A stretch of DNA of 64,000 nucleotides from Felixounavirus LF82P2. Positions within the stretch are counted from its first letter, which is position 1; each line of letters starts with the position of its first letter. The translations under genes were made by a program, and so were the position numbers. The stretch lies in the sequence record OZ035741.1; one strand, 5' to 3'. Below are positions 1 to 64,000 of the stretch, piece by piece. Below the pieces are notes generated by a model that did not search any database, was not told the DNA's origin, and saw only the letters and a program-made list of their open reading frames with translations.

Positions 1-1343
1 ACATTGACTCTAGGTACATCCCAGCAGCTACTTTGAGTAATCTTGCCAAGCTGAGTGATGCAAACACTTTCAGGTCTGCACAGGTTATCAATCTGAATGG
101 CTCATTGTTACAGCTAAAGAACACTACACAAGACAGAGAGCTTTACTTTGCTGGTCATAATGCTGATGGTGTTAGAAGGTGGTACATCGGTAATGGGGAA
201 CCATCCAACCCAACAAGATTTACTATCCGCAACGACAGAACTGCAACTACGCTTTATATGCAAGACGATTTCTTGTTGGATAAAACTGTCAGAATTACTG
301 GTCAAGTTCAACCTTCAGATTTCTCTAACTTAGATGCTAGATATTTCTTAAAAACAAAACTGTTAAACCAATCTTTAATGACAAGGACAGCTAATAGACT
401 GGATGACCCATCATCATTCAACAAAGATTGTTCAGGGTTTGTAAGAAACAACGCTATTGAGCAGGGTCTGAAAGATTTAGCCATCCATGTAGCACATTCT
501 GCTGGTATTGCTCATGCCAGAGGTATTGCTTTTACATATGGGTCTAAAGGTCTTGATGTCTTCACATACGCTTATGGGTCAGATGGAGCATATGTTGGAG
601 AGGCACAGTTGTATTCAACGGCATTTAAACCAGCCCCTTCAGATATTGGTGCATACACTAAAGCTGAAACTGACCAGAAGATTGCACAGGCAGTAAGTGA
701 CTCTACAGACCTTAACAAAATCTATCCAGTAGGTATTGTAACATGGTTTAACAGTAATGTTGACCCTAATACGGCACTTCCTGGTCTAACTTGGACGTAC
801 CTGAACAATGGTGTTGGTAGAACTATCAGAATTGCAGCAGCAAATGGTTCAGATGTTGCTACAACTGGCGGTTCAGATTCTGTAACGTTAGCTGTTGGTA
901 ACTTACCATCACACACCCACAGCTTCTCTGCTACCACTTCATCTTTTGATTATGGTACGAAGAGCACTAATAGCACTGGTGGTCATACTCACTCTGTAAG
1001 TGGTACAACAAGTGCTGCTGGTAACCACGCTCACCACTTAGGTCTGCTATTGGTTAATGGTGGTGATGCTCAGTACGGTTATACAACTGTTAGCAATAAC
1101 AAGACGAGAACTCTTGACTGGCTTGACAGAACTGATAACAAGTTCCCTAACACTAACACAACTGGTAACCATACACACACATGGTCTGGTACTACAAGTA
1201 ACACTGGTGCTCACACCCACTCTGTAGGTATTGGTGCTCACACCCATACAGTTAGTGGTAACACTGGTGGTACAGGTTCTGGTTCAGCATTTAGTGTCAC
1301 TAACCAGTTCTACAAGTTAATGGCTTGGGTGAGAACTGCTTAA
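1..1343 (+). CDS. tail fibre protein, distal/receptor-binding part (5' end truncated by window edge)
   Basis: Frame is open to window start; Gly/Ser/Thr-rich C-terminal region with repeated HTHS/HAHH/HTHT (HxH) motifs typical of phage fibre tips. Confidence 0.55.
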
Positions 1344-1349
1344 TCCCTT

Positions 1350-1378
1350 GTTGACTGATTGTTAAGATGGTGTTAATA
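1350..1378 (+). promoter_or_regulatory. sigma70-like promoter (TTGACT-17-TAATAT)
   Basis: Consensus-like -35/-10 hexamers with 17 nt spacer upstream of small ORFs at 1423. Confidence 0.35.
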
Positions 1379-1422
1379 TTCTTTATGGGTATTCTCACCA
1401 TCTTGGCTGATGAGGTGATTAA

Positions 1423-1617
1423 ATGCCTACAATCCTAGCAATTCTTCTAAAAAATCTAGGTAGCTTCTTCTGGAAACTCATTTTATCCCTTCTAAGTGAA
1501 TACATGATTGAGAAAGTGTTCTTTAAGCTTGCAAGATACCTTGCGAGTAAAACAGACACACCTATTGATGATGAGTTCGTAGATAACTTAGAAAAAGCTT
1601 TTAAGGGGGAGAAATAA
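1423..1617 (+). CDS. hypothetical small protein
   Basis: ORF with hydrophobic N-terminus; no recognisable motif. Confidence 0.3.
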   Translation: MPTILAILLKNLGSFFWKLILSLLSEYMIEKVFFKLARYLASKTDTPIDDEFVDNLEKAFKGEK

Positions 1618-1989
1618 ATGAAGTGGCTAGAGGAAGCTTTTAAAAATAATATTGGTGCAATTGTAGTTGGTATTTTTAGTGTTATTGGGATGTATACCAC
1701 TATGCAAGTTTCAAGTGGTAAGCAAGAAGTGTCTGTCACAACAAAGTTACAGCAGCTAGATAATTATTCCAAAAGTAACTATTCAGCTATTCGTGATTTA
1801 CAGTCTGACATGAGACTGATTCAGCTAGGGATGGAGAACCAGAAAGTTCAGTTAGAGAATGTTAAGGGTGAAAACGCAAAACTTACCAAAACTCTTGATA
1901 AATTCTCTGACAGTGTGAATAATCTGGCTCAATCAGTATCAGCCCTCCAAGCTATTACTGAAAAGAACACAAAGAATACTGAAAAATAA
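1618..1989 (+). CDS. hypothetical membrane-anchored coiled-coil protein
   Basis: N-terminal hydrophobic helix followed by heptad-like Q/L/E-rich sequence; GGGG-AGAAATAA-ATG RBS. Confidence 0.4.
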   Translation: MKWLEEAFKNNIGAIVVGIFSVIGMYTTMQVSSGKQEVSVTTKLQQLDNYSKSNYSAIRDLQSDMRLIQLGMENQKVQLENVKGENAKLTKTLDKFSDSVNNLAQSVSALQAITEKNTKNTEK

Positions 1990-1995
1990 AGTTTA

Positions 1996-2024
1996 AGGCT
2001 CCTTTTTACGGGAGCCTTTTTTGT
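1996..2024. terminator. rho-independent terminator (bidirectional hairpin)
   Basis: AGGCTCC-loop-GGAGCCT hairpin followed by T-run, between convergent genes. Confidence 0.5.
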
Positions 2025-2025
2025 T

Positions 2026-2925
2026 TTACTTACCTACTGACAGAGGTGCTTCAATCTTCCCTGCATGTTGGTAGTTGTTAATGCCACCAATAAAATCACT
2101 TGCAGTAAGATGTTTTAAGTCACTTAAAGTGTTAAGTGGTACACCAATCTCAAAAGTAGGTGCATGGAACTCTTCGTTGTTCATCAGTTCATAAACCTGC
2201 TTCATATGATTCTGATAAATCTGAGTATCCCCAAAGACACCTATCAAGTATCGTGGAGTGTACCCAGTCATCTTACAAAGAACTTCCAGAATAAAACCAT
2301 AAGACGCAATATTAAACGGAAGTCCTAAAAAGGTGTCTACAGAACGTTGATACCATTGTAAGTCAACTTCACCTTCGTTAGTGATATAAATCTGAAACAG
2401 AACATGACAAGGTGCTAAAGCCATCGAGTTGGCTGCAATATCTGCTGCATTCCAAGCATTAACAAGCATGTAACGGTCTGTGATATCACCTTTCATCTTC
2501 GTTACTAAGGTCTCTAACTGGTCTACAACACAACCATTATGACCTTCAAAGTTTCTCCACTGAACCCCGTAGATTCTCCCACCTGCATCCTCTAACCAGT
2601 CTTGCTCAGAAGAATAGTTAGAGCTTAACCAGCGTTTAAAGTCATCTGACCAGATAGTCCAGCGTTCTCCATCATTTTCACCCCAAGTACGGTAACGGAG
2701 TTCGCCAAGTTTATTCTCACCATTCAGGAACCATAAAGCTTCCCCAATAACTTGCCGTGTAAACACCTGTTTAGATGTTAAGAGTGGAAAACCAGTACGC
2801 ATATCAAAGCGAAACTGTGGTGGAGCAAATGCAGAGATAACATCTCCAGTTCTTGTAGTACGCAGTTCACCAACGGATAAAACATGGTTCAGTATATTTT
2901 TGTAACTTGAATCTGCTTGTGACAT
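2026..2925 (-). CDS. thyA: thymidylate synthase
   Basis: 299 aa; ThyA motifs including active-site PCH (ALAPCHVLFQ) and conserved N-terminal FPLLTSK region; ORF appears uninterrupted. Confidence 0.85.
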   Translation of the reverse strand: MSQADSSYKNILNHVLSVGELRTTRTGDVISAFAPPQFRFDMRTGFPLLTSKQVFTRQVIGEALWFLNGENKLGELRYRTWGENDGERWTIWSDDFKRWLSSNYSSEQDWLEDAGGRIYGVQWRNFEGHNGCVVDQLETLVTKMKGDITDRYMLVNAWNAADIAANSMALAPCHVLFQIYITNEGEVDLQWYQRSVDTFLGLPFNIASYGFILEVLCKMTGYTPRYLIGVFGDTQIYQNHMKQVYELMNNEEFHAPTFEIGVPLNTLSDLKHLTASDFIGGINNYQHAGKIEAPLSVGK

Positions 2926-2926
2926 A

Positions 2927-3472
2927 TCAAAAGTGTCCTTTTACTTGTGGAACATAGATTTCAAAGGTTGCTTTACCATCTACTGATGGTTTTGACTGAA
3001 TCTTAGCGAAAATTTGACGGTCATGCAACTTATCAAAGAAATTCTCAAAAGGTAGATGCACAGTTGCCTCTTCAGTAACTTCATGGAAAACTGTATGGAA
3101 CACTACATCAGCATACGGTAAAGCACTGACAAGAATACCTACACCACCAATTACGAAGACGTCTTCTTCAATATTACTATCAAGATACTTTAAAAATGCT
3201 CCAAAAGAATCTTGATGAGCCTTAGCAAACATAACATCATCTTTGGTGAAGTCCATACCATAATAAGGCACAGAATTTGTTAAGATGAGGTTTGTACGTT
3301 CTGGTAAAGGTTTATTGCCCAGAGTCTTAAAAGTCTCGTTACCCATAACTACTAAGTTGTCTTTAGTAAGTCTCTTAAACTCTTGCATATCCTGTTTATG
3401 TCTAGGCCACGGCATACCAGTCGGTGTACCAAATTCACCGTTTTCACCACTTGCAAATATTAGCTTAATCAT
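2927..3472 (-). CDS. frd: dihydrofolate reductase
   Basis: 181 aa; DHFR-like N-terminus (IKLIFA..GxxGxxxxMPW) and VVMGxxTF motif; adjacent to thyA. Confidence 0.8.
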   Translation of the reverse strand: MIKLIFASGENGEFGTPTGMPWPRHKQDMQEFKRLTKDNLVVMGNETFKTLGNKPLPERTNLILTNSVPYYGMDFTKDDVMFAKAHQDSFGAFLKYLDSNIEEDVFVIGGVGILVSALPYADVVFHTVFHEVTEEATVHLPFENFFDKLHDRQIFAKIQSKPSVDGKATFEIYVPQVKGHF

Positions 3473-3729
3473 TTTGTAAACCCTTTCTTAATGAACCAGT
3501 TGATGACACTCTTCACAGCTTTATTGCTATGGTAGATTAAGTGTGGTGTAGGTTGGTATGAACCATAAGCCCAGAAAGCAATGATTTCATTACACCCTGT
3601 ACACCTTGTACTCTCTTCAGCGATATGACCATTGACTATTTCACTTACCTCACCTTGCAAGTCTGTACATCCACAATGTGGACATCGGATAGGTGTTCCA
3701 TCAGACTCATAGCAGTGTTCAATTTTCAT
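3469..3729 (-). CDS. hypothetical zinc-ribbon protein
   Basis: CPHCGC ... CTGCN cysteine pairs. Confidence 0.35.
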   Translation of the reverse strand: MKIEHCYESDGTPIRCPHCGCTDLQGEVSEIVNGHIAEESTRCTGCNEIIAFWAYGSYQPTPHLIYHSNKAVKSVINWFIKKGFTK

Positions 3730-4245
3730 CTATTTAACCTCAAAAACTGGCTCAAGAACCAATATAAAGTCTACACAGTCATCTTCTTCATCCAGAATAC
3801 CATCAAAGTTCTTAGGAACGAAGTCGAAGAGGCTCATAACAAAACAGTCAGAAGTGACCCTGATAGTTCCTCCAATGTTCTCTACAGTTAACACTGTACG
3901 ACTTTCTTTTACCTCCCTCAGAAGATTACCCACAAAGTCATCTAAGAAGTACTTCATCAGTGACTTAAACCCTTTAGGATAATCTGTACCAGAGTATGTT
4001 TCAATCTGAGGCACAAGCTTAACATTTATACTAGTCTTTGTTAAGAACGTGTTAGAGAACATACTATCAGGTAACTTACAAACAGTCTTCCCAGTACCTT
4101 CATGTTCAATCTCAACAAAACCAGCTTCGTCGCCACATGTAACTATTTTAAAAGATGCTTCATTCTCATACTGTGAAGCCATAAACTTTTTAAGCATCTC
4201 TTTAAGGAAATCTGCATGAGCATCTTGTAAGTAGATATCAATCAT
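3730..4245 (-). CDS. hypothetical protein
   Basis: 171 aa ORF in minus-strand operon. Confidence 0.4.
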   Translation of the reverse strand: MIDIYLQDAHADFLKEMLKKFMASQYENEASFKIVTCGDEAGFVEIEHEGTGKTVCKLPDSMFSNTFLTKTSINVKLVPQIETYSGTDYPKGFKSLMKYFLDDFVGNLLREVKESRTVLTVENIGGTIRVTSDCFVMSLFDFVPKNFDGILDEEDDCVDFILVLEPVFEVK

Positions 4246-4258
4246 AGTTAATCACCTA

Positions 4259-4618
4259 TTATGGGAACAAACACTTAATGTCATCGTTTTTGAAAACGAA
4301 ACTTGTGTAGTTATGACCATCAACATCCAACCAAACAGCCTGAACATCTACACCATCAAGATTCTGGTAAAGCTCTTTGATGAAGTGGTCTTTCACAAGC
4401 TGACTGCTAGTTGTTTCCAGCTTAATGTTCGAGATTGCTGAACCTACAGCCATATAGCCCATGACACGTTTCTTCTCAGTATGCTTAATCTTACCATCTT
4501 TGTAAGCCATAATGAGATTGGAGAGAATCTTCACACCATAATACTTTTCAAGGTGAGTGGGTACGCCATAAAAGCCTAATGCGAAGTTTTCAGAGTGGAT
4601 AATGTTTTCACGTTTCAT
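4259..4618 (-). CDS. hypothetical protein
   Basis: 119 aa ORF in minus-strand operon. Confidence 0.4.
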   Translation of the reverse strand: MKRENIIHSENFALGFYGVPTHLEKYYGVKILSNLIMAYKDGKIKHTEKKRVMGYMAVGSAISNIKLETTSSQLVKDHFIKELYQNLDGVDVQAVWLDVDGHNYTSFVFKNDDIKCLFP

Positions 4619-4619
4619 A

Positions 4620-4949
4620 TTAATCTGCCAACCTTAAATTAAAATTAACACCAAATTTTTCACATACTTCCAACATATACTCAAGGGAGACGTTACCAGT
4701 GAGATGGATTATGTTGGATACACGAGCCTGAGAGATACCACAAATTTTAGCAACTTGCTCTTGAGAAAGACCTCTGGATTTAATCTCTCTCTTAAAACGA
4801 TGTGCAACGAAATCTCTCATTTCATCTACATCCATTGGACAAATATAACTCTCCATTTCAGCCTCTCTATCAGCCTCCCAATCATCTTGTGGAGCATAAG
4901 GGTCAAAAATCTCATTCATCTTTCTTCTTCCGTTTGCGTGAAGTGTCAA
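4620..4949 (-). CDS. helix-turn-helix DNA-binding protein (XRE-like)
   Basis: LSQEQVAKICGISQARVSNI helix-turn-helix-like segment. Confidence 0.45.
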   Translation of the reverse strand: MTLHANGRRKMNEIFDPYAPQDDWEADREAEMESYICPMDVDEMRDFVAHRFKREIKSRGLSQEQVAKICGISQARVSNIIHLTGNVSLEYMLEVCEKFGVNFNLRLAD

Positions 4950-5124
4950 TCAATGAATCTATGTTTGTAGCCCTAACCTTTTCACGTTCATCGTTAAGAT
5001 AATCGTCAAGAGCCTTTTCAATCTGTGAATCATCTTGACAGATGACTGTAAAGACTGTAAATCCGTCTGTATCGTCAATTATCTTACCATAACCGCTTCT
5101 GGGATGTAACTTTTTAAGAGCCAT
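4912..5124 (-). CDS. hypothetical protein
   Basis: 70 aa ORF; basic C-terminus. Confidence 0.3.
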   Translation of the reverse strand: MALKKLHPRSGYGKIIDDTDGFTVFTVICQDDSQIEKALDDYLNDEREKVRATNIDSLIDTSRKRKKKDE

Positions 5125-5125
5125 A

Positions 5126-5509
5126 TCAAATACCTGTGCAGCTTCTGTTTTCTAAGAAATACTCAACACCATACATAGCTTTTTGCATCAAATCTTCTTT
5201 AAACTGGATACGGTGGTTGAGCATAGTTTGTACATCAATATCGTCATGGTGTTTATCTTTAATATTTGCAGATTGCAGGAAATACTCTGCAAGAACACGA
5301 TATTGATAGTCAGTTACCTTATCAGTCATCTCTGTCAAAGACTCTTCAGAGATTGGTTTAAGTAGCTCACCTTTAGATAGAGCAACACCTTTAACAATCT
5401 GGCAAGTGTCTTCTGGGACACCTGATAAGTCCACATTGGGAAGTTCTGTTGCATTGACTGGTAAATTCATTGCCATAACCATTGCAGCAGCTAATAAAAT
5501 CTTTTTCAT
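5126..5509 (-). CDS. hypothetical secreted protein
   Basis: N-terminal signal-peptide-like MKKILLAAAMVMAMNLPVNA. Confidence 0.45.
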   Translation of the reverse strand: MKKILLAAAMVMAMNLPVNATELPNVDLSGVPEDTCQIVKGVALSKGELLKPISEESLTEMTDKVTDYQYRVLAEYFLQSANIKDKHHDDIDVQTMLNHRIQFKEDLMQKAMYGVEYFLENRSCTGI

Positions 5510-5599
5510 AATGACCTCAAAGTTATATTAAATTTTGTATTACGTTGAGTATAAAAATAAGCTATAACACCTGACTTGTCAACAGATTTTATAGCTTAT

Positions 5600-5900
5600 T
5601 TGGCAGATTTTTTATAAGGCTACTGCCATCCTTCCATACCTTACCTTACCACACCTAACCATACCTAACCAAACTACACCATACAATACCTTGTTAAAAG
5701 ACCCTTTTAAAGACATTTTAAAAAGGTAAGTCTCATTTTAATGTAGCTGAGACTAACTACCCTTACCTAACCTTACATCACCTTACAAAGCCAAACCTCA
5801 CAATACCGAACCATACCTAGCATCACTTAAAAACCCTCTTAAAAGACTCTTAAATGATGCTGGTGAGTACCCGTTGGTTTATGCTGCTCAGTATACTCAC
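5600..5900. repeat. two tandem ~140 bp units: C/A-rich ACCTAACC-type short repeats, then TTAAAAG-rich AT segment, then a hairpin
   Basis: Unit 1 about 5600-5760 (hairpin AGTCTCA..TGAGACT); unit 2 about 5760-5900 (hairpin GGTGAGTA..TACTCACC); no ORF. Confidence 0.5.
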
Positions 5901-5913
5901 CAAATTTTCTATG

Positions 5914-6102
5914 TCAACAACTTTCTAATAAAGTTTTATGAAGATTTTGCTTAACGACCCGCCTCACATGCCTGTGTTCTTTCTTAATAAAGAGTGACCT
6001 CTTCTTGTCAGAGCGCCTATTCTTGTAAGTATTACTAGGATACTTATCATGAACCGGACAACAGCTACCCGGATTTGTAAACTTGATAATCTCTCTTTTC
6101 AC
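5914..6102 (-). CDS. hypothetical small basic protein
   Basis: 62 aa ORF, Arg/Lys-rich; weak. Confidence 0.25.
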   Translation of the reverse strand: MKREIIKFTNPGSCCPVHDKYPSNTYKNRRSDKKRSLFIKKEHRHVRRVVKQNLHKTLLESC

Positions 6103-7202
6103 TATTCATAATCCCTAATAACTAGCCCAACAGGGAACTGTAAAGAACCCTTACGAGTCATCTTCTGGAACTGAACCGTTAAAGGCTTCCCGATAAACTC
6201 TTCAGGATGCTCAGCAAGATACTGTTTCTTCTCGTGTGTAGTTTTCCATGAAACATCTACAAAGACGTTAGGAAGAGTCTCTACAACGAACTTACCATGA
6301 CCACGCTTATCGGTCTTTACACCAGTCACTTTAAACTCTTCAGTGTGCATCTTCTTGTGCTTAATCAAGAAGTATGAACGGTGACAACACTCATAGAAGG
6401 AGTCTTCAGAGATTGAACGGTACATTGCACCTTCAAACTTAGCTTCAACCCACTTATCATGAGCTTCATCAAACTCTTCCCAAGAATTTACACGGATAGT
6501 CTGTACAGGAACAACTCTACAGGTATCCCCAAGCTCAACAATAGGTGAGTTATCAATAACTTCACGACGCTCAGGCCAAGATTTTGAATTGTCACAGATA
6601 TCATACCAGTAGAATTTAAGAAGGTGACGGTCTGGATTGTCAGCATTCTTAATCATAGATACAATATCTTCTAAGTCCCAACCATGAGCATAAATCTCTC
6701 CGTCAAAGTCTTCAACTTGCGGATGTAATTTAAGCAACAAAAGCAAATCTGGGATTAGTTCTGTTGGAACGTTGTAAACAGTATTCTCACGAGAATAAGC
6801 TGTGAAACTGACTGCATCAGCATCTCTTGAAATTCTACAACGGACACCATCAAGTTTTGGTTGAGCATCAGCAGGGAACTTCAGATACTTTGCATGACTA
6901 ACCTTTGCAGCATCATGAGCAAGCTGTACACCTACCTTCTCAGTATTCTGTGCAGACTCTTTTGTGTAAGCATAACCTTTGCGGTCAACTTGCTTTTTAT
7001 ACTTAGCAGCAACTTCAAAGAGGGCTTGCTGTTCAGCGTTACGCTCATTCTTTTTACCGATGTTTTTAGGCTCTGCTGTATACTCTTCAAACATCATCTT
7101 GCCATTTTCTTTACCGTAGGTTGTAATAACTTTGTCACCTACAGCAACGCATGACCAGACGTTGAAGGAACCGTCTTTATTTTGTTTGTACAGAATTGTC
7201 AT
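6102..7202 (-). CDS. ATP-dependent DNA ligase
   Basis: 366 aa; KxDG adenylation motif (PKLDGVRC) and nucleotidyltransferase-like layout. Confidence 0.7.
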   Translation of the reverse strand: MTILYKQNKDGSFNVWSCVAVGDKVITTYGKENGKMMFEEYTAEPKNIGKKNERNAEQQALFEVAAKYKKQVDRKGYAYTKESAQNTEKVGVQLAHDAAKVSHAKYLKFPADAQPKLDGVRCRISRDADAVSFTAYSRENTVYNVPTELIPDLLLLLKLHPQVEDFDGEIYAHGWDLEDIVSMIKNADNPDRHLLKFYWYDICDNSKSWPERREVIDNSPIVELGDTCRVVPVQTIRVNSWEEFDEAHDKWVEAKFEGAMYRSISEDSFYECCHRSYFLIKHKKMHTEEFKVTGVKTDKRGHGKFVVETLPNVFVDVSWKTTHEKKQYLAEHPEEFIGKPLTVQFQKMTRKGSLQFPVGLVIRDYE

Positions 7203-7504
7203 TTTCTCTTACCACCAATCTCTACGTCGATAACTTGAACATCGCCAGCAACATCAAACTTATGTATGATGCTTTCCACAGTATAAGTCCAACCATCAAT
7301 GCGAACCATCTCACCTTCTCGTGGAACTATTGGATTACGTTGAGCTACAGTTGTAGTGGAGTGAACAACATCATAACGATAGATATAGTTTACTAGGACT
7401 TCCATCGTGAAAACCTCACTCAATAACCGTAGTATGTGATTGTCCATTTTTGCCATAGCTGTAAGATGTTGTTGTTTGAGAGTTTGGACATCTGACAACA
7501 ACAA
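7199..7504 (-). CDS. hypothetical protein
   Basis: 101 aa ORF abutting ligase gene. Confidence 0.35.
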   Translation of the reverse strand: MLLSDVQTLKQQHLTAMAKMDNHILRLLSEVFTMEVLVNYIYRYDVVHSTTTVAQRNPIVPREGEMVRIDGWTYTVESIIHKFDVAGDVQVIDVEIGGKRK

Positions 7505-7676
7505 TATCTCTGCTTATAGCATCACCATGTAACTTGTATACTCTGCAATCTTGCATCTCTGGTGGGAGGCTATAAGAAGCATTTTTATCTTCATAAGAAG
7601 GGTTGCAGCCAGATAGAAAAATAACACCAAGCGCAATTACCACTTTCCACATAACACTACTCCTATTACTGTTCAC
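7416..7676 (-). CDS. hypothetical lipoprotein
   Basis: Signal peptide ending in lipobox-like LSGC. Confidence 0.4.
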   Translation of the reverse strand: MNSNRSSVMWKVVIALGVIFLSGCNPSYEDKNASYSLPPEMQDCRVYKLHGDAISRDIVVVRCPNSQTTTSYSYGKNGQSHTTVIE

Positions 7677-7908
7677 GATGTTCTACTTCTCTGTACGTTC
7701 GTCGATAGTATATAATAAGCTGTGCTAACTCGTTGCTTTTAACATCTGAACGTAGCAGTTGCCAATCAAAACCTTTACCGACTCTTCCATATAAACTAAA
7801 CAGTTTTACTTTGCGTTTCATTTTGGTATACCAATACTCAGAAGTCAATATTAATACGTTCGCCCTTAAGGACTCCAGTACGGTCTCTTGCAATCTTGCC
7901 GTCAACAA
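7666..7908 (-). CDS. hypothetical protein
   Basis: 80 aa ORF. Confidence 0.3.
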   Translation of the reverse strand: MLTARLQETVLESLRANVLILTSEYWYTKMKRKVKLFSLYGRVGKGFDWQLLRSDVKSNELAQLIIYYRRTYREVEHREQ

Positions 7909-8065
7909 TAAGGATATGTGCAGCCCTTAAAGAGTCACTATTAAAAGCTTTTACGAACTTACTAGGCATCACTACAATGGGCATCTCCTGAATCAACTCT
8001 GGAGTATAGCAATTGTCGTGAAGTTGCTGAATAACGTCTGCAAGTGTCATTTTTGATGTCTCCAA
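7838..8065 (-). CDS. hypothetical protein
   Basis: 75 aa ORF. Confidence 0.3.
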   Translation of the reverse strand: METSKMTLADVIQQLHDNCYTPELIQEMPIVVMPSKFVKAFNSDSLRAAHILIVDGKIARDRTGVLKGERINIDF

Positions 8066-8256
8066 TACTCAATGTCAATAAGTTCTTGTGCAATGCTTTT
8101 AAGGTTACCTTTCAAGAAAACCTTCTCAGAACCTGAAAGAGATGAATTGTCAATTAACCTGTTCATTCTCTCAAACAACTTCTGCTTACGATTTTTGATA
8201 GTCTCCTTTGAAGCACCTTTCATCATTGCTGCATGGGTTCTTCCACGATGGCTCAT
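8047..8256 (-). CDS. hypothetical protein
   Basis: 69 aa ORF. Confidence 0.3.
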   Translation of the reverse strand: MSHRGRTHAAMMKGASKETIKNRKQKLFERMNRLIDNSSLSGSEKVFLKGNLKSIAQELIDIEYWRHQK

Positions 8257-8307
8257 AAGCCCTCCTATATAAGATACAGTATAAGGTACTCTTCCATGAG
8301 CACCTTG

Positions 8308-8871
8308 TCAACTTAGTTTTGCAAACTCTCCGTGGAGTTTAATAGCAGCTTCACAGTAAGCTTTATGGGCTTCTTCTGGTGTGTCAAACATACCAAGATG
8401 ATAGTTTTTACCTTGTAAACGTATCATTGCTCGAAACCTTTTACTTATCTTCTGTACACCTTTTGGCAACCCAGATGGGGACTTTCTTGACCGATTGCAA
8501 GAGTTTTGTGAAGCTGTACAAACCCTTAAATTCAAGTACCTATTGTCCCAACCGTCCCCATTCTTATGGTCAACCTGTAAGTTTTTATCAGGCAGGTATC
8601 CATCCACATATAGTATTGCTAGACGGTTAGCTTGGTAGCCTTTACCATCAAGCAATAACTGAACAGACTTGTGACCATCTGTGTTTATCCTATAATTTCC
8701 TGCCTTTTTACCTCCAAAACGAGAGTTGAAGTTCTTATTGCCTCGTGATACCGGCTCTCTAAACTTCCAAGTAAAGACCCCTGTTTCGGGGTCGTAGTCC
8801 AATAGCTCCTTAAGACGAATTTCTGTAATCATTTCAACACCATCAATGTACTTCCAACCAGCTCTTACCAA
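8308..8871 (-). CDS. HNH homing endonuclease (AP2-like DNA-binding domain)
   Basis: GVFTW motif, HKNGDGWDNRYLNLRVCTASQN HNH core; paralogous to ORF 18423-18947. Confidence 0.65.
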   Translation of the reverse strand: MVRAGWKYIDGVEMITEIRLKELLDYDPETGVFTWKFREPVSRGNKNFNSRFGGKKAGNYRINTDGHKSVQLLLDGKGYQANRLAILYVDGYLPDKNLQVDHKNGDGWDNRYLNLRVCTASQNSCNRSRKSPSGLPKGVQKISKRFRAMIRLQGKNYHLGMFDTPEEAHKAYCEAAIKLHGEFAKLS

Positions 8872-11572
8872 CCTTACCTGTGCCAGTTACAAGCGTCTCA
8901 CTCTTCAAACCTAAATTCTTAGATGCCTGACCATACATCCAGTCAGTTATGGCTTTCACTTCTTGAGTCATACTTTCTGGACATTCCCAACTGTTTTCAT
9001 CGTGGTATGCCAGCAAAAGCCTAGCACCAATTGCTGGTTTTCGTCCATTTAATTTTGTCAACCCTTCTTCACATGCTCTTCTACAAGCAAGGTTAATTGC
9101 CTCATTTTGAATCTGAGCCTCCGAACCCATGAGCAAATAATTCAATAACTTATGTGGAGATTTACACCACAACCAAGCTCCAGCAACCTTTACGAAGCCA
9201 CCTTTAGAGATTGCAGCAGTCTTACCAAACACCTCTTCAAGTGCCTTTTTAGTTGCTTTGTAGTCAGCTTCCAAGTCATCTAGCAGCTTCTTAATTTTAG
9301 GCAAACGAATAAAGTAAGTCTGTTTAGTCAGTGCACCTTCCTGAGTAGTTGCAGCTTTAATCGTCTTAGCAAACTTCTCATCACCTGCACCGAACAGCAG
9401 TGCATAGATACCATTCTTAGCTTTCTTACGGCCTTTGCTAATCTCATGGAGGAGGTTCTCATCCTGAGTAGCTCGACAAGTCAAGATGTCCTGCTCATCA
9501 TTCAAGCTAAAGTAAATACTGTTCAGTGTATGTGCATCAGTCCCTGAATAGACAACGTACAGGTCATTTTCAGAGTCATAGCGAAGGTACTTATCAATCT
9601 CTGGGTTGAGGTACTCATCAAAATGTTTGCAGTAATAGCGTCCATCTTCTTGACGAATGAACTCAATTTCTTCTTTACCTTGCGTTACCGCTTTGGTGAA
9701 GTCCTTATCACCCATAAAGTTACAAAGCAGAACTAGCTGGGCTGAGTTCATGTCTACAGAGACAACGTTAGTACCTTCCTCACAAATCCACACTGCCCTC
9801 ATTGGTTCCCCATAGACAGCAGCACCAGACGGTACGTTTACAATACCATATTGTGTCATACGTCCAGTTGAAGTACCGAACACCATTGCACCAGCACTAA
9901 GGCGACCATCAGGACGAATCTGGTTCAACCAACCTTTTTCATCATCCTTTGAGTTCTCAATAGTTCTGCGTCGGTGCATCAAAGTATAGTACTTAGCAAT
10001 CTTCTGTCCAAGTTCACCTTCAATCGTATCATAAGATGATTCAGTAAGTTTTGGTGAAGTACGGATTAAGCAAGGCTCAAGCAAATCTGTGTATTTCTTC
10101 ACAGACCAGTTATGCTCGATGTACTGGACGCCTTCATGCTCGACATAACTCAATCCACACCGTTCTACCATCTCCTGCCACTTAGGATGTTTTGTAATCA
10201 TCTTTTTATTGTCTTTGAAACGACAAACTTTGACAGGGCGACCGTCTGAGTCTTTCTTGTAGTTCCAGTCATCTGGAATCCAACCAACTGATTTCAAGTA
10301 GTCTTTTACAACTGCTACCTGAGTCATACGAGAAACTTCAAACTCAATTGGTGTATATGGTGCATCAATCAATCCTGTGTAGCGACTTGACTCAAGTTCA
10401 AAGTGGTTAACAACGTGGCTGTTATAGTACTTCACAGTTTTGACTGTTTTTACTGGCTTCCAGTCTTTGCATTTCTTACCAATCTTTGCGTTCAACTCAT
10501 TGCAAATTGCACGAGCATCCTTCATTGCTACAAAGCCTTCCTTGTACTCTTCACCAGTTACAGAGTTGGTTGGTGTATAGCAATTTCTCTTTTCAATGTT
10601 AAAAATCTTTGTAGTTGGCTTACCAAATGGTTTGATTTCGTATGTCTGCATCTCACCGTTACGCACCTGTTGACGGTACTTCGTCTTAGGATACTTGGTG
10701 ATTCTCTTCAACCCATCTGCATGACCAAATGTTTCAACATACTCATTCCAAGCCTTTGCAAACTCTTCACCAGTTACTTTACCTTTGGTCTTAATAGTTG
10801 GAGGTAGATGTGGTTCAACCTCTGAAGCAAGCTCATTAGTCAACTTGTCAAGTTCCTTTACATGGAACTCCATAAGCTCTTTATCAGCTTTCCAACCATT
10901 GATAGCTTGCTGGCTCATCCAGAAAGATGTTTCTTTAGCTCGCATGTAGGTTTCATAAGTATCTATGCCACACTTCTTAAGCTTGAGATACTCATTATCA
11001 AGTGCCCGTTTAGTTTTGGCGTTAATACGGATATCTTCTACAACACGAGTGAAGATTTCTGCATTCCACACACCCCAATGTTCAATCTCTGGTTTACGAA
11101 CACCAACACGAGCACCCCATGCAGCCAAACCATGAGCACCTTTATAACCCTTTGGAGTTGGTCTATCCATCCACTGAACACGAGACTGGATAAGAGAATC
11201 CTGAAAGAAATTACTCCACGGTTTACACTTTGGGTTATCAAAGTTCCATAAATCAGGTGCAATGTGATTGAAAACCCACCAGTCATAACCGAGACCGTTA
11301 TGGATGCAAAGACGTTTTGCCTTTAACGCAAACTCAATACCTTCACGTAAGCCACCCTTGATGTACTTGGTGTACTTGTGACCGAGAATAGGTTCATCTG
11401 TAAAGACCCATACAGGTGGCTCTTCATCGTCAGATTTATAGTCTGCGAAAGCCATTACGTGCACTTTAGTGAACTCAAGGAGTAAACCATCAGTTTCTGT
11501 ATCACCAACTAAATGTAAGTTTTTAAAATCTACGTTTTCCATTTTTACTCCCTCTAAAATCATTAACCTCAT
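8843..11572 (-). CDS. DNA polymerase, family A, with 3'-5' exonuclease domain
   Basis: 909 aa; Exo I DTETDGL; Pol A motif B-like RKKAKNGIYALLFG and motif C YHDE. Confidence 0.8.
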   Translation of the reverse strand: MRLMILEGVKMENVDFKNLHLVGDTETDGLLLEFTKVHVMAFADYKSDDEEPPVWVFTDEPILGHKYTKYIKGGLREGIEFALKAKRLCIHNGLGYDWWVFNHIAPDLWNFDNPKCKPWSNFFQDSLIQSRVQWMDRPTPKGYKGAHGLAAWGARVGVRKPEIEHWGVWNAEIFTRVVEDIRINAKTKRALDNEYLKLKKCGIDTYETYMRAKETSFWMSQQAINGWKADKELMEFHVKELDKLTNELASEVEPHLPPTIKTKGKVTGEEFAKAWNEYVETFGHADGLKRITKYPKTKYRQQVRNGEMQTYEIKPFGKPTTKIFNIEKRNCYTPTNSVTGEEYKEGFVAMKDARAICNELNAKIGKKCKDWKPVKTVKTVKYYNSHVVNHFELESSRYTGLIDAPYTPIEFEVSRMTQVAVVKDYLKSVGWIPDDWNYKKDSDGRPVKVCRFKDNKKMITKHPKWQEMVERCGLSYVEHEGVQYIEHNWSVKKYTDLLEPCLIRTSPKLTESSYDTIEGELGQKIAKYYTLMHRRRTIENSKDDEKGWLNQIRPDGRLSAGAMVFGTSTGRMTQYGIVNVPSGAAVYGEPMRAVWICEEGTNVVSVDMNSAQLVLLCNFMGDKDFTKAVTQGKEEIEFIRQEDGRYYCKHFDEYLNPEIDKYLRYDSENDLYVVYSGTDAHTLNSIYFSLNDEQDILTCRATQDENLLHEISKGRKKAKNGIYALLFGAGDEKFAKTIKAATTQEGALTKQTYFIRLPKIKKLLDDLEADYKATKKALEEVFGKTAAISKGGFVKVAGAWLWCKSPHKLLNYLLMGSEAQIQNEAINLACRRACEEGLTKLNGRKPAIGARLLLAYHDENSWECPESMTQEVKAITDWMYGQASKNLGLKSETLVTGTGKVGKSWLEVH

Positions 11573-11612
11573 ACATTACTGCAAAAAATTATAAAAAGCA
11601 AGTTGACAATGC

Positions 11613-11642
11613 ACTTGACAAGGTGTTAATCTTTGCGAAGTG
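11613..11642 (+). promoter_or_regulatory. candidate promoter with conserved ACTTGACAAGGTG box
   Basis: 13-mer ACTTGACAAGGTG (contains TTGACA) in divergent intergenic region; same 13-mer at 27958 and 56007. Confidence 0.4.
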
Positions 11643-11799
11643 GGTTTTTACTTAAAAGGTTACTTAACAGTTTAACTATACAGATACTTTAAAACTCTTA
11701 AAAGATTATTTAATAGCTTTTAAAAAGCTTTAAAGTATAACGTATAGAATACGTTAAGATAAAAGATTAAAACTTAATAGTTACTTAAAAGAGGCTTAC

Positions 11800-12222
11800 A
11801 TGCAGAAAATGTTTGTTCACCCAGACATAGCTGACTTTGTTAGAGCTTTGCAGAAGTTGGAAGAACTTGACATTGCTGCTCAGCGGGAATATGCTCACCA
11901 TCACAGGAGAATGGTTGATATACAACATGAAATAGAGTTGTCTGAAAACTATGAAGACGACTTAAAATGCTCTGTATTTGAGCATATGAAAGATGTTGCT
12001 ACAGCGAGACGTAAAGCTAAAGACACAGTTGCTTTACTAGATTCTCTTAAAAAGAGGTTGCAAAGTGGTACAGACCTGTGTAATCTAGCGTCACTGATTA
12101 ACGATGTTGAAACTTCTTGGGATAGGCACTATTATCCACGTTCTGAAAAGACACTTGACTTTTCTTCATCCGAAAACTTAAAATGTTCTAGAAAGAAACT
12201 TAACCAACTGAGAGAGAAATAA
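11800..12222 (+). CDS. hypothetical protein
   Basis: 140 aa ORF; first gene of plus-strand block. Confidence 0.4.
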   Translation: MQKMFVHPDIADFVRALQKLEELDIAAQREYAHHHRRMVDIQHEIELSENYEDDLKCSVFEHMKDVATARRKAKDTVALLDSLKKRLQSGTDLCNLASLINDVETSWDRHYYPRSEKTLDFSSSENLKCSRKKLNQLREK

Positions 12223-12223
12223 T

Positions 12224-13036
12224 ATGAATATCGATGTAGAAAAGATGCTTGAAGAGAAAGGTGTTGATGAAGCATTCTTAATCAATGCCGTAGAAATCAT
12301 GGCTATGATTCTTCGTGGTAATAACTACACAGAACAGTTTATGCCTGCAAGCTATAACTTGCCTGAAGACAAGTCTGATAACGGTGCTTTTGCAGAACAG
12401 GTCAACATGATGTTAACAGACACTACACTTGCTCTGGCATCTATTGCGGTTGGTGTTGATGCACTTGCTGAGTTCATTTTTTATGAAATGCAAAAGAATG
12501 ACTATATCAGGATGTCAGACGAAGATAAGGAACTGTTGCTGACTAAGGACACTGATTTCATTATTGATACGCTTATCTCATCAACGAGTGCTGTTATGGC
12601 TGTTCTTGAGAAGCGTATGGAAGAGAAACTTTCACGATATGAAAAACTTGATTGGGGCGTAGAAGAATTAAACCCACGAATCAAAGAGATTATCCAGCAA
12701 ACTAAAGAGTCTTTGGAAGAAGCTGTTGAAAATGACTCTGTAGCTGACATTGAACCACTTCAGGTGAAAGTTGCACTGATGATTCCAGCTATCTCTACGA
12801 TGATGAATATCGTTGCACTAATCCAACTGTCACAGATGATGGGTGTGAGTATTGAGTTCATTGAGGAAATGACTGGTGGCGTTAGTATGCAAGCAATCAA
12901 TGATGTTCTGGTGAGCATTGGTGCTTCAATCATTGAAGAGAAGCTGCGCATTAACTTTGGTGATGATTTTGTGAAGCAAATCTCAGCTATGGCTGAAAAA
13001 GAGTATTCACAGGCTAATACTGACCAACTGCACTAA
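12224..13036 (+). CDS. hypothetical protein
   Basis: 270 aa ORF. Confidence 0.45.
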   Translation: MNIDVEKMLEEKGVDEAFLINAVEIMAMILRGNNYTEQFMPASYNLPEDKSDNGAFAEQVNMMLTDTTLALASIAVGVDALAEFIFYEMQKNDYIRMSDEDKELLLTKDTDFIIDTLISSTSAVMAVLEKRMEEKLSRYEKLDWGVEELNPRIKEIIQQTKESLEEAVENDSVADIEPLQVKVALMIPAISTMMNIVALIQLSQMMGVSIEFIEEMTGGVSMQAINDVLVSIGASIIEEKLRINFGDDFVKQISAMAEKEYSQANTDQLH

Positions 13037-13054
13037 GTCTTTATAAATCTTACA

Positions 13055-13078
13055 AGCCTCCTTAGTTGGGGGCTTTTT
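13055..13078 (+). terminator. rho-independent terminator
   Basis: AGCCTCC..GGGGGCT hairpin followed by TTTTT. Confidence 0.4.
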
Positions 13079-13097
13079 AGTAATTAATGGAGATAAG

Positions 13098-13841
13098 ATG
13101 AGTAATATTATAGCATTTACTGGAAAGGCGCGTTCTGGAAAAGACACCTCATGTTCTATTGTGAAGAACATCTTAGAGGATGAGCACGGCTACAATGTTG
13201 CAGTAATGGCCTTTGCAGACAACCTTAAACTATCTGCATCAAAGATATTTGACTTGACTTGGAATGACCTGTACGGTGAAACTAAAGAGACTCCGCAGGT
13301 ATTTGACTTATCATATCATGAACTGATGTTTAAAGTTACGGAAGCTATGGAGTTCACCTTCAGGGATGAACGTTACCATATGGACTTCAAGCTTATGTCA
13401 GAGTTAACCGGACGATTAATCATGGAGCTTAAGAAGGTTGCTAAACCGACTCTATTGACACGTCTGGGGTTTAGTAAAAAGTATAAATTCTCATCAAGAC
13501 AAATTCAACAGATTTGGGGTACTGAAGTTGTCCGTAAAGTAATGGGCGACAAGTTCTGGTCTAAAGACCTTGAAAAAAGAATGGTTAGATTCCATGAAAT
13601 GTGCTCACTTAGAAATCAATATGGTTTTGTCTTAATCAGTGATTTAAGATTTGACTCTGAAGCTGAATGGCTGAGTAGATTTGCACACCAAACTATTGAA
13701 GTAAAAAGAGACAATGTGGACAAAGTTTCATCACATGTTTCAGAAAATGGGATTTCTACAAAATATGAGCGTGACATTATTCATAATAATGGTACTCTTG
13801 CAGACCTTGAGAACAAGCTAAGAGCCATCATTAAAGTTTGA
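13098..13841 (+). CDS. deoxynucleoside monophosphate kinase-like P-loop protein
   Basis: N-terminal IAFTGKARSGKDT Walker A resembling phage dNMP kinases. Confidence 0.5.
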   Translation: MSNIIAFTGKARSGKDTSCSIVKNILEDEHGYNVAVMAFADNLKLSASKIFDLTWNDLYGETKETPQVFDLSYHELMFKVTEAMEFTFRDERYHMDFKLMSELTGRLIMELKKVAKPTLLTRLGFSKKYKFSSRQIQQIWGTEVVRKVMGDKFWSKDLEKRMVRFHEMCSLRNQYGFVLISDLRFDSEAEWLSRFAHQTIEVKRDNVDKVSSHVSENGISTKYERDIIHNNGTLADLENKLRAIIKV

Positions 13842-14050
13842 AAGAGATAATGAAGATGAGAGTAAAAGACAATTTTAAAGTTATTGACCACCGTTTAGTG
13901 GAACTCTCATCTCTTTCCAATGAGGTAATGATTGAACGTCTTAAGAGAGTTGAATCACGAAGGAAAGAGATTGCAGATGAAATTCATGAACTGGACAAGA
14001 TTGAAAATGGATTGAAGGCAGAACTACAACGAAGAGGTGCTAATGTCTAA
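13838..14050 (+). CDS. hypothetical coiled-coil protein
   Basis: 70 aa ORF, charged helical sequence. Confidence 0.35.
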   Translation: MKEIMKMRVKDNFKVIDHRLVELSSLSNEVMIERLKRVESRRKEIADEIHELDKIENGLKAELQRRGANV

Positions 14051-16028
14051 AGGTCGTAAATTGAAAGAGGCTGGTCAGTTTGTTGGTCATTGCGCATGTC
14101 CACGTTGTGGTTCATCAGATGCTGGTTCAATCTATCACCATGACGATGATTCTTATTCAATGACTTGCTTTAGTTGTAACAAAGGTTTCCCAGAGTGGGA
14201 TTTTGATAAAGGACAAATCGTGAGCACTTATTCTACTGGTTCAGACAATAAAAACCGTACTTTCCGTGGAATGGATTTAGACGATGTGAGAGAAAACCTT
14301 GAAGCAATGGACTTAAAGGACAGGAAGATTCCTGCAAAAGTTCTTGAGCGTTTGGGTATCAAGGTTGACATTGACAGTGACGGTGAAATTGATGCGCATT
14401 TCTATCCAACTTACAAACGTAATGAAGATGGTAAGCTAGAGCACGTCGGTTACCGTGTACGTCATCGTTATCCAGAAGACCATCCAAAAGAACACCTACG
14501 AGGTAAGCTAAAAGACTTCTCAGGTGGTGTTGGAGACATTAAAGGTGAACTGGCAATGTTCGGTTCATGGATTGCTCCAGAAGGTGGTAACCGTCTATTC
14601 ATCTGGGAAGGTGAGATGGAATGTGCGACAGCAATCTATATGACTTCTCTTGCGATTAAGGACAAGTCTCGTCGTAAGAATTACTGTCACGTATCTGTTC
14701 CATCAGGTGCAAACATCAAGTCTATCAAAGATAACTATCAGTACATTACATCCTTTGATGAAATTTACTTGTGCTTTGATAACGATGAAGCAGGTGCTAA
14801 AGCTACTAAAGAGGCTGCTGGTATCCTACCTATTGAGAAGGTTCGTTTATTCCAGTACCCAGAGGGTGTAAAAGACCTTAACGAATGGTGGACAAAGTTC
14901 TATAAAGAAAAAGATACAGTTCTGGAAGGATTTAAGCAGCGTATCTACAATGCACCTCGTTACTGCCCTGCTGGTATCAAGAACTTCGCAGATGGTTTTG
15001 AGGCAATGAAGAATCGTGGTCAGATTCCATTGATTCCTTTCCCAGAATCATTCGGAGATTTGAACAGACTGACTTATGGTGGTTATGGTTTAGGTGAGAT
15101 TACAACTCTGGCAGCACCCTCTTCAGTGGGTAAATCTGCATACACTCGTGAAATGATTTATACTGCTTGGAAAGATACCGATTACAATATTGGTGTAATT
15201 CCTGTAGAAGATACCTATGAAGAGTTGATGGAGATGCTCTGTGCAATCCACCTGAGCAAGCAGATTTCTGAGATTCCTTATGACGAACGTGATTGGGATG
15301 AATTGAAGAAGGCACACGCAGAACTGTCTAAAGGTCGTCGTATCCACATCGTTGACCATCAAGGGGCAATTGACCAAGATAACTTGCTGGAGTTTGTTGA
15401 CTATCTTGTTAACAGCTTAGACTGTAAGATTATTATTCTTGACCCTATTACGTTGGCTCTGTCACGTTCAGATACGGACGAAGAGGAAGTTTTATCTGAG
15501 CTATTGCGTCGTTGCAAACGCTACCAGTATGCACAGGTGAACGTCTGTCACGTTCGTAAGAGTGCAGGTGGTCAGAAGGCTAACTCCGAAGGTGGAGATA
15601 TCTCTGAAGAGGATATTAAAGGTTCTGGTGCGTATTTCCAGATTTCTATGAACAACATTCTGTTAATGCGTAACAAGGTTGACCCAGACCCTGTTAAGAA
15701 AAACTTGACAAAAATCAAGTTAACTAAATGCCGTCGTCACGGTAAGTCAACAGGTATTGCTGGTCATACTTGGTACAATCCAGATACAGGACGTCTCATT
15801 AAAGCCTCTGGTTGTGGAGTTGACATTGATGGTGCAGCAGAAAATATTCGCCAACAGTTTGGTATTGGTGAAGCTGAAGACCATTACGATGACTCTTTGC
15901 CACATTATGAGGATGAAGTGTTTGACCGTGAGACTGGTGAAGTCTATACTGAAGAGCAGCGTCAAAGCTCAACGATTCCACCTGTATTAAGTGAGGATGC
16001 AGATGACTGCCCGTTCGAAACTGAGTGA
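14037..16028 (+). CDS. bifunctional DNA primase/helicase (T7 gp4-like)
   Basis: N-terminal Cys4 zinc ribbon (CPRCG..CFSCN), central primase-like region, C-terminal Walker A (APSSVGKSAYT) helicase. Confidence 0.7.
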   Translation: MLMSKGRKLKEAGQFVGHCACPRCGSSDAGSIYHHDDDSYSMTCFSCNKGFPEWDFDKGQIVSTYSTGSDNKNRTFRGMDLDDVRENLEAMDLKDRKIPAKVLERLGIKVDIDSDGEIDAHFYPTYKRNEDGKLEHVGYRVRHRYPEDHPKEHLRGKLKDFSGGVGDIKGELAMFGSWIAPEGGNRLFIWEGEMECATAIYMTSLAIKDKSRRKNYCHVSVPSGANIKSIKDNYQYITSFDEIYLCFDNDEAGAKATKEAAGILPIEKVRLFQYPEGVKDLNEWWTKFYKEKDTVLEGFKQRIYNAPRYCPAGIKNFADGFEAMKNRGQIPLIPFPESFGDLNRLTYGGYGLGEITTLAAPSSVGKSAYTREMIYTAWKDTDYNIGVIPVEDTYEELMEMLCAIHLSKQISEIPYDERDWDELKKAHAELSKGRRIHIVDHQGAIDQDNLLEFVDYLVNSLDCKIIILDPITLALSRSDTDEEEVLSELLRRCKRYQYAQVNVCHVRKSAGGQKANSEGGDISEEDIKGSGAYFQISMNNILLMRNKVDPDPVKKNLTKIKLTKCRRHGKSTGIAGHTWYNPDTGRLIKASGCGVDIDGAAENIRQQFGIGEAEDHYDDSLPHYEDEVFDRETGEVYTEEQRQSSTIPPVLSEDADDCPFETE

Positions 16029-16280
16029 TAGCTATAAAAGAGAGGGGTTCACACCCTTATTTGAAGAAAAAAGCTTAAATAAATTTCATGAAGAGTGTTT
16101 GACAAAGATTGATAGGTTCTATAGAATGCTCCACATGAAATGCGATGGAGAAGTTGAAATAGAACAGCAGTTCCATCAAAGTATGATTACAGTCATCATT
16201 ACACTGCCTCAGCATAATATTGGTTGGCTGTTTATAATGAAAGAAAATGTGTTTGAATATCAAGTATATCGGAGAATATC

Positions 16281-16430
16281 ATGAAACACTCTAAAGCATT
16301 TGAAAAAGTTTTTGGGGATTCCTTAAAAGCCACTGCTGGAAAACCAGCAAAATACTATGAAGAAAAACGTGTAAGAACTGGAAAAACTGCACGTAAAGCA
16401 GCTTCTAAAGATAAGCACAACTTCCAGTAA
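16281..16430 (+). CDS. hypothetical small basic protein (49 aa, not in ORF track)
   Basis: GGAGAA RBS 5 nt before ATG; Lys-rich ORF. Confidence 0.3.
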   Translation: MKHSKAFEKVFGDSLKATAGKPAKYYEEKRVRTGKTARKAASKDKHNFQ

Positions 16431-16460
16431 TTAGTATTTGACAATAGAGTATCAACAAAT
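16431..16460 (+). promoter_or_regulatory. sigma70-like promoter (TTGACA-17-TAGAAT)
   Basis: Good -35/-10 match upstream of 16503 gene. Confidence 0.4.
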
Positions 16461-16502
16461 TAGAATTGATACTCTTCATAAATTGAGATAGAGGTTTAAA
16501 TA

Positions 16503-17360
16503 ATGTCTAAAGTTGTTAAAATGAAAGCTCCGGTAGAGAAGTACAACGGTACTGAACGTCAAACTCTGCGTTACCTGCTGAAAGATGTCTGGTTTTATTA
16601 CCTGAACACTTCACCACGTCCGGGTAAAGGTAAATCTATTGACAAGAAATTCCCAGGAAAAGATTGTAACTACAGCGTATCAATTCTGGCAGAAGACGGT
16701 AACAAACTCTTTAAAGAGTTTACTAAGTCTAAGAAGAACCCAGAGGGTTGGGATAAAGTTACTACTGAAGCAGTTGATGCAGATGACTTCGAAGAGAAGT
16801 TTGGCTGCAAACCACCATTTGAAGCAGACACTTACTACATCTTGAAAGTAAGTCGTGCAGCAGCTTATAAAGATGGTGCTGTATGGACAGCTAAACAGTC
16901 ATTCCCTGTAATGCTGATTGAAGAAGTGAATGGTAAGCGTGTAGCTGTTAAGCAGCCGATGAAGAAAATCAAAGCTCAAGCATCTGATAAACATGAAGAT
17001 GACAAGAACTATGATGTAATTCATCCAGATATCGCAGTTGGTAACGGTTCTTTTGGTAGTGTGATTCTTTCTACTCACTTCTACACTTTTGAGAACAATG
17101 TTCTGACAAAACCTATTCAGGAACAGTTTATCATCGATACCCTTGTACCTTACACTGGTGGTAACGGTGCTAATGGTGAACCTGAACTGGATGAAGATGA
17201 ACTGGCTATGCTTGGTCTTGATGGTGTCGAAGATAACGGTGAAATCACTGAAGAAGACGCAACAGACCATAAATCTTCGAATGATTCTGATGATGGTGAT
17301 GATGAAGATTTGCCAGACCCAGATGACGAAGAAGATGAAGACTTCGATACAGAAGACTAA
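16503..17360 (+). CDS. single-stranded DNA-binding protein (putative)
   Basis: Strongly acidic C-terminal tail (DDGDDEDLPDPDDEEDEDFDTED); sits between helicase and 5'-3' exonuclease. Confidence 0.4.
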   Translation: MSKVVKMKAPVEKYNGTERQTLRYLLKDVWFYYLNTSPRPGKGKSIDKKFPGKDCNYSVSILAEDGNKLFKEFTKSKKNPEGWDKVTTEAVDADDFEEKFGCKPPFEADTYYILKVSRAAAYKDGAVWTAKQSFPVMLIEEVNGKRVAVKQPMKKIKAQASDKHEDDKNYDVIHPDIAVGNGSFGSVILSTHFYTFENNVLTKPIQEQFIIDTLVPYTGGNGANGEPELDEDELAMLGLDGVEDNGEITEEDATDHKSSNDSDDGDDEDLPDPDDEEDEDFDTED

Positions 17361-17378
17361 TCTCTAAAAGTTACTTTA

Positions 17379-17407
17379 AAGCCCTGTACTTAGTATGGGG
17401 CTTTTTC
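17379..17407 (+). terminator. rho-independent terminator
   Basis: AGCCC..GGGGCT hairpin followed by TTTTT. Confidence 0.45.
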
Positions 17408-17422
17408 ATATGGAGAGCCATA

Positions 17423-18469
17423 ATGGAGAAGTACACATTAACAAAACTTCCCGATTCAGTTACACATGTTTTTATTGACTCTGACAGCATTGCCTATAAA
17501 GGTGCTTGTGTAGTTGAGAAAGCAAAATATAAATACGTCAATAAACTCACAGCAGAAGAATCTGAACCATTTGACAATGCGAAAGATGCTGCAAGATGGT
17601 TAGCAGACCAGAGAATCCTTGTGGAAGAACTTGGCCTGACATTTGATGAAGATGAATGGGAAAGACAGACTTGGAAAGAAGCTAAGAGTGAAAAAGAAGC
17701 TATCATGGCTACTCAACAGGTGCTTCAGGAATGGCTTAAGATTGTTGGTAAAGAAAGAACTTGGGTAGGCTATTTAACAGAGAAAGGTGTGCATAAACAT
17801 AAAGACATTAAAGGTCTTGAGCACCAATATCAAGGGAACCGTAAAGATGCTGTCACACCAACACACTTAGTCGCTTGTCGTGAATACCTTCTGTCAAGAC
17901 CAGAGTTCAAACTCTTAAAGGGAGGATTCGAAGCCGATTCAATCGTAATTGCTAAAGCTGAAAAGATGGGTAAGAAAGCTGCTCTTATGAGTATTGACAA
18001 AGACCTTCGACAAGCTGAAGGAACTTATTGTATTGATATGACTTATGAAAAGTCACCACTAATTTTTATCGCTGATAATAATGTTGGTGATATCTGGGAT
18101 TGTCCTATCAAATCAAAACCAAAAGCTGCAAAAACAGTTGGTGTAGGTTTTAAATTCTTGTGTTATCAGGCTGTTGCTGGAGATAATGCAGACAACTACT
18201 TCGGCCTAAAAGGTGCTGGTAAAGTAGCTGTGATGAATGCTTTAGATGGTAAAGAGACCTACAAAGAGTGTCTTGACGCTATCTATGAACTCTATGCTAA
18301 AAAAGACTCTTATACCTATGTGTCATGGGATGGACAGACTGTTACAAAGACACCGTTAGAGTTAATGGAACAGCATTTCTTCCTAGCTTATCAAGAGCGA
18401 AATAAATCAGATATTTTTTCATTTGAAAAGTATGGTTGGACTCCAAATGTTGACTCAGCAGATACTTAA
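17423..18469 (+). CDS. 5'-3' exonuclease / flap endonuclease
   Basis: H3TH-like GDNADNYFGLKGAGKVA motif and acidic residues near N-terminus. Confidence 0.55.
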   Translation: MEKYTLTKLPDSVTHVFIDSDSIAYKGACVVEKAKYKYVNKLTAEESEPFDNAKDAARWLADQRILVEELGLTFDEDEWERQTWKEAKSEKEAIMATQQVLQEWLKIVGKERTWVGYLTEKGVHKHKDIKGLEHQYQGNRKDAVTPTHLVACREYLLSRPEFKLLKGGFEADSIVIAKAEKMGKKAALMSIDKDLRQAEGTYCIDMTYEKSPLIFIADNNVGDIWDCPIKSKPKAAKTVGVGFKFLCYQAVAGDNADNYFGLKGAGKVAVMNALDGKETYKECLDAIYELYAKKDSYTYVSWDGQTVTKTPLELMEQHFFLAYQERNKSDIFSFEKYGWTPNVDSADT

Positions 18470-18947
18470 AGAATATCTACACTATGACCCCGAAACAGGG
18501 GTCTTTACGTGGATAAAGAAATCAGCTAACAGAACAGTTATAGGTTCCATTGCAGGTACACCACATAAGCGAGGTTATATTAGGATAAAAATTAAAAGAA
18601 AACCCTATATGGCTCATGATTTAGCAATCCTGTACACAGACGGTTTCCTACCTAACAGAGTAGACCATCGCAACGGTATTACTAATGATAATCGGAGATT
18701 AAATCTAAGGGTTTGCACACAAGCTGAAAACTCTTGGAATAGAAGAACACACTCCAACAACACATCTGGAGTTAAGGGTGTATCTTTCTATAAGGCTAAC
18801 CAAAAATGGAAGGCCAGAGTTATGACACACGGAGTATCTCACTTTCTGGGGTATTTTGACAGTATTGAAGATGCCAAAGATGCAGTCACAAAGAAAAGAG
18901 AAGAACTACATAAAGAGTTTTCAAATCACGGAGAAGCTTATGAATGA
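18423..18947 (+). CDS. HNH homing endonuclease (AP2-like)
   Basis: GVFTW motif; DHRNGITNDNRRLNLRVCTQAEN core; paralog of 8308-8871. Confidence 0.6.
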   Translation: MKSMVGLQMLTQQILKEYLHYDPETGVFTWIKKSANRTVIGSIAGTPHKRGYIRIKIKRKPYMAHDLAILYTDGFLPNRVDHRNGITNDNRRLNLRVCTQAENSWNRRTHSNNTSGVKGVSFYKANQKWKARVMTHGVSHFLGYFDSIEDAKDAVTKKREELHKEFSNHGEAYE

Positions 18948-19441
18948 AGATTAAAGGATTTGGCAATTGCCCCACCTATGGTCATTGGGTATCTTTATGT
19001 GGGGAAGTTGACCCCACTAAACATTTTGGCTTTGTCTATTTAGTACACTGTAAGAAGACTGGACAATATTATATCGGAAAGAAACAGCTTAATAGTGTGA
19101 CTAAAAGAAAAGTTGCTGGCAAGACTCGGAAGAAGGTAGTCACTAAGGAGAGTGATTGGATGACTTATGAGACTTCTTCTGAGTATATCAAAAAAGATAT
19201 TGAAAGCTTTGGAAAAGAATCTTTTGACTTTTATATTATTCAAACCTACTACACGAAAGGTGGTCTAGTTTATGGTGAAGCAAACCTCCAACATAAATTC
19301 GATGTAATGACAAAAAGGATTGACTCTAAGCTCAGACTCTTCTACAATGCCAATATTGCAGCAATTAAGTTTATTACTAAAGAAACTTATGAAGATGCTG
19401 AAAAAAGAATCCATAAGGTAATGAAAGCAAATTGTGCTTGA
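18944..19441 (+). CDS. hypothetical protein
   Basis: 165 aa ORF. Confidence 0.4.
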   Translation: MKIKGFGNCPTYGHWVSLCGEVDPTKHFGFVYLVHCKKTGQYYIGKKQLNSVTKRKVAGKTRKKVVTKESDWMTYETSSEYIKKDIESFGKESFDFYIIQTYYTKGGLVYGEANLQHKFDVMTKRIDSKLRLFYNANIAAIKFITKETYEDAEKRIHKVMKANCA

Positions 19442-19447
19442 TAACTA

Positions 19448-19711
19448 TTGAGAGAGAATAAAATGTTTAACAAAAGTAAAGCTGTGAGTCATGTAGCAAA
19501 GGTTGACAGCAAGATTGAAGAACTTGAGCGCATTCTTGCAAATGCCAGAGAGTCAATAATTAAAGAAGTTGAAGCTGTTGAATCCCAAATGCAGCACCTA
19601 ATGCTTAAACGTCAAGAGTTACGTGAGCATCTGGAATATATTGAAACACGAGAGCTAAAAGTTAACAGATATTTTAAGGAGTCCGAATGTTTAACTCAAG
19701 AGAATCAGTAA
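19448..19711 (+). CDS. hypothetical coiled-coil protein
   Basis: 87 aa ORF. Confidence 0.35.
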   Translation: MRENKMFNKSKAVSHVAKVDSKIEELERILANARESIIKEVEAVESQMQHLMLKRQELREHLEYIETRELKVNRYFKESECLTQENQ

Positions 19712-20442
19712 AAAACTGGAACCTTCGTTGTGGAAACACTCAAAAGCAACCTTACAGTAATGAGTATTGGGAATCTTTAAAATCTCAATCTCTGTGTATG
19801 CTTGAAGAAGCAAAAGAGCTTGTAAAAGCAATTGAAGAGAAAGACCCCATTGAGACACTGGATGCTCAGGCGGATTTACAATATGTTCTTGACGGTTTGA
19901 TTTACCTGTCACAACATGACCACAATGGTGCTATGAAAGCTGTTTGCCATAATAATGACCTGAAGTACACAGATGACTATGAAGAAGCTTTAAAACGTCT
20001 TGCAGACATTGAAAAGCGTACTGGTCAAGAGTGTATTATCAGAATGTCAGTAGTTGATGGTAAAGAGTGGTATGCGATTGTTCGTGCAGCCGATGGGAAG
20101 ATTATGAAGCAATCAAATCTCCCTAAAGTACAGCTTGGTGAATACATTGTAGAACTTGAAAGCCAAGAACTTTTTGTGGTAGTATCTGAGACATGCGTTA
20201 TCTGCAAAGGTATTGTAGGTAGCTTAAAGGATTTGGGTGTAGATGGTTTTGTAGAAGTTAATCCAATTACCTCTAAAGCAGATAAAGACTTCTGTAAAGA
20301 GAATGGACTATGGATTGCAGATATTGTCTACTATGATGGTGAGCAGTTCCATGTAACCTCATACCCGAAACTGAATTATGATGCTAATAACCTGAAGTGC
20401 TGGTTAAAAGGGGTTGGTTATAATGGATTCACAGAACATTAA
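19687..20442 (+). CDS. hypothetical protein
   Basis: AAGGAG RBS before ATG; 251 aa. Confidence 0.4.
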   Translation: MFNSRESVKNWNLRCGNTQKQPYSNEYWESLKSQSLCMLEEAKELVKAIEEKDPIETLDAQADLQYVLDGLIYLSQHDHNGAMKAVCHNNDLKYTDDYEEALKRLADIEKRTGQECIIRMSVVDGKEWYAIVRAADGKIMKQSNLPKVQLGEYIVELESQELFVVVSETCVICKGIVGSLKDLGVDGFVEVNPITSKADKDFCKENGLWIADIVYYDGEQFHVTSYPKLNYDANNLKCWLKGVGYNGFTEH

Positions 20443-20746
20443 TAAAGAGGGTGTGGCTCAGAAGAGCCACTTCTCAAACTACAACATTTCTATGACGGTG
20501 TTTATGAATGACCCGTTACTAGAAAAGTATGGTGAGACTCCAGATACACTTCTGGACAATGAACAAGTTTTAAAAGCAGTCCTGTACAAATACGGGATTG
20601 ACATTGAGAAAGAGTATTCTTTTGAAATCTGCCAACACAGGAATACTTTTGGGAAAGTTGTGATGGCCCCGCTCTTTATGGGTGTAGAAAGGACTGACTA
20701 TGGTTGGTTATATCTAAAAAGAAACTTGGAGAAATACCGTGTCTAA
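20423..20746 (+). CDS. hypothetical protein
   Basis: ORF; start moved to first ATG after purine-rich RBS. Confidence 0.35.
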   Translation: MDSQNINKEGVAQKSHFSNYNISMTVFMNDPLLEKYGETPDTLLDNEQVLKAVLYKYGIDIEKEYSFEICQHRNTFGKVVMAPLFMGVERTDYGWLYLKRNLEKYRV

Positions 20747-21077
20747 AGCAAAAAAGCTATCTTATGATGATATTGTCTCAGGTGCTAAGTTAGGCGTTGA
20801 CAGCCTCGGACAAGATGTTAAGCACGGGGACACAGTTATGTACTGTGATGACCGAAGAGGCAGAAGTGCAATCTTGTTTGGAAGAATTGTTTGCAAGATG
20901 CGAGGCAATTACGTTGTTGCAGACATGGATGTGAACGTTACACAAAAACTTGAAACACTTATGAATGATAATACACCATCATGGTTCTCCCTGAATTGTA
21001 TGCACACTTCTTCAGTCACAAAAGTAAGTGATAAGTTTTACGATATGTGGCAGAATGAGCAAATTTTCAAGATTTAA
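20739..21077 (+). CDS. hypothetical protein
   Basis: 112 aa ORF. Confidence 0.35.
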   Translation: MSKAKKLSYDDIVSGAKLGVDSLGQDVKHGDTVMYCDDRRGRSAILFGRIVCKMRGNYVVADMDVNVTQKLETLMNDNTPSWFSLNCMHTSSVTKVSDKFYDMWQNEQIFKI

Positions 21078-21081
21078 ACTA

Positions 21082-21105
21082 GGGAGCCTCTTCGGAGGCT
21101 CTTTT
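21082..21105 (+). terminator. rho-independent terminator
   Basis: GGGAGCCTC-TTCG-GAGGCTC hairpin followed by TTTT. Confidence 0.45.
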
Positions 21106-21123
21106 CATCTGTAGGATTCGAAA

Positions 21124-23358
21124 ATGATTAAGACAATTAAAAAATCAAATGGTACAGTAGTAAGCTTTGACCCAGAAAGACTGAATAAGTGGGCATCATG
21201 GGCAGATAAACGTGGAATTATCTGGTCAGAAGTCACTATGGAAGCTATGAAACGTGTCTATGAGGGTTGCACTACAAAAGAGATGCACCAAGCCATGATT
21301 GATGTTTGTGTTGATAAACAAACTCAAGAGTACTCAGATATGGCTGGGCGGCTACTTCTAGGGATTATCTACAAAGAAGCCTTTGGAGGCTTTACTAAGG
21401 TTCCTACGCTGATTACCTTCGTTAAAAATATGGAGAGAGCAGGACTTTGGGAGAAGATGGACTATTCACAGGAAGAGCTTGAATACCTGCAAGGTTACAT
21501 CGTACACTCAAAAGATATCTCTTACGGCTATGCGGTCTTGAAACAGTTCAGAGACAAGTACGGTATCCGTGATATTAAAACGGGAAGACTGTTTGAGTCA
21601 CCACAATTTATGTTTATGGGTATGGCTATGAAAGCCTTTGAGAAGCAACCAAAGCACCGTAGACTGCAAGATGTTATCAAGCTGTACACTTACCTATCTG
21701 ACCTGAAGATTAACGCTCCTACACCTTATTTAAACGGTTTAAGAGCAACTAAATCAGGCTATGCGTCATGCTGTTTGATTAAGGCAAATGATACTGCTGA
21801 GTCACTTGGTATTGCTGCAAAGGTTGCTTATGATATGACCACAAAGCAAGCTGGTATTGGTATGCTGATGGAGACTCGAACTATTGGTGATGGTATCCGT
21901 CAAAATACTATTGAGCACATGGGTAAGCTACCTTATTACAAGCTTGTACGTTCATCTGTAGAGGCAAACAAACAGAAGAGTCGTGGTGGTTCAGCTAATA
22001 ACTTCTACACTGCTCTAGACCCGCAGATTGAAGATTTACTGCGTTTGAAGCACCCTACAACGGTTCCTTCTAAACGTATTAATGAGATGGACTACTCATT
22101 CGGCACAAACGATTATTTCTGGCAGTGTGTCCAGTATGATACAGATTGGTTGCTATTCTCTTACAAAGATGCACCAAAACTCTATGACATGTTCTACACA
22201 GCATCTGCTGATGAGTTTGCTATGGCAGTTGGTCACGCAGTACATTCAGGTGTTAAACACAGACGGGTAAAGGCTCGTGAAATTGCTAAACTGTTTATTC
22301 AGCAGCGTTATGCTACAGGTCGTGTGTATCCATTCTTCACTAACAATGCAAACACACATACACCATTCAAAGAACCATTGAAGATGTCAAATCTTTGTAT
22401 GGAAATTGTATTGCCAGTGTATGGTTTTGAGAAAGAGACAGACCTTTACAGAGACGATGCTGTGAAAGAGGATGGTGAGGTGGCTCTTTGCTTCCTAGCT
22501 AGTTTGGTTGCAGGGAGAATTTCAGAAGATGAATACGCTGACGTTGCTTATTATGCTCTTGCAATGGTTGACTCCGTTATTGACCTTATGGATTATCCGT
22601 ATCCGTCGATGCGTAACCATGTTCAGAAGCGTCGTTCTGTTGGGATTGGCCTTACAAATGTGGCTCATTACCTTGCGAAGAACTACGTGAACTACTCTTC
22701 ACGAGCAGGTAAAACGAAGCTTCATGAACTTGCAGAGATGCACTCTTACTATCTACATGAAGCCTCTCTGAGACTTGCTAAAGAGCGTGGAGTTCCAGAG
22801 TACATGAAGTTCACTAAGTATCCTGAAGGCTGGGTTCCTCCAAAGACAGCCAACAAGAAGATTGATGAGAAGCATGATGCAAAACTAAGATATGATTGGG
22901 ATGACTTAGCACAACGTATCAAAGAAAATGGTGGAATCCGAAACTCTGTATTAGAAGCTTACATGCCTAATGAGAGTTCTTCACTAGCAACTAATACGAC
23001 AAACGGCTTGTACCCAATTCGTGACTTTATTTTAACTAAAAAGTCTGCAACTGGTAACGTACTGTTTATTGTTCCAGATTATGAAGAGTTGAAGTATGTA
23101 TATGAAATTGCTTGGGGTATTGACACCTTTGACCTGATTGATTGTTATGCAATTGTTCAAAAGTTCACTGGTCAAGCTATCTCTTCAGACTTCTATGTTG
23201 ACTATGCAAAGTCTAAGAAGGTATCATTGGCTCAAGCTTTGAAGTACATGATTTATGCCAACTCTGTAGGTATGAAAACCATGTACTACCTTAACAGTCG
23301 CATTGGTGTAGGTAAATCTGCACTGCAAGATGCTTATTGCGAGGGATGTGGTGTTTAG
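21124..23358 (+). CDS. nrdA: ribonucleotide reductase class I large subunit
   Basis: 744 aa; ATP-cone-like N-terminus, C-terminal CxxC tail (YCEGCGV). Confidence 0.8.
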   Translation: MIKTIKKSNGTVVSFDPERLNKWASWADKRGIIWSEVTMEAMKRVYEGCTTKEMHQAMIDVCVDKQTQEYSDMAGRLLLGIIYKEAFGGFTKVPTLITFVKNMERAGLWEKMDYSQEELEYLQGYIVHSKDISYGYAVLKQFRDKYGIRDIKTGRLFESPQFMFMGMAMKAFEKQPKHRRLQDVIKLYTYLSDLKINAPTPYLNGLRATKSGYASCCLIKANDTAESLGIAAKVAYDMTTKQAGIGMLMETRTIGDGIRQNTIEHMGKLPYYKLVRSSVEANKQKSRGGSANNFYTALDPQIEDLLRLKHPTTVPSKRINEMDYSFGTNDYFWQCVQYDTDWLLFSYKDAPKLYDMFYTASADEFAMAVGHAVHSGVKHRRVKAREIAKLFIQQRYATGRVYPFFTNNANTHTPFKEPLKMSNLCMEIVLPVYGFEKETDLYRDDAVKEDGEVALCFLASLVAGRISEDEYADVAYYALAMVDSVIDLMDYPYPSMRNHVQKRRSVGIGLTNVAHYLAKNYVNYSSRAGKTKLHELAEMHSYYLHEASLRLAKERGVPEYMKFTKYPEGWVPPKTANKKIDEKHDAKLRYDWDDLAQRIKENGGIRNSVLEAYMPNESSSLATNTTNGLYPIRDFILTKKSATGNVLFIVPDYEELKYVYEIAWGIDTFDLIDCYAIVQKFTGQAISSDFYVDYAKSKKVSLAQALKYMIYANSVGMKTMYYLNSRIGVGKSALQDAYCEGCGV

Positions 23359-23413
23359 TTTTAACAACTATGAGGGTCGTAAAAGACCCTCTAAAAATAA
23401 CTTTGGAGAGACC

Positions 23414-23671
23414 ATGAAAGATTTAATAGAAAAACATGAGCGACCAATATACTTGCTCTACAAACCCCGCAAAGCATTGTACTATGTGAGCAGCACAGGT
23501 ATCATGATAAAGCAGAATAATGACTTATGGGTCACTGGAGCCTCTTACATCTCTACAGCAGATGGTAAAATCTATGCAAGACCTTATGAGATGTTTAACA
23601 AAGAAAATTGGGAAGTTTTAGACAGAAAACAAGCCTTAGAAATGATAAAGAAAGGAGAAATCACGCTATGA
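23414..23671 (+). CDS. hypothetical protein
   Basis: GGAGAG RBS before internal ATG; lies between nrdA and nrdB. Confidence 0.3.
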   Translation: MKDLIEKHERPIYLLYKPRKALYYVSSTGIMIKQNNDLWVTGASYISTADGKIYARPYEMFNKENWEVLDRKQALEMIKKGEITL

Positions 23672-24741
23672 TTAACCAGCACCCAATCTTTTTAGGTGGT
23701 GAGAGAAAAACTTTTGACTCACTTAATAAGCACTACCCAAAAATCTTTGAGCTTTATAAACAACAAAAAGCACAAGATTGGTCAGAAGATGAGTTCCCTT
23801 TTGAACAATCACGTCTTGATTTTGAGAGTGTTCCAGCATCTATGTCAGGTGTAATGCTTGAGATTCTTAAGTGGCAGTGGGAAGCAGATACTCAAGTTGC
23901 TAAGAGCTTGGCATTTGCCTTTGCACCATTTATCTCTGATGACATCTATGCAACTGCAATTATGAAGCAGTCTGAGATTGAGAACCTTCATGCTTTGACT
24001 TACTCAGAGATTGTGAGGCAATGTATTAAAAACCCTGAAACAATCTTAGATGAGATTAACCAGAATGTTGCTGTGCAAGACCGATTAAAAACTGTGAATC
24101 GTGTTCTTGAAGAATTACTGGATGAAGGGATAAACTACCGACTGAGTTATGTCCGTGATTCACTTCTGGACAAAGACCCTTTACACTTCCATAAAGTGAT
24201 TCTGAAAGGTCTATTTGCAGTGACTGCACTGGAAGGTATATCTTTTATGGCATCCTTTGCATGTACTTTTGCACTTGATGCTCAAGATAAATTTCAGGGT
24301 ATTGCTCAAGCGGTACAGAAAATTATGCTTGACGAAATCCTTCACACTAAAATTGATATTGAAGTTTTAAAAGAAACTTTAAGAGATGATGAGTGGCAGA
24401 AAGCTTTTCAACAAGTTCTTCCAGAGATTAAAGTAATCTTAGATGAAGTAGTTGAAAGTGAAGAGAAATGGTCGTATTATATCTTCTCCGAAGGACGTGC
24501 TGTAGTTGGCTTAAATACAAAGCTTCTTCATGAGTGGGTTTACTATAATGCTGCACCACTGTATGATATGTTTGGCATTCCCAGAGATTTTGTAGCTCCT
24601 AAAGAACCACCTTTGAAGTACATGATTAAGAAGATGGAAATTGATAAAGAGCAGAATGCTAATCAGGAGCAACAGAACGGTGCGTACCTATTGAATACTG
24701 TTGTAGATGATTTGAATAGTGGATTTTTAGAGGTTCCTTAA
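23668..24741 (+). CDS. nrdB: ribonucleotide reductase class I small subunit
   Basis: AAAGGAG RBS before ATG at 23668; ferritin-like helices with conserved E/H spacing typical of R2. Confidence 0.65.
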   Translation: MINQHPIFLGGERKTFDSLNKHYPKIFELYKQQKAQDWSEDEFPFEQSRLDFESVPASMSGVMLEILKWQWEADTQVAKSLAFAFAPFISDDIYATAIMKQSEIENLHALTYSEIVRQCIKNPETILDEINQNVAVQDRLKTVNRVLEELLDEGINYRLSYVRDSLLDKDPLHFHKVILKGLFAVTALEGISFMASFACTFALDAQDKFQGIAQAVQKIMLDEILHTKIDIEVLKETLRDDEWQKAFQQVLPEIKVILDEVVESEEKWSYYIFSEGRAVVGLNTKLLHEWVYYNAAPLYDMFGIPRDFVAPKEPPLKYMIKKMEIDKEQNANQEQQNGAYLLNTVVDDLNSGFLEVP

Positions 24742-24983
24742 TGACTTATGTAATTTACTCCAAAACTGGATGCCCTCAGTGTGAGACTGCAAAGAATTTT
24801 GCAAAAGCTCGTGGTATTGACCATGTTGTGAGAATGTTAGGGCAGGATTATGAACTGTCAGACCTGATGGATATTGCACAGATGCCAGTTCGTCAGATGC
24901 CATTCATCATGAAGACTGATGGTCAAAATCTAAAACCTGTTGGGACGCTACAGAATTTTATGGCAGAGGTGAATAATGCTTAA
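24741..24983 (+). CDS. glutaredoxin/NrdH-like redoxin
   Basis: 80 aa with N-terminal CPQC active site; directly follows nrdB. Confidence 0.5.
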   Translation: MTYVIYSKTGCPQCETAKNFAKARGIDHVVRMLGQDYELSDLMDIAQMPVRQMPFIMKTDGQNLKPVGTLQNFMAEVNNA

Positions 24984-25182
24984 ACGCCTTTGGGAAGGTT
25001 TGGTTGTTGATGCACCAGCCATTGTGATTGGTATGCTTGTTGTTAACCTATTTACTGATTTTGAACAAGGTTCATTGTTTGGAGCCATGCTATTATGGGT
25101 TATCTTTGAAATATTAGAGATACAGCTAGGCATCACTGAAAAACTAAGAGAAATCTTTGCGAAGTTTTCTAAAAAGATTTAA
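24976..25182 (+). CDS. hypothetical small membrane protein
   Basis: Hydrophobic 68 aa ORF. Confidence 0.3.
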   Translation: MLKRLWEGLVVDAPAIVIGMLVVNLFTDFEQGSLFGAMLLWVIFEILEIQLGITEKLREIFAKFSKKI

Positions 25183-25188
25183 AATGAA

Positions 25189-25213
25189 AGGGTCTCTTCG
25201 GAGACCTTTTTAG
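25189..25213 (+). terminator. rho-independent terminator
   Basis: GGGTCTC-TTCG-GAGACC hairpin followed by TTTTT. Confidence 0.45.
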
Positions 25214-25230
25214 CATGTAAAGGGGCAATA

Positions 25231-27375
25231 ATGAACAAAGTACAGATTATTAAAAAGAATGGCTCACTTGAAGAACCTGATATCAAAAAAGTTTTAGCAG
25301 CAGTCACAAAGTCAGCTAACAGAGTTGGTTATAAAGAGCTTCCACCAGATGTTACTCAAGCTCTTGAGTCAGCATTTATGAGGATTCTGGTAAAGTCCAC
25401 TAAACAGAATAATTTGCTAATTTCGGTAAATGATATTCACAGTATTGTTGAGGGTGCTTTGGCAGAAGTCAATCACGAGATTTATGAGTCTTACTCAACA
25501 TATAGAAATTACCGTAAAGAGGTTGCTCAAAATTGGGATGAACTCTACCAGAAGACCAAAGATACACTCTTCTTAGGCGACCGAGAAAACGCTAATTTTG
25601 ACAGCAGTTTAATTTCTACAAAAGGCTCAATTATTCGTGGTTACCTGACTAAAGAAATCTTTAAACAGTACCATTTAACACCAGAGGAACTTGAAGCCAT
25701 TGAAAAAGGATTTATCTATATCCATGATTTAAGAGACCTAATTTTTGGTGGTATCAACTGTTGCCTGTTTGACATTGGTAAAGTCCTGAAAGGTGGCTTT
25801 GAAATGTCTGGCATCGAATATTGTGAACCGAAGTCTGTGCTGTCAGCCTTACAGGTTATTGGTGATGTAGTTCTTTCAGCAACTGCACAGCAATTTGGTG
25901 GCTTTACTTTAGCAGAGATTGATAAGGTACTTGTACCGTATGCTAAGAAGTCTCTACGCTATCATGCTGAGAAAGCAGCATCTTATGGTATTCCTAAAGA
26001 ACATTACCATAATTATGTCATGGAGCAGCTACAGATTGAATTAACTCAAGGTTTTCAGTCACTTGAAATGAAACTGAACACTGTACCTTGCAGCCGTGGT
26101 GATTTCGCATTCACAACTTTAACATTTGGGTTGCTCGACTCAGATATGTCTAATGAAGACAACCGACTACAATACATGATTGCAAGTACTCTCCTAGATG
26201 TTCGTATGAATGGACAAGGTAAGAGCAAGAAGCCTGTTGTATTTCCTAAACTGGTTTATATTTATGACCAGAAGAGACATGATGAAAATATCTGTCAAGG
26301 TCACCTGTACAGTAAAGCTATTGAGTGTTGCTCTAAAGCAATGTATCCAGATTTCTTAAGTGTATCTGGTCATGGTGCTGTAGCAGAGGCTTTTGAGCGT
26401 TCTGGCAAGGTTATTTCGCCGATGGGTTGCCGAGCGTTCTTATCTCCGTATCTTAACGAGAATGGGGAAGAGTTCTACGTTGGTCGTGCTAACATTGGTG
26501 CTGTATCTTTGAACTTACCAATGATTTACCAGTATTCTAAAGAGAATGGTTTAGATTTCTGGAAAGAGCTTGATAAGTACCTAGAAATGATTCGCAGCTT
26601 CCACAAGAAACGCTACGAAATGATTGCTAATATGCCAGCAAGTTCTAACCCTCTTGCATTCACGCAAGGTGGTCTGTACAAAGGGACTAAGAAGCCTACT
26701 GATAAGGTTGGTTGGGATATCGTGAAATCTTTCACAGCCTCTTTTGGGGTTACTGCTCTTGATGAGTTGTCTGTTCTTGCTGAGGGTAAACGACTCCATG
26801 AAGTTGGAAGCTGTAGTTTTGCATATGATGTTCTGGCATACATTAACATGAAAACTGAAGAGTTTAAGAACGAAGATGGCTTCTTGTATGCGGTATATGG
26901 CACTCCAGCAGAGTCATTGTGTGGAACTCAGCTAAAACAGTTCAGAGATATGTTTGGTGTTATTAAAGGCGTTTCTGACAAGGAATACTTTACAAACAGT
27001 TTCCATATGAATGTTGCAGCAAACATCTCACCATTTGAGAAGCAGGACTTAGAAGAGCCATTCTTCCATATCTGTAGAGGTGGCAGAATCCAGTATGTAA
27101 GGGTAGCTAACCCAGAAAACTTACCAGCACTTAAAAGTTGTATTACCAGAGGGATGTTGAAGGGTTTTTATCAGGGACTTAACTTTGACTTAGCAATCTG
27201 TGAACATTGTGGTAACAGACCAAAGGCTGATGTTGAAGAATGTGAGGTTTGTCATTCACACGATATCTCTGTGATTAACAGGGTGTGCGGGTACTTGTCA
27301 TTCACAAAAATTAAAGGTCAGTCTCGAATGAATGACGCTAAGATGGCAGAAATTAAGGATAGGGTTTCTATGTAG
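25231..27375 (+). CDS. nrdD: anaerobic ribonucleoside-triphosphate reductase
   Basis: 714 aa; C-terminal glycyl-radical motif RVCGYL and Cys-rich zinc site (CEHCG..CEVCH). Confidence 0.8.
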   Translation: MNKVQIIKKNGSLEEPDIKKVLAAVTKSANRVGYKELPPDVTQALESAFMRILVKSTKQNNLLISVNDIHSIVEGALAEVNHEIYESYSTYRNYRKEVAQNWDELYQKTKDTLFLGDRENANFDSSLISTKGSIIRGYLTKEIFKQYHLTPEELEAIEKGFIYIHDLRDLIFGGINCCLFDIGKVLKGGFEMSGIEYCEPKSVLSALQVIGDVVLSATAQQFGGFTLAEIDKVLVPYAKKSLRYHAEKAASYGIPKEHYHNYVMEQLQIELTQGFQSLEMKLNTVPCSRGDFAFTTLTFGLLDSDMSNEDNRLQYMIASTLLDVRMNGQGKSKKPVVFPKLVYIYDQKRHDENICQGHLYSKAIECCSKAMYPDFLSVSGHGAVAEAFERSGKVISPMGCRAFLSPYLNENGEEFYVGRANIGAVSLNLPMIYQYSKENGLDFWKELDKYLEMIRSFHKKRYEMIANMPASSNPLAFTQGGLYKGTKKPTDKVGWDIVKSFTASFGVTALDELSVLAEGKRLHEVGSCSFAYDVLAYINMKTEEFKNEDGFLYAVYGTPAESLCGTQLKQFRDMFGVIKGVSDKEYFTNSFHMNVAANISPFEKQDLEEPFFHICRGGRIQYVRVANPENLPALKSCITRGMLKGFYQGLNFDLAICEHCGNRPKADVEECEVCHSHDISVINRVCGYLSFTKIKGQSRMNDAKMAEIKDRVSM

Positions 27376-27382
27376 AATACAA

Positions 27383-27946
27383 ATGAATTACGAACTAATA
27401 TATAATGCAATTATTAAAAAGGCACATTCTGAAAGGGGTGTGCCTCTCACATACTACAAATGTCAAGGTAAGGGTTATGAAAGACACCATATCATACCAG
27501 TATGTCTAGGTGGCGATAAAATTAGTGGAGATAACATTGCTTTACTTACACCTAGAGAGCATTATATAGCTCATAAATTACTGGTTAAGATGTATCCAAA
27601 CAATCATAAGTTATGGTTTGCATGGAGCAGGTTAGCTCATGATGGCCTAGATAGGAAAATATCATCCAGAGACTATGAAAAGGTAAGGGCTTTAAACTCG
27701 AAAGCTCTATCGATTGTGAATAAAGGTAGGGTTTTCACTGAAGAGCATCGAAGACGATTAGGAGAAGTTCAAATAGGTAATACAAAGTCAAAAGGTTGTA
27801 AAAGGTCTATGGAAACAAGGAAGAAGATGTCAGAAGCCGGAAAAAAGCCAAAGAAAAAGAAAACTTGCCCGCATTGTGGCATGACTGGTGGTGCTGGTAA
27901 CATGACTCGATATCATTTTGACAATTGTAAGAAAAAAAAAAAATAA
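27383..27946 (+). CDS. HNH endonuclease
   Basis: ERHHIIPVCLGGDKISGDNIALLTPREHYIAH HNH core; start placed at ATG 27383 just after nrdD stop. Confidence 0.6.
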   Translation: MNYELIYNAIIKKAHSERGVPLTYYKCQGKGYERHHIIPVCLGGDKISGDNIALLTPREHYIAHKLLVKMYPNNHKLWFAWSRLAHDGLDRKISSRDYEKVRALNSKALSIVNKGRVFTEEHRRRLGEVQIGNTKSKGCKRSMETRKKMSEAGKKPKKKKTCPHCGMTGGAGNMTRYHFDNCKKKKK

Positions 27947-27957
27947 CCTTATGTAAA

Positions 27958-27990
27958 ACTTGACAAGGTGGTGTGGGTCTTGATAGGCTT
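27958..27990 (+). promoter_or_regulatory. candidate promoter with conserved ACTTGACAAGGTG box
   Basis: Same 13-mer as at 11613 and 56007. Confidence 0.4.
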
Positions 27991-28018
27991 ACATCACCTT
28001 TTTATTTGGAGTTACATT

Positions 28019-28354
28019 ATGGACTTGTGGCTTTATGTAGCAGTTTGTGGGATTGTATGTCTGATAATCTTATTTATTCTTGGAATAATGCGATTTAGAG
28101 ACATCATACAGTCAGATTTTTTACCTGAGTTTGCCATGATGGTTGGAGTTATTGCACTTTGTGTCTTGGCGGTGTTCTATTCATACAAAACTGTGATATG
28201 GATGAAGTCAAACAATTGTGTAAAAACTCATCAACATCGTGAGGTTACTTATTTTGTGAGTGTACTTAGTGGGAACACCACTGTACTTGTCCCACAAACT
28301 TCTGTAGAGTATCTTTACACATGTGATAATGGTAAAACTATATGGTGGAATTAA
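28019..28354 (+). CDS. hypothetical membrane protein
   Basis: Two predicted hydrophobic helices; start moved to ATG after GGAG RBS. Confidence 0.35.
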   Translation: MDLWLYVAVCGIVCLIILFILGIMRFRDIIQSDFLPEFAMMVGVIALCVLAVFYSYKTVIWMKSNNCVKTHQHREVTYFVSVLSGNTTVLVPQTSVEYLYTCDNGKTIWWN

Positions 28355-28557
28355 CAATGGCAACACTCTTAAAGGTATTGACACCCACACTACACATAGT
28401 AATCTTCTTCTTTGGTGTTAGTGTTATGGTATGGGGTTTTTCAGACCCACAATGGAATTTCTCATATCATGGTCAGATGGATTTATGGTCATGCTTCAAA
28501 CCATTTTTAGGGTTAGCTATAGCATTCAGTGCATTACCAACTAAGGTGAGATTATGA
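28342..28557 (+). CDS. hypothetical membrane protein
   Basis: 71 aa hydrophobic ORF. Confidence 0.3.
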   Translation: MVELTMATLLKVLTPTLHIVIFFFGVSVMVWGFSDPQWNFSYHGQMDLWSCFKPFLGLAIAFSALPTKVRL

Positions 28558-28949
28558 TTAAGTTGAACCAAAAACAATTAGAGTGGATTAAAGATTACGC
28601 CTCAGAGTGTGGCTCTTGCGAAAAGAATCATGTAAGATACTCAACATTCCACACAGTATTCACATTGTATATCGGCGACAATGTTCTAAGTGATTCTGTA
28701 GAAGATGGCGTAGCATTGCCTAACGAATTGCTTGACAAATTAGCTGTAGTCACTGGAACTTGGTCTGAAGAAGACGGTCATGAACTATCTAATGATATTG
28801 TCTTCTACAGTCTTGAAAACATTATGAATCCAGAGTACATTATGCTAATGACTTGTGCACAAGACTGTGTGCCATTACAAAGCTTCATTAAAGAGCACTG
28901 CGAAGAGTTTATTACTAAACAGGTTCCCTGTCAGGTGGTGTTTGAATGA
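28554..28949 (+). CDS. hypothetical protein
   Basis: 131 aa ORF. Confidence 0.35.
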   Translation: MIKLNQKQLEWIKDYASECGSCEKNHVRYSTFHTVFTLYIGDNVLSDSVEDGVALPNELLDKLAVVTGTWSEEDGHELSNDIVFYSLENIMNPEYIMLMTCAQDCVPLQSFIKEHCEEFITKQVPCQVVFE

Positions 28950-29245
28950 GTAAAACAATTCGAAGAAAAGGTTTAAAGAACGTTCATGGACTCTATGAGT
29001 GGAGAAATGAGGTACGTAACAGAGAAAATGCTTCAGATGTCTACTTCCATTCTGATATGATGTCCAGAAAAGGTGGCTCTTATGACTTTACAAGTCAGCC
29101 TTGTAGAGAGATTAAGCAGGCTACTAAACGTCTTACAAGAACACAAATCAGGCAGCTTTCTAAGACATCCTTCTTAGATGAAGACTTTGACATTGATAGC
29201 AAGTCTCCAAAGAAAGCCGCTAAGAACACTTATATGTATTGGTGA
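28946..29245 (+). CDS. hypothetical protein
   Basis: 99 aa ORF. Confidence 0.35.
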   Translation: MSKTIRRKGLKNVHGLYEWRNEVRNRENASDVYFHSDMMSRKGGSYDFTSQPCREIKQATKRLTRTQIRQLSKTSFLDEDFDIDSKSPKKAAKNTYMYW

Positions 29246-29254
29246 GGTAACTAG

Positions 29255-29740
29255 ATGAATTACATGGAGATTCGACCATTTGACACAGCTAATGGTGAAG
29301 GGGTTCGTGTAAGCCTCTTCGTAGCTGGTTGTAAGCATCACTGTGAAGGCTGCTTTAACAGGGAGTCTTGGAAGTTTAATGCTGGTAAAGTATTTACTTA
29401 TGCAAACCTCTACGTCATCATTAAGCTAATGGATGATGAGGCCATCAGTGGGTTGTCAATACTTGGTGGGGAGCCTCTGGATGATAGAAACATTCAAGAG
29501 GTCACCAACATATGCAAGCGTATTAAAACTGTTTATCCAGAAAAGTCTATATGGCTTTGGACAGGTTTTCAACTGCACGAAAAAATCCACTTAGATGTGA
29601 TGAAATATGTTGACGTGGTGATTGATGGTAAGTATGATTCATCTAAACCAACAGTTAAACCATATCGTGGTTCTGATAACCAAAACCTCTGGAGAAAAGA
29701 GTATGGGTGGCAAGGTGATTGCCAATGGCGAGCAGAATGA
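29255..29740 (+). CDS. nrdG: anaerobic ribonucleotide reductase activating protein (radical SAM)
   Basis: N-terminal CKHHCEGC (CxxxCxxC) radical-SAM cluster motif. Confidence 0.65.
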   Translation: MNYMEIRPFDTANGEGVRVSLFVAGCKHHCEGCFNRESWKFNAGKVFTYANLYVIIKLMDDEAISGLSILGGEPLDDRNIQEVTNICKRIKTVYPEKSIWLWTGFQLHEKIHLDVMKYVDVVIDGKYDSSKPTVKPYRGSDNQNLWRKEYGWQGDCQWRAE

Positions 29741-29978
29741 TTATTCTGGTAAGTGGACTTATGACATCAACAAGTTAGATGCCTGGATGATTTATACGAG
29801 AGAAAAATTTGGTGCACGTTCATTATGTGCTCTTGCAACGATGGTGAAGAACGTTACCTTTGAAATTCATGAATCAGATAAGTTTGGAGACTTCTACAGG
29901 ATTCAAAACATCAGAGAAGGTATAACTCCAATCGGTATCACTGAAGAAGAACTTCATAAGTTCTGTATTAAACTTTAA
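29703..29978 (+). CDS. hypothetical protein
   Basis: GGAG RBS before internal ATG; overlaps nrdG 3' end. Confidence 0.3.
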   Translation: MGGKVIANGEQNDYSGKWTYDINKLDAWMIYTREKFGARSLCALATMVKNVTFEIHESDKFGDFYRIQNIREGITPIGITEEELHKFCIKL

Positions 29979-30259
29979 TGAGAGAGACTAAAATGGGAAT
30001 TTTAGGCAATATTAAAGCTGGCTTTTTGAAGGTACTGGCAAAAGCAGCAGCAATCATTTCTATGACTGGGAAGCAGGTTGGTGTAGATGCTTCAGCAATT
30101 GCACAGGTTCTTGCAAGCCAAATTGAACAGCAGCCTTACATCCACGTTGGACGTGGTAAAGGTGGTAAAAAACAAGCACATCGACCAACTGGTGCAGCAG
30201 CAATTAAACGTGCAGCTAAGAAAGCTCGTAACCGTAAACGTAATAAGAAGGCTAAATAA
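29978..30259 (+). CDS. hypothetical basic protein
   Basis: Lys/Arg-rich C-terminus (KRAAKKARNRKRNKKAK). Confidence 0.35.
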   Translation: MRETKMGILGNIKAGFLKVLAKAAAIISMTGKQVGVDASAIAQVLASQIEQQPYIHVGRGKGGKKQAHRPTGAAAIKRAAKKARNRKRNKKAK

Positions 30260-30261
30260 TC

Positions 30262-30573
30262 ATGAGCAAAGTTTATAACACTCGTAAGATTCAGATTGCA
30301 GTTCTGTGTCAGTTTATGGTTGAGCAACATAACGCACATTATTGTGGTACGGGATTTCTAACCTTTGGTGGCGAACACATCCCATTTAAGAAAGCTGTGA
30401 AGATGTACAACGAATCTCTTGATGGTAGTAAAGAGCTAGAACAGCTTAAACTAACTTACAATAAGAAAGACAAGAAGATTGTATGTCTAAACCACTCTAT
30501 TAAACCTACAAATTACATTATAAGCAACATTGGCGAAGAAGGCTTCCTCAAAGTGTTGAAAATCTCACAGTAA
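30262..30573 (+). CDS. hypothetical protein
   Basis: 103 aa ORF. Confidence 0.35.
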   Translation: MSKVYNTRKIQIAVLCQFMVEQHNAHYCGTGFLTFGGEHIPFKKAVKMYNESLDGSKELEQLKLTYNKKDKKIVCLNHSIKPTNYIISNIGEEGFLKVLKISQ

Positions 30574-30586
30574 TATTATATGATTA

Positions 30587-30615
30587 GGGAACTGTAAAGG
30601 TTCCCTTTTTATTTT
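30587..30615 (+). terminator. rho-independent terminator
   Basis: GGGAAC..GTTCCC hairpin followed by TTTTTATTTT. Confidence 0.5.
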
Positions 30616-30624
30616 GGAGATAAC

Positions 30625-31140
30625 ATGTATCTGTCAAACCTGAAACGTTCGGCTGCAATGTCAGTTCTAAGACTCAGCTTTGAGGAACGTCAAGAATTTA
30701 TAGACTCCCACAAATATGACCCTTCAAATTCTAATCACATGGTTCTTTGGAATCGTGATAACTTCCGTGAAAGAGCACTTGTCCGTTATTACCCACACTA
30801 CACAATAGATAACCTGTATGAATGGTGTGTTGTGAAGAACACCATTGCAACACTGAACAATCTTTGCAGGTATACGGGTAAGCAAACATTTACACTAGGC
30901 CACCACAAACCTGTTACAAAAGGTGGTGAACATCACTGTGCGAACTGGTTTATCCAAACTAAAGCTGATAACCAGAAGCAAGGAGATAGCCTCCTAAGTA
31001 TCCCTAAGATGACCTATGAAGAGCAAGAGAAATATATCAAAAATAATATGCCAGATGTGCTTGACAACAACTATACAGATTTGGCAATATCTCTCCTGTT
31101 GAAGTTCGAGACAGTTTATAGGGCAACTTATAATGGCTAA
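30625..31140 (+). CDS. HNH endonuclease-like protein
   Basis: GHHKPVTKGGEHHCANWFIQTKADN resembles HNH core. Confidence 0.45.
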   Translation: MYLSNLKRSAAMSVLRLSFEERQEFIDSHKYDPSNSNHMVLWNRDNFRERALVRYYPHYTIDNLYEWCVVKNTIATLNNLCRYTGKQTFTLGHHKPVTKGGEHHCANWFIQTKADNQKQGDSLLSIPKMTYEEQEKYIKNNMPDVLDNNYTDLAISLLLKFETVYRATYNG

Positions 31141-31411
31141 AGAAAAGTGGGAGATTTTACCATTAGTCAGTGAAGGAGGTAATGGTTGTGAAATGTACAT
31201 GATACGTGGTCATGTTCCAGAGCCAATTGCACTTGAGATGGTAAACAACTTTACAGATGGTTCTTACAAAGACTTAGGCGAACCAACTGTCAAGCAACAA
31301 TGGGTTAAACCTGTACCAGACAGCACAGGTAACTGTAGTGTACTTTATCACGTTGTAGACCCTGCAAAATGCAAATCTGCAATGGCAGTAACAAACGTAA
31401 CTTTTGATTGA
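31133..31411 (+). CDS. hypothetical protein
   Basis: 92 aa ORF. Confidence 0.35.
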   Translation: MAKEKWEILPLVSEGGNGCEMYMIRGHVPEPIALEMVNNFTDGSYKDLGEPTVKQQWVKPVPDSTGNCSVLYHVVDPAKCKSAMAVTNVTFD

Positions 31412-31422
31412 GAGAGAAAACT

Positions 31423-32304
31423 ATGAAAACATCTATCCGTGTTACAGTTCATTCACCAACTAAAGGGACTCATGAAGAAGAGTTTAACATCGTCCAATTC
31501 CCTTCTGGTGAGATTGGTGGACACTTTTCGCCAGAGTTTGTTGATTTTACTGCTTATGCAGCATCATCCATCAACAATGTGATTATGATTGTAAAAGGTT
31601 ATGACAAGGACACATTGTTTGCTGTGGCACTTGCTAAAGAAGCAATTGATGATTTAATTCCTCATGATTATGCTTTAAAGACTGTCATCTTTTACTACTT
31701 ACCAAATGCACGATATGACCGTCACATGTTTAAAGGTGACGCAGCAGCTTTAAAGGTTTTTGCTAAACAGATTAATGCAATGGGATTTGGCGCAGTCTGT
31801 GCAGTTGACCCTCACAGTTATGTACCAGATAACCTGTTTAACTGCTTCCAAAGTATTCCTCAAAAGGAGATTGCAGTCCACTATGCAAATGACCCTCTAA
31901 TTGATTACTTAGTAGCCCCAGATGCAGGTGCTGCTAAGAAGATTGCAGAGACTGCTAAAGAGGTGGATAAACCATACATCACAATGTCTAAAGTGCGTAA
32001 CCTTAAGACTGGTGAAATTACTGGTATGCGAATCCTTGATGATGTTGATTTGACAGATAAAACCGTCATGATTCTGGATGATATCTGTGATGGTGGTCGA
32101 ACCTTCATAGAAGCAGCGAAGCATCTTCGTGAAGCAGGTGCAAAACGTGTGGAACTTTATGTAACACATGGTATCTTCTCTAAAGATGTTGAAAACCTTC
32201 TTGACAATGGTATCGACCATATTTACACTACAAACTCTTTAGGCGAAGCTAAAGACCGTGGCTTAACACATTACAGTCAAGTTACTGTAGCAAACCTTGA
32301 TTGA
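31423..32304 (+). CDS. phosphoribosyltransferase-fold protein, probable ribose-phosphate pyrophosphokinase
   Basis: PRPP-binding loop VMILDDICDGGRTF; adjacent to nadV. Confidence 0.5.
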   Translation: MKTSIRVTVHSPTKGTHEEEFNIVQFPSGEIGGHFSPEFVDFTAYAASSINNVIMIVKGYDKDTLFAVALAKEAIDDLIPHDYALKTVIFYYLPNARYDRHMFKGDAAALKVFAKQINAMGFGAVCAVDPHSYVPDNLFNCFQSIPQKEIAVHYANDPLIDYLVAPDAGAAKKIAETAKEVDKPYITMSKVRNLKTGEITGMRILDDVDLTDKTVMILDDICDGGRTFIEAAKHLREAGAKRVELYVTHGIFSKDVENLLDNGIDHIYTTNSLGEAKDRGLTHYSQVTVANLD

Positions 32305-32312
32305 AAGTTTAT

Positions 32313-32333
32313 AGGGGCTTAAAAGCCCCATTT
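32313..32333 (+). terminator. rho-independent terminator
   Basis: GGGGCTTAAAAGCCCC followed by ATTTT. Confidence 0.4.
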
Positions 32334-32349
32334 TGAGAGAGATTAAAAG

Positions 32350-34131
32350 ATGACTAAATCACTTTATGCAGTACCAGCAGGTTTAAACGCAGATGCTTAC
32401 AAATCTGGTCATGTTTACCAGTACCCTAGTGCAACAGAGTACTTGATGTTCAACCTGACACCACGTAGTGACAAATGGTTTAACAGCCCCTTAGCAATTG
32501 ATGGTGTAGTAGCTTTTGGTATTCAACGTTTCGTTAAAGATTACTTGATAGACCACTGGAACGCCACTTTCTTTGAACGTGATAAAAAAGAAGCCATTGA
32601 TGAAATCTTAGAAGTCATGAATGGTGTTCTGGGTAAAGATGCTATCAGTCGAGAGCATTGGGAAGCACTTCACGACTTAGGTTATCTACCAGTTGAAGTA
32701 TACGCTGTAGAAGAAGGTACAGTTGTCCCTATGCGTGTCCCAATGATTGTTTTCCAGAACACTGTTTCAGGTTTCCATTGGGTAGCAGGTTATCTGGAAG
32801 ATGCTTTCTCTGCTGAGATTTGGAAGGCTTGTACCATTGCAACTATTGCATTGCACTACAAACGTATCTGTAAGAAGTGGGCTGACCTTACTTGTGACAA
32901 CGACTTACATTTGCCTTATCAGTGCCATGACTTTGCTATGCGTGGTATGTCCGGCTTTACTGATGACGCATTTAACGCTGTAGGCCACTTAACCAGCTTT
33001 AAAGGAACTGATAGCTTCCCTGCTGTGTATACGGCTAAACGAATCTATGGACAGTCCTACCCAATCTCTGATATTGGTAGCTCTGTACCAGCCACTGAGC
33101 ACTCTGTAATGTGTGCAAACATTGCTTGGGAAGGTGGTAATGAGTTGATTGAAGAAGAAAGACGCTTTAAAGGTGAGTTACAAACCTTCCGTCGTTTCTT
33201 AACAGAAACTTACCCAACTGGTATTGCAAGTATTGTTTCAGATACTTATAACTTCTGGAGAACTGTGTCAGAAATCTTACCAGCACTCCGTAAAGAAATT
33301 ATGGAACGTGATGGTAAACTGGTAATTCGCCCTGACTCTGGAGACCCTGTACATATTGTCACAGGTTATAAAGCAATCCACTTAGAGTGTGCTAAAAAGG
33401 CTTATTACGAGCACCTAAGCAAGCTTGAAGCCAGCGACACAATGTTGAATGCTGTTCTGAACATGAAGCTTGAAAACATCAATTATGGTATTGCTGGATG
33501 GCTACTGTCAGAAGGCTACGAAATGGTTGTTGACAGAGAAGACTTTGAAGTTGCTGATACAGTGCTGTTGAAAAATGCTTATATGGTTGGTTCTGCAAAC
33601 GTTGTAACACGTCCTGTAGCGGAGATTGATGGAGCTATCAAGACACTGTATAACATCTTTGGAGGAACTATCAACTCTAAAGGTTTTAAAGTACTGGATG
33701 AGCATATCGGGCTTATTTATGGCGACTCTATCACGCTGGAACGTGCAAACGAAATACTGAAGCGTTTGTATGAAATGGGTTTTGCAAGCTCTAACGTAGT
33801 GTTTGGTGTAGGTTCTTACACTTACCAGTACATGACTCGTGACACCTTTGCATTTGCTGTCAAAGCAACTCTTGCAAGCATTGGTGGTAAAGAGATTATG
33901 CTTGCAAAAGACCCTAAAACAGATAGTGGTGTTAAGAAATCTGCCTTTGGTGGTGTAGCACCTATGTGGGATGGTGATAAGCTGAAAGCTGTAGATGGCT
34001 ATGGATTCCAGAGTTTTGCAGATGTACTTGACCACCCAGCTTGTGCTTTACGTTTAGTCTTTAGCGACTCTGAGCAGTTTGGTTACACAACTCTTGGGGA
34101 TATTCGAAATAATATTGACAAGCAGCTTTAA
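32350..34131 (+). CDS. nadV: nicotinamide phosphoribosyltransferase
   Basis: 593 aa; N-terminal DAYKSGH..YP signature of NAMPT family. Confidence 0.7.
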   Translation: MTKSLYAVPAGLNADAYKSGHVYQYPSATEYLMFNLTPRSDKWFNSPLAIDGVVAFGIQRFVKDYLIDHWNATFFERDKKEAIDEILEVMNGVLGKDAISREHWEALHDLGYLPVEVYAVEEGTVVPMRVPMIVFQNTVSGFHWVAGYLEDAFSAEIWKACTIATIALHYKRICKKWADLTCDNDLHLPYQCHDFAMRGMSGFTDDAFNAVGHLTSFKGTDSFPAVYTAKRIYGQSYPISDIGSSVPATEHSVMCANIAWEGGNELIEEERRFKGELQTFRRFLTETYPTGIASIVSDTYNFWRTVSEILPALRKEIMERDGKLVIRPDSGDPVHIVTGYKAIHLECAKKAYYEHLSKLEASDTMLNAVLNMKLENINYGIAGWLLSEGYEMVVDREDFEVADTVLLKNAYMVGSANVVTRPVAEIDGAIKTLYNIFGGTINSKGFKVLDEHIGLIYGDSITLERANEILKRLYEMGFASSNVVFGVGSYTYQYMTRDTFAFAVKATLASIGGKEIMLAKDPKTDSGVKKSAFGGVAPMWDGDKLKAVDGYGFQSFADVLDHPACALRLVFSDSEQFGYTTLGDIRNNIDKQL

Positions 34132-34145
34132 AAGTATATGATAAG

Positions 34146-34170
34146 AGGCTCCTACGGGAGCCTTTTTAAT
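34146..34170 (+). terminator. rho-independent terminator
   Basis: GAGGCTCC-TACG-GGAGCCT followed by TTTTT. Confidence 0.45.
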
Positions 34171-34181
34171 TTCTGGAGAAG

Positions 34182-34529
34182 ATGATGGATAGCCTTTCTA
34201 TATGGTTTAACAAGAAACCTGTGCAACCAAAATACTTACAAGTTGCCTATACAGACATCCTTGAAGTTCTCGGTAAAGAAAAGTTTGAAAAGTTTTGTGA
34301 AGGTATCTACAATCACCACTGCCAATTTGCTACAAAAGAAGGTATGTTTGTCATAGAACAATTCTTTGGCAGAGACCCAGATGACTATGAAGAGATTAGC
34401 TTTGTAATGAAATACATGATAGATTATATTGAAAATCGTGGATTCGAAGTTAATCCTGAGTTTTATGAACATGAGGGTGTACCTTTAGCAAAAGGTTTTG
34501 ATGGTATACTCGTTAACTGGACTTGGTGA
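34182..34529 (+). CDS. hypothetical protein
   Basis: 115 aa ORF. Confidence 0.35.
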   Translation: MMDSLSIWFNKKPVQPKYLQVAYTDILEVLGKEKFEKFCEGIYNHHCQFATKEGMFVIEQFFGRDPDDYEEISFVMKYMIDYIENRGFEVNPEFYEHEGVPLAKGFDGILVNWTW

Positions 34530-34870
34530 AAACTATGAAAATCAAAGAGATGAATATCAACATTGTCTTAGAAGAACGTTGGGAGAATATTAAGAAACCT
34601 GAAAATGGTCATAAGTTCCTTAACAAAATTTTAGTAGCAGCTAAAGAAGAACTGACTGGTAAGATTGCAGCAGCAATCACAATAAAGGTCTGCGTAAAAG
34701 GTCTTCCAGACAATCACCAATTTGCACTTGACGAGTTTAAAGGAAGCTTCTACAATCCAAACAAACAGATGCTTGAAAGTAACTTTGCAGTGTCTACAAG
34801 TATCGTTCATGACAGAAGCTTTATCCTTTACAAGAATATGAGAGGTGAGTCATGCAAGCATATTGGATAG
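34523..34870 (+). CDS. hypothetical protein
   Basis: 115 aa ORF. Confidence 0.35.
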   Translation: MVKTMKIKEMNINIVLEERWENIKKPENGHKFLNKILVAAKEELTGKIAAAITIKVCVKGLPDNHQFALDEFKGSFYNPNKQMLESNFAVSTSIVHDRSFILYKNMRGESCKHIG

Positions 34871-35028
34871 AAATTTTGCTGTCACTTGGTAGTGTAGCAG
34901 TATTTGTTTACCTCCTTTGTAAGTACTTTGCAGAGCACAAAAAATGTGACTACTGTAATGGAGAGGGGTACATAAGGGCAGGATGTTGCCCTATGTGTGG
35001 TGGTTCTGGTAAAATGTTTAATAAGTAA
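34852..35028 (+). CDS. small membrane-anchored protein with DnaJ-type zinc finger (58 aa, not in ORF track)
   Basis: GAGGTG RBS; N-terminal hydrophobic helix then CDYCNGEG and CPMCGGSG (CxxCxGxG x2). Confidence 0.35.
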   Translation: MQAYWIEILLSLGSVAVFVYLLCKYFAEHKKCDYCNGEGYIRAGCCPMCGGSGKMFNK

Positions 35029-35056
35029 TTTAACAGTAAACTGAGAGGAAAGTATT

Positions 35057-37423
35057 ATGCGCATGGTAAATGACCACGCAGAAGTGATTAAGAGTTCAAC
35101 TTCTTTAGAGACGTCTCAAGCACAGATTACAATGACACCTGAGATGTTCAGCCTTTTGAGTTCTGGTGTATATACCTTTAAAGAAAGGGCAGTGATTCGT
35201 GAACTGTCATGTAACGCAGTAGATGCTCAGAAAGAAGCTGGAAAAGAGAACATCCCATTCCATGTGCATTTACCTACTCGTTTTGAGCCTTACTTCGAAG
35301 TTCGTGATTTTGGAACTGGATTGACTCATGATAAAGTTATGAGTTTGTACCTAAACTATGGAGCTTCTACGAAGAATGACTCTAATGACTACATTGGTGC
35401 AATGGGTATCGGCTCAAAGTCACCATTTGCAATTGCTCAGTCATTCACAGTATCTAGTTATGTTGACGGTGTTGTTAATAAGTACTCTGTTTATCTTGAG
35501 AATGGTATCCCTCAAGTAACTAAGCTGACAACTAACCAAACAAAAGAACCTAATGGTTTAGCTGTACGTGTGGCAGTTGCTGACCACCGTATCTCAAAGT
35601 TCTTTGAAGAAGCTGGGAATGTGTACTCATACTTCACTGTAAAACCAGAAAGTAATATTGAGTACGACGATGTATTAGCAGATATGAACGTAATTGCCCG
35701 TGAAGAAGGTGTTTATGATGCCATGATTCATAAGCACAGCTGGCGTTCTAGTGATAACAGGACAGAGTTTAATGTGGTGATGGGTAACATTGCCTATCCA
35801 GTGAACATGGAAGCGTTACTTGGTGATGATTTCTTCAAAGTCTTGCCAGAGTTTTTCCGTAGGAGCGTAGACCTTGTAAACATCTACATGCCTATTGGTT
35901 CAGTTGCTATTGCAGCTTCTCGTGAAGCATTGCAGATGAATGACACGACAAAAAATGTTATCATTGAGGCTACTAAAAAGATAACTGAAGCAATTACAAA
36001 GGATGTTATCAAAAAGATTAACAATCAGCCCACACTCATGGATGCTGCACAGGCTTATGCTGAGTTGCGTTTGAACTCACGAGAAATGTTTAATGCTGTG
36101 TGTCCAAAGCTAGAGTGGGGAGGCGTTAAGCTTGATTCTCTGGAAGAAGAGTTGCTAAACATTCGTCGCGGGATTATCTACGCAGAAGACGGCTCAGTCA
36201 TTTATGAACGTGACGGTAAAGGTAACATTAAGGTTGATAGGAACGGAAACAACATCCCTAAAGTAGATTACCTTTATGACCCAGTTGCTTATGTCAAGTT
36301 CAACTCTTTAGAGAGTAAGATTCGTGCAACAGCACTTTCCTACACTCAAGAGGCAAGTATGTTCAATATCTTTGGTGCAATGCGTAAAAGCCAAATTGAA
36401 CAGTTTTTGTTTGTTATAAATGACCGTCGCAATAAAAATGGTACTGAGAAGACTGTAGGACGCAATCAAATCTTGCGTGGTGCATGTCGAGACTATGCCA
36501 GTGAGTCTAGTCTGTTTCACAGATACAATGGTATTGTCTTTGTATTCTCAACTGAAAAAGAGTTAGATGACCTAATCAATCTACACAAACTTGATAAAAG
36601 CTTGTTAAAGATTGTGAAGATGTCTGATAAGGAACACCATTATCAGCGTAAAGAAGCTGTAAGAGGTGTTGTAAAACTCTGGAAAGCTGTTCCAGCAGAA
36701 GGTGTAGCTTCCTATAAAGAGGTTTCAGAGGACTTTGATACAATTGAAGAACCCCAGCTTTACATTAAGGCAATTGGTGACACAGTTGATGGTGAATGTT
36801 TTTGCTCATCCCCAGAAGATGTAGCTAAGTCAGTTGCTAATGTTATTGGAAAGACAGTCTATGTTTTCCGAAAAGCAAATTGGAAAAAGATACCAGAAGA
36901 CTGGATTGAAGTAGATGAGAAACTCTTGAACGATAGCTTAACTGATGTTCATTGGATTAATCATAACAGGTATATGACACGTATCTATATGAATGGTGTC
37001 CTTGACCTTACAAGCAGTTGGATTATTGCCAGAAACTTTACGTTCAATAACAGGAAGATTTCTCGTGGCTATTGCTATTCACGGGATACAAACAAAACTA
37101 TCTTCCTAGAAGGTAATGAAGAGGCTGTAGAGGCAATGTTTGGTAAAATCCAGTATGTTGCTGCACCATTTGCATACACTTACACTATTAGTGTGTTGAA
37201 AACTTTGAAAGATTGTCTTGACAACGATACAAAGCTTTACAAGAAAATTAAGAAAGCTGGTGACCGTATGGTTATTAAGGTGACAAACTACCTTTCAAAA
37301 AGAAAACAAGAAAACTTCTTGCTTTCCCATTTAGATTGGAATAAAGTGTCACCCATCGAAGTGAGTAAGTTCTTAGGTTTTGATGTGAAGTGTGTTCCAG
37401 AAGGAACTACAGTTTACGATTAA
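35057..37423 (+). CDS. rIIA-like protein (GHKL-type ATPase fold at N-terminus)
   Basis: 788 aa; N-box-like RELSCNAVDA and G1-like VRDFGTGL; followed by rIIB-like gene. Confidence 0.5.
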   Translation: MRMVNDHAEVIKSSTSLETSQAQITMTPEMFSLLSSGVYTFKERAVIRELSCNAVDAQKEAGKENIPFHVHLPTRFEPYFEVRDFGTGLTHDKVMSLYLNYGASTKNDSNDYIGAMGIGSKSPFAIAQSFTVSSYVDGVVNKYSVYLENGIPQVTKLTTNQTKEPNGLAVRVAVADHRISKFFEEAGNVYSYFTVKPESNIEYDDVLADMNVIAREEGVYDAMIHKHSWRSSDNRTEFNVVMGNIAYPVNMEALLGDDFFKVLPEFFRRSVDLVNIYMPIGSVAIAASREALQMNDTTKNVIIEATKKITEAITKDVIKKINNQPTLMDAAQAYAELRLNSREMFNAVCPKLEWGGVKLDSLEEELLNIRRGIIYAEDGSVIYERDGKGNIKVDRNGNNIPKVDYLYDPVAYVKFNSLESKIRATALSYTQEASMFNIFGAMRKSQIEQFLFVINDRRNKNGTEKTVGRNQILRGACRDYASESSLFHRYNGIVFVFSTEKELDDLINLHKLDKSLLKIVKMSDKEHHYQRKEAVRGVVKLWKAVPAEGVASYKEVSEDFDTIEEPQLYIKAIGDTVDGECFCSSPEDVAKSVANVIGKTVYVFRKANWKKIPEDWIEVDEKLLNDSLTDVHWINHNRYMTRIYMNGVLDLTSSWIIARNFTFNNRKISRGYCYSRDTNKTIFLEGNEEAVEAMFGKIQYVAAPFAYTYTISVLKTLKDCLDNDTKLYKKIKKAGDRMVIKVTNYLSKRKQENFLLSHLDWNKVSPIEVSKFLGFDVKCVPEGTTVYD

Positions 37424-37502
37424 AGTGTTTGACAAGGGGCTTCAAAGCCCCTTAGAATAACCTCACAAAATGATTTATTAACTAACAAGAGAGAGTAATA
37501 AG

Positions 37503-38612
37503 ATGACTACTAAAACTAAAGCACAGATTGACGCAGAAATTTACAAACTGGTTAAAGAAGGTAAGCTGACTAAAACAGCTATTGCACAGAGATTTAATAC
37601 TTCAACCCGTTCAGTTGGTCGTGCTGTAGAGCGTCATGAAGCAACTTTAAAAGGGGATAAGAAGGCAACTTCTACACCAGCTACGAAGACTTTGAAGCAA
37701 GTTGCTAAGACATTTAAAAAGAAAGCTGACAAACCAGTTGAAAAGGTCGTTAAAGATGCTGTACAGAAAGCTCCAGTAAATAAACTGCATGAAGCTATGC
37801 AGAAAGATGACAAAATTGAGTACATGATTACTGGCGACTCTGTAATTATGACTTATGGTTCAGAATCTGAAATTGTTGAGTCTACTCATCCGAACTATCA
37901 AGAGATTGTAGTTCATGTTGTGAAAGGTGAGTTCAAGAAAGCCTTTGAACTGATGAATATTCGTAAGTCTATCGAAAACTTCACTCAGGGTGCTATCACA
38001 ATCAAAGGTGACAAGCTATTCTACGGTGCTGTTGAGATGCGTTCTACTCTGGTTGACCGTATTCTTCACATGATGAAGACTGGAGATAAAGGCTTTGAAC
38101 GCCTTGTGATGTTCTTCGAAAAACTGATGGAAAACCCATCTAAAGACTCTGTAGAACAACTTTGGGGCTTTGTATCTCACCTTGATGTTGAAATTGATGA
38201 AGAAGGCTACATCATTGGTTGGAAGAAAGTATCTACTCGTGAAGGTAAGCTGGTTGACTCCCACACCTACAAAGTTCCTAACGATTTGGGTAACATTGTA
38301 GAGATGCCACGTTGGATGGTTGATAATAACCGTAACGTGACTTGCTCTCAAGGTCTTCATGTTGGTGCTTGGGATTATGTTCGTAGCTTCTCAGGTGATA
38401 CAATCCTGAAAGTTCGTGTCCACCCACGAGATGTTGTATCTGTTCCAACTGATTACAATGATATGAAAATGCGTTCATCACGTTATGAAGTTGCAGCTAT
38501 CGTTGATAGCCAGCGTAATGTTCTGAAAGCATGGGATGGCAAGACTGAAGCTCTACATGTTATCGTTGGTACTGCTGGCGAACTTATTTCTCAGCGTAAA
38601 CGTGAAATCTAA
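37503..38612 (+). CDS. rIIB-like protein (putative)
   Basis: 369 aa immediately downstream of rIIA-like gene; assignment by synteny only. Confidence 0.3.
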   Translation: MTTKTKAQIDAEIYKLVKEGKLTKTAIAQRFNTSTRSVGRAVERHEATLKGDKKATSTPATKTLKQVAKTFKKKADKPVEKVVKDAVQKAPVNKLHEAMQKDDKIEYMITGDSVIMTYGSESEIVESTHPNYQEIVVHVVKGEFKKAFELMNIRKSIENFTQGAITIKGDKLFYGAVEMRSTLVDRILHMMKTGDKGFERLVMFFEKLMENPSKDSVEQLWGFVSHLDVEIDEEGYIIGWKKVSTREGKLVDSHTYKVPNDLGNIVEMPRWMVDNNRNVTCSQGLHVGAWDYVRSFSGDTILKVRVHPRDVVSVPTDYNDMKMRSSRYEVAAIVDSQRNVLKAWDGKTEALHVIVGTAGELISQRKREI

Positions 38613-38628
38613 TAAGTAATTCTCTTAA

Positions 38629-38657
38629 AAGGCTGCTTCGGCGGCCTTTTTTATTTG
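38629..38657 (+). terminator. rho-independent terminator
   Basis: AAGGCTGC-TTCG-GCGGCCTT followed by TTTTTATTT. Confidence 0.5.
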
Positions 38658-38713
38658 TATTTTGTGCAGAGTGCTGTATAATTGTTGTCACGATAAACTA
38701 AACAGGAGAACCA

Positions 38714-39262
38714 ATGAAGAAATTGATTCTAGGTTTGTGCTTAATGTTTACAGCACACTTATCTTATGCAGTTGACTGCCCAGAGCTATCAATTAGCCAA
38801 AAAGTGAACATGTTAAAAGCTTACCAGTATGGCGAGAATAACATGGGTAAAGGTTGGGGTATCACTCTAGCAGCTATAGCCTTACAAGAGTCAGAGTTAG
38901 GTCTGAAGGTAGAAAATAAAAAGACACATGATTATGGTATTTTCCAGAATCACTTGAAGACTGTTGTAAAGCGTAACAAAATTAGCCCTAATGTGGCTAA
39001 AAAGAAACTCTTAAGAGACTTTGATTATGCTGCGAAGGAAACTCACAAAGAGCTTGAGTTTTGGACAAAGGTGCATGGTCAGCCAAAGTCAAAGAAGACT
39101 TTACAAAAAGTTTTAGCATCATATAATGCTGGGTATTCGTACAGAATCCCTAAAGCTAAGAAGTATTCTCAAGATGTCTATAACAACATGAAAGTAATTG
39201 CTCAATGTGAATTTGCAACAAACATTTCTAAGGTAAATCATGAAAAAATTAAGAAAGTCTGA
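38714..39262 (+). CDS. hypothetical secreted protein (possible lytic transglycosylase-like)
   Basis: Signal peptide; ALQESELGL..GIFQ weakly resembles SLT catalytic region. Confidence 0.35.
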   Translation: MKKLILGLCLMFTAHLSYAVDCPELSISQKVNMLKAYQYGENNMGKGWGITLAAIALQESELGLKVENKKTHDYGIFQNHLKTVVKRNKISPNVAKKKLLRDFDYAAKETHKELEFWTKVHGQPKSKKTLQKVLASYNAGYSYRIPKAKKYSQDVYNNMKVIAQCEFATNISKVNHEKIKKV

Positions 39263-39935
39263 TGAAGTACTGTGTCATGCTTATGACTTACATCCTCATG
39301 AGTTAGGTCTTGATTCCTGTGTATGGTCTCCAGAACAGTGTAGGGATTTTGAAGACACTGCAAGAGAAGTTGTATGTTCACTTGAAGAGTTCCACACATC
39401 AGAACCAATTGTGAACGTTGTGGACAAAGAGACTGGACAATCTATAGGAGTAAGTCGTGATAGCTTAGTCATAGTCAATAAAGACCTTGTAGAAAAAGGG
39501 AATCTCATCTTAGCAGATATTGATGGTGTTCTTACAAATTTTAATCACGAAGATTGTTCAACGGAATTGACTGATGGGTCATTCTCACAGTACACTAATC
39601 TTCTTGATTCTGTAAGAGCAAAACCAACGTATGTTTTTAGTATTATTGATGCAATTGCTAATCATGCTGCCATTGGACTCTTGACAGCGAGAGGTGAATC
39701 TCAGAGAATACCTACTGAGATGTTTTTAAGGCATAACATAGAGCATGACTACATGCTTTTTATGCGTGGTTTTGGAACTAACTCTATAAGTGCAGAAAGT
39801 TTGAAAGTGAGGATGATTCAGTCTTGCATCCTGCCTTACTTTAATATAGTATGTTTTATAGAAGACACAGAGAAGAATGTGCAGAAGGTGAACAGAATCC
39901 TTCCACACATTAAAACCATGTTAGTTAAACATTGA
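39240..39935 (+). CDS. hypothetical protein
   Basis: 231 aa ORF. Confidence 0.4.
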   Translation: MKKLRKSDEVLCHAYDLHPHELGLDSCVWSPEQCRDFEDTAREVVCSLEEFHTSEPIVNVVDKETGQSIGVSRDSLVIVNKDLVEKGNLILADIDGVLTNFNHEDCSTELTDGSFSQYTNLLDSVRAKPTYVFSIIDAIANHAAIGLLTARGESQRIPTEMFLRHNIEHDYMLFMRGFGTNSISAESLKVRMIQSCILPYFNIVCFIEDTEKNVQKVNRILPHIKTMLVKH

Positions 39936-39945
39936 GAGAAAACTT

Positions 39946-40410
39946 ATGAACAATATCATTACGGTAGCACTGGACGATACGGTAAACAAATCTGCAATAG
40001 TTCGTAAAATGATTCAAGGTAACTTTGAAGGTAAAATTTTTCGTGCTGTTAATGTAAAAGCTGATGGCAGCATTCGTGAATATCGTGCATTATTGAATGT
40101 TAAAAAACACGTAAAAGGTGCTGGTTCAACTACTGCACACAAAGAAAACCTGATGACTATCTATGATATGGGCAAGGCTTCAGAGTTAGGTGCTGAAGGT
40201 ATCGTTAAAGAAGGTGCTCCGTATCGCTCTTTCAATCTGGAAACTACTCTTATGCTTTCCTTTACAAGTGGTTCTAAAACAATCACTTATCTCTTTACTG
40301 ATGCTGCAACGGTATCTGCTATTAAGGATAGCACTGTCAAAGCTGGCGTAGTTGCTGCTGCAAAAGCTTCTTCGATGGCTGCGAATATCCTTGCTAAAGT
40401 CCTCGGTTAA
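39946..40410 (+). CDS. hypothetical protein
   Basis: 154 aa ORF, Ala/Gly-rich C-terminus. Confidence 0.4.
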   Translation: MNNIITVALDDTVNKSAIVRKMIQGNFEGKIFRAVNVKADGSIREYRALLNVKKHVKGAGSTTAHKENLMTIYDMGKASELGAEGIVKEGAPYRSFNLETTLMLSFTSGSKTITYLFTDAATVSAIKDSTVKAGVVAAAKASSMAANILAKVLG

Positions 40411-40420
40411 GGTTAAGATA

Positions 40421-40450
40421 CAGGCTCCTTCGGGAGCCTTTTTCATTTTA
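40421..40450 (+). terminator. rho-independent terminator
   Basis: CAGGCTCC-TTCG-GGAGCCT followed by TTTTCATTTT. Confidence 0.45.
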
Positions 40451-40462
40451 GGAGATTGTTAA

Positions 40463-40810
40463 ATGACATTTAAAGAGTTCTGTCAAGCTACTTTCATAAT
40501 TGTTTTCTTAGTTGGTGCAGGTGTCTGGGGAGGATACTCTTACAGAGACTATCAAGTTGCTGAAACTGAGCTAAATAATGAGAAACTAATAAGTGTTGCT
40601 AAAGATGCTTATCAGGAAGGTTTAGCCACACTCAGCACCAATTACAAAAATGATTTGAAAGATGTGCTTGCTAAGAATAAGCATACAAAAGAGGTACTAA
40701 CATATGAAAAAACTAAGCCAGAGTTTTATAATGTTTGTGTTACTGATAACTATGTCAGGGTGTTCAACGAACAAAGTGAGCAGTACATTCAAAAACTCCC
40801 AAGTAAGTGA
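40463..40810 (+). CDS. i-spanin-like protein (putative)
   Basis: N-terminal TM helix then helical periplasmic-type domain; 3' end overlaps lipoprotein ORF in another frame. Confidence 0.35.
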   Translation: MTFKEFCQATFIIVFLVGAGVWGGYSYRDYQVAETELNNEKLISVAKDAYQEGLATLSTNYKNDLKDVLAKNKHTKEVLTYEKTKPEFYNVCVTDNYVRVFNEQSEQYIQKLPSK

Positions 40811-40973
40811 GGGTGATAAGTACACCCAAGAAGAATCACGGTATATCATCAAAGGCAACACAGGCAGCGATGTAGCAGCAGCCCTTGAGTTCTATCGTGA
40901 CGGCTTTTACCAGTGCACAATCAAAGCTAACAACCTTATTGACATGATTTTATTAGGGAATAAGCAGCAATGA
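40704..40973 (+). CDS. o-spanin-like lipoprotein (putative)
   Basis: Signal peptide with lipobox LITMSGC; embedded/overlapping with preceding TM protein gene. Confidence 0.35.
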   Translation: MKKLSQSFIMFVLLITMSGCSTNKVSSTFKNSQVSEGDKYTQEESRYIIKGNTGSDVAAALEFYRDGFYQCTIKANNLIDMILLGNKQQ

Positions 40974-41239
40974 CAGAGAATCAAGATACTTTTTACGTAG
41001 AAGGGTACTTACTGTTACCACGACCAAAAGAGACTTATATGCGAATTGATTTCTCACCAACCATTATGGATAATGTGATGTGCCATATCTTTATGCAAGG
41101 TGTCACAGCACAGCTTAAACATGTTGGTAAAGAGTGCAAAATAAAGGTTGACACTCATCCAGAAATCAAAGAGAATCACTACACATGGTTCTTACCAGAT
41201 TCTAAAGAAATCTTAGCAGTTCTTAAAACGAGGAAGTAA
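40970..41239 (+). CDS. hypothetical protein
   Basis: 89 aa ORF. Confidence 0.35.
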   Translation: MTENQDTFYVEGYLLLPRPKETYMRIDFSPTIMDNVMCHIFMQGVTAQLKHVGKECKIKVDTHPEIKENHYTWFLPDSKEILAVLKTRK

Positions 41240-41241
41240 CT

Positions 41242-41568
41242 ATGCAGATTAATGGAAGAGACTTTGTAGCCGTTTACTATGAGAAAGGTAAAGAAGTTGG
41301 CGTAGCACAAGTATCTTATGGCAATGGTAAGTGGCTATATGGAACAATCGCAGTAGTAGGAACAAGAAGTGATACAAAAACCTTTAAAGATTGTGTTGAC
41401 CTTCTTGAAGAATCCATCCAGAATCATTGGTGTCTGATATGGATGACTGATAACGAAGTGATGGAGCGTTTCAAAAAGATTGATATCAACATTGACAGTA
41501 TTGAGCATGTTGATTTATATGAACTAACTGAGAAGGTAAACTATGAAAGTAATACTAGCCAGAGATAA
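41242..41568 (+). CDS. hypothetical protein
   Basis: 108 aa ORF. Confidence 0.35.
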   Translation: MQINGRDFVAVYYEKGKEVGVAQVSYGNGKWLYGTIAVVGTRSDTKTFKDCVDLLEESIQNHWCLIWMTDNEVMERFKKIDINIDSIEHVDLYELTEKVNYESNTSQR

Positions 41569-41770
41569 AAAGACACGAAAACTTATAAGGTCAGCAGTAT
41601 TCATTGGACGAAATGAGGTCATCCCATTTACAGCAAATGATGTGATAGCTTACAGGAAGAACTTAGTATTCACTGACTGCTTACGTGGCTTCATCTCTGA
41701 ACCATTGGAAGACTTTAAAAGTCGTTGTGGTAAAGGTATCATCATTCAAGAGGCAATTATTCATGGCTGA
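41543..41770 (+). CDS. hypothetical protein
   Basis: 75 aa ORF. Confidence 0.3.
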   Translation: MKVILARDKKTRKLIRSAVFIGRNEVIPFTANDVIAYRKNLVFTDCLRGFISEPLEDFKSRCGKGIIIQEAIIHG

Positions 41771-41963
41771 CTTCTGTAAAGACTGTTCTATCGAAATGTT
41801 CGGACGTGATACAGGTGACTTAAAAGGTCTTATCACTGAAGATGATTTTAAAGCTGGTTATGCAATGCCAGTAATCTGTGAAGGTTGTGGGTGCATCTGG
41901 GTAGACCATGAGGGGCAACGTGTAAAACCTTCAGAAGATAAAGAATCTTGGGAGAGATGCTAA
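41763..41963 (+). CDS. hypothetical Cys-rich small protein
   Basis: CKDCS ... CEGCGC cysteine pairs; start moved to internal ATG. Confidence 0.3.
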   Translation: MADFCKDCSIEMFGRDTGDLKGLITEDDFKAGYAMPVICEGCGCIWVDHEGQRVKPSEDKESWERC

Positions 41964-42749
41964 ATGGGTATTGTAAAAATCATCAATGGTGATATCTTTG
42001 CTGCATTTGATAAAGGTAAGTTTGACATCATTGGTCATGGTTGTAACTGCATGAACCTAATGGGCGCAGGTATCGCTGACAAGATTTCTAAACTTTACCC
42101 AAAAGCATATGAGACCGATACAGAAGTTTATCTCTATGCAGGTGGTATAGGTCACAAACCCTGTGAGAATTTACTAGGTAATTTCTCTGTAGCACGCTTA
42201 AAACAAGGTCGTATAGCTAACCTTTACACTCAGCTTAAGACTGGTAAAGATGCCCGATACAGTGCTTTAGAGTCATCTTTGAAACAGCTTAACAGATACT
42301 GTGAAGTTAATCAGTTGAAGAAAGTTGGTTTACCTATGATTGGTGCAGGTATCGGTGGACTTGACCCTCAAGCCATCACAGTTATCATCAATCAGGTGAT
42401 GAAGAGTGTAGATGTTTATCTGTATGTCTATGAAGGCGAGATGTACCACAAGTTACGCTCAGGTTGGAAGAACTACTGTGAACCAGAATACTTTGCAGGT
42501 GTAGCAGTGTTCACAGATAACGCAGTTACCCTCTTCAGACGAAGAAAAGGTAAGATACATCAAAGTAACCCTCCGGTTGAAAAGATGTCTCTAAGTAACG
42601 CTCTAGTTACCCACCTGTCAAAGAGCAATCACAGAATTGCTGTAACATTTGGTAGTGATGCAGAAGCTTATATCTATGCAAGAACTGATGAGGATATCGA
42701 GGCAATCTTCTCTTCACCAGAAGTTACCTTCTTAGACGCAAAGAACTAA
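41964..42749 (+). CDS. macro-domain protein (ADP-ribose binding/processing)
   Basis: N-terminal IINGDIF..GHGCNCMNLMGAGIA resembles macro-domain core. Confidence 0.45.
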   Translation: MGIVKIINGDIFAAFDKGKFDIIGHGCNCMNLMGAGIADKISKLYPKAYETDTEVYLYAGGIGHKPCENLLGNFSVARLKQGRIANLYTQLKTGKDARYSALESSLKQLNRYCEVNQLKKVGLPMIGAGIGGLDPQAITVIINQVMKSVDVYLYVYEGEMYHKLRSGWKNYCEPEYFAGVAVFTDNAVTLFRRRKGKIHQSNPPVEKMSLSNALVTHLSKSNHRIAVTFGSDAEAYIYARTDEDIEAIFSSPEVTFLDAKN

Positions 42750-42817
42750 GAAACTCTGTAGGATATTCACAATAGCCTAAGCCTTTCTTATCTGGTAAAT
42801 TTTTCAGGTAAGGAGGG

Positions 42818-43000
42818 CTTTTTCATTTTAGAATTGTGCAGGTAGAGTTCTGTAGAGAAATCTGTAGAGAGAATTTTGAACTCCAAAGAGAAAATTCATT
42901 TTCAAACTGTGCAGGTAATCTCCAAAGAGCTTTTTCATTTTCAAAACGTGCAGACCCCGCTCAGGTCGGGCAAGAAAAATCATTTTAGAATTGTGCAGGT
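42818..43000. repeat. four direct repeats of ~25 bp (TTTTCATTTTAGAATTGTGCAGGTA consensus)
   Basis: Copies at about 42818, 42893, 42931, 42975, irregular spacing; followed by C-rich tract 43021-43056. Confidence 0.6.
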
Positions 43001-43179
43001 AGGTTTTTATAGACAGCCAGCCCAACCCCTCTCCCCCTCTTACTCCCCCTCTCCCCAAAAGTCAAGAGAAAAATTTGTAGCGGATTGAAAAATAATTCTT
43101 GATTTGCGTTCTGTTTTGTGGTAGTCGTGCGCACCCGTTTCATTACAGTTTTGCCAAAAATATTTTTAAAATTTTTATT

Positions 43180-43208
43180 GACTCTTTGAACGTGGTTATC
43201 TAATATTT
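43180..43208 (+). promoter_or_regulatory. sigma70-like promoter (TTGACT-17-TAATAT)
   Basis: Immediately upstream of conserved leader hairpin. Confidence 0.45.
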
Positions 43209-43210
43209 AC

Positions 43211-43269
43211 ATCAACGGGGAGGGAATGACCTTCCCCACTAAATAAAATCCTAAACTGGAGATTCAAAA
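43211..43269 (+). promoter_or_regulatory. conserved leader module type A (hairpin + RBS)
   Basis: CATCAACGGGGAGGGAATGACCTTCCCCACTAAATAAA..CCTAAACTGGAGATTCAAAAATG; near-identical copies end at 44259, 45525, 45855. Confidence 0.6.
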
Positions 43270-43458
43270 ATGGCATCAAGAAAAATTAAAGTTGGCGATG
43301 AGGTTAACATTAAGCACGAATACTCTTACAAAATGCTAACTATACGCTCTTATAAGGTTTATCAGGTGGAAGCTATCCACAAAGATAATACTTTTTCCTT
43401 AAAAGGGTATAGCGAACGTTTCCCTGCTGAACTCTTTGAGAAATGGAGCGCGAAATAA
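43270..43458 (+). CDS. hypothetical small protein (cassette ORF)
   Basis: Starts right after type A leader. Confidence 0.45.
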   Translation: MASRKIKVGDEVNIKHEYSYKMLTIRSYKVYQVEAIHKDNTFSLKGYSERFPAELFEKWSAK

Positions 43459-43664
43459 TGCTTTACAGTCGCGAATTGATGGTTACAACTAACGTTAACA
43501 CAAAGGCAAAACGTTTTTACATGCAAATCTGTGGCGTATGGTCCAGAATATCAGAAGCTGACTATTGCAACTATGTAGAAACAGCTATAAACTCTAATTG
43601 CTACCTTACAAGAAATACTAAAAAATTTACGAGACAGACAGCAATTTACTACTACGATAAATAA
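43443..43664 (+). CDS. hypothetical small protein
   Basis: 73 aa ORF overlapping previous stop. Confidence 0.35.
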   Translation: MEREIMLYSRELMVTTNVNTKAKRFYMQICGVWSRISEADYCNYVETAINSNCYLTRNTKKFTRQTAIYYYDK

Positions 43665-43666
43665 AA

Positions 43667-43753
43667 AGTACTTTACAAGGGGCTTATAGTTCGATAAAGT
43701 AAGCCCCAGATAAAGAGCTTTACCACTCAATCCTAAATTGGAGAACTTAAAAA
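43667..43753 (+). promoter_or_regulatory. conserved leader module type B (terminator-like hairpin + RBS)
   Basis: AGTACTTTACAAGGGGCTT..AAGCCCCAGATAAAGAGCTTTACCACTCAATCCTAAATTGGAGA..ATG; second copy 44508-44593. Confidence 0.55.
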
Positions 43754-44158
43754 ATGGCTATTAATAACCGTGAATTATCAACCTTAAAAGCACGTTTGAC
43801 CGTTAATCGAATCAACATTATGACATCATCAGCGCCTGATGAGACATTGCACAACATTATCGGAAAGATTCAAAGCGTTATTTTAGACGTTGAAAACGTA
43901 AAAAATTCATTGGCTGACGTTGCAGCAGGTATCACGCTAGACGGTGCGCAATATGAAATGTCCGACATGTTAGGCAAATCTAAGGTAATGAATAAAGAGT
44001 TAGATTTGAAAATGTTCCGATTTGCTGTTAAAGTGTGGCTATCTGTCGAGTATGATGCTAACTTTGCAATCGCTGACTTTTTCGCCACTTGGTTGCAGCG
44101 TAATTTGACTAATCATGACTTCCGTAATATCTGTGATGCAATTTATGCAGAACTTTAA
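43754..44158 (+). CDS. hypothetical protein (cassette ORF)
   Basis: Preceded by type B leader. Confidence 0.45.
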   Translation: MAINNRELSTLKARLTVNRINIMTSSAPDETLHNIIGKIQSVILDVENVKNSLADVAAGITLDGAQYEMSDMLGKSKVMNKELDLKMFRFAVKVWLSVEYDANFAIADFFATWLQRNLTNHDFRNICDAIYAEL

Positions 44159-44166
44159 AAAATTTT

Positions 44167-44259
44167 GTTGACACTGATTTTTAGATAGGTTAAATTACAC
44201 ATCAACGGGGAGGGAATGACCTTCCCCACTAAATAAAGTCCTAAACTGGAGATTCTAAA
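44167..44259 (+). promoter_or_regulatory. promoter (TTGACA-17-TAAATT) plus leader module type A
   Basis: Hairpin GGGGAGGGAATGACCTTCCCC at 44207-44227; GGAG RBS. Confidence 0.55.
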
Positions 44260-44508
44260 ATGATGAATTTTTTAAATATCCCTGATACTTGCCGACTGTT
44301 GACGCAACCAGAAAATTTAGGCAAACCTTTCCTGTACCATATGCCAGACAATACACCAAAAACATATAGCTACACGGTTAACCGCTTTACGGGTTACGCT
44401 GCAAAAAACGGTTACAAGGTTACTACTCAAAAAGTAACACTATTTACAAATATCGAAGAGCTTCCAACAATCGCTGTAAAACTAATATTTACGAAGAAGA
44501 CGCAATAA
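44260..44508 (+). CDS. hypothetical small protein (cassette ORF)
   Basis: Preceded by type A leader. Confidence 0.45.
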   Translation: MMNFLNIPDTCRLLTQPENLGKPFLYHMPDNTPKTYSYTVNRFTGYAAKNGYKVTTQKVTLFTNIEELPTIAVKLIFTKKTQ

Positions 44509-44593
44509 AGTACTTTACAGGGGGCTTGGAAGTTGATATCTTAAGCCCCAGATAAAGAGCTTTACCACTAAATCCTAAACTGGAGATTCAAAA
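44508..44593 (+). promoter_or_regulatory. conserved leader module type B
   Basis: Hairpin GGGGCTTGGAAGTTGATATCTTAAGCCCC then AGATAAAGAGCTTTACCACTAAATCCTAAACTGGAGATTCAAAAATG. Confidence 0.55.
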
Positions 44594-45136
44594 ATGAAAT
44601 GTTTTCACGGTACTACTCAAGAAAATTTCCTCAACCTGATTAATAACGGTGATAAACCATCAGGCGCATGGAATTGTTCGGATATGGACGGCAATTTTTA
44701 CGTGTATCCAGAAAATAAAATCTATGGCGACGATGAGGAAGAAATAATCTCTGAAGGTATCCAGCAAGCTCTTGGCAATGCCACTATAACGGCAGCTTTT
44801 CAGATGAAAACTCAAAATATTGTTATCTTGGAACTTGATATTCCAGAGGATGAGTTGAATGATGATTATTCTTGTGATAATATGTCGAGCGTGGCAAGTT
44901 TTACAGAGTATTTTGATATAAGCTGGATTAAAAAGGTTTACATCACTGAATTTAATGCCATGTTTTCACCTTTTTGTCTTCCTTCATTGGATAACCCAAA
45001 TTTAAATTATCTTGATGAGTCTCTGGAGCTTCTTGCTAAAAGTGTTCAACAGTCGGACAGTATTCAGGTTTTTTGTGACATCATGGATACACTAACAGGA
45101 AACATCACAGAAGAAGATTTAAAGAGCTTTTTCTAA
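44594..45136 (+). CDS. hypothetical protein (cassette ORF)
   Basis: Preceded by type B leader; 180 aa. Confidence 0.45.
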   Translation: MKCFHGTTQENFLNLINNGDKPSGAWNCSDMDGNFYVYPENKIYGDDEEEIISEGIQQALGNATITAAFQMKTQNIVILELDIPEDELNDDYSCDNMSSVASFTEYFDISWIKKVYITEFNAMFSPFCLPSLDNPNLNYLDESLELLAKSVQQSDSIQVFCDIMDTLTGNITEEDLKSFF

Positions 45137-45167
45137 AAACCTATGCAATCACCTTATAAACACTAAT

Positions 45168-45189
45168 CAGCCCCTCACAGGGGCTTTTA
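45168..45189 (+). terminator. rho-independent terminator
   Basis: AGCCCCTCACAGGGGCT followed by TTT; identical hairpin recurs at 46144. Confidence 0.45.
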
Positions 45190-45202
45190 GGGGGCTTAAA
45201 TC

Positions 45203-45436
45203 ATGCTAACAACCATTTATCTCATCCTCTCAATTTGTAATGGCCATTCATGTGATTTTAAAGGGCTTGAGGAGTTCACAGGAAGTAAAGAAAATGCTAT
45301 TCAAGTTTGCCAGATAGCAAGGCAAGACTACCCCGCAAGTGATGATATTCAGTGTTACTTTAAGACAGAAGATGACGACGGAATCTATTTCGATAGTGTT
45401 GATGGTCAGTATGAAATTATCATTGAAAAAGACTAG
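45203..45436 (+). CDS. hypothetical small protein
   Basis: 77 aa ORF. Confidence 0.4.
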   Translation: MLTTIYLILSICNGHSCDFKGLEEFTGSKENAIQVCQIARQDYPASDDIQCYFKTEDDDGIYFDSVDGQYEIIIEKD

Positions 45437-45460
45437 ACAAGCCTGATAAAAGTCTGTAAA

Positions 45461-45525
45461 TTGTCAATCAACGGGGAGGGAATGACCTTCCCCACTAAAT
45501 AAAGTCCTAAACTGGAGTTATCAAG
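45461..45525 (+). promoter_or_regulatory. leader module type A
   Basis: Hairpin GGGGAGGGAATGACCTTCCCC 45473-45493; GGAG RBS. Confidence 0.55.
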
Positions 45526-45789
45526 ATGGAAAACGTAGAATTAACCACACTTTTACAAATTGCAACCGACAAAGAAAACGTAGCTTTATTTCACCGCATC
45601 GAAAGTGATTTGTTCAATGGTGAAATCATCAAAGAGTCTTACGAGGTTGTTGGATTCAAAGATGGTAAAACATTTGGATTCTTTGACCTCGAAAAAGGCA
45701 ACGCTGTTACAAAATATGATGTTTTATCTTGTGAGATTCTTACAAAATACAACGAAAAAAGGCTTGCAACATACGCCAATATGCAGTAA
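45526..45789 (+). CDS. hypothetical small protein (cassette ORF)
   Basis: Preceded by type A leader. Confidence 0.45.
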   Translation: MENVELTTLLQIATDKENVALFHRIESDLFNGEIIKESYEVVGFKDGKTFGFFDLEKGNAVTKYDVLSCEILTKYNEKRLATYANMQ

Positions 45790-45796
45790 ATTACTA

Positions 45797-45855
45797 ATCA
45801 ACGGGAGGCGATAACCTCCCCACTAAATAAAACCCTTAAACTAGGAGATTCAAAA
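45797..45855 (+). promoter_or_regulatory. leader module type A (variant hairpin)
   Basis: Hairpin GGGAGGCGATAACCTCCC with compensatory changes; same downstream ACTAAATAAA..GGAGATTCAAAAATG. Confidence 0.5.
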
Positions 45856-46104
45856 ATGGCAACTATCCGCGCTACTGTTAACGAGTTCGGTTTTTCCTCT
45901 CTGGATGTTAAATTTGACATTGCAGGCACTGATAACGCCTTTGAAATGGTGAAAGGTCTTATCAGTCAGACCATCAAAGACTATAATCCTTCTGATGAGT
46001 TCTGGAAAGAAACAAAACAGGAAGTTCTCAAAGAGGGTTATTCTTATCACTATTGGGGTGAAAAAATTGTCTCTCTGTACTACGACAAAGAAGGCACTAA
46101 CTAA
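45856..46104 (+). CDS. hypothetical small protein (cassette ORF)
   Basis: Preceded by type A leader variant. Confidence 0.45.
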   Translation: MATIRATVNEFGFSSLDVKFDIAGTDNAFEMVKGLISQTIKDYNPSDEFWKETKQEVLKEGYSYHYWGEKIVSLYYDKEGTN

Positions 46105-46143
46105 ACGCCGCAGCGGGGCTAAATAGCCCCAGATACCTTTATA

Positions 46144-46167
46144 CAGCCCCTCACAGGGGCTTTTTTA
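46144..46167 (+). terminator. rho-independent terminator
   Basis: AGCCCCTCACAGGGGCT followed by TTTTTT. Confidence 0.5.
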
Positions 46168-47713
46168 CGTCTATCCAATCCTTATACAATCCCTTTCCTC
46201 ACCTTTTCAGAATCTTATCAGACCTTAAAAGCAATAACTCTATAGTCTACTCTATAGCCTTTTATCAAATCAACTTAAATATAAGCCAATAACCCCAGAA
46301 AGGGGATGGCCCACTTAAACGCTCTATAAAGCGCTATAACAACCTTATCAATCTAACTTAAGGGATTGCATTAACTCACCCTTAAAAGCTCTTTACAGGG
46401 CTTTATAGAGGCTTAAAAGAATCTTATAAGGTTATGAGCTTTATTGTCTCGTTAGTATCTTGTGAATAGTTAAACAATCCCCTTGATAGTCACTAAAAAG
46501 TATGTTATAGGGGCTATAAAGTTACTTCAAAGTTACGTAAAAGGGGCTATAAAGTTACGTAAATGCTAGCCCCCTTAACATTTTCTTAACAATTTCTTAA
46601 CAATCCCTACATAGTTATGCTTTTAAGGCACTTGTTAGCAACTTGTTAGTCCCTTGTTAAATCTCTGTTAAGACCACGTAAAAGCCTTGTAAGAGTCTTT
46701 GACATAGCCTTAAAAGCTCCTGTAAAGCCCTATAAAGAGCTATCTGTACAGTTGGGGGGATAGATACTAGGAAGAGGCTTAAAAGGGCTTATAAAGAGCT
46801 ATAGAGAGCTTTTAAGAGGTATGTTTAAGGAATCACTAAGAAAGGGAAGGGAACGATAAGAAAAGAGATAGTGACCGTGTTAATAGCTTGTTAAAAAGAT
46901 TAGACACTTGTTAGAAACTTGTTAATTATCTTAACAAAATAACTCTTAAAAATTAACTTGTTAGCTCTTGTTAGTCATCTGTTAAGAGACTATAAAGACC
47001 ATGTATCGACTGTTAAGAACTTGTTACAGCTTTGTTAGTTCTGTTAAGAGTCTGTTAAGACCTCTGAAGAGATGTTAAGAGGATGTAATAGTTGTTAAGA
47101 GATTGTTAATGATATTTTAAAATTCTGAAAAGGGGGGTGTTACAGGGATGTTAAGGGCTACCAAGCAGATATACATCTTCTACAGATATTTTTCAGTTCC
47201 TTCAGAGACCCTAAAAAATGACTTGATAGTCCTATTTTATAAAAATTTTAAGATTCTGAATAATTACCTATACAGCCTTTTAAAAATACAGGTAATAACA
47301 GGCTTATAAGATACCTTGTTAGTACCGTGTTAGACCTTGTGAGATAAGGTCTGTAAAGATATTCCTGTTAAGTTTGTTAAAACAGTCTATATAGAGGCTT
47401 AGTAGCACCTAGTGAACACCTATAGAGAGTATCATAGCTTACCTAGAGATTAAGAGGTGTATAGGAGCTTCTAAGAGGGTATAGAGAGAGGGTTAAGGTG
47501 ATTGTATAGGTTGTTAAGAAGGCTTGTTAGAGGGCTAGTTAGAAGGGTTATACAGAGGTCTATTAAGACCACTAGATAGATACTAAGATACTATATAGTA
47601 CTATATAACTATATAGAGAGTAAGATTAAGAAGGTTGTTAAGAAGGGTAGATATTTTGTTCACATATGATGGTGACCCAGAGGTTGGGACAACCGATAAA
47701 ATTTTATAAAAGT

Positions 47714-47738
47714 AAAAAGCCCCCAATTAAGGAGGCTC
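47714..47738 (-). terminator. rho-independent terminator (minus strand)
   Basis: Reverse complement GAGCCTCC..GGGGGCTTTTT downstream of minus-strand gene ending at 47749. Confidence 0.4.
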
Positions 47739-47748
47739 TTAAGATATT

Positions 47749-48372
47749 TTAAATCAGTGTTTCCAGAACTGTTTTTAGGGATGACTTAGTTGTCTGATAA
47801 AAATGAGTGAATCCGTTGTTATTATCGAATATCTGCATCATGATATCATCTCCCTTGATTGGATACACTCGGATATCATAGTGAAACCCATTAAAGACAG
47901 CAGAACCATTACAGAACACACTAAAATCATCCACTGAGATGTACTCTTCATGACCTGTGATTTTTATACAAACGCCTTTACTCGGTCTCTTAGGGTTGAT
48001 ATCTTCCATCACAGAAATACTCTGTCCACCAAGAGATACCATAGTGACCACTTTACGGTTCTTCTGTTTAAAGTACATCTTAACTTTCTGCAAAGTGTCT
48101 TCATAGAATGGATAAGACCTTTCTACAAAGATTCCTTCAAGTGGCTCTTTACCATTTTCAACTTCTCGGTTATGCCGTACTGCAAAGATAATTTGTTCGA
48201 ACCAGTCAAGATTTTCTTCGGAGAGTGCTTCTCGAACATCACTCCAGTCAAGTACTAGGTAGTTACCTTCAACTTCTTTTAAGTTATCTTTTTCCATAGA
48301 TATCACACCATTATCGTAAAACTTGATATTCTGGTACTGCGAATTTATTACTATTGTTCTTGATGAGGTCAT
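47749..48372 (-). CDS. hypothetical protein
   Basis: 207 aa ORF. Confidence 0.45.
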   Translation of the reverse strand: MTSSRTIVINSQYQNIKFYDNGVISMEKDNLKEVEGNYLVLDWSDVREALSEENLDWFEQIIFAVRHNREVENGKEPLEGIFVERSYPFYEDTLQKVKMYFKQKNRKVVTMVSLGGQSISVMEDINPKRPSKGVCIKITGHEEYISVDDFSVFCNGSAVFNGFHYDIRVYPIKGDDIMMQIFDNNNGFTHFYQTTKSSLKTVLETLI

Positions 48373-48775
48373 CCTCTGAAACTAAAAATGTAATACCACA
48401 TAAGTGTCTGTAACGACTATCATACTCGAATATCTTAAACAGATATTTACCATCATGATAAACCTGTTGCACTTCACCTTCTGCAACAATCTCGCCTGTA
48501 ATAAAATTTTTTAGTTTATACACATTACCAACCTTAGGTACTGTTTTCATCTCAGGCTCTTTTAGTGCTACGCCTATTTTTACATCACCGAGTAAATGAG
48601 AACTCTCAAAAGCTACGTGTTTCATATAGGCTTCTGAGCATTCCCAAATAAAACAATGTACAAGAACCTTAGCAGCATGTCTTGAGCAGTTCAACTTATC
48701 ACAAATTTCTGTGTACATCTCATCTTTAGTAGAATTGTCAAGCATTGCTCTTTGCACTACTTCTTTAATTTTCAT
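48311..48775 (-). CDS. hypothetical protein
   Basis: 154 aa ORF. Confidence 0.4.
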   Translation of the reverse strand: MKIKEVVQRAMLDNSTKDEMYTEICDKLNCSRHAAKVLVHCFIWECSEAYMKHVAFESSHLLGDVKIGVALKEPEMKTVPKVGNVYKLKNFITGEIVAEGEVQQVYHDGKYLFKIFEYDSRYRHLCGITFLVSEDDLIKNNSNKFAVPEYQVLR

Positions 48776-49193
48776 AAGCTCTCCGAATAACCCTATTAAG
48801 CATCTCTAAAGTCAGCTTTCCAGATTCTAAATGTGGCATGATGAGTTTTAAAGCTTTTTCAACATCATTCACAACATCTATTATACCTTCTGCATAGGCT
48901 TCTACAAGGATATCTTTTACGTTTTGTTGGTTACCTTTTTGTGGTATCACTAGACGCATATCAAAATCATTTGCTTGAGGATGGTCACTGCCACGCCAAT
49001 AACCCTCTTTGTTAAAGCTGATGTAGTTACCGTGGTAAAAGTGTATACCATTAACTTTAAACTTTTCCAGTACAAGGCATTGAATGGGGTATTCAGTATA
49101 CCAATCCCTGACTCCTAGAGCCTTCACTGTTGCGATATACTTCTGTGTTTTTGCATCTATGATGTCAAGTTCTCGACCAGCAATGATTTGCAT
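48765..49193 (-). CDS. hypothetical protein
   Basis: 142 aa ORF. Confidence 0.4.
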   Translation of the reverse strand: MQIIAGRELDIIDAKTQKYIATVKALGVRDWYTEYPIQCLVLEKFKVNGIHFYHGNYISFNKEGYWRGSDHPQANDFDMRLVIPQKGNQQNVKDILVEAYAEGIIDVVNDVEKALKLIMPHLESGKLTLEMLNRVIRRAYEN

Positions 49194-49247
49194 ATTCGCT
49201 ACCTTCTAAGTTCTATAAAGGGGCTATCAAGTAACCCCCTCAAGTTA

Positions 49248-49472
49248 CTACTCAGACTTTTCAGTCTTCTTATCGGATTTCTTGCTAGTCTTCTTCTCAG
49301 CTTTCTGCTCAGGTTCCTTCTCAGAAGTTGCCTTGATAACCATATCAAGAAGTTCTGATAAGTCACTCTTCAGAAGCGTTACAGGCTGCTCATTATAGAA
49401 GTTTTTGTCAAGATAAACTTTAAACTCTTCTATAGAAGGAAATCCAAAAATTGGTACAGGTGTCTTAATCAT
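49248..49472 (-). CDS. hypothetical protein
   Basis: 74 aa, Lys/Glu-rich C-terminus. Confidence 0.35.
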   Translation of the reverse strand: MIKTPVPIFGFPSIEEFKVYLDKNFYNEQPVTLLKSDLSELLDMVIKATSEKEPEQKAEKKTSKKSDKKTEKSE

Positions 49473-49548
49473 TACTTAGTCTCTCCATAGGCATCTTTTA
49501 AGATTGCCTTGTTAATCATTTCAGCGATTGCAAAACGAATACATACAG

Positions 49549-50082
49549 CTATAATTGTAGGTTGCATTCTTTACTTACCTCTTCAAGTTTAACCTCAGAG
49601 TCCTTAAGTCGTTTCTTATGAACTCTGAATCTCATTAGTGAGATGATGATACCAACTAAAGGAGCAGTATACAAGTACCAGATATCATGTAGCTTTGCAG
49701 TAATCTGTGTAATGGTCAAGTCTTGAGCTATGTAGCTGATTGCTGATACGGCTAGTAATGTTGCTAAGAAGAAAACCAGTATCATAACAATATTCAGACA
49801 ACCTCTGGCGTGGTATTCATGCTTAATGCACTTATTCTTCTCTTCAACAACCCTGTTGTAGTCATTTGTAAAGTCTCTGTAGAAAGCTTTCAAGTATTCT
49901 TGAGTGTAGCCTTCAAAGCAACCTGTACCGTACCAATAATCACCACCAAAATGTGCTATGATACCAGTATCCCCATTTGGTTTGGTTACTCTTAAAGAAG
50001 TATGGTGGCGAGTATCCTGATAGTCTATCTTATATCTTTCTTCGTAAATCATTTCCCAACCCCTCTCAATCGTTTGTTCCAT
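49549..50082 (-). CDS. hypothetical membrane protein
   Basis: Two hydrophobic helices in C-terminal half. Confidence 0.4.
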   Translation of the reverse strand: MEQTIERGWEMIYEERYKIDYQDTRHHTSLRVTKPNGDTGIIAHFGGDYWYGTGCFEGYTQEYLKAFYRDFTNDYNRVVEEKNKCIKHEYHARGCLNIVMILVFFLATLLAVSAISYIAQDLTITQITAKLHDIWYLYTAPLVGIIISLMRFRVHKKRLKDSEVKLEEVSKECNLQL

Positions 50083-50267
50083 TCAAGGTCAACAAATCTT
50101 TGCAGAACTTTTCCTCTAGGTGTTACACCTTTTAAATCTGCATCGTAACAATGGTAAAAGTCACCTTCAGCGTGCTTACCATAGCATTTTCTTATATTCT
50201 GGCTTCTGCGATACTGTTCTAACAAGGACAGTTTGTAGTAATCTTCAACTGTAGTTAGTTTTTTCAT
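50049..50267 (-). CDS. hypothetical protein
   Basis: 72 aa ORF. Confidence 0.3.
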   Translation of the reverse strand: MKKLTTVEDYYKLSLLEQYRRSQNIRKCYGKHAEGDFYHCYDADLKGVTPRGKVLQRFVDLEWNKRLRGVGK

Positions 50268-50809
50268 TCTTTCACCATAGCATTTCTGAACTGGCGTTGT
50301 GTTTCTCTTGTAATTTCGTTTGGGGTAAACCCTGCTTTTAGCATATCTCTGAAAAGAACTTCTAAGTGGTCCCTCTCAATGATGTAAATAGCATTCTGAA
50401 TAGCTGTTTTACGCTCCTTCAGGTCACTACTAATTTCTTCGCACTTACTGGTAAGTTCTGTATCAACTTTCTTATAGACTGGCATAACATGTGCGTAGCA
50501 ACCTTTATTAGTCTCCATGAAAAATTTAAAAGATTCTTCAGAATCCTTTAGAGCAATCCCTATAAAGTTTTTGTAAGCACCTGTGAAAGATAAGGAATCA
50601 ATCTCAGCAGTTGAGTATACAGTCCCTGCACACAGTCTTGCAGAAGTACTGAATGTGTGGTTTGGTGTTGTGTCAAAGTCTAAGTTCTTCAGTGGTCGGA
50701 AATAAACTGTACCATTGTGTGAGATGTGTGTTACAACAGCCTCAACACTCTTTGAAGGATTCTGTTTAACATACAAAATAATTTTATCGTGTTCTTTCAC
50801 TTTAGCCAT
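50264..50809 (-). CDS. hypothetical protein
   Basis: 181 aa ORF. Confidence 0.4.
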   Translation of the reverse strand: MAKVKEHDKIILYVKQNPSKSVEAVVTHISHNGTVYFRPLKNLDFDTTPNHTFSTSARLCAGTVYSTAEIDSLSFTGAYKNFIGIALKDSEESFKFFMETNKGCYAHVMPVYKKVDTELTSKCEEISSDLKERKTAIQNAIYIIERDHLEVLFRDMLKAGFTPNEITRETQRQFRNAMVKE

Positions 50810-50881
50810 ATCTACTCTCCAGAAACTAAAAAGGGAACTACCTCTCGATAGCTCCCATCATAGTCAATATTGTATACTCGG

Positions 50882-51463
50882 TCAAGAGTATTTTTTAGGC
50901 AGCAATGCACTGCGCTTGTTACTCTCTTCACTCAATAGTGCAATGAAATCATCACTTTTACCTTTCCACGGGCTGAATGAAGGGATATGTTCGCGGATAG
51001 CCTCAATCACTGTTTTAAGTGCTGTGTTCTTCATCCACCAATCAGAATCTGCTGATGCTACCACGTAGTATCCACCGTCATCAGTTAAAATTGGCTCTGA
51101 AATACATGGCGAAATCAAAGTGGTGATGATTGAACCATTGTTCATGTAGTATGTACGCTTAATAACCTTTTCAAGAAGCTTGTGTAGGTCACCAAACAGT
51201 GTGACAAGCTCTTTATGGTCAATGTCTTTTTCGAGGCTTGCTCGATACTTCAATAGTGCAGCATCAACTTCTCTGTCATTGAATTTGAAGTATTGTACTT
51301 CATCAACAAGGCAAACACTGATATTGTTGACATTCATAGTCAACTTACAGACTTTTGCAGGAGAATTGATACTTGGTTGAAAAAGTGCAACACAACCTTC
51401 AATGTTCCCAAAATGTTGGACTAGTGTTACTTGTGGGGTAATATTCTGTTGCTCTTCGGACAT
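50882..51463 (-). CDS. hypothetical protein
   Basis: 193 aa ORF. Confidence 0.4.
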   Translation of the reverse strand: MSEEQQNITPQVTLVQHFGNIEGCVALFQPSINSPAKVCKLTMNVNNISVCLVDEVQYFKFNDREVDAALLKYRASLEKDIDHKELVTLFGDLHKLLEKVIKRTYYMNNGSIITTLISPCISEPILTDDGGYYVVASADSDWWMKNTALKTVIEAIREHIPSFSPWKGKSDDFIALLSEESNKRSALLPKKYS

Positions 51464-51807
51464 TACAGTTTCCTCATTAAATACTTTTTAAGTTGTGTGT
51501 TAGGTTTCTCAAAAACTTCTATAGAAGATATCTTGACAGATTCACCACGCATACCTGTATGTTTGAATATATAGTACTCTAGCATTCCTATATACTTTGC
51601 TGGTAAGTCATGTTTGACATACACCGTTACAGAATCTTCAAATTCAACAACCTTTGTACCATCTTTGTAGTTAAACTCTTTAGGATGATTGTAGTTATCT
51701 ATGTCATACATTAAAAAGAGTCTTTTACGTTGTAAGTCAAGCTTATTTGTTAAAGACTCTTTGATATCTGAGAAGTTTTTGTACACTGTGACATGGAGCT
51801 TACTCAT
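51463..51807 (-). CDS. hypothetical protein
   Basis: 114 aa ORF. Confidence 0.4.
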   Translation of the reverse strand: MSKLHVTVYKNFSDIKESLTNKLDLQRKRLFLMYDIDNYNHPKEFNYKDGTKVVEFEDSVTVYVKHDLPAKYIGMLEYYIFKHTGMRGESVKISSIEVFEKPNTQLKKYLMRKL

Positions 51808-52093
51808 CGTTAAACTCTCTGACGAAGAAATAGTTGACTTTGTTATTACCTACCATAAGGTCAAAGCAGGTATTCTCAAAAGGTTTGTTGTAGGCATCAT
51901 AGGTAGTGTATGTATCAGCTACTTGTTTAGTATTGAGCTTTTTACTTGATGGGTTTAAGAGGCCACCATACAGTTTCTTGATAGCCTCTTCTACAACAGA
52001 CCAGATAATTTCGTCAGTAATTTCTTCGTACAGGTCAAGTTCACGCTCTAGTGAGAAGTCACAAATAGGGAAAACAACCTGTACTTTACTCAT
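51800..52093 (-). CDS. hypothetical protein
   Basis: 97 aa ORF. Confidence 0.35.
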   Translation of the reverse strand: MSKVQVVFPICDFSLERELDLYEEITDEIIWSVVEEAIKKLYGGLLNPSSKKLNTKQVADTYTTYDAYNKPFENTCFDLMVGNNKVNYFFVREFNDE

Positions 52094-52482
52094 TAACGAA
52101 TAACCTGTGAGACTTGAATTGCTTCGGTTACTGACAAGTCACCTACTTTCTCTTCTTTGATAAAAGTGAAGGTAAGTTCAACGGGTTCTTGCTCTTCTTG
52201 CTCAACTGGAATACCGTTAAGCTCATCGCGGATTGATTGAGTTGTCCAGTCTTCTCCACCATCTGGATAATGGATGGCATAAAGAGGAAACTCCATATCA
52301 TACCAGCCAAATACAGGGCAACCATCTTCATCATCTCGCACTCTGCGAAGGGTGCTACCTGAGTCTGTAAAACGAAGACTAATATTACCGTTACACTCAA
52401 AAATTATTGCATCAGCGAGACCAATATCTTCTCGACCATCATGAGCAAAAGTGTCAACTTTTACTTGAATCTCTTTATTCAT
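52093..52482 (-). CDS. hypothetical protein
   Basis: 129 aa ORF. Confidence 0.4.
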   Translation of the reverse strand: MNKEIQVKVDTFAHDGREDIGLADAIIFECNGNISLRFTDSGSTLRRVRDDEDGCPVFGWYDMEFPLYAIHYPDGGEDWTTQSIRDELNGIPVEQEEQEPVELTFTFIKEEKVGDLSVTEAIQVSQVIR

Positions 52483-52873
52483 AAAAACCTCTCTCTGCTT
52501 GTTCGATTTTTGCTCTTAAAGTTTCGCAATGCTGTAAATGGTAGTTAGCTTCTTGTTCATGTGTTGCTAACTGCCTTTCCAGAACAGATTTATAGTAACC
52601 TGCAAGTTGCTCTTTTGTCAATGGGTGCTCTGAAATAATATCAAGTCCACTTTCACCAAGAGGGTTGAATTGTCCATGTTCGTTGACATTGTAAGTCTCA
52701 AACTTGAACAGGCCATTGTTCACAGACTCAATAGGCGACAGTTCAACAAGTTCTACAGTAAACCGTGTATACACCTTGTCGCCTCTTGAAACAACATTGT
52801 TTCCTACAATGCGTACAAGAGAACCATTACGAGTGTATTTAAAAGTTCCAAAGTCACTAGCCCAAAGTTTCAT
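52475..52873 (-). CDS. hypothetical protein
   Basis: 132 aa ORF. Confidence 0.4.
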   Translation of the reverse strand: MKLWASDFGTFKYTRNGSLVRIVGNNVVSRGDKVYTRFTVELVELSPIESVNNGLFKFETYNVNEHGQFNPLGESGLDIISEHPLTKEQLAGYYKSVLERQLATHEQEANYHLQHCETLRAKIEQAERGFYE

Positions 52874-52888
52874 AGTTTTCTCCTTAGA

Positions 52889-52916
52889 AAATAAAAAAGG
52901 CTCCCGAAGGAGCCTA
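52889..52916 (-). terminator. rho-independent terminator (minus strand)
   Basis: Reverse complement AGGCTCC-TTCG-GGAGCCTTTTTTATTTT downstream of lysozyme gene. Confidence 0.5.
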
Positions 52917-52924
52917 TGAAGATA

Positions 52925-53389
52925 TTACTTTGGATATACACTGTCAAGATAAATGTCAGCTTCCATTCTACGTCTGTTTTTCAGGCCGTTTGAAGTGACT
53001 TTCTGACCTTTGACTGTAACCTTGTTCCACCACTGCATAGCCTCTGCACAACCTACCTTATTACCAGCGTTGTGGCGCTTGATAAATGTGGAATCCTGCA
53101 TAGCTGTGATACCAATGTTGTATGTTTCACTTACAAGTGCGTCAAACTCATTCTGAGAAGTTGGAACCTTGATGGCTTTGTTCACTGCTGCAACGAACTT
53201 TTCAACATCTGCGAGAAGATACTGTTCAGCTTGTTCAGCGGTAATCTTCATACCCATCTTAACAGGTTTACCAGCAATACGGATAGTCCCGTACCCAATT
53301 GTTGGGATTCCAGCAGAATCTTCGTAAGCCTCTAGCTTAAGACCTTCAAAGAACTTAATAGCTTCTAAACCTTTTCTTGAGAGTTGCAT
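52925..53389 (-). CDS. lysozyme (T4 e-like, GH24 endolysin)
   Basis: N-terminal LEAIKFFEGLKLEAYEDSAGIPTIGYGT matches catalytic Glu/Asp/Thr region of T4-type lysozymes. Confidence 0.75.
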   Translation of the reverse strand: MQLSRKGLEAIKFFEGLKLEAYEDSAGIPTIGYGTIRIAGKPVKMGMKITAEQAEQYLLADVEKFVAAVNKAIKVPTSQNEFDALVSETYNIGITAMQDSTFIKRHNAGNKVGCAEAMQWWNKVTVKGQKVTSNGLKNRRRMEADIYLDSVYPK

Positions 53390-54522
53390 TATGCCTCCCC
53401 TGCTGGGTTAACAGTAACTGTTGCTGCATTAGATGTTACAGAACCACCTGCACCAGTAACTACACAGGTGTAGCTTCCTGCATCAGCAGCGGTTGCACCT
53501 TCTTTGGTGTAAGTTGCAGTAGTTGCATCGAGGATGTCTTCCTCACCTTTCTTCCACTGGTAACCTGTCGCACCTGTTGCCACAACATTCAGCGTTAAGG
53601 TATCACCTTCAGTGATTTCTTGATTGGTTGGCTGTTGAGTGATTACTGGAAGTGCATTCACAGTTACTACAGCAGCATTAGATTCCACTACACCACCTGC
53701 ACCTGTTACAACGCAAGTGTATGAACCAGCATCTGCTGGCAGCGCACCAGACTTGCTATAGGTAGCATCTGTAGCCGAAGGAATGTCAGAGCCATCTTTC
53801 TTCCACTGGTAGCCTGTTGCACCTGTTGCAGTCACTTCCAAGTTAATGCTTTCACCCTCATTGATGGTCTGGCTAGAAGGTTGCTGTGTAATCACAGGCA
53901 GTGCGTTGACAGTAACTGTTGCCGCATCTGAGGTAACACTTGTCCCAGCCTCTCCAGACACAACACAAGTATAGGAACCAGCATCAGAAGGTGCTACAGA
54001 CTGTTTTGTGTAGGTTGCAGATGTGGCGCTAGTGATATCCTCACCATTCTTTTTCCATTGATATCCAGTGGCATTAGTTGCAATAACGCTTAGGGTAAGT
54101 GTGCCACCTTCATTTACTGTTTGGTTGGTTGGTTGCTGAGTGATTGATGGTGGCTTGATAGCATCCTTCAGCTTAGCATTCAACATTGAGAATGGCTTAA
54201 CTCTTGCCAACCATTCACAATAAACTGTATCAACGTCTTTACCATTGATAATTGCATATTGTAAGTCCATGAAGAAGTCAGAAGTTCTCATTTGAGCGCC
54301 GATGCTGTAAAGCAACTCATCACTAAATGGGACTTTATAGTCGGGTTTGTAGTCAAACTTCTCAACTTCTGCAATATCAGCTTCAGGCCAATATGAACTA
54401 TAGGTAAGTGGTAAAATAGCCTCTTGATATGTTCTAAAATCATATCTCTTACCAGCCTTTACATTTGCAATGAAACCCTTCACAAACTCTTTGAAGTCTG
54501 GGTAAGTCTTTGCTTTAATCAT
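53389..54522 (-). CDS. virion-associated protein with three Ig-like repeats (putative)
   Basis: Three tandem ~90 aa repeats each containing GATGYQWKK..DAGSYTCVV (Ig-like); N-terminal domain paralogous to 54519-54890. Confidence 0.5.
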   Translation of the reverse strand: MIKAKTYPDFKEFVKGFIANVKAGKRYDFRTYQEAILPLTYSSYWPEADIAEVEKFDYKPDYKVPFSDELLYSIGAQMRTSDFFMDLQYAIINGKDVDTVYCEWLARVKPFSMLNAKLKDAIKPPSITQQPTNQTVNEGGTLTLSVIATNATGYQWKKNGEDITSATSATYTKQSVAPSDAGSYTCVVSGEAGTSVTSDAATVTVNALPVITQQPSSQTINEGESINLEVTATGATGYQWKKDGSDIPSATDATYSKSGALPADAGSYTCVVTGAGGVVESNAAVVTVNALPVITQQPTNQEITEGDTLTLNVVATGATGYQWKKGEEDILDATTATYTKEGATAADAGSYTCVVTGAGGSVTSNAATVTVNPAGEA

Positions 54523-54890
54523 TTCTTTTTAGCCTCTAAATGTGCGTTTAGTCTAAAATAACCTTTGTGATGCGGAGATACATCACCAACAACAATACCT
54601 TTAACCTTATAGCCTTTACCAATTACATACTGGATATCCATAAGGAATCTTCCAAGACCAACAATATGGAACATTGGATATAATAGATTCTCAGAATCTG
54701 GAATATTGATTTCAGGTTTGTAGGTGCGTTGTTCGCTTGTTGGTGTAATATCTTCTTCAGGCCATTTACTGAGTCTCCATGTCAAAGGTGTTGGGATAAC
54801 ATCATTAAGGTTGTACCTTTCACCATTTTGCACGGAATTGATATAGGATTGTAGGAAGCAATAAAAGTCTTTTGCACTCTTAGCTTTCAT
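54519..54890 (-). CDS. hypothetical protein, paralog of N-terminal domain of Ig-repeat protein
   Basis: Shares FxxFxxxYIxxVxxGxRY and MDxQYxI motifs with 53389-54522 N-terminus. Confidence 0.4.
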   Translation of the reverse strand: MKAKSAKDFYCFLQSYINSVQNGERYNLNDVIPTPLTWRLSKWPEEDITPTSEQRTYKPEINIPDSENLLYPMFHIVGLGRFLMDIQYVIGKGYKVKGIVVGDVSPHHKGYFRLNAHLEAKKK

Positions 54891-54937
54891 TAAATATCCT
54901 TATAAATAGTTAAAGGGGCATCAGCCCCTATTCACAC

Positions 54938-55528
54938 TTAAGCTTTGGTCTTAAGTAGGTTCTTAAGTTTTTTAAGATTCATACTCTCATCAAACTTAAA
55001 ACCAAATCCATTGACATAATCAATGAACTCGGATTTCTTACTGAGTGACAATGCGTAACTCATATCAAAGTTCTTACTTGTTTCTGCGTCTGGACTAGAG
55101 TTCACATCAAATGAAATTTCTGTAGGCTCTTGCTTACTTTTCCTCATATTATCAACCAACAAACATGTATAGTTTGCTGGATAGAAGTTTACACTACCAT
55201 CAACGTAGCTGTACTTATTATTATGGATAAGGTTGGAAAATACCTTAAGGAATGTTTCTGAGTCGTGGCAAACAAGTTTGAATTGGCTGCTCTCTCCAAG
55301 CGCAACTAATGAGTACGGACTTTCACTATCAAAGTCATAATTTGGATTCGATGCCGTCACTGTTACACGCATCAAGTTATTAGCAATAGTCTTCTGTTTA
55401 AAAGAATTTTGAACATAGTGAAGACCTCTATCACACTGATTGACTAGCTCTTTAAGTAGGTCATTTGCATATGGTGAATTAATTGATACAGAGCCATCAC
55501 TATTGTAATTAAAACTTACTGTTAACAT
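54938..55528 (-). CDS. hypothetical protein
   Basis: 196 aa ORF. Confidence 0.4.
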   Translation of the reverse strand: MLTVSFNYNSDGSVSINSPYANDLLKELVNQCDRGLHYVQNSFKQKTIANNLMRVTVTASNPNYDFDSESPYSLVALGESSQFKLVCHDSETFLKVFSNLIHNNKYSYVDGSVNFYPANYTCLLVDNMRKSKQEPTEISFDVNSSPDAETSKNFDMSYALSLSKKSEFIDYVNGFGFKFDESMNLKKLKNLLKTKA

Positions 55529-55755
55529 TTTTCAGTTCTCCTGCGATTTATGATTTTGCTGCAATAGAGAAACGAAGTAAACTCACTGGAAGAAACCATT
55601 AAGTGTTGTTCACTAGATTGAGCCATTGCCCTGAAATACATTCCAGTCAAAGCATCATAGTGACTATTCTTTCCAATTGAGGTTATATAGCCATGACTCT
55701 TTGCAGTTTGATATAAATCTATAATATCTGCGATTTCTAATTGGGAACTACACAT
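55522..55755 (-). CDS. hypothetical protein
   Basis: 77 aa ORF. Confidence 0.3.
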   Translation of the reverse strand: MCSSQLEIADIIDLYQTAKSHGYITSIGKNSHYDALTGMYFRAMAQSSEQHLMVSSSEFTSFLYCSKIINRRRTEKC

Positions 55756-55919
55756 AGATAATCCTCTTGTCTTCTGTAATTTTGAAAGAACAGGTACAGA
55801 CCAATTTCAGAGGATGAATAGTAGATTGACTCTACCCTTTTTGATTCCTTACAGTGATTGGTATTCTTACCTTTCTTCGGTTTATTTGATTTTCTCATTA
55901 AGTCTCCTTTGTAGAACAA
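55737..55919 (-). CDS. hypothetical protein
   Basis: 60 aa basic ORF. Confidence 0.3.
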   Translation of the reverse strand: MFYKGDLMRKSNKPKKGKNTNHCKESKRVESIYYSSSEIGLYLFFQNYRRQEDYLCVVPN

Positions 55920-56006
55920 GGCAGACCTACAGCTTTAAGTAAGATGGTACAGTAATCCATACAACAAGTCAAGAACTATTGCAAGTTAAAAAAGTTGTTG
56001 ACAAAG

Positions 56007-56040
56007 TACTTGACAAGGTGTAGGCTTATAAATACTTAGA
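56007..56040 (+). promoter_or_regulatory. candidate promoter with conserved ACTTGACAAGGTG box
   Basis: Third copy of 13-mer; in divergent intergenic region before 56148 gene. Confidence 0.4.
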
Positions 56041-56147
56041 AGATTACTTAAAAGGTTCCTCTAAAAAGGCTATTTAAACAGATATCTTTCTGGATATCTA
56101 TCTTTTATCTTAAAAGCCTTTTAAGAGGTCTTATAAGAGGCATACCA

Positions 56148-56519
56148 ATGAAAAACAGAACAAACAAAGGCCAGTTTAAAAAAGGCCAATCTGGAAACCC
56201 ATCTGGAAGACCAAAAGGCTCTCGCAACAAAAGCTCACTTGTAAAAGCTCAACTGACCATTGACAATTCTGCTGAGTTTGCTGCAAAGTTATTTGAAGCG
56301 ATTGTTACAAGGGATGCTGCTAAGCTTGCAGAGTTCGGGTTAAACACAGATGACGTAACCATCAAGAGTATGATTGAGGTCGGTAAAACTATCTTTACTC
56401 ACTCAGCAGGTGAGATGAAAGCACTTGCAGCAGACACTAAGAAGACTCCTGATAATGGTGGTCAACAACAGACAGATAACAAACCAACGTTCTCTGCTGT
56501 AGCGACTCTTAAAAAATAA
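56148..56519 (+). CDS. hypothetical protein with N-terminal GNPSGRPKG motif
   Basis: 123 aa ORF; basic Gly/Pro-rich N-terminus. Confidence 0.4.
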   Translation: MKNRTNKGQFKKGQSGNPSGRPKGSRNKSSLVKAQLTIDNSAEFAAKLFEAIVTRDAAKLAEFGLNTDDVTIKSMIEVGKTIFTHSAGEMKALAADTKKTPDNGGQQQTDNKPTFSAVATLKK

Positions 56520-56600
56520 TTTTAAAAGGTGTTGACAGACTCTATAAAGTTGCTCTAAAGTCTGTCACATCAAACAACAAATGAGAGAAGAGAGTAAAAT

Positions 56601-58016
56601 ATGAGCGAATTATTTAAACATGCGCACCTTCATGCAGGTCGAACTGAAAATGGTGCTGTAAACCATACTTCATCAATGTCTGCTCTTGTAGACTTTTACA
56701 AAGCTGCTGGTTCAAGCCGTAGCAATGTAGAAATCTTACCAGACCTGTTCTACAAAGCTTTGCGTGAGGATGTTGATGTTGCAGTTCGTATTTTACTGCA
56801 TATGCGAGATGTACGAGAAGGTATGGGTGAGCGTAAAGCCTTCAGAACTGTTTTGCTTCAAGCAATTGAAGATAAAGTTTTAGAGCCTACACAGGTTCTT
56901 CGCATTATGGATAAGATTGCAGAACTTGGTCGTTTTGATGACTTCAAAATCTTCGTAGGTACTCGTTTCGAGACAGATGCCTTCAAACATTTAGAAGCAG
57001 CATTACTAGACCCTGCAACAGCAGGTTTGGCAGCTAAGTGGTTACCACGAGTAAAACCACGTCACAAACAGTTTGTAAAACGTTTCTGCAAGTTTGCAAA
57101 CTTGAGTGAGAAGGAGTATCGCACACTGTTATCTGCACTGTCTGATACGGTTGAGCAAAAAATCTCTGCTAATGAGTTTGGTAAGATTGACTACAGTAAG
57201 ATTCCTTCACTTGCTGCTGCACGTTACCAAAAACTCTTTAACCGTAAAGATGGAGAACGCTACAAAGCTTACATTGAGTCCTTATCAAAGGGCGAGACTA
57301 AGATTAATGCTGGTGCTGTTTATCCATACGATGTGATTAAATCTGTTAAGTATGGTAATGCAGATGTTGCTAATGAGCAGTGGAAAGCACTACCAAACTG
57401 GATGGCAGAGGGTGAAAACATTCTATGTATGTCTGATGTTTCAAGTTCAATGTCTTGGGTGAATTTTGGTTCAATTACTGCTCTTGATATTGGTGTTTCA
57501 CTTGCATTGTATGTAGCAGAACGTAATACAGGTTGCTTTAAGAATGAGTTGATGGTTTATTCAACAAACCCTCACTTCATTGAACTGAGTGGTGATTTAC
57601 GAAACCGTCATCGTCAGGTGATGCGACACGTTGAATATGGCTCAACTAACTTACAAGCAGCTTTTGACCGTATTCTTGAGACAGGTAAAAGAAACAACTT
57701 GACTCAGAAAGATATGCCAAGTAAGCTTATCATCTTCTCCGATATGGAGTTCAATCAGGTTGATGGAGCTAACGGTCGTACAAACTTTGAAGCAATTCAG
57801 AGTAAGTACAAAAAAGCTGGATATGAGATGCCACAACTGGTATTCTGGTACTTAGCAAACCGTAATGGTACTTGCGAAGTATCTGTTAAGGATAACGGTG
57901 TAGCAATGGTATCAGGGTTCTCTCCAGCCACTTTAAAAGCTCTGCTTGGTGGTGAGAAGTTTGACCCAATCAGTGTAATGCTCAAAGCAGTAATGATTGA
58001 CCGTTATATCTGGTAA
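56601..58016 (+). CDS. von Willebrand factor A (vWA) domain protein
   Basis: 471 aa; MIDAS-like DVSSSMS (DxSxS) near residue 280 followed by Rossmann-like pattern; helical N-terminal domain. Confidence 0.4.
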   Translation: MSELFKHAHLHAGRTENGAVNHTSSMSALVDFYKAAGSSRSNVEILPDLFYKALREDVDVAVRILLHMRDVREGMGERKAFRTVLLQAIEDKVLEPTQVLRIMDKIAELGRFDDFKIFVGTRFETDAFKHLEAALLDPATAGLAAKWLPRVKPRHKQFVKRFCKFANLSEKEYRTLLSALSDTVEQKISANEFGKIDYSKIPSLAAARYQKLFNRKDGERYKAYIESLSKGETKINAGAVYPYDVIKSVKYGNADVANEQWKALPNWMAEGENILCMSDVSSSMSWVNFGSITALDIGVSLALYVAERNTGCFKNELMVYSTNPHFIELSGDLRNRHRQVMRHVEYGSTNLQAAFDRILETGKRNNLTQKDMPSKLIIFSDMEFNQVDGANGRTNFEAIQSKYKKAGYEMPQLVFWYLANRNGTCEVSVKDNGVAMVSGFSPATLKALLGGEKFDPISVMLKAVMIDRYIW

Positions 58017-58035
58017 AAAGTTTTAAAAAGGGTAT

Positions 58036-58064
58036 TGACAATGTGTTTAATACCCTTTAATATG
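58036..58064 (+). promoter_or_regulatory. sigma70-like promoter (TTGACA-17-TAATAT) upstream of tRNA cluster
   Basis: Consensus -35 and near-consensus -10. Confidence 0.45.
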
Positions 58065-58171
58065 TTCTACATAGAAGCGAAATGAGAGCTTTTCTAAGAT
58101 ACTGAAAAATATTTTAAAAAAGCTCTTGACAACCACTAAAAAATAATGTTAAAGTGGTTACATAGAGTTTG

Positions 58172-58248
58172 AAAAGTTTATCTCTGTTTAGCTCAGCTTG
58201 GTAGAGCGTTCCGTTTGGGGCGGTAAGGCCGGAGGTTCAAGTCCTCCA
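58172..58248 (+). tRNA. tRNA-Pro (anticodon TGG)
   Basis: 7 bp acceptor stem, T-loop GGTTCAAGTCC, anticodon loop TTTGGGG, encoded CCA. Confidence 0.7.
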
Positions 58249-58265
58249 ACAGAGACCAAATTAAT

Positions 58266-58343
58266 GTTCCAGTAGACAAAATGGTATAGTCACCACTCTT
58301 TCAAAGTGGACATCTGAGGGTTCAAATCCCTTCTGGAACGCCA
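58266..58343 (+). tRNA. tRNA-Glu (anticodon TTC)
   Basis: Acceptor GTTCCAG/CTGGAAC, anticodon stem CCACT/AGTGG, loop CTTTCAA. Confidence 0.65.
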
Positions 58344-58434
58344 GTTTTGACAGAAGACCAAATACAGCAAACTTAATCTTATTCATCTGAAGGTAAATCG
58401 GACAAAGAAGAGATTTGGTCTGGTCATTAAGAAT

Positions 58435-58511
58435 TGCGGGTATAGAGAAAGGGCGTCTCACATGTCTCATTAGCATGGTATCGGCAGGTTCGACTCCTGC
58501 ACCCGCCTCCA
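58435..58511 (+). tRNA. tRNA-Met (anticodon CAT), atypical (T at position 37, mismatch at pair 1-72)
   Basis: Anticodon stem CATGT/GCATG, loop CTCATTA, T-loop GGTTCGACTCC. Confidence 0.5.
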
Positions 58512-58594
58512 AATTTACAGAAGACCGTTTACAGCAACATTTATTAAATTTTTAGCGGAAAAATTGAAAGATACGGTCTGGTAATACTAAACAT

Positions 58595-58671
58595 GGTTAG
58601 GAAGCACATAAGGTATGTGCGGTCGCCTGTTAAGCGAATGGCACAGGGTTCGAATCCCTGACTAACCGCCA
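58595..58671 (+). tRNA. tRNA-Asn (anticodon GTT)
   Basis: Anticodon loop CTGTTAA; T-loop GGGTTCGAATCCC; CCA encoded. Confidence 0.65.
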
Positions 58672-58740
58672 AATTTAGGAGAGAAGCGATTGCTCACCGA
58701 TTTGTAAGGTGCAAGTCCTTAGCCTGAATAGAAATTAAAT

Positions 58741-58828
58741 GTGTCGTTATCCCGTAGATGGTAGCGGTGGGGACTGTAAATCCCTTGTCATTGAGACTCG
58801 GTAGGTTCGACTCCTACACGGCACACCA
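58741..58828 (+). tRNA. tRNA-Tyr (anticodon GTA), long variable arm
   Basis: Acceptor GTGTCGT/ACGGCAC, anticodon stem GGGGA/TCCCT loop CTGTAAA, 88 nt. Confidence 0.7.
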
Positions 58829-58833
58829 ATAAA

Positions 58834-58911
58834 GGTTATGTAGTTTAATTTGGTTAAAATACTCCCCTGTCACGGGAGATGATGAGGGTTCAAATCCCTT
58901 CGTAACCGCCA
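58834..58911 (+). tRNA. tRNA-Asp (anticodon GTC)
   Basis: Acceptor GGTTATG/CGTAACC, anticodon stem CTCCC/GGGAG loop CTGTCAC. Confidence 0.7.
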
Positions 58912-59081
58912 ATTTTGAGAGGGCTATTTAGCCCCTCCCTTAAAGGGTTCTTACGAGTATCCTTTAAAGGAGCAGAAGACCAAATACAGCAAGTTACTTA
59001 AAATTTCAAGCCAATTTAATTTTGAAAAATTTAAAACTTGGTCTGGCTCAACAAATTTACAGAAGACCGTTTACAGCAAAA

Positions 59082-59178
59082 CTTAAACAATCTATTTCTC
59101 GGTAAAGAAAAGGCGAAGGTTCGATTCCTTCACTCGGCAGATGTCGAGTTGGTGTAATGGTAGCACTTAAGATGATAA
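59082..59178 (+). pseudogene. tRNA halves in permuted order (3' half upstream of 5' half); possible circularly permuted tRNA or rearranged pseudogene
   Basis: 3' part 59082-59139 (CTTAA, variable-arm hairpin, T-arm GAAGG-TTCGATT-CCTTC, acceptor ACTCGGC) then 5' part 59143-59178 (acceptor GTCGAGT, D-arm, TTAAG, loop ATGATAA). Confidence 0.35.
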
Positions 59179-59339
59179 ACAACGGTCTGGTAATTATCTT
59201 TGTAGATAAGTTATTAAGCTTACCTGTGAGTATGCGACCACAAAGGGTGAAAGGGTAAATTCTAGATTTAAACCCAAAAAGGCACATCGCTACAGACCTT
59301 AAGCAAGTCTGGGTAGCTTATCTACAAAGATAATTTAAT

Positions 59340-59415
59340 GGAAGTGTAGCAGAATGGTGATGCGGCAGACTTTTAATCTGACAGGCGATGGGTTCGAATC
59401 CCTCCACTTCTACCA
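59340..59415 (+). tRNA. tRNA-Lys (anticodon TTT)
   Basis: Acceptor GGAAGTG/CACTTCT, anticodon loop CTTTTAA, T-loop GGGTTCGAATCCC. Confidence 0.65.
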
Positions 59416-59419
59416 ATAT

Positions 59420-59496
59420 GGTTCAGTCGCAGATAAGGTAATGCAAGGGTCTCATAAGCCCTATGAATGTGGGTTCGAATCCCATCTGAACCTCCA
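59420..59496 (+). tRNA. tRNA-Met (anticodon CAT), GGG/CCC anticodon stem (initiator-like feature)
   Basis: Anticodon arm AGGGT-CTCATAA-GCCCT; acceptor GGTTCAG/CTGAACC fully paired. Confidence 0.65.
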
Positions 59497-59498
59497 AT

Positions 59499-59573
59499 TG
59501 TGGGTTAGCATAAATGGTAATGCAAACGGCTGATAACCGTTAGAAGAGGGTTCGATACCCTCACCTACAACCA
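59499..59573 (+). tRNA. tRNA-Ile (anticodon GAT)
   Basis: Anticodon arm AACGG-CTGATAA-CCGTT; T-loop GGGTTCGATACCC. Confidence 0.7.
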
Positions 59574-59591
59574 AGTTCAATAAAGTTGTTG

Positions 59592-59620
59592 ACATTGAGA
59601 TGTGACTACTTTATAGTAAC
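59592..59620 (+). promoter_or_regulatory. sigma70-like promoter inside tRNA cluster (TTGACA-17-TATAGT)
   Basis: Consensus -35 and good -10 in spacer after tRNA-Ile. Confidence 0.45.
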
Positions 59621-59821
59621 CTTAGTTTTCGTTGCGTAGCGTCTATTTTGCAAATTTAAAATAAATGCAAACGACAATGTTTTTCTGGCAGTAGCTTGAT
59701 AGGCTAAACACCAGTGAGGTCTTCCAATCCCTCATCAAAGAATTTGGCGTACTCGCCCACGGTATGATTAATAAGGTGGGCATCTTTAAGGGCTTTCTAA
59801 GAGAGTCTTTAAAGATAATTA

Positions 59822-59903
59822 CGGGGCGTATCTCAGCGGTCTTCTAAACCGCCGTTAACCGAGTAAGTGGAGTATGCGGGTTCGAGTCCTGCCGCCTCGA
59901 CCA
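59822..59903 (+). tRNA. atypical tRNA-like gene (possible Arg, anticodon TCT), non-canonical arm arrangement
   Basis: Acceptor CGGGGCG/CGCCTCG plus T-arm GCGGG-TTCGAGT-CCTGC and CCA; perfect hairpin GCGGT-CTTCTAA-ACCGC sits where the D-arm should be. Confidence 0.4.
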
Positions 59904-60046
59904 ATTTAGTTAGCAGATTACTTAGACGACCTAAGCGGGTCTTCCTGTAGGGAGGTGGTCTGTATCTCATGTTTTCCAGAACATGTAAATAATCTGAGAA
60001 GGGGCTTTACAGTGTTGAGATAATACGGTAAGCTTCGAATTATAGT

Positions 60047-60129
60047 ATGGGACGATGTTAAGACTCTAAGGCATGAGCAACGGCCTCCAAAACCGTTTCA
60101 AAGGGGTTCAACTCCTCCGTCCCATGCCA
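60047..60129 (+). tRNA. tRNA-Trp (anticodon CCA), enlarged D region (83 nt)
   Basis: Perfect acceptor ATGGGAC/GTCCCAT, anticodon arm ACGGC-CTCCAAA-ACCGT, T-loop GGGGTTCAACTCC. Confidence 0.5.
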
Positions 60130-60142
60130 AAGTCTTATTAGG

Positions 60143-60230
60143 GGTAGGTAGCGGCTAATGGCAGCCAAACAGTCTTGAAAACTGTTGCCACTGTAGAGAT
60201 ACGGTGAGGGTTCGACTCCTTTACTTACCG
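60143..60230 (+). tRNA. tRNA-Ser (anticodon TGA), long variable arm, CCA not encoded
   Basis: Anticodon arm ACAGT-CTTGAAA-ACTGT; long variable arm; T-loop GGGTTCGACTCC. Confidence 0.65.
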
Positions 60231-60488
60231 CCTAATAAGATTTTTAAAGCCAAGCTTCATTCGGATGTTGCTTTGGTATCCCTCGTGTATTGTCGTACAC
60301 ACTGATAAAACACCTAGTAGGTGTCACGGAGAAGAGATAATATCAAGCTCTCCAAAGGTTCTAGTCACCGGATTAAACAAGACTATGCAAAGACCTTTTA
60401 GGTCTTTTTAGAGGGCTTCTAAGGTTATTACAGCTTGTTGTGGAACCTTGTTGCTTAGGTTCTTAGAAGTTCTCTAAAAAGATTTAAT

Positions 60489-60566
60489 GGGAGATTGACG
60501 GTAATTGGTAAACCTATCTCGCTTAGAACGAGATGTTTGAGGGTTCGAATCCCTTGTCTCCTACCA
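60489..60566 (+). tRNA. tRNA-Leu (anticodon TAG) with short variable loop
   Basis: Anticodon arm TCTCG-CTTAGAA-CGAGA perfect; discriminator A; T-loop GGGTTCGAATCCC. Confidence 0.55.
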
Positions 60567-60573
60567 AATTAAT

Positions 60574-60649
60574 GCAGGTGTAGCAAAATGGTTATGCGGC
60601 TGACTCTTAATCAGTAAGACGATGGGTTCAATTCCCTCCACCTGTACCA
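60574..60649 (+). tRNA. tRNA-Lys (anticodon CTT)
   Basis: Scaffold similar to tRNA-Lys(TTT); anticodon arm GCTGA-CTCTTAA-TCAGT. Confidence 0.55.
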
Positions 60650-60655
60650 AACAAT

Positions 60656-60731
60656 GGGGTCATAGTTTATATGGTTAAAATTCGAGTTTTGCAAACTTGG
60701 GAACTGAGTTCAATTCTCAGTGACTCCACCA
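60656..60731 (+). tRNA. tRNA-Ala (anticodon TGC)
   Basis: Acceptor GGGGTCA/TGACTCC with G3-T70 wobble; anticodon loop TTTGCAA. Confidence 0.65.
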
Positions 60732-60737
60732 ATTAGT

Positions 60738-60812
60738 GCATCCATAGTTTAAACGGGAAAATTACAGTCTTCCAAACTGAGGTTGAGGGTTCGATTCCCT
60801 CTGGATGCTCCA
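60738..60812 (+). tRNA. tRNA-Gly (anticodon TCC)
   Basis: Acceptor GCATCCA/TGGATGC; anticodon arm ACAGT-CTTCCAA-ACTGA. Confidence 0.65.
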
Positions 60813-60826
60813 AATTAAGGTGTGAT

Positions 60827-61240
60827 ATGAAAATATGCAGTACTTGCAGAATACCAAAAGATGAAAGCTTATTCCATAAGAATAAGAACAAGAAAGACGG
60901 TCTTCAAAGTCAATGCAAAGATTGTGCAAGACTCCGTGATGCAAAGAGTTATCAAGCAAATGATAAAAGGAAAGAGGCTATTAAAAGCACTCGTAACTTC
61001 AAGAGAGAGCATAACAAGACTCTAGCTAGAAGGTACAAAGCTTTATGCAAATGTCATATATGTGGTGAGAAAGAACCAGTTGCACTGGATTTACACCATA
61101 CAGACCCTTCCCAGAAAGATTTGAATCCTGCATCACTTTATTCATACTCCACAAAAAGATTAAAAGATGAAATCAGAAAGTGCATTGTCTTGTGCGCTAA
61201 CTGTCACAGAAAAGTACATGCTGGTATCATAAAAGTTTAA
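60827..61240 (+). CDS. HNH endonuclease embedded in tRNA cluster
   Basis: Cys-rich N-terminus and C-terminal DLHHTD..CANCHRKVH HNH motif. Confidence 0.6.
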   Translation: MKICSTCRIPKDESLFHKNKNKKDGLQSQCKDCARLRDAKSYQANDKRKEAIKSTRNFKREHNKTLARRYKALCKCHICGEKEPVALDLHHTDPSQKDLNPASLYSYSTKRLKDEIRKCIVLCANCHRKVHAGIIKV

Positions 61241-61241
61241 T

Positions 61242-61318
61242 GCTGCTTTCGTATAATTGGCTATTACACATCCCTTGTAAGGATGGAAATGCAGGTTCGA
61301 GTCCTGTGAGCAGCACCA
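61242..61318 (+). tRNA. tRNA-Thr (anticodon TGT)
   Basis: Anticodon arm CATCC-CTTGTAA-GGATG; T-loop GGTTCGAGTCC. Confidence 0.7.
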
Positions 61319-61413
61319 ATTCAGAGGTCAAGTGAAAGACCGCTGGTGTCAACTGAAGACCGTAACAAATTCCACGGAGTTGAGTTAGCGGCACAACTTC
61401 AGACCTCTTTCAT

Positions 61414-61488
61414 ACTCGCTTAGTTTATATGGTAAAACATCACCCTTACAAGATGAAGAAAAAGGTTCAAGTCCTTTAGTGAGTACCA
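61414..61488 (+). tRNA. tRNA-Val (anticodon TAC), one mismatch in anticodon stem
   Basis: Acceptor ACTCGCT/AGTGAGT; anticodon arm TCACC-CTTACAA-GATGA (C-A mismatch). Confidence 0.5.
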
Positions 61489-61489
61489 T

Positions 61490-61567
61490 GTTCCAGTATC
61501 CCAATTGGCAGAGGATGCAAGCTCAAACCTTGTACTAGTGACGGTTCGAATCCGTCTTGGAACACCA
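61490..61567 (+). tRNA. tRNA-Leu (anticodon CAA) with short variable loop
   Basis: Anticodon arm GCAAG-CTCAAAC-CTTGT; discriminator A; T-loop GGTTCGAATCC. Confidence 0.55.
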
Positions 61568-61572
61568 ATTTT

Positions 61573-61648
61573 GCAGGATTAGTTCAAATGGATAGAGCAA
61601 CAGTCTACGAAGCTGTTAATAGGGGTTCGAATCCCTTATCCTGCGCCA
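61573..61648 (+). tRNA. tRNA-Arg (anticodon ACG)
   Basis: Acceptor GCAGGAT/ATCCTGC; anticodon arm ACAGT-CTACGAA-GCTGT. Confidence 0.7.
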
Positions 61649-61667
61649 ATTTAAAGAGGCTATTTAG

Positions 61668-62225
61668 ATGAGATATTTGAAGTATGCTTCATGGATTTTC
61701 TTAGCTTTGTTAGAACCATTTGCAGCAATCTTAGCAGTTATCTTAGCACCTTTTGTAGTTCCATTTTACAGTGAGAAGAAAGGACACTTACCTTTCGGAT
61801 TTAGATGGATGGAAACTTATGACAACCCAATTGATGGTGATGAAGGTCACGTTAAAAGATGGGCTAATATTAGATGGATTGGTAAGCTTGGTGTCTATAT
61901 GCAGAGAGTCGGTTGGCTCTGGAGAAACAAAGCTTATAACTTCTCTTACCATGTGTTAGGAAGAGATGTAAAAGATGTTACTAAGTGGAAAGGTAATATC
62001 AACGTAAGTTCTAACCCTGAAGATAATCAGACAGGTTATCTCCTAATGTGGAACAGCAATGCTTGGGGATTATTCGCTTTTATACCATCAATTAAAATCT
62101 TTGGTAAACAGTTCTACTGGAGAATTTATATTGGGTGGAAGCTAAAAAGTGTTGTCCCAGAAGAAAGAGCATTCTCAAGGGAAAGAGTTATGTTGGCATT
62201 CTTTATTCATCCACTAAGAAATTAA
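61668..62225 (+). CDS. hypothetical membrane protein embedded in tRNA cluster
   Basis: 185 aa; hydrophobic N-terminal segment, Trp-rich. Confidence 0.4.
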   Translation: MRYLKYASWIFLALLEPFAAILAVILAPFVVPFYSEKKGHLPFGFRWMETYDNPIDGDEGHVKRWANIRWIGKLGVYMQRVGWLWRNKAYNFSYHVLGRDVKDVTKWKGNINVSSNPEDNQTGYLLMWNSNAWGLFAFIPSIKIFGKQFYWRIYIGWKLKSVVPEERAFSRERVMLAFFIHPLRN

Positions 62226-62233
62226 AGATTTAA

Positions 62234-62309
62234 AGGGGATTAGTTTACAAGGTTAAAACCTCGGTCTTTGAAATCGAAGAAGTTGGTTCAATTCCAACAT
62301 CCCCCGCCA
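62234..62309 (+). tRNA. tRNA-Gln (anticodon TTG)
   Basis: Anticodon arm TCGGT-CTTTGAA-ATCGA; T-loop GGTTCAATTCC; pair 1-72 mismatched. Confidence 0.6.
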
Positions 62310-62311
62310 AT

Positions 62312-62390
62312 GCTCCATTACTCCAATTGGCAGAGAGGCCAGACTTAAAATCTGTGTTATGTATCGGTTCGAATCCGATATGGAGTACCA
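62312..62390 (+). tRNA. tRNA-Leu (anticodon TAA) with intermediate-length variable region
   Basis: Anticodon loop CTTAAAA; discriminator A; D region similar to tRNA at 61490. Confidence 0.5.
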
Positions 62391-62395
62391 AATTT

Positions 62396-62471
62396 AGCGG
62401 TATAGCATAACTGGCAATGCAACAGTCTCTGAAGCTGTCTTATTAAGGTTCAAATCCTTATGCCGCTGCCA
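62396..62471 (+). tRNA. tRNA-Gln (anticodon CTG)
   Basis: Anticodon arm ACAGT-CTCTGAA-GCTGT; T-loop GGTTCAAATCC. Confidence 0.55.
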
Positions 62472-62502
62472 CTTCTAAGGGTTCTTACGAGAGTCCTTAA
62501 AT

Positions 62503-62578
62503 GTGGCCTTATCATAAATGGTAATGACCCATGCTGTGAACATGGTCTATACGGGTTCAAATCCCGTAGGTCACCCCA
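62503..62578 (+). tRNA. tRNA-His (anticodon GTG)
   Basis: Anticodon arm CCATG-CTGTGAA-CATGG; discriminator C. Confidence 0.7.
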
Positions 62579-62583
62579 ATTTA

Positions 62584-62660
62584 TAGTCCAAGTAGCTTAT
62601 ATGGTTAAAGCGCGTGTCTGAAAAACATGAGAAGAGGGTTCAAATCCCACTGGACTACCA
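62584..62660 (+). tRNA. tRNA-Phe (anticodon GAA)
   Basis: Acceptor TAGTCCA/TGGACTA; anticodon loop CTGAAAA. Confidence 0.6.
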
Positions 62661-62676
62661 ATTTCAAAGGTGCTTA

Positions 62677-63411
62677 ATGAAAGAGATGACAGAACAAGGT
62701 AAGGAGATTTTTAATCTCTTAAAAACCGGTAAAGGGTTTTCTAACCCACTTATTACTGGTGCAGCAGTTCTCGGTGGAACCGTAGCTGCTTCTACATCAC
62801 TTGTAAGCTCTATTAGTTCTGTAACAGACCCTACAATGCAGGAGAAACTTGTTGCTGCTGGACTTACAACAGTCCTTCTAAACAGCTTTACAACAAGCCT
62901 TACAAGCACTACAGCAACTACTAAGACCCTGACAGACTACGGTCAAAAATCTATTGATGAGTTTTCATCACGTATGCAGGTAGCAAAGGGATATTCCAAT
63001 GTTATGGGTGCAGCAGGAGAACAAGTTGGTTGTACACCGTTCAGTGGTATTATGGGTGTTGCTACAGAATATGGTCAAAAAGCTATTGATACGATTAACA
63101 GTACACTAGAGAGTGTTAACAATGTATTAAGTGACTTACAAGACGCTATTGACAAGGGTCTTGATACTGTTTCTGATTTAGCTAACCAAGCTGTCAGTAA
63201 GATTAATGAAGGTATCTCAAAGATTACAGCTTATGCAGATGAAGTTGTGCAGATGATTGAAGAAGAATCTGCCCTTATTGCAGAGTACCTTAAAACGAAT
63301 ATCAATGGGTTCTTAGCAGGTATCTTACCAGACTGGTTTGATGATGCCTGTAAAACTGGTGTAATTGACACTATTGCAACACCAGAAATGAAGAACGCAT
63401 TACAGAAATAA
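62677..63411 (+). CDS. hypothetical protein embedded in tRNA cluster
   Basis: Track ORF 62614-63411 overlaps tRNA-Phe; start moved to ATG 62677 after AAAGG RBS; Thr/Ser-rich then helical. Confidence 0.45.
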   Translation: MKEMTEQGKEIFNLLKTGKGFSNPLITGAAVLGGTVAASTSLVSSISSVTDPTMQEKLVAAGLTTVLLNSFTTSLTSTTATTKTLTDYGQKSIDEFSSRMQVAKGYSNVMGAAGEQVGCTPFSGIMGVATEYGQKAIDTINSTLESVNNVLSDLQDAIDKGLDTVSDLANQAVSKINEGISKITAYADEVVQMIEEESALIAEYLKTNINGFLAGILPDWFDDACKTGVIDTIATPEMKNALQK

Positions 63412-63412
63412 T

Positions 63413-63505
63413 GGAAGATTAACCCTAAAAGGTAAGGGAGCAGTTTGCTAAACTGACAGTAGCTGAGAAATCGGTGTACCAGTTCAAGTCTGGTATCTTC
63501 CTCCA
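63413..63505 (+). tRNA. tRNA-Ser (anticodon GCT), long variable arm
   Basis: Perfect acceptor GGAAGAT/ATCTTCC; anticodon loop TTGCTAA; 93 nt. Confidence 0.65.
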
Positions 63506-63509
63506 ATTT

Positions 63510-63585
63510 GAATCCGTGACAGAAATGGCTATGTGCCTGTCTGCAAAACAGGTTTATAAGGGTTCGAGTCCCTTCGGATTCTCCA
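63510..63585 (+). tRNA. tRNA-Cys (anticodon GCA)
   Basis: Acceptor GAATCCG/CGGATTC; anticodon arm CCTGT-CTGCAAA-ACAGG. Confidence 0.7.
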
Positions 63586-63622
63586 AGTTATTTTACTCTC
63601 TCTCAATTAAAATAATAATAAT

Positions 63623-63682
63623 GCCCTGCTATAAGTATTCTTCCTTTCGCTACCGAAGAGTATTTTTAGACAGGGCTTTTTT
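63623..63682 (+). terminator. rho-independent terminator closing tRNA cluster
   Basis: Long hairpin GCCCTG..CAGGGC followed by TTTTTT. Confidence 0.5.
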
Positions 63683-63807
63683 ACAGAGTTATACTTTATA
63701 GGAAGACTTATACAGTATGTCTCTGACGTACATTGTGGTTTCTCCTTGACGGTCTCTGTGCCGTCTTTTTTAAGGGGAAACATGGTTAATTATTTGGAGA
63801 AAACATA

Positions 63808-64000
63808 ATGAGTGAGACCGTTTACAAAGAACTTTATGAAGCTAATAAAAAGCTAGAATTTATGCAGAACACTATCATGGCAATTGCAGATAGATTATCT
63901 GTAGCAACAGGTATTGATATTAAAGAAGCATCTATGGATGCACTTCTTGATGCTGTTGATGAAAAGTTCGAAGTTAAAAAAGAAGAGACTGCTACAGACT
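63808..64000 (+). CDS. hypothetical protein (3' end truncated by window edge)
   Basis: GGAGAAAACATA-ATG RBS; ORF runs to window end. Confidence 0.4.
   Translation, partial: MSETVYKELYEANKKLEFMQNTIMAIADRLSVATGIDIKEASMDALLDAVDEKFEVKKEETATD

What the first reader, a model, noticed from the sequence alone, without database searches (positions are those of the whole stretch)
58172..63585. 27 tRNA genes covering all 20 amino acids, interleaved with an HNH endonuclease and two ORFs
By manual folding the cluster holds 27 tRNA genes whose anticodons cover every amino acid, with two Met, two Lys, two Gln, two Ser, three Leu and two Arg-type genes. Coverage this complete suggests strong codon-usage divergence from the host or a defence against host tRNA depletion or cleavage. 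An HNH endonuclease (60827-61240), a membrane protein (61668-62225) and an unknown protein (62677-63411) sit inside the cluster.
Basis: partly seen in the sequence, partly recalled or inferred. Interest (0 to 1): 0.5.

Follow-up and report, generated by a model that had tools for sequence, protein, structure and literature searches.

The report
Phage tRNA island with RNA mimics
This is the already-known tRNA gene cluster of a Felix O1-type phage, but the gaps between its tRNAs also hold unannotated RNAs: four Y-RNA-like modules that probably partner a Ro60-like protein encoded just upstream, and a tmRNA-like tag RNA.

Summary
The window is a Felixounavirus (99.6% identical to LF82P1, 96.7% to Felix O1), and its tRNA cluster is known and annotated in relatives. 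ARAGORN confirms 25 of the 27 tRNAs. The other two, Arg-UCU and Trp-CCA, are non-canonical: no normal D-arm, missed by ARAGORN, yet conserved with covariation.

The gene just upstream (56601-58016, DUF2828) has a Ro60 fold. Four spacers hold a repeated module: outer stem, asymmetric bulge, inner stem, then ACAGCAA. One module carries a T-arm, closed acceptor-like hairpin and D-arm in the YrlA order.

The same modules sit next to DUF2828 genes in diverged Ounavirinae-like contigs, two ~145-kb phage contigs and a mycobacteriophage. They are absent from Kolesnikvirus, which lacks the gene.

The island also has a promoter-driven tmRNA-like RNA. Its tag frame (ANDNVFLAVA**) is under purifying selection, its sequence matches 626 phage records, and no tRNA-like domain was found.

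Verdict: known tRNA cluster, plus a probable new variant of the Ro60/Y-RNA system.

The parts
56148..56519 (+). DUF5681 gene, always just upstream of the island in Ounavirinae
   Evidence: Pfam PF18932, E 2e-14. Same position in L006, L007, L011 and L014. A gene of similar size occupies the same position in phiEa104, but it was not scanned.
56601..58016 (+). Ro60-like protein (DUF2828 HEAT ring plus DUF7788 vWA domain); RefSeq calls it 'RNA-binding protein'
   Evidence: Pfam. AF2 model pLDDT 90. The top 10 Foldseek PDB hits are all Ro60/Rsr or phage Ro60, E 5e-8 to 6e-7, TM 0.5-0.66. The DxSxS motif D279/S281/S283 is invariant.
58126..58155 (+). Promoter-like site ahead of the first tRNA (a second one lies at 58035-58063)
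   Evidence: TTGACA-18-TAAAGT, 10/12 matches. Consensus match only.
58182..58258 (+). tRNA-Pro (UGG)
   Evidence: ARAGORN; Rfam 57.7 bits
58266..58343 (+). tRNA-Glu (UUC)
58348..58426 (+). Y-like module 1: UGAC-AGA-AGACCAAAU-ACAGCAA ... AUUUGGUCU-G-GUCA. It fills the Glu-Met spacer.
   Evidence: Repeat family; fold; descriptor; covariation
58435..58511 (+). tRNA with CAU anticodon (Met, initiator or Ile2 unresolved; position 1:72 is U/C)
   Evidence: ARAGORN only; not listed in either Rfam scan; sequence read
58515..58584 (+). Y-like module 2: UUAC-AGA-AGACCGU-UUACAGCAA ... ACGGUCU-G-GUAA. It fills the Met-Asn spacer.
   Evidence: The orthologue in EP1 and L006 has UUGC/GCAA. R1 model 36.2 bits.
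58595..58671 (+). tRNA-Asn (GUU)
58741..58828 (+). tRNA-Tyr (GUA)
   Evidence: the Rfam match is to the tRNA-Sec model, 29.6 bits
58834..58911 (+). tRNA-Asp (GUC)
58970..59049 (+). Y-like module 3: GAGC-AGA-AGACCAA-AUACAGCAA ... UUGGUCU-G-GCUC
   Evidence: L006 has GGGC/GUCC.
59057..59193 (+). Y-like module 4. It has the same closing stem plus a tRNA-like domain in YrlA order: T-arm GAAGG-UUCGAUU-CCUUC, closed acceptor-like hairpin, D-arm GUGU-AAUGGUA-GCAC.
   Evidence: Fold. RNAalifold on 11 homologues gives 12 of 16 pairs compensatory. R1 model 122.6 bits.
59197..59335 (+). Conserved structured RNA of unknown kind, with a closing stem of about 20 bp
   Evidence: RNAalifold on 4 orthologues: 11 of 30 pairs compensatory
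59340..59415 (+). tRNA-Lys (UUU)
59420..59496 (+). tRNA with CAU anticodon (second 'Met')
59499..59573 (+). tRNA-Ile (GAU)
59589..59617 (+). Best sigma-70-type promoter match of the region (TTGACA-17-TATAGT). It would drive the tmRNA-like RNA.
   Evidence: 11/12 matches. Equivalent promoters sit upstream of the homologues in five of the seven other loci aligned (L003, L006, L009, L015, L017).
59623..59820 (+). tmRNA-like RNA: 5' UAGUUUUCGU, tag frame, stop-codon hairpin, pseudoknot-like stem, and a hairpin with loop GGUAUGAUUAAUAA. No tRNA-like domain was found.
   Evidence: Rfam tmRNA_permuted 31.4 bits (gathering score 47) and tmRNA 16 bits. Alignment and covariation. 626 phage records match.
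59667..59702 (+). Tag reading frame GCA...GCU UGA UAG = ANDNVFLAVA**, with no start codon
   Evidence: Synonymous and conservative changes across lineages: ANDAQFLAVA, ANDNTFLAVA, ANEEMYLAVA, ANDDVVLMAA. ARAGORN reports this tag only at relaxed thresholds.
59822..59903 (+). Non-canonical tRNA (UCU): 7-bp acceptor with G3/U70, no D-arm, anticodon arm, small variable hairpin with GUAA loop, T-arm, ACCA
   Evidence: Rfam tRNA 31.7 bits. Six homologues from four phage lineages; 6 of 20 pairs compensatory; loop CUUCUAA invariant.
60047..60129 (+). Non-canonical tRNA-Trp candidate (CCA at 60087-60089)
   Evidence: tRNA-Sec model 23 bits only. Fold z-score -2.1. Conserved in Sf18 and L006; EP1 has a different sequence, also with a CCA anticodon, at the corresponding position.
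60143..60232 (+). tRNA-Ser (UGA)
   Evidence: the Rfam match is to the tRNA-Sec model, 36.9 bits
60489..60566 (+). tRNA-Leu (UAG)
60574..60649 (+). tRNA-Lys (CUU)
60656..60731 (+). tRNA-Ala (UGC)
60738..60812 (+). tRNA-Gly (UCC)
60827..61240 (+). HNH-type endonuclease, a variable insertion in the Gly-Thr spacer
   Evidence: Pfam HNH E 0.005, below the cut-off. Present in Felix O1; absent in garuso and Sf18, where Gly and Thr are adjacent.
61242..61318 (+). tRNA-Thr (UGU)
61319..61413 (+). Structured Thr-Val spacer of unknown role, without an ACAGCAA motif
   Evidence: MFE -30.7 kcal/mol, z-score -2.9. Part of its sequence recurs in L001-L004.
61414..61488 (+). tRNA-Val (UAC)
61490..61567 (+). 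tRNA-Leu (CAA)
61573..61648 (+). tRNA-Arg (ACG)
61668..62225 (+). DUF7338 protein with a hydrophobic N-terminus (probably membrane)
   Evidence: Pfam E 2e-61. Present in Felix O1 and garuso; a shorter ORF sits there in Sf18.
62234..62309 (+). tRNA-Gln (UUG)
62312..62390 (+). tRNA-Leu (UAA)
62396..62471 (+). tRNA-Gln (CUG)
62503..62578 (+). tRNA-His (GUG)
62585..62660 (+). tRNA-Phe (GAA)
62677..63411 (+). DUF7217 protein, the counterpart of Felix O1 ORF49. It is conserved at this place in the Ounavirinae loci scanned.
   Evidence: Pfam E 2e-87. Synteny; phiEa104 has a 735-nt gene in the same place, not scanned. Gp49 is listed as a structural protein in the abstract of PMC3185647.
63413..63505 (+). 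tRNA-Ser (GCU)
63510..63585 (+). tRNA-Cys (GCA)
63748..63765 (+). First good terminator-like hairpin on the + strand after the island
   Evidence: GACGGTCTCTGTGCCGTC followed by TTTTTT. Consensus match only.

Best explanation
The region is the tRNA island of a Felix O1-type lytic phage. It combines two functions.

(1) tRNA supply. The island provides a near-complete private tRNA set: 25 canonical genes, plus a D-arm-less tRNA(UCU) and an aberrant tRNA(CCA). The set is weighted toward U34 readers of the A-ending codons that this AT-rich phage uses far more than its host does.

(2) A Ro60/Y-RNA-type ribonucleoprotein module. The gene just upstream encodes a Ro60-fold ring protein of the DUF2828 family. 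Four spacers among the first tRNAs encode Y-like RNAs with a common closing stem, an asymmetric bulge and an ACAGCAA motif. One of them carries a YrlA-type tRNA mimic.

Shown here: the tRNA genes; the codon bias; the protein fold; the RNA structures with compensatory changes; and their co-occurrence with DUF2828 genes in distant phages, together with their absence from a close relative that lacks the gene.

Inferred: modules 1 and 2 fill the spacers between tRNAs, so the host tRNA-processing enzymes that cut out the tRNAs would release them. The protein would then bind the stem and ACAGCAA region. The resulting particle would act on RNA metabolism or counter-defence; the presumed Bas63 orthologue gp130 was reported to counter the Ppl defence system.

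The HNH gene is a mobile insertion. A separately promoted tmRNA-like tag RNA of unknown mechanism lies in the same island.
For: tRNAs.

Identity and known annotation.

Codon usage.

Ro60 fold: (the top 10 PDB hits are all Ro60). Homologues at 31-34% identity are annotated 'Ro-like RNA binding protein' in mycobacteriophages.

Modules:
- Four copies of AGAAGACC-N5-CAGCAA, against 0.58 expected by chance for matches with up to 2 mismatches.
- All four share the same fold.
- All 10 closing-stem pairs show double-sided changes across 20 instances; covariation score 0.98 against 0.23 in shuffles.
- For the T-arm, acceptor-like hairpin and D-arm, 12 of 16 pairs are compensatory.
- Modules 3 and 4 are conserved in 239 phage records and almost never annotated.

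Co-occurrence:
- Diverged contigs with Ounavirinae-like synteny, L006, L007, L011 and L014.
- Tandem arrays directly after the DUF2828 gene in two ~145-kb phage contigs.
- A covariance model built from the enterobacterial instances finds a 51-bit hit (E 1.6e-6) in the 374-nt gap after the Ro-like gene of mycobacteriophage Krypton555. That hit has the same closing stem plus ACAGCAA.
- Rfam's YrlA model gives significant sub-threshold hits on the relatives.

Co-absence: Kolesnikvirus phiEa104 lacks the gene and has no CAGCA[AT] in any island spacer.

Literature:
- Bas63 gp130 is Ro60-like, counters Ppl, and its authors suspected Y RNAs among the tRNAs (PMC11482910).
- A Listeria phage has an Rsr-like gene near abundant non-coding RNAs (PMC12282133).
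Against: - No binding, expression or end-mapping data exist for these RNAs.
- The instances used for the closing-stem covariation count were picked with a descriptor that requires pairing, so the 99.5% paired figure is partly circular. The loose descriptor also fires on 19% of CAGCA[AT] sites elsewhere.
- The window's module 4 gets no hit from Rfam's YrlA model even at E<=10.
- The YrlA 5' motif GNCGAAN0-1G is absent.
- Pfam places the protein in DUF2828, not TROVE.
- No module was found near the DUF2828 gene of a KVP40-like Vibrio phage.
- The codon-usage test is only weakly significant (p=0.04) and uses a 33-gene host sample.
- Bas63 tRNAs were reported as mostly non-essential on laboratory strains.
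Confidence: 0.68

Rival explanations
1. The repeated spacer structures are only processing or spacing elements for the polycistronic tRNA precursor, for example RNase E/III/P guides or folding insulators. Their position next to the Ro60-like gene would then be coincidental.
For: Modules 1 and 2 fill tRNA-tRNA spacers almost exactly. Other small hairpins recur in the island. No strong terminator-like hairpin was found on the + strand between the first and last tRNA, which fits long precursors.
Against: In two ~145-kb phage contigs, five or six modules lie in tandem between the DUF2828 gene and the first tRNA, with no tRNAs between them. In Krypton555 a single module follows the Ro-like gene, and no tRNA is annotated downstream of it within the locus. 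Kolesnikvirus has the same type of tRNA island but lacks both the gene and the modules. The T-arm, closed hairpin and D-arm order matches YrlA, a documented Ro60 partner (PMC4201824).
Confidence: 0.15
2. The extra elements are decayed tRNA pseudogenes and recombination scars left by homing-endonuclease traffic. On this view the island is simply a tRNA cluster for codon-usage compensation.
For: HNH genes come and go within the island. Some records annotate 'tRNA-Pseudo' or 'tRNA-OTHER' here. Module 4, tRNA(UCU) and tRNA(CCA) all contain tRNA-like pieces.
Against: Compensatory substitutions maintain every helix. Modules 3 and 4 are conserved in 239 records across three genera. A circularly permuted T-AS-D order cannot arise by simple decay. 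The anticodon loop of tRNA(UCU) is invariant while its stem covaries in four unrelated phage lineages.
Confidence: 0.07
3. The main selective value of the island is counter-defence. The phage tRNAs would replace host tRNAs cut or depleted by anticodon nucleases or retron-type systems. The tRNA mimics (module 4, the D-arm-less tRNA) would act as decoys for such nucleases rather than as Ro60 partners.
For: The PhageMaP text cites tRNA-based evasion of tRNA-targeting defences in other phages (references 60, 61 and 86 quoted). RNA-repair ligase genes lie near the DUF2828 gene in Listeria LP-064 (RtcB) and Aeromonas LAh_8 (Rnl2). The gp130 orthologue counters a defence system.
Against: This was not tested here. 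Anticodon-loop differences from host tRNAs were not analysed. Bas63 tRNAs were mostly non-essential on four E. coli strains. The idea is also compatible with the best explanation rather than exclusive of it.
Confidence: 0.1

Closest known systems
Felix O1 / Felixounavirus tRNA gene cluster
   Same: Same genes in the same order, 96.7% nucleotide identity to Felix O1 and 99.6% to LF82P1. tRNAs, HNH genes, ORF48 and ORF49 are annotated in relatives.
   Different: The RefSeq Felix O1 record lists 22 tRNA features, and the other relatives inspected list 22-26. In the annotations inspected, the D-arm-less tRNA(UCU), the tRNA(CCA) candidate, the four Y-like modules and the tmRNA-like RNA are unannotated or covered by spurious 'hypothetical protein' calls. 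One record marks the tRNA(UCU) region simply as 'tRNA'.
Bacterial and phage Ro60 (Rsr) with YrlA-type Y RNAs (Chen et al. 2014, PMC4201824; Rfam RF02553)
   Same: A ring-shaped Ro60-fold protein with a vWA domain. The RNAs are encoded on the same strand within about 1.2 kb. There are several Y RNAs per locus. One has a T-arm, a closed acceptor-like hairpin and a D-arm in that order, enclosed by a long stem formed by the 5' and 3' parts.
   Different: The protein belongs to Pfam DUF2828/DUF7788, not TROVE. The conserved 5' motif is ACAGCAA after an AGA/G asymmetric bulge, not GNCGAAN0-1G. The Rfam YrlA model does not match the window, and it reaches only 26-42 bits (gathering score 69) on relatives. 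Here the RNAs are interleaved with tRNA genes.
Thermus phage phiLo Ro60 with Yrl1/Yrl2 (PMC12135203)
   Same: A phage-encoded Ro60 homologue with phage-encoded Y-like RNAs next to the gene. The phiLo structures 9KOP and 9L5Y are among the top fold matches.
   Different: The phiLo Yrl RNAs were identified by a CGAA motif and lie upstream of the gene. Fold-alignment sequence identity to the phiLo protein is 16-17%.
tmRNA (ssrA), including permuted two-piece forms and the TLD-only form of mycobacteriophage DS6A
   Same: A start-less tag frame beginning at GCA. The peptide resembles E. coli ANDENYALAA (from memory). It ends in double stops inside a hairpin and is followed by a pseudoknot-like element. 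There are sub-threshold Rfam tmRNA hits. Genome announcements state that ARAGORN identified an ssrA gene in Moogle, and describe Felix O1 as encoding one (PMC4319497, PMC4392139).
   Different: No acceptor stem or T-arm that belongs to the molecule could be found. ARAGORN at default settings finds nothing, and at relaxed settings it borrows a neighbouring tRNA and also makes spurious calls. In Klebsiella phage BUCT541 no GGTTCGA-type T-loop was seen by eye between the tag and the next tRNA. It is in effect the reverse of DS6A: coding part only.
D-arm-lacking tRNAs, such as metazoan mitochondrial tRNA-Ser (from memory)
   Same: Acceptor, anticodon and T arms, with a short connector in place of the D-arm.
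   Different: It is found in phages of enterobacteria. It carries a 23-nt variable region with a GUAA-capped hairpin, and a G3/U70 pair in three of four lineages.

Membership tests
Felix O1-type phage tRNA cluster | Array of tRNA genes recognised by standard predictors | tested here: met
   25 by ARAGORN; 22 above the Rfam tRNA gathering score, plus the UCU gene at 31.7 bits
Felix O1-type phage tRNA cluster | Synteny and nucleotide identity with Felix O1 (DUF5681, DUF2828, tRNAs, ORF49, terminase) | tested here: met
   96.7% identity over 8 kb; the same features are annotated
Ro60 / TROVE protein family | HEAT-repeat ring plus C-terminal vWA domain fold | tested here: met
   AF2 pLDDT 90. Full-length Foldseek matches to 2i91, 1yvr, 9kop and 2nvo, TM 0.5-0.66. 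This rests on a predicted structure only.
Ro60 / TROVE protein family | Sequence match to the Pfam TROVE domain or to solved Ro60 chains | tested here: not met
   Pfam gives DUF2828 and DUF7788 only. phmmer against PDB sequences finds no Ro60.
Ro60 / TROVE protein family | MIDAS-type DxSxS motif in the vWA domain | tested here: met
   D279, S281 and S283 are invariant in 61 homologues
Ro60 / TROVE protein family | Binds Y RNA and misfolded RNA | not testable with these tools
   Needs RIP, CLIP or EMSA
YrlA-type Y RNA (RF02553) | Encoded within about 4 kb of the Ro60 gene on the same strand | tested here: met
   Modules lie 0.3-1.2 kb downstream of the stop at 58016, on the + strand
YrlA-type Y RNA (RF02553) | T-like and D-like stem-loops separated by a closed acceptor-like hairpin, enclosed by a terminal stem | tested here: met
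   Module 4. Consensus structure with 12 of 16 compensatory pairs.
YrlA-type Y RNA (RF02553) | GNCGAAN0-1G motif near the 5' end | tested here: not met
   The 5' strand reads UUACAGAAGACCGUUUACAGCAA. The conserved motif is ACAGCAA. The defining motif is taken from PMC4201824.
YrlA-type Y RNA (RF02553) | Score at or above Rfam's gathering threshold (69 bits) | tested here: not met
   No hit in the window at E<=10. Relatives score 42.1, 38.3 and 26.2 bits.
tmRNA | Start-less tag reading frame with an Ala resume codon and stop, under selection | tested here: met
   ANDNVFLAVA**, with synonymous and conservative changes in five tag variants across phage families. The overlapping ATG frame is not conserved.
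tmRNA | tRNA-like domain (acceptor stem with G3:U70, T-arm, CCA) joined to the coding part | tested here: not met
   None by ARAGORN at default settings. None found by eye or by Rfam. Relaxed ARAGORN borrows neighbouring tRNAs.
tmRNA | Score at or above Rfam's gathering threshold (47 bits) | tested here: not met
   31.4 bits (tmRNA_permuted) and 16 bits (tmRNA)
Canonical tRNA (for 59822-59903 and 60047-60129) | Cloverleaf with D-arm, 7-nt anticodon loop and T-arm | tested here: not met
   The UCU gene has no D-arm. The CCA gene has an aberrant D region and either a 9-nt loop or a C/A mismatch.
Canonical tRNA (for 59822-59903 and 60047-60129) | Aminoacylation and use in decoding | not testable with these tools
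   Supported only indirectly, by an invariant anticodon loop with a covarying stem and by heavy AGA usage
HNH homing endonuclease | HNH catalytic motif | tested here: inconclusive
   Pfam HNH 17.4 bits against a 21.4 cut-off. RefSeq names the Felix O1 orthologue 'HNH endonuclease'.
HNH homing endonuclease | Presence/absence polymorphism at a fixed site among close relatives | tested here: met
   Present in the window and Felix O1. Absent in garuso and Sf18, where tRNA-Gly and tRNA-Thr are 6-8 nt apart.

The most novel reading that the evidence does not exclude
Felix O1-type tRNA islands may be RNA-mimicry islands, not just tRNA stores. Three elements would make this case.

(a) DUF2828 proteins would be a large phage branch of Ro60 with its own class of Y RNAs, defined by a closing stem, an asymmetric bulge and ACAGCAA. 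Where tRNA genes flank them, the tRNA-processing machinery would mature these RNAs.

(b) A promoter-driven RNA, present in more than 600 lytic phage genomes of several families, keeps a tmRNA tag frame under purifying selection without a tRNA-like domain of its own. That would imply an undescribed way for phages to use or subvert trans-translation.

(c) A D-arm-less tRNA(UCU) shared by four unrelated phage lineages keeps a G3/U70 pair, the alanine identity mark. It might therefore be charged with something other than Arg.
Probability: 0.3. Interest if true: 0.8.

Novelty: new variant of a known kind. Interest (0 to 1): 0.55.

Why it matters
The tRNA cluster itself adds nothing new. The spacers do.

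They give concrete, testable candidates, with coordinates, structures and a covariance model, for the Y RNAs that the PhageMaP authors only suspected next to Bas63 gp130. That protein is reported to counter the Ppl defence system.

If the DUF2828 proteins, found in 709 phage records, are Ro60 equivalents with their own RNA partners, a widespread and almost unstudied phage ribonucleoprotein becomes open to experiment.

The tag RNA without a tRNA-like domain, and the D-arm-less tRNA(UCU), are unannotated in almost all the phage records inspected. Both bear on how lytic phages handle ribosome rescue and rare-codon decoding.

Tried and rejected
- Single-sequence AlphaFold gave an unusable model (pLDDT 45). 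It was redone with a 61-sequence alignment.
- phmmer against PDB sequences found no Ro60.
- The Rfam YrlA model on the window gave no hit at E<=10.
- I looked for a tRNA-like domain of the tmRNA-like RNA. ARAGORN at default settings found none in six loci. Relaxed ARAGORN reports a 'permuted tmRNA' with the right tag, but it borrows a neighbouring tRNA and also makes plainly spurious calls. By eye I found no strand complementary to the neighbouring acceptor ends. I therefore reject the reading 'complete permuted tmRNA'.
- I considered that the tag region is a short ORF in the ATG frame (MQTTMFFWQ*). I rejected this because substitutions are radical in that frame and synonymous or conservative in the tag frame.
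- The descriptor found no convincing Y-like module in the KVP40-like Vibrio phage locus L005. Covariance-model hits in the Listeria, Aeromonas and Campylobacter loci were at noise level or absent.
- The supplementary tables of Chen et al. 2014, which list the phages with YrlA, are not held. I therefore could not check whether any DUF2828 phage was already listed.
- The resemblance of GGUCUGG on the 3' strand to the metazoan Ro-binding GGUCCGA was considered. It was dropped because the inner-stem sequence covaries freely in relatives.

Full report
**1. The observation**

ARAGORN finds 25 tRNA genes, all on the + strand, between 58182 and 63585. Rfam's tRNA model confirms 22 of them above its gathering score. 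Ser-UGA and Tyr score better to the related tRNA-Sec model, and tRNA-Met 58435-58511 is not listed by either Rfam scan.

- 59822-59903 has anticodon UCU. It passes Rfam's tRNA threshold narrowly (31.7 bits against 29) with its D-arm deleted.
- 60047-60129 has anticodon CCA. It gets only 23 bits, to the tRNA-Sec model. It folds with a perfect 7-bp acceptor stem and a T-arm, but with an odd D region and anticodon loop.

I score the observation as partly confirmed. Twenty-five genes are solid and two are non-canonical. Full amino-acid coverage depends on the Trp candidate.

**2. What the window is**

The 8 kb around the finding is 99.6% identical to Felixounavirus LF82P1 and 96.7% to Salmonella phage Felix O1. 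It matches 354 phage records. The tRNA cluster, the HNH genes, ORF48 and ORF49 are annotated in Felix O1, garuso and Sf18. Felix O1's 22 tRNAs were published in 2010 (PMC3185647). As a tRNA cluster, the finding is already known.

**3. The ORFs inside**

- The HNH gene (60827-61240) sits exactly in the Gly-Thr spacer. It is present in Felix O1 but absent in garuso and Sf18, where the two tRNAs are adjacent. Other HNH genes occupy other spacers in Felix O1 and EP1. This is the behaviour of a free-standing homing endonuclease.
- The 61668-62225 ORF is DUF7338, with a hydrophobic N-terminus.
- The 62677-63411 ORF is DUF7217 and corresponds to Felix O1 ORF49. The Felix O1 paper's abstract lists Gp49 among proteins identified by proteomics as structural. 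DUF7217 holds the same position in L006, L007, L011 and L014. phiEa104 has a 735-nt gene in the same place, which I did not scan.

**4. Codon usage**

I compared 51 long ORFs of the window with 33 annotated E. coli K-12 genes.
- GC3 is 0.34 in the phage against 0.57 in the host.
- In every four- and six-codon family, the phage tRNA with U34 matches an A-ending codon that the phage uses more than the host does. AGA is 29% of Arg codons against 2%, ACA 38% against 10%, CCA 53% against 18%, UCA 29% against 11%, CUA 11% against 4%, UUA 23% against 9%.
- The overall test is only weakly significant (p=0.04).

The counter-defence idea was not tested.

**5. The gene upstream**

ORF 56601-58016 hits Pfam DUF2828 plus DUF7788. 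RefSeq calls it 'RNA-binding protein'. An AlphaFold model built on 61 homologues reached pLDDT 90.

Its ten best PDB matches are all Ro60 proteins: Xenopus Ro60, Deinococcus Rsr and Thermus phage phiLo Ro60. They match over the full length, with E 5e-8 to 6e-7 and TM 0.5-0.66. Only vWA-domain proteins follow.

Homologues occur in 709 phage records. These include mycobacteriophages, where the gene is annotated 'Ro-like RNA binding protein', and phages of Vibrio, Aeromonas, Campylobacter, Listeria, Staphylococcus, Enterococcus and Bacillus. In the five distant loci inspected, the gene lies near tRNA genes in four; RNA-ligase genes lie nearby in two, one of which (Aeromonas LAh_8) has no annotated tRNA.

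The PhageMaP preprint reports that Bas63 gp130 has a Ro60-like structure and counters the Ppl defence system. Bas63 is a Felixounavirus, and gp130 lies directly upstream of its tRNAs. The authors speculate that some 'tRNAs' might be Y RNAs. I infer from synteny that gp130 is the orthologue of the window's ORF; I did not check this directly.

**6. Y-like modules in the spacers**

Four spacers contain the repeat CAGAAGACC-N3-ACAGCAA, closed 60-130 nt downstream by N3-GGUCUGGU. This gives four exact matches, against 0.58 expected by chance for matches with up to 2 mismatches. All four fold the same way: a 4-bp outer stem, an AGA bulge opposite a single G, an inner stem, and then single-stranded ACAGCAA.

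The outer stems differ among the copies: UGAC/GUCA, UUAC/GUAA, GAGC/GCUC. They also change compensatorily in positional orthologues: UUGC/GCAA in EP1 and L006, and GGGC/GUCC in L006.

In more distant contigs with Ounavirinae-like synteny (protein 53-56% identical), the inner stem itself changes: AGUAUC/GAUACU, AGACUA/UAGUCU, AGUGUC/GACACU. The bulge asymmetry and ACAGCAA stay the same.

On 20 distinct instances, all 10 stem pairs show double-sided changes. The covariation score is 0.98, against 0.23 for shuffles and at most 0.11 for slid partners. One caveat applies: the instances were collected with a descriptor that demands pairing.

Module 4 (59057-59193) also contains a T-arm with a canonical UUCGAUU loop, a closed hairpin, and a D-arm with the GG loop, in that order. 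RNAalifold on 11 homologues recovers these three helices independently, with 12 of 16 pairs compensatory.

Modules 3 and 4 are conserved in 239 phage records and are almost never annotated.

**7. The link to the protein**

Three independent observations tie the modules to DUF2828.
- In two ~145-kb phage contigs (protein about 49% identical, different genome type), a promoter and then five or six tandem modules lie directly between the DUF2828 stop and the first tRNA. Each has a closing stem plus (U)ACAGCAA (one copy reads CCGCAA), and several carry near-perfect tRNA-like domains.
- A covariance model built only from the enterobacterial-type sequences finds a 51-bit, full-length hit (E 1.6e-6). 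It lies in the 374-nt non-coding gap right after the Ro-like gene of mycobacteriophage Krypton555. The hit has the stem UGGACCCC/GGGGUCCA, followed by ACAGCAA, a T-arm, a hairpin and a D-arm. Nothing comparable appears in the E. coli control.
- Kolesnikvirus phiEa104 has the same island layout but no DUF2828 gene. It has no CAGCA[AT] in any spacer.

**8. Relation to known Y RNAs**

The architecture is that of YrlA (PMC4201824). Rfam's YrlA model gives significant but sub-threshold hits on the ~145-kb-contig and mycobacteriophage modules (42.1 and 38.3 bits, gathering score 69).

Two defining features fail, however.
- The window's module 4 gets no YrlA hit.
- The YrlA 5' motif GNCGAAN0-1G is replaced by ACAGCAA.

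The protein is also not a Pfam TROVE member. I therefore file this as a variant that works like Ro60/YrlA, not as a member of RF02553. No paper in the held library defines these RNAs. Two papers only suspect Y RNAs near such genes.

**9. Likely mechanism**

Shown: the genes, the RNA structures, the protein fold and the co-occurrence.

Inferred:
- The island is transcribed as long precursors from the promoters near 58035/58126 and 59589, ending at the terminator-like hairpin at 63748.
- RNase P and the 3'-end processing enzymes release the tRNAs. In doing so they would also release modules 1 and 2, which start 3-4 nt after one tRNA and end 8-10 nt before the next.
- The Ro60-like ring binds the stem, bulge and ACAGCAA region.
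- The tRNA-like domain of module 4 recruits or distracts tRNA-binding factors.
- The biological output may be remodelling of RNA decay, as in the Ro60/Y-RNA/PNPase complexes reported for Deinococcus and phiLo, or counter-defence, as for gp130 against Ppl.

**10. The tmRNA-like RNA (side finding)**

The best promoter match of the region (59589-59617, 11/12) precedes a start-less frame at 59667-59702. This frame reads ANDNVFLAVA followed by two stops.

The frame is kept with synonymous and conservative changes in other phages:
- Mooglevirus (same peptide);
- Kolesnikvirus (ANDAQFLAVA);
- Kuttervirus (ANDNTFLAVA);
- a Klebsiella and a Vibrio siphophage (ANEEMYLAVA);
- an N4-like phage (ANDDVVLMAA).

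An indel just upstream breaks any longer frame. The overlapping ATG frame is not conserved.

The stop-codon hairpin and a following stem covary. The element matches 626 phage records. In the loci I inspected it lies next to tRNA genes and is almost never annotated.

Rfam tmRNA models hit below threshold. Two genome announcements state that ARAGORN identified an ssrA gene in Moogle, and describe Felix O1 as encoding one. I could not find a tRNA-like domain belonging to this RNA. It works like the coding half of a tmRNA, but it fails the membership test for tmRNA. Its mechanism is open.

**11. The two odd tRNAs**

The UCU element has homologues in Asteriusvirus, Justusliebigvirus and Mydovirus phages. 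Its acceptor and anticodon stems covary, the loop CUUCUAA is invariant, there is no D-arm, and a GUAA-capped variable hairpin is present. Position 3:70 is G/U in three lineages and G-C in the fourth.

Mooglevirus and Suspvirus carry a canonical tRNA-Arg(UCU) at the same place. AGA is 29% of the phage's Arg codons. An Arg decoder is therefore the likeliest function. The G3/U70 pair makes alanine charging conceivable, but this is untested.

The CCA element is conserved in Sf18 and L006. At the corresponding position, EP1 has a different sequence, also with a CCA anticodon. This argues for a real Trp decoder.

**12. Verdict**

The finding as stated is a known feature, mostly confirmed. Its codon-usage interpretation is supported. 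The added value is in the spacers:
- a probable new variant of the Ro60/Y-RNA system, embedded in the tRNA array;
- a widespread tmRNA-like tag RNA without a tRNA-like domain;
- a D-arm-less tRNA(UCU).

None of these has experimental support yet.

Noticed in passing
window 59589-59820 (tag frame 59667-59702): A promoter-driven tmRNA-like RNA whose start-less tag frame ANDNVFLAVA** is under purifying selection. Its sequence matches 626 phage records from several families. In the loci inspected it lies beside tRNA genes and is almost never annotated. No tRNA-like domain was found.
   Followed up: partly
window 59822-59903; L010 3001-3084; L019, L020, L021: A D-arm-less tRNA(UCU) with a GUAA-capped variable hairpin, shared by four unrelated phage lineages. 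Position 3:70 stays G/U in three of them while neighbouring pairs covary. Canonical tRNA-Arg(UCU) occupies the same slot in Mooglevirus and Suspvirus.
   Followed up: partly
window 59197-59335: A conserved RNA of about 140 nt with a closing stem of about 20 bp, between Y-like module 4 and tRNA-Lys. Eleven of 30 pairs are compensatory in four orthologues. Its kind is unknown.
   Followed up: partly
window 61319-61413: A strongly folding Thr-Val spacer (-30.7 kcal/mol, z-score -2.9). Part of its sequence recurs in Felix O1, garuso, Sf18 and EP1. It has no ACAGCAA motif.
   Followed up: no
window 58938-58970, 59784-59816, 62476-62499: A recurring small hairpin of the form AAGGG(U/C)U(C/U)UUA(C/A)GAG(A/U)(G/A)UCCUU. 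A similar hairpin occurs after the tag RNA of phiEa104. It may be a processing site.
   Followed up: no
window 58435-58511: The first CAU tRNA has a U1/C72 mismatch and U37. It is listed by neither Rfam scan. Neither CAU tRNA can be assigned to elongator Met, initiator or Ile2(lysidine) from sequence alone. ATA is 9% of phage Ile codons against 4% in the host sample.
   Followed up: no
L023 (phiEa104) 6369-6545: Just upstream of the tag-RNA promoter lies a 177-nt unannotated element. It is closed by an 8-bp acceptor-like stem (GGGUGAUU/AAUCACUC) with a T-arm and GCCA end. Its 5' end resembles the tmRNA 5' end (UGAUUCUG).
   Followed up: no
L008 (Kuttervirus FEC14) about 2664-2746: Downstream of the tag RNA lies a mini tRNA-like element: an acceptor stem with a G/A at 3:70, a 7-bp hairpin capped by GAAA in place of an anticodon arm, a T-arm and a CCCA end. 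It resembles a tmRNA tRNA-like domain on its own.
   Followed up: no
L012 13393-14652: An IS605 OrfB / TnpB (Cas12f-like) gene lies in the tRNA region of a ~145-kb phage contig, between tRNA-Trp and tRNA-Gly.
   Followed up: no
L013 7231-7305: ARAGORN calls a tRNA with anticodon CUA (amber-reading, labelled Pyl) upstream of the DUF2828 gene in a ~145-kb phage contig.
   Followed up: no
L025 6813-8024; L026 9072-9353: RNA-repair ligase genes lie a few kb from the DUF2828 gene in distant phages: RtcB in Listeria LP-064 and Rnl2 in Aeromonas LAh_8. This hints at an RNA-repair context for the family.
   Followed up: no

What the first reader, a model, noticed from the sequence alone, without database searches (positions are those of the whole stretch)
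58351..59190. Four copies of an inverted-repeat element between tRNA genes
Four times in the first kilobase of the tRNA cluster, a 5' arm ACAGAAGACC(A/G)WWTACAGCAA is followed 40-110 nt later by the complementary 3' arm WTTGGTCTGG or ACGGTCTGG. Copies are at about 58351-58423, 58517-58581, 58972-59046 and 59059-59190. Within each copy the two arms pair, with compensatory changes between copies (AGACCAAAT with ATTTGGTCT; AGACCGT with ACGGTCT). None has coding potential. A partial GAAGACCG motif recurs at 61319-61413. They may be small stable RNAs or precursor-processing structures co-transcribed with the tRNAs, as T4 encodes two small stable RNAs of unknown function in its tRNA region.
Basis: seen in the sequence. 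Interest (0 to 1): 0.65.

Follow-up and report, generated by a model that had tools for sequence, protein, structure and literature searches.

The report
Y-RNA-like partners of a phage Ro60-like protein
The four repeats are real and are most likely small structured RNAs, one of them a circularly permuted tRNA mimic, that bind the Ro60-like protein encoded just upstream; the same stem-plus-ACAGCAA module sits beside homologues of that gene in very diverse phages and is not in Rfam.

Summary
The window is a Felix O1-like phage. Four elements lie at 58348-58426, 58515-58584, 58970-59049 and 59057-59193. All share one base: a 4-bp outer helix, an AGA/G internal loop, a 7-9 bp helix starting AGACC, then single-stranded UACAGCAA. 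Both helices co-vary.

Copy 4 carries a full tRNA-like body in permuted order (anticodon-like arm, T arm, closed acceptor hairpin, D arm), which is the YrlA architecture.

The gene 330 nt upstream of copy 1 (56601-58016, DUF2828 plus DUF7788) folds like Ro60; the ten best PDB matches are all Ro60. A fixed-geometry rule (7-bp helix, 2 nt, ACAGCAA, 3' strand followed by G) picks out the four copies and none of 16 other ACAGCAA sites in the window. Near distant homologues of the gene it gives 49 hits on the gene strand against 0 on the other (75 viral contigs), and 97 against 1 (80 genome contigs). Sister phages that lack the gene lack the elements.

Published work on Bas63, a near-identical phage, calls the protein Ro60-like and an anti-Ppl factor and guessed at Y RNAs without locating them. 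These elements are the best candidates.

The module lacks the canonical Ro60-binding motif and resembles Dictyostelium Class I RNAs. Binding and expression are inferred, not shown.

The parts
56601..58016 (+). Gene for a 471-aa Ro60-like protein (Pfam DUF2828 + DUF7788; PHROG 850 'RNA-binding protein'). It is the ortholog of Bas63 gp130 and the proposed protein partner of the four RNAs.
   Evidence: Pfam. PHROG. The vWA MIDAS residues D279, S281, S283, T349 and D381 are invariant in 38 homologues. The AlphaFold2 model has pLDDT 88 and pTM 0.87. The ten best Foldseek matches in the PDB are all Ro60/Rsr/TROVE, full length, E 1e-8 to 2e-6. bas63_0130 occupies the same position.
58035..58155 (+). 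Two sigma-70-like promoters (58035-58063 and 58126-58155) ahead of tRNA-Pro. They probably start the transcript that carries the tRNAs and the four elements.
   Evidence: Consensus scan, 10 of 12 matches each. No plus-strand terminator-like site before the next promoter at 59589. These are pattern matches only.
58348..58426 (+). Copy 1. P1 UGAC 58348-51 pairs with GUCA 58423-26. Internal loop is AGA 58352-54 opposite G 58422. P2 AGACCAAAU 58355-63 pairs with AUUUGGUCU 58413-21. ACAGCAA is at 58364-70. The upper part is a 5-bp stem with a 7-nt loop. Lies between tRNA-Glu and tRNA-Met.
58515..58584 (+). Copy 2. P1 UUAC 58515-18 pairs with GUAA 58581-84. Internal loop is AGA opposite G 58580. P2 AGACCGU 58522-28 pairs with ACGGUCU 58573-79. 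ACAGCAA is at 58531-37. The upper part is a small A/U hairpin. Lies between tRNA-Met and tRNA-Asn.
   Evidence: Best match of model R1: 34.5 bits, E 1e-5.
58970..59049 (+). Copy 3. P1 GAGC 58970-73 pairs with GCUC 59046-49. Internal loop is AGA opposite G 59045. P2 AGACCAA 58977-83 pairs with UUGGUCU 59038-44. ACAGCAA is at 58986-92. The upper part is a 6-bp hairpin with a 12-nt loop.
59057..59193 (+). Copy 4. P1 UUAC 59057-60 pairs with GUAA 59190-93. P2 AGACCGUU 59064-71 pairs with AACGGUCU 59181-88. ACAGCAA is at 59073-79. It encloses a circularly permuted tRNA-like body.
   Evidence: The RNAalifold consensus of 8 variants predicts every arm.
59095..59166 (+). tRNA-like domain of copy 4, in permuted order. 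Anticodon-like arm: UUUCU-CGGUAA-AGAAA, 59095-59110. Then AGGC. T arm: GAAGG-UUCGAUU-CCUUC, 59115-59131. Acceptor 3' strand ACUCGGC 59132-38, loop AGAU, acceptor 5' strand GUCGAGU 59143-49. Then UG. D arm: GUGU-AAUGGUA-GCAC, 59152-59166.
   Evidence: Read from the sequence. The acceptor hairpin co-varies in relatives: ACUCGGC/GUCGAGU; ACACGU-UACG-GCGUGU; ACCCUUC-GCCAAACA-GAAGGGU, the last with an encoded GCCA. The same T, closed-acceptor, D order defines YrlA (PMC4201824).

Best explanation
[quoted passage not shown] They form a Y-RNA-like set: three minimal members and one YrlA-type tRNA mimic. The proposed mechanism has four steps. (1) They are transcribed with the tRNAs from the promoters at 58035-58155 (inferred). 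(2) They are released when RNase P and the 3'-end nucleases mature the neighbouring tRNAs, and P1 closes and protects the ends (inferred). (3) The shared base is the protein-binding site: a 7-bp helix whose first two pairs are mostly A-U and G-C, an unpaired G after its 3' strand, a purine bulge, and single-stranded ACAGCAA exactly 2 nt after the helix. Co-occurrence and geometry are shown; binding is inferred. (4) The variable upper modules, which are simple hairpins in copies 1-3 and an L-shaped tRNA-like body in copy 4, give each RNP a different partner or act as gates or decoys, as bacterial Y RNAs do for Rsr and PNPase. This would tune a protein that is known in Bas63 to counter the Ppl defence (inferred by analogy). 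In other phages a single copy lies in the gene's own 5' leader, abutting the Shine-Dalgarno sequence. That suggests the same recognition also autoregulates translation there.
For: The anatomy is real and conserved. P1 is 100% paired with 3 of 4 pairs co-varying. The variable P2 pairs split AU 9/GC 9 and AU 10/UA 10. Slid-register controls are only 24-50% paired. G-U pairs occur that would be mismatches on the other strand.

The neighbouring protein is Ro60-like at fold level and has an intact MIDAS motif.

The fixed-geometry rule marks 4 of 4 elements and 0 of 16 other ACAGCAA sites in the window. Over the window and 20 curated phage loci together it marks 39 of 94 sites, all on the gene strand.

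In two independent sets the rule was fixed in advance. In 75 IMG/VR contigs with 38-47% identical homologues it gives 49 elements in 35 loci on the gene strand and 0 on the other strand. In 80 genome or MAG contigs with 33-42% identity it gives 97 elements in 49 loci against 1. The crude covariance model R1 gives 31 hits at E<=1, all on the gene strand. In the window it finds only the four copies.

Natural negative control: Kolesnikvirus phages of the same subfamily keep the DUF5681 gene and the tRNA cluster but lack the Ro-like gene, and they lack the elements.

The host range of phages carrying the module is wide: Klebsiella, Cronobacter, Aeromonas, Rhizobium, Campylobacter, Listeria, Staphylococcus, Enterococcus, Bacillus and Mycobacterium phages.

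Long members elsewhere score as YrlA in Rfam, below threshold: 39.6 bits with E 8.6e-6, and 36.4 bits with E 1.4e-4.

Leader copies abut the SD sequence and ATG of the gene itself.

Literature: Bas63 gp130 is described as Ro60-like and a Ppl counter, and Y RNAs were suspected among the tRNAs (PMC11482910). An Rsr-like protein and abundant unannotated RNAs were reported in Listeria phage CKA15 (PMC12282133).
Against: No binding or expression data exist for these RNAs.

The canonical Ro60/Rsr recognition motif (GNCGAAN0-1G, or CGAA) is absent from the basal stem.

Rfam YrlA does not hit the window at E<=10.

Sequence searches do not link the protein to TROVE. Pfam gives only DUFs, and a profile of the family against PDB Ro60 sequences gives E 0.4.

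gp130 alone, expressed from a plasmid or from inside T7, restored plaquing on Ppl strains. The RNAs are therefore not needed for that phenotype.

About 40-50% of homologue loci show no strict element within 3 kb.

The helix statistics on the cross-phage alignment A3 are circular, because its members were chosen by pairing. Only the strand and position controls are independent.

Fold z-scores of single copies are modest, -1.9 to -2.2.
Confidence: 0.7

Rival explanations
1. They are only spacer structures that guide or order processing of the polycistronic tRNA precursor, for example as RNase III, E or P substrates. On this reading they have no life of their own as RNAs and no link to the upstream protein.
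For: Each copy lies between tRNA genes or beside another spacer structure, 5-13 nt from a tRNA end. P1 brings the two flanks together much as rRNA processing stems do.
Against: The same module sits beside the Ro-like gene where no tRNAs flank it: Staphylococcus phage 6ec, mycobacteriophages BigCheese and Tyson, and the gene's own 5' leaders. Kolesnikvirus has an equally dense tRNA cluster but lacks both the gene and the elements. A processing stem would not need an invariant single-stranded ACAGCAA at a fixed 2-nt distance from the helix, nor a tRNA-shaped insert.
Confidence: 0.1
2. They bind the protein but act only as cis or trans operators or titrating decoys that set the level of free Ro-like protein. 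They would not be scaffolds of a working RNP.
For: In many uncultivated phages and in Vibrio phage XZ1 a single copy lies in the gene's 5' leader, with its 3' strand abutting or enclosing the SD sequence and ATG. This is a classic autoregulatory layout. gp130 works against Ppl without the RNAs.
Against: In the window the copies are downstream of the gene and inside the tRNA operon, not in its leader. R1 finds none upstream of 56601. Copy 4 and its counterparts keep a complete tRNA-like fold with co-varying arms over large distances. A mere binding site would not need that.
Confidence: 0.12
3. They are decayed or rearranged tRNA pseudogenes and repeat debris left by recombination and homing-endonuclease traffic in the tRNA cluster. 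On this reading they have no function as RNA or as DNA sites.
For: Copy 4 contains tRNA halves in the wrong order. An HNH endonuclease ORF lies in the cluster at 60827-61240. Other spacers hold tRNA-like fragments (D12).
Against: All four copies are conserved in position and structure across Felixounavirus and Mooglevirus, with compensatory changes. The acceptor hairpin is replaced by different, fully paired sequences, including one closed by a stable UACG loop. The module recurs in unrelated phages of Gram-positive hosts. G-U pairs and strict strand bias argue for selection on the RNA rather than on duplex DNA.
Confidence: 0.05

Closest known systems
Bacterial and phage Y RNAs of the YrlA type with Ro60/Rsr (Rfam RF02553; Chen et al. 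2014, PMC4201824; Thermus phage phiLo Ro60 with Yrl1/2, PMC12135203)
   Same: They are encoded next to a Ro60-fold protein, on the same strand. The 5' and 3' ends pair in a bulged stem that carries a conserved motif on the 5' side. The upper module is variable. Copy 4 has the YrlA order of T arm, closed acceptor-like hairpin and D arm. One tRNA-like RNA sits beside simpler ones, as YrlA and YrlB do. Some relatives encode CCA in the acceptor loop, recalling M. smegmatis YrlA, which is cut by RNase P and receives CCA.
   Different: The conserved motif is ACAGCAA at a fixed distance after a 7-bp helix, not GNCGAAN0-1G or CGAA. The protein belongs to DUF2828/DUF7788 and is not detectably TROVE by sequence. 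The window's copies do not score with RF02553. The RNAs are embedded in a tRNA operon. Copy 4 also keeps an anticodon-like arm. A non-permuted form exists, in which real-looking tRNAs carry the module as an inserted hairpin.
Dictyostelium Class I RNAs (Rfam RF01414; Kjellin et al. 2021, PMC7919456)
   Same: The design is the same: a short stem joining the 5' and 3' ends, an invariant single-stranded (CC)UUACAGCAA directly after the 5' stem strand, a 3' end reading CUG(U), and a variable remainder. The RF01414 consensus is GaUcuC-CUUACAGCAA...GagAuC-UG. The phage elements draw repeated sub-threshold RF01414 hits: 17.1 bits for window copy 2, 25.2 bits in FBKp34, and 25.7-29.6 bits in Aeromonas phage LAh_6.
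   Different: Class I RNAs are eukaryotic, probably Pol III transcripts of 42-65 nt, and are reported as unique to Dictyostelia. Their only proven direct binder is the RRM protein Rnp1A/CIBP. All phage hits are below the gathering score of 41.5. The stem-to-motif spacing differs by one nucleotide in the Rfam alignments. No evolutionary link has been shown.
Circularly permuted and split tRNA genes (the red alga Cyanidioschyzon merolae; two-piece permuted tmRNA). This comparison rests on my own knowledge.
   Same: In copy 4 the 3' half (T arm and 3' acceptor strand) precedes the 5' half (5' acceptor strand and D arm). A helix joins the outer ends.
   Different: Nothing indicates that a mature, chargeable tRNA is made. 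The anticodon-like loop is not conserved, and the acceptor end is closed in most variants. Bacteria lack the splicing endonuclease pathway used for permuted pre-tRNAs.
T4 stable RNAs species 1 and 2 (rnaC, rnaD)
   Same: They are small stable RNAs encoded at the end of a phage tRNA cluster. rnaC has a T-arm-like hairpin.
   Different: Neither has the helix plus ACAGCAA module or a closing P1/P2 stem. No Ro-like gene is annotated in the 5-kb stretch of T4 that was examined.

Membership tests
Y RNA / YrlA (RF02553) | Encoded within about 4 kb of a Ro60 ortholog, on the same strand | tested here: met
   The elements begin 332-1041 nt downstream of the stop codon of ORF 56601-58016, on the same strand. 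The ORF has the Ro60 fold.
Y RNA / YrlA (RF02553) | Partner protein is a TROVE-domain Ro60 recognisable by sequence | tested here: not met
   Pfam finds only DUF2828 and DUF7788. NCBIfam finds nothing. phmmer and a family profile against PDB sequences give no hit, or E 0.4 confined to the vWA part. The similarity is at fold level only: TM 0.5-0.65 and about 12% identity.
Y RNA / YrlA (RF02553) | 5' and 3' ends pair in a long bulged stem below a large loop; length about 80-130 nt | tested here: met
   P1, the AGA/G loop and P2 are present in all four copies, which are 70-137 nt long.
Y RNA / YrlA (RF02553) | GNCGAAN0-1G (CGAA) motif in the 5' strand of the stem | tested here: not met
   The basal 5' strands read ACAGAAGACCNNNUACAGCAA. 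The only literal match, GGCGAAG at 59112-59118 at the T stem of copy 4, is far from the 5' end and is not conserved: relatives have GGAGAAG.
Y RNA / YrlA (RF02553) | tRNA-like domain with T arm, closed acceptor-like stem-loop and D arm, in that order | tested here: met
   Met by copy 4 only. Copies 1-3 have a single hairpin, as YrlB does.
Y RNA / YrlA (RF02553) | Score at or above the Rfam gathering threshold of 69 bits | tested here: not met
   No RF02553 hit in the window at E<=1 over 6.1 kb or at E<=10 over 1 kb. Homologous long elements score 39.6 bits (FBKp34) and 36.4 bits (Tyson).
Y RNA / YrlA (RF02553) | Physical association with the Ro60-type protein | not testable with these tools
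   Needs RIP, CLIP or EMSA.
Dictyostelium Class I RNA (RF01414) | Short stem joining the 5' and 3' ends, with the 11-nt motif CCUUACAGCAA next to the 5' stem strand | tested here: inconclusive
   The stem is present and ACAGCAA is invariant. Copies 2 and 4 read GUUUACAGCAA, 9 of 11 positions, and copies 1 and 3 read AAAUACAGCAA, 8 of 11. The spacing differs by 1 nt in the Rfam alignments of relatives.
Dictyostelium Class I RNA (RF01414) | Score at or above the gathering threshold of 41.5 bits; length 42-65 nt; dictyostelid upstream promoter element | tested here: not met
   The best hit in the window is 17.1 bits, E 4.1, for copy 2. Relatives reach at most 29.6 bits. The window elements are 70-137 nt long and lie in a bacterial-type operon.
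Canonical tRNA | Cloverleaf in the standard order, detectable by ARAGORN or RF00005 | tested here: not met
   None of the four copies is called. Only the T arm of copy 4 gives a partial hit of 14.9 bits.
T4 species 1/2 stable RNAs | Sequence or structure shared with rnaC or rnaD | tested here: not met
   rnaC and rnaD were folded and inspected. Neither has the module.

The most novel reading that the evidence does not exclude
The stem-plus-ACAGCAA module may be the general RNA ligand of the DUF2828 branch of Ro60-like proteins across phages, prophages and eukaryotes. Three things would follow. First, the dictyostelid Class I RNAs, so far thought unique to social amoebae and mechanistically unexplained, would be its eukaryotic members. 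They might work through a DUF2828 protein, and the pull-down protein of unknown function DDB_G0281243 is an untested candidate. Second, the module would be portable. It closes a permuted tRNA body in copy 4, and in other phages it is inserted as a hairpin between the D arm and the anticodon arm of otherwise normal-looking tRNAs, which could tether tRNAs or tRNA mimics to a Ro-like ring. Third, this RNP would be part of how Felix O1-like phages counter host defences.
Probability: 0.3. Interest if true: 0.9.

Novelty: new variant of a known kind. Interest (0 to 1): 0.77.

Why it matters
A recent genetic screen showed that Bas63 gp130, the ortholog of the upstream gene, counters the Ppl defence system and can be transplanted into T7. 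Its mechanism is unknown, and its presumed RNA partners were only guessed to be 'some tRNA genes'. This analysis gives exact candidate RNAs, a defined recognition module to mutate, and a simple sequence rule that finds hundreds of further examples. That makes the biochemistry directly testable.

The analysis also defines a widespread structured-RNA class that is not in Rfam. The class is linked to a large protein family still labelled 'domain of unknown function'.

It shows tRNA mimicry by circular permutation in a bacteriophage.

It raises a concrete, checkable link to the unexplained Class I RNAs of Dictyostelium.

Tried and rejected
Rfam was searched at permissive thresholds over the cluster. 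Nothing but tRNAs and chance-level hits fell in the four copies, apart from a weak Dicty_Class_I hit on copy 2.

By eye I compared the basal loop with the hairpin and hammerhead ribozyme cores, a kink-turn and a bulge-helix-bulge motif. None fits: the loop is 3 nt opposite 1 nt and has no tandem G-A pairs. These comparisons are from memory only.

Pairing across the tRNAs (the 3' arm of one copy with the 5' arm of the next) gives only 5 bp and no covariation, so I rejected it.

Covariance model R1 was built from pseudo-sequences with the interior trimmed. It handles long loops badly: only copy 2 aligns fully. I used it only as a strand and position control.

Covariation counts on A3 are circular, because the rows were selected for pairing. 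I do not use them as evidence.

The most highly transcribed region reported for Listeria phage CKA15 (26,236-26,727) does not coincide with the ACAGCAA elements, which lie at 25,214-25,612 of OR088597. That stretch holds other structured RNAs. The paper therefore supports the idea but not these exact RNAs.

T4 rnaC and rnaD are unrelated.

The afdb50 fold library was unavailable, and Avesson et al. 2011 is not held. I could not check whether Dictyostelium DDB_G0281243 is a DUF2828 protein.

No transcriptome paper for Felix O1-like phages was found.
Full report
**What the window is.** The region is 100% identical to Felixounavirus LF82P1 and 98% identical to Felix O1 and to Escherichia phage JohannRWettstein, also called Bas63. 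ARAGORN finds 25 tRNA genes on the plus strand between 58182 and 63585.

**The observation.** The 5' motif AGAAGACCNNNTACAGCAA occurs exactly four times, at 58352, 58519, 58974 and 59061, and nowhere else in the 64 kb. Chance expectation is 0.76 even with three mismatches allowed. The repeat finder groups the same four as family D7. Each is followed 35-102 nt after ACAGCAA by a complementary arm ending GGTCTGG. RNAfold adds a 4-bp outer helix (P1) that differs between copies yet always pairs: UGAC/GUCA, UUAC/GUAA, GAGC/GCUC and UUAC/GUAA. The common base is therefore:
- P1;
- an asymmetric internal loop, 5' AGA opposite 3' G;
- P2, made of AGACC plus 2-4 variable pairs;
- single-stranded (U)UACAGCAA;
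- a variable insert.

**Conservation in close relatives.** An exact-pattern scan of IMG/VR returned about 30 Felix O1-like contigs carrying 2-4 copies each. It also returned about 35 unrelated contigs with a chance 19-mer match, and none of those has a proper 3' arm. On the 20 distinct basal sequences, P1 is 100% paired and three of its four pairs change on both sides. The two variable P2 pairs are split AU 9/GC 9 and AU 10/UA 10. Sliding the 3' partners by 1-3 columns drops pairing to 24-50%. Several changes give G-U pairs, for example AGGCC with GGUCU, which would be mismatches on the complementary strand. The constraint therefore acts on the plus-strand transcript.

**Copy 4 is a permuted tRNA-like RNA.** Inside its stem, in this order, lie:
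- a 5-bp stem with a 6-7 nt loop of the form C(U/C)NNNAA, followed by four nucleotides;
- a textbook T arm (GAAGG-UUCGAUU-CCUUC);
- a 7-bp hairpin made of a 3' acceptor strand and a 5' acceptor strand;
- UG, then a D arm (GUGU-AAUGGUA-GCAC).

In relatives the acceptor hairpin is replaced by quite different paired sequences. One is closed by a UACG tetraloop. One encodes GCCA followed by a 4-nt spacer. RNAalifold on eight variants predicts every arm and finds three compensatory pairs in the acceptor hairpin.

This order (stem, V region, T, closed acceptor stem, D, stem) is how Chen et al. defined YrlA, the tRNA-mimicking Y RNA that binds bacterial Ro60 (PMC4201824).

**The neighbouring gene.** ORF 56601-58016 ends 332 nt before copy 1. 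Pfam sees only DUF2828 and DUF7788, and PHROGs calls it 'RNA-binding protein'. An alignment of 38 homologues shows an invariant vWA MIDAS motif. The AlphaFold2 model is confident, with pLDDT 88 and pTM 0.87. Its ten best Foldseek matches in the PDB are all Ro60 proteins from Xenopus, human, Deinococcus Rsr and a phage TROVE protein. They align over the full length at about 12% identity. Sequence methods alone do not make the link. Mycobacteriophage homologues at 33% identity are annotated 'Ro-like RNA binding protein'.

**The module travels with the gene.** I read the flanks of homologues in unrelated phages and found the same design next to the gene and on its strand, usually in tandem:
- Klebsiella phage FBKp34: four copies, one tRNA-like;
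- mycobacteriophages BigCheese and Tyson: three each, the middle one tRNA-like;
- Campylobacter CP81, Listeria List-36, Staphylococcus 6ec and Cronobacter S13;
- Aeromonas LAh_6, Rhizobium RHph_I1_18, Enterococcus VRE9_1 and Bacillus FADO.

From these I derived a rule with fixed geometry. The seven nucleotides at positions -9 to -3 relative to ACAGCAA must pair, with at most two G-U pairs, with a stretch 12-230 nt downstream that is followed by G.

In the window the rule marks the four copies and none of the 16 other ACAGCAA occurrences. Over the window and the 20 curated phage loci together it marks 39 of 94 occurrences, all on the gene strand.

I then applied the unchanged rule to two sets that played no part in deriving it.
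- 75 IMG/VR contigs encoding 38-47% identical homologues: 49 elements in 35 loci on the gene strand and none on the opposite strand.
- 80 bacterial genome or MAG contigs at 33-42% identity: 97 elements in 49 loci against one.

A crude covariance model gave 31 hits at E<=1 in the first set, all on the gene strand. In the window it found only the four copies.

There is also a natural control. Kolesnikvirus phages belong to the same subfamily and keep the upstream DUF5681 gene and a dense tRNA cluster. They lack the Ro-like gene, and they lack the elements.

**Two further contexts point to direct protein recognition.** First, in many uncultivated phages and in Vibrio phage XZ1 a single short copy lies in the gene's own 5' leader. 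Its 3' strand (..CUG) runs straight into the Shine-Dalgarno sequence and start codon, which is the usual layout of translational autoregulation by an RNA-binding protein. Second, FBKp34 and Cronobacter S13 carry otherwise normal cloverleaf tRNAs with the module inserted as a closed hairpin between the D arm and the anticodon arm: ACUUCU-UAG-AGAAGU UU UACAGCA, and GCAAACU-GAYA-AGUUUGU AU UCAGCA. This is the circular permutation of copy 4. In one form the module's outer end is open and the acceptor end is closed, and in the other form the reverse holds. tRNA hits of 111-138 nt also lie just upstream of the gene in several MAG loci. I did not read those sequences, so whether they carry the same insert is unknown.

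**How it probably works.** What is shown is the anatomy, its conservation, the fold of the neighbouring protein, and the tight strand-specific co-occurrence. The rest is inferred. The inferred model has four parts:
- the RNAs are cut out of the tRNA precursor. Promoter-like sites lie at 58035 and 58126, and no plus-strand terminator-like site lies before 59589;
- the shared base binds the Ro-like protein;
- the variable tops give the RNPs different partners, as Y RNAs do for Rsr and PNPase;
- the system modulates a protein with an anti-defence role.

**Relevant literature.**
- The PhageMaP preprint shows that Bas63 gp130, confirmed here as the ortholog bas63_0130, is Ro60-like by structure and counters the Ppl system. 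[quoted passage not shown] The same work shows gp130 acting without the phage RNAs, from a plasmid or inside T7. The RNAs are therefore not required for that phenotype.
- A Listeria phage study proposed Y RNAs near an Rsr-like gene and found the protein in virions (PMC12282133). The one region for which it gives coordinates is not the ACAGCAA elements.

**Comparison with known families.** The elements work like Y RNAs but fail several membership criteria:
- they have no GNCGAA or CGAA motif;
- the window gives no RF02553 hit, and long relatives reach only 36-40 bits against a threshold of 69;
- the protein is not TROVE by sequence.

Unexpectedly, the base closely resembles Dictyostelium Class I RNAs. 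Those have a short stem joining the ends, an invariant CCUUACAGCAA directly after the 5' stem strand, and a 3' CUGU (PMC7919456). Rfam's Class I model gives repeated sub-threshold hits on phage elements, and its consensus shows the shared design. Class I RNAs are reported to be unique to dictyostelids. One of four proteins pulled down with a Class I RNA, DDB_G0281243, has unknown function. I could not test whether it is a DUF2828 protein. T4 rnaC and rnaD are not related.

**Verdict.** The finding is real and non-random. The best reading, at about 0.7 confidence, is a set of four Y-RNA-like ligands of the adjacent Ro60-like protein, one of them a permuted tRNA mimic. They belong to a widespread RNA class that is absent from Rfam and that I did not find described in the literature searched. 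I rate it a new variant of a known kind. Direct binding, expression and function remain to be shown.

Noticed in passing
window 59589-59820: A strong sigma-70-like promoter (59589-59617, 11 of 12 matches) precedes a short reading frame at 59667-59702. It encodes ANDNVFLAVA followed by two stops, which resembles the SsrA/tmRNA tag ANDENYALAA. Rfam gives weak hits to permuted tmRNA (59516-59699, 31.4 bits) and tmRNA (59631-59820). The Kolesnikvirus relative L078 appears by eye to encode ANDAQFLAVA at the matching place. ARAGORN calls no tmRNA. This may be a phage tmRNA-like gene.
   Followed up: partly
The same fold, about -30 kcal/mol, is predicted in Sf14 and KMM2. It lacks ACAGCAA and is a different structured spacer RNA.
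   Followed up: partly
window 59192-59335: An inverted repeat with 22-nt arms, 95% complementary and enclosing about 100 nt, lies directly after copy 4 and before tRNA-Lys. Bas63 annotates small minus-strand ORFs there. It is probably another structured RNA.
   Followed up: no
window 59822-59903 and 60049-60123: ARAGORN misses two tRNA-like genes. The first scores 31.7 bits with Rfam tRNA and is annotated tRNA-Arg(UCU) in Bas63 and Sf14. The second gives only a weak tRNA-Sec-clan hit (23 bits) and ends ...GCCA.
   Followed up: partly
L070 6003-6116; L073 4895-5016 and 5025-5138: Cloverleaf tRNAs in Klebsiella phage FBKp34 and Cronobacter phage S13 carry a roughly 40-nt insert between the D arm and the anticodon arm. 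The insert is a 6-7 bp hairpin followed by UU/AU and then (A/U)CAGCA. This is the same module as in the window's elements, in the non-permuted topology. tRNA hits of 111-138 nt lie just upstream of the Ro-like gene in MAG loci L193, L197 and L214; their sequences were not inspected.
   Followed up: partly
L094 2950-2991, L099 1760-1800, L102 2855-2895, L113 2946-2990, L072 about 2965-3000: Single short copies of the module lie in the 5' leader of the Ro-like gene itself. The 3' strand (..CUG) abuts the Shine-Dalgarno sequence and start codon. The layout looks like an autoregulatory operator.
   Followed up: partly
L075 960-2030 (Listeria phage List-36): About 1 kb of unannotated sequence sits behind two consensus promoters upstream of the ACAGCAA elements. 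Its position corresponds to the most highly transcribed region reported for phage CKA15. These would be other, larger non-coding RNAs.
   Followed up: no
L075 5810-7021; L082 756-2015: RNA-repair genes lie close to the Ro-like gene in some phages: an RtcB-type 'tRNA splicing ligase' in Listeria phage List-36 and an RNA ligase in Serratia phage BF. This echoes the bacterial rsr-yrlA-rtcBA arrangement. According to PMC12282133 the Listeria homologue is also found in purified virions.
   Followed up: no
window 60827-61240: A 137-aa ORF with a weak HNH endonuclease match (E 0.005) is inserted between tRNA-Gly and tRNA-Thr. It is probably a homing endonuclease within the tRNA cluster.
   Followed up: no
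window 58672-58740: The spacer between tRNA-Asn and tRNA-Tyr contains a T-arm-like hairpin, AAGGUGCAAGUCCUU (58706-58720). It may be a tRNA remnant or another small structured RNA.
   Followed up: no
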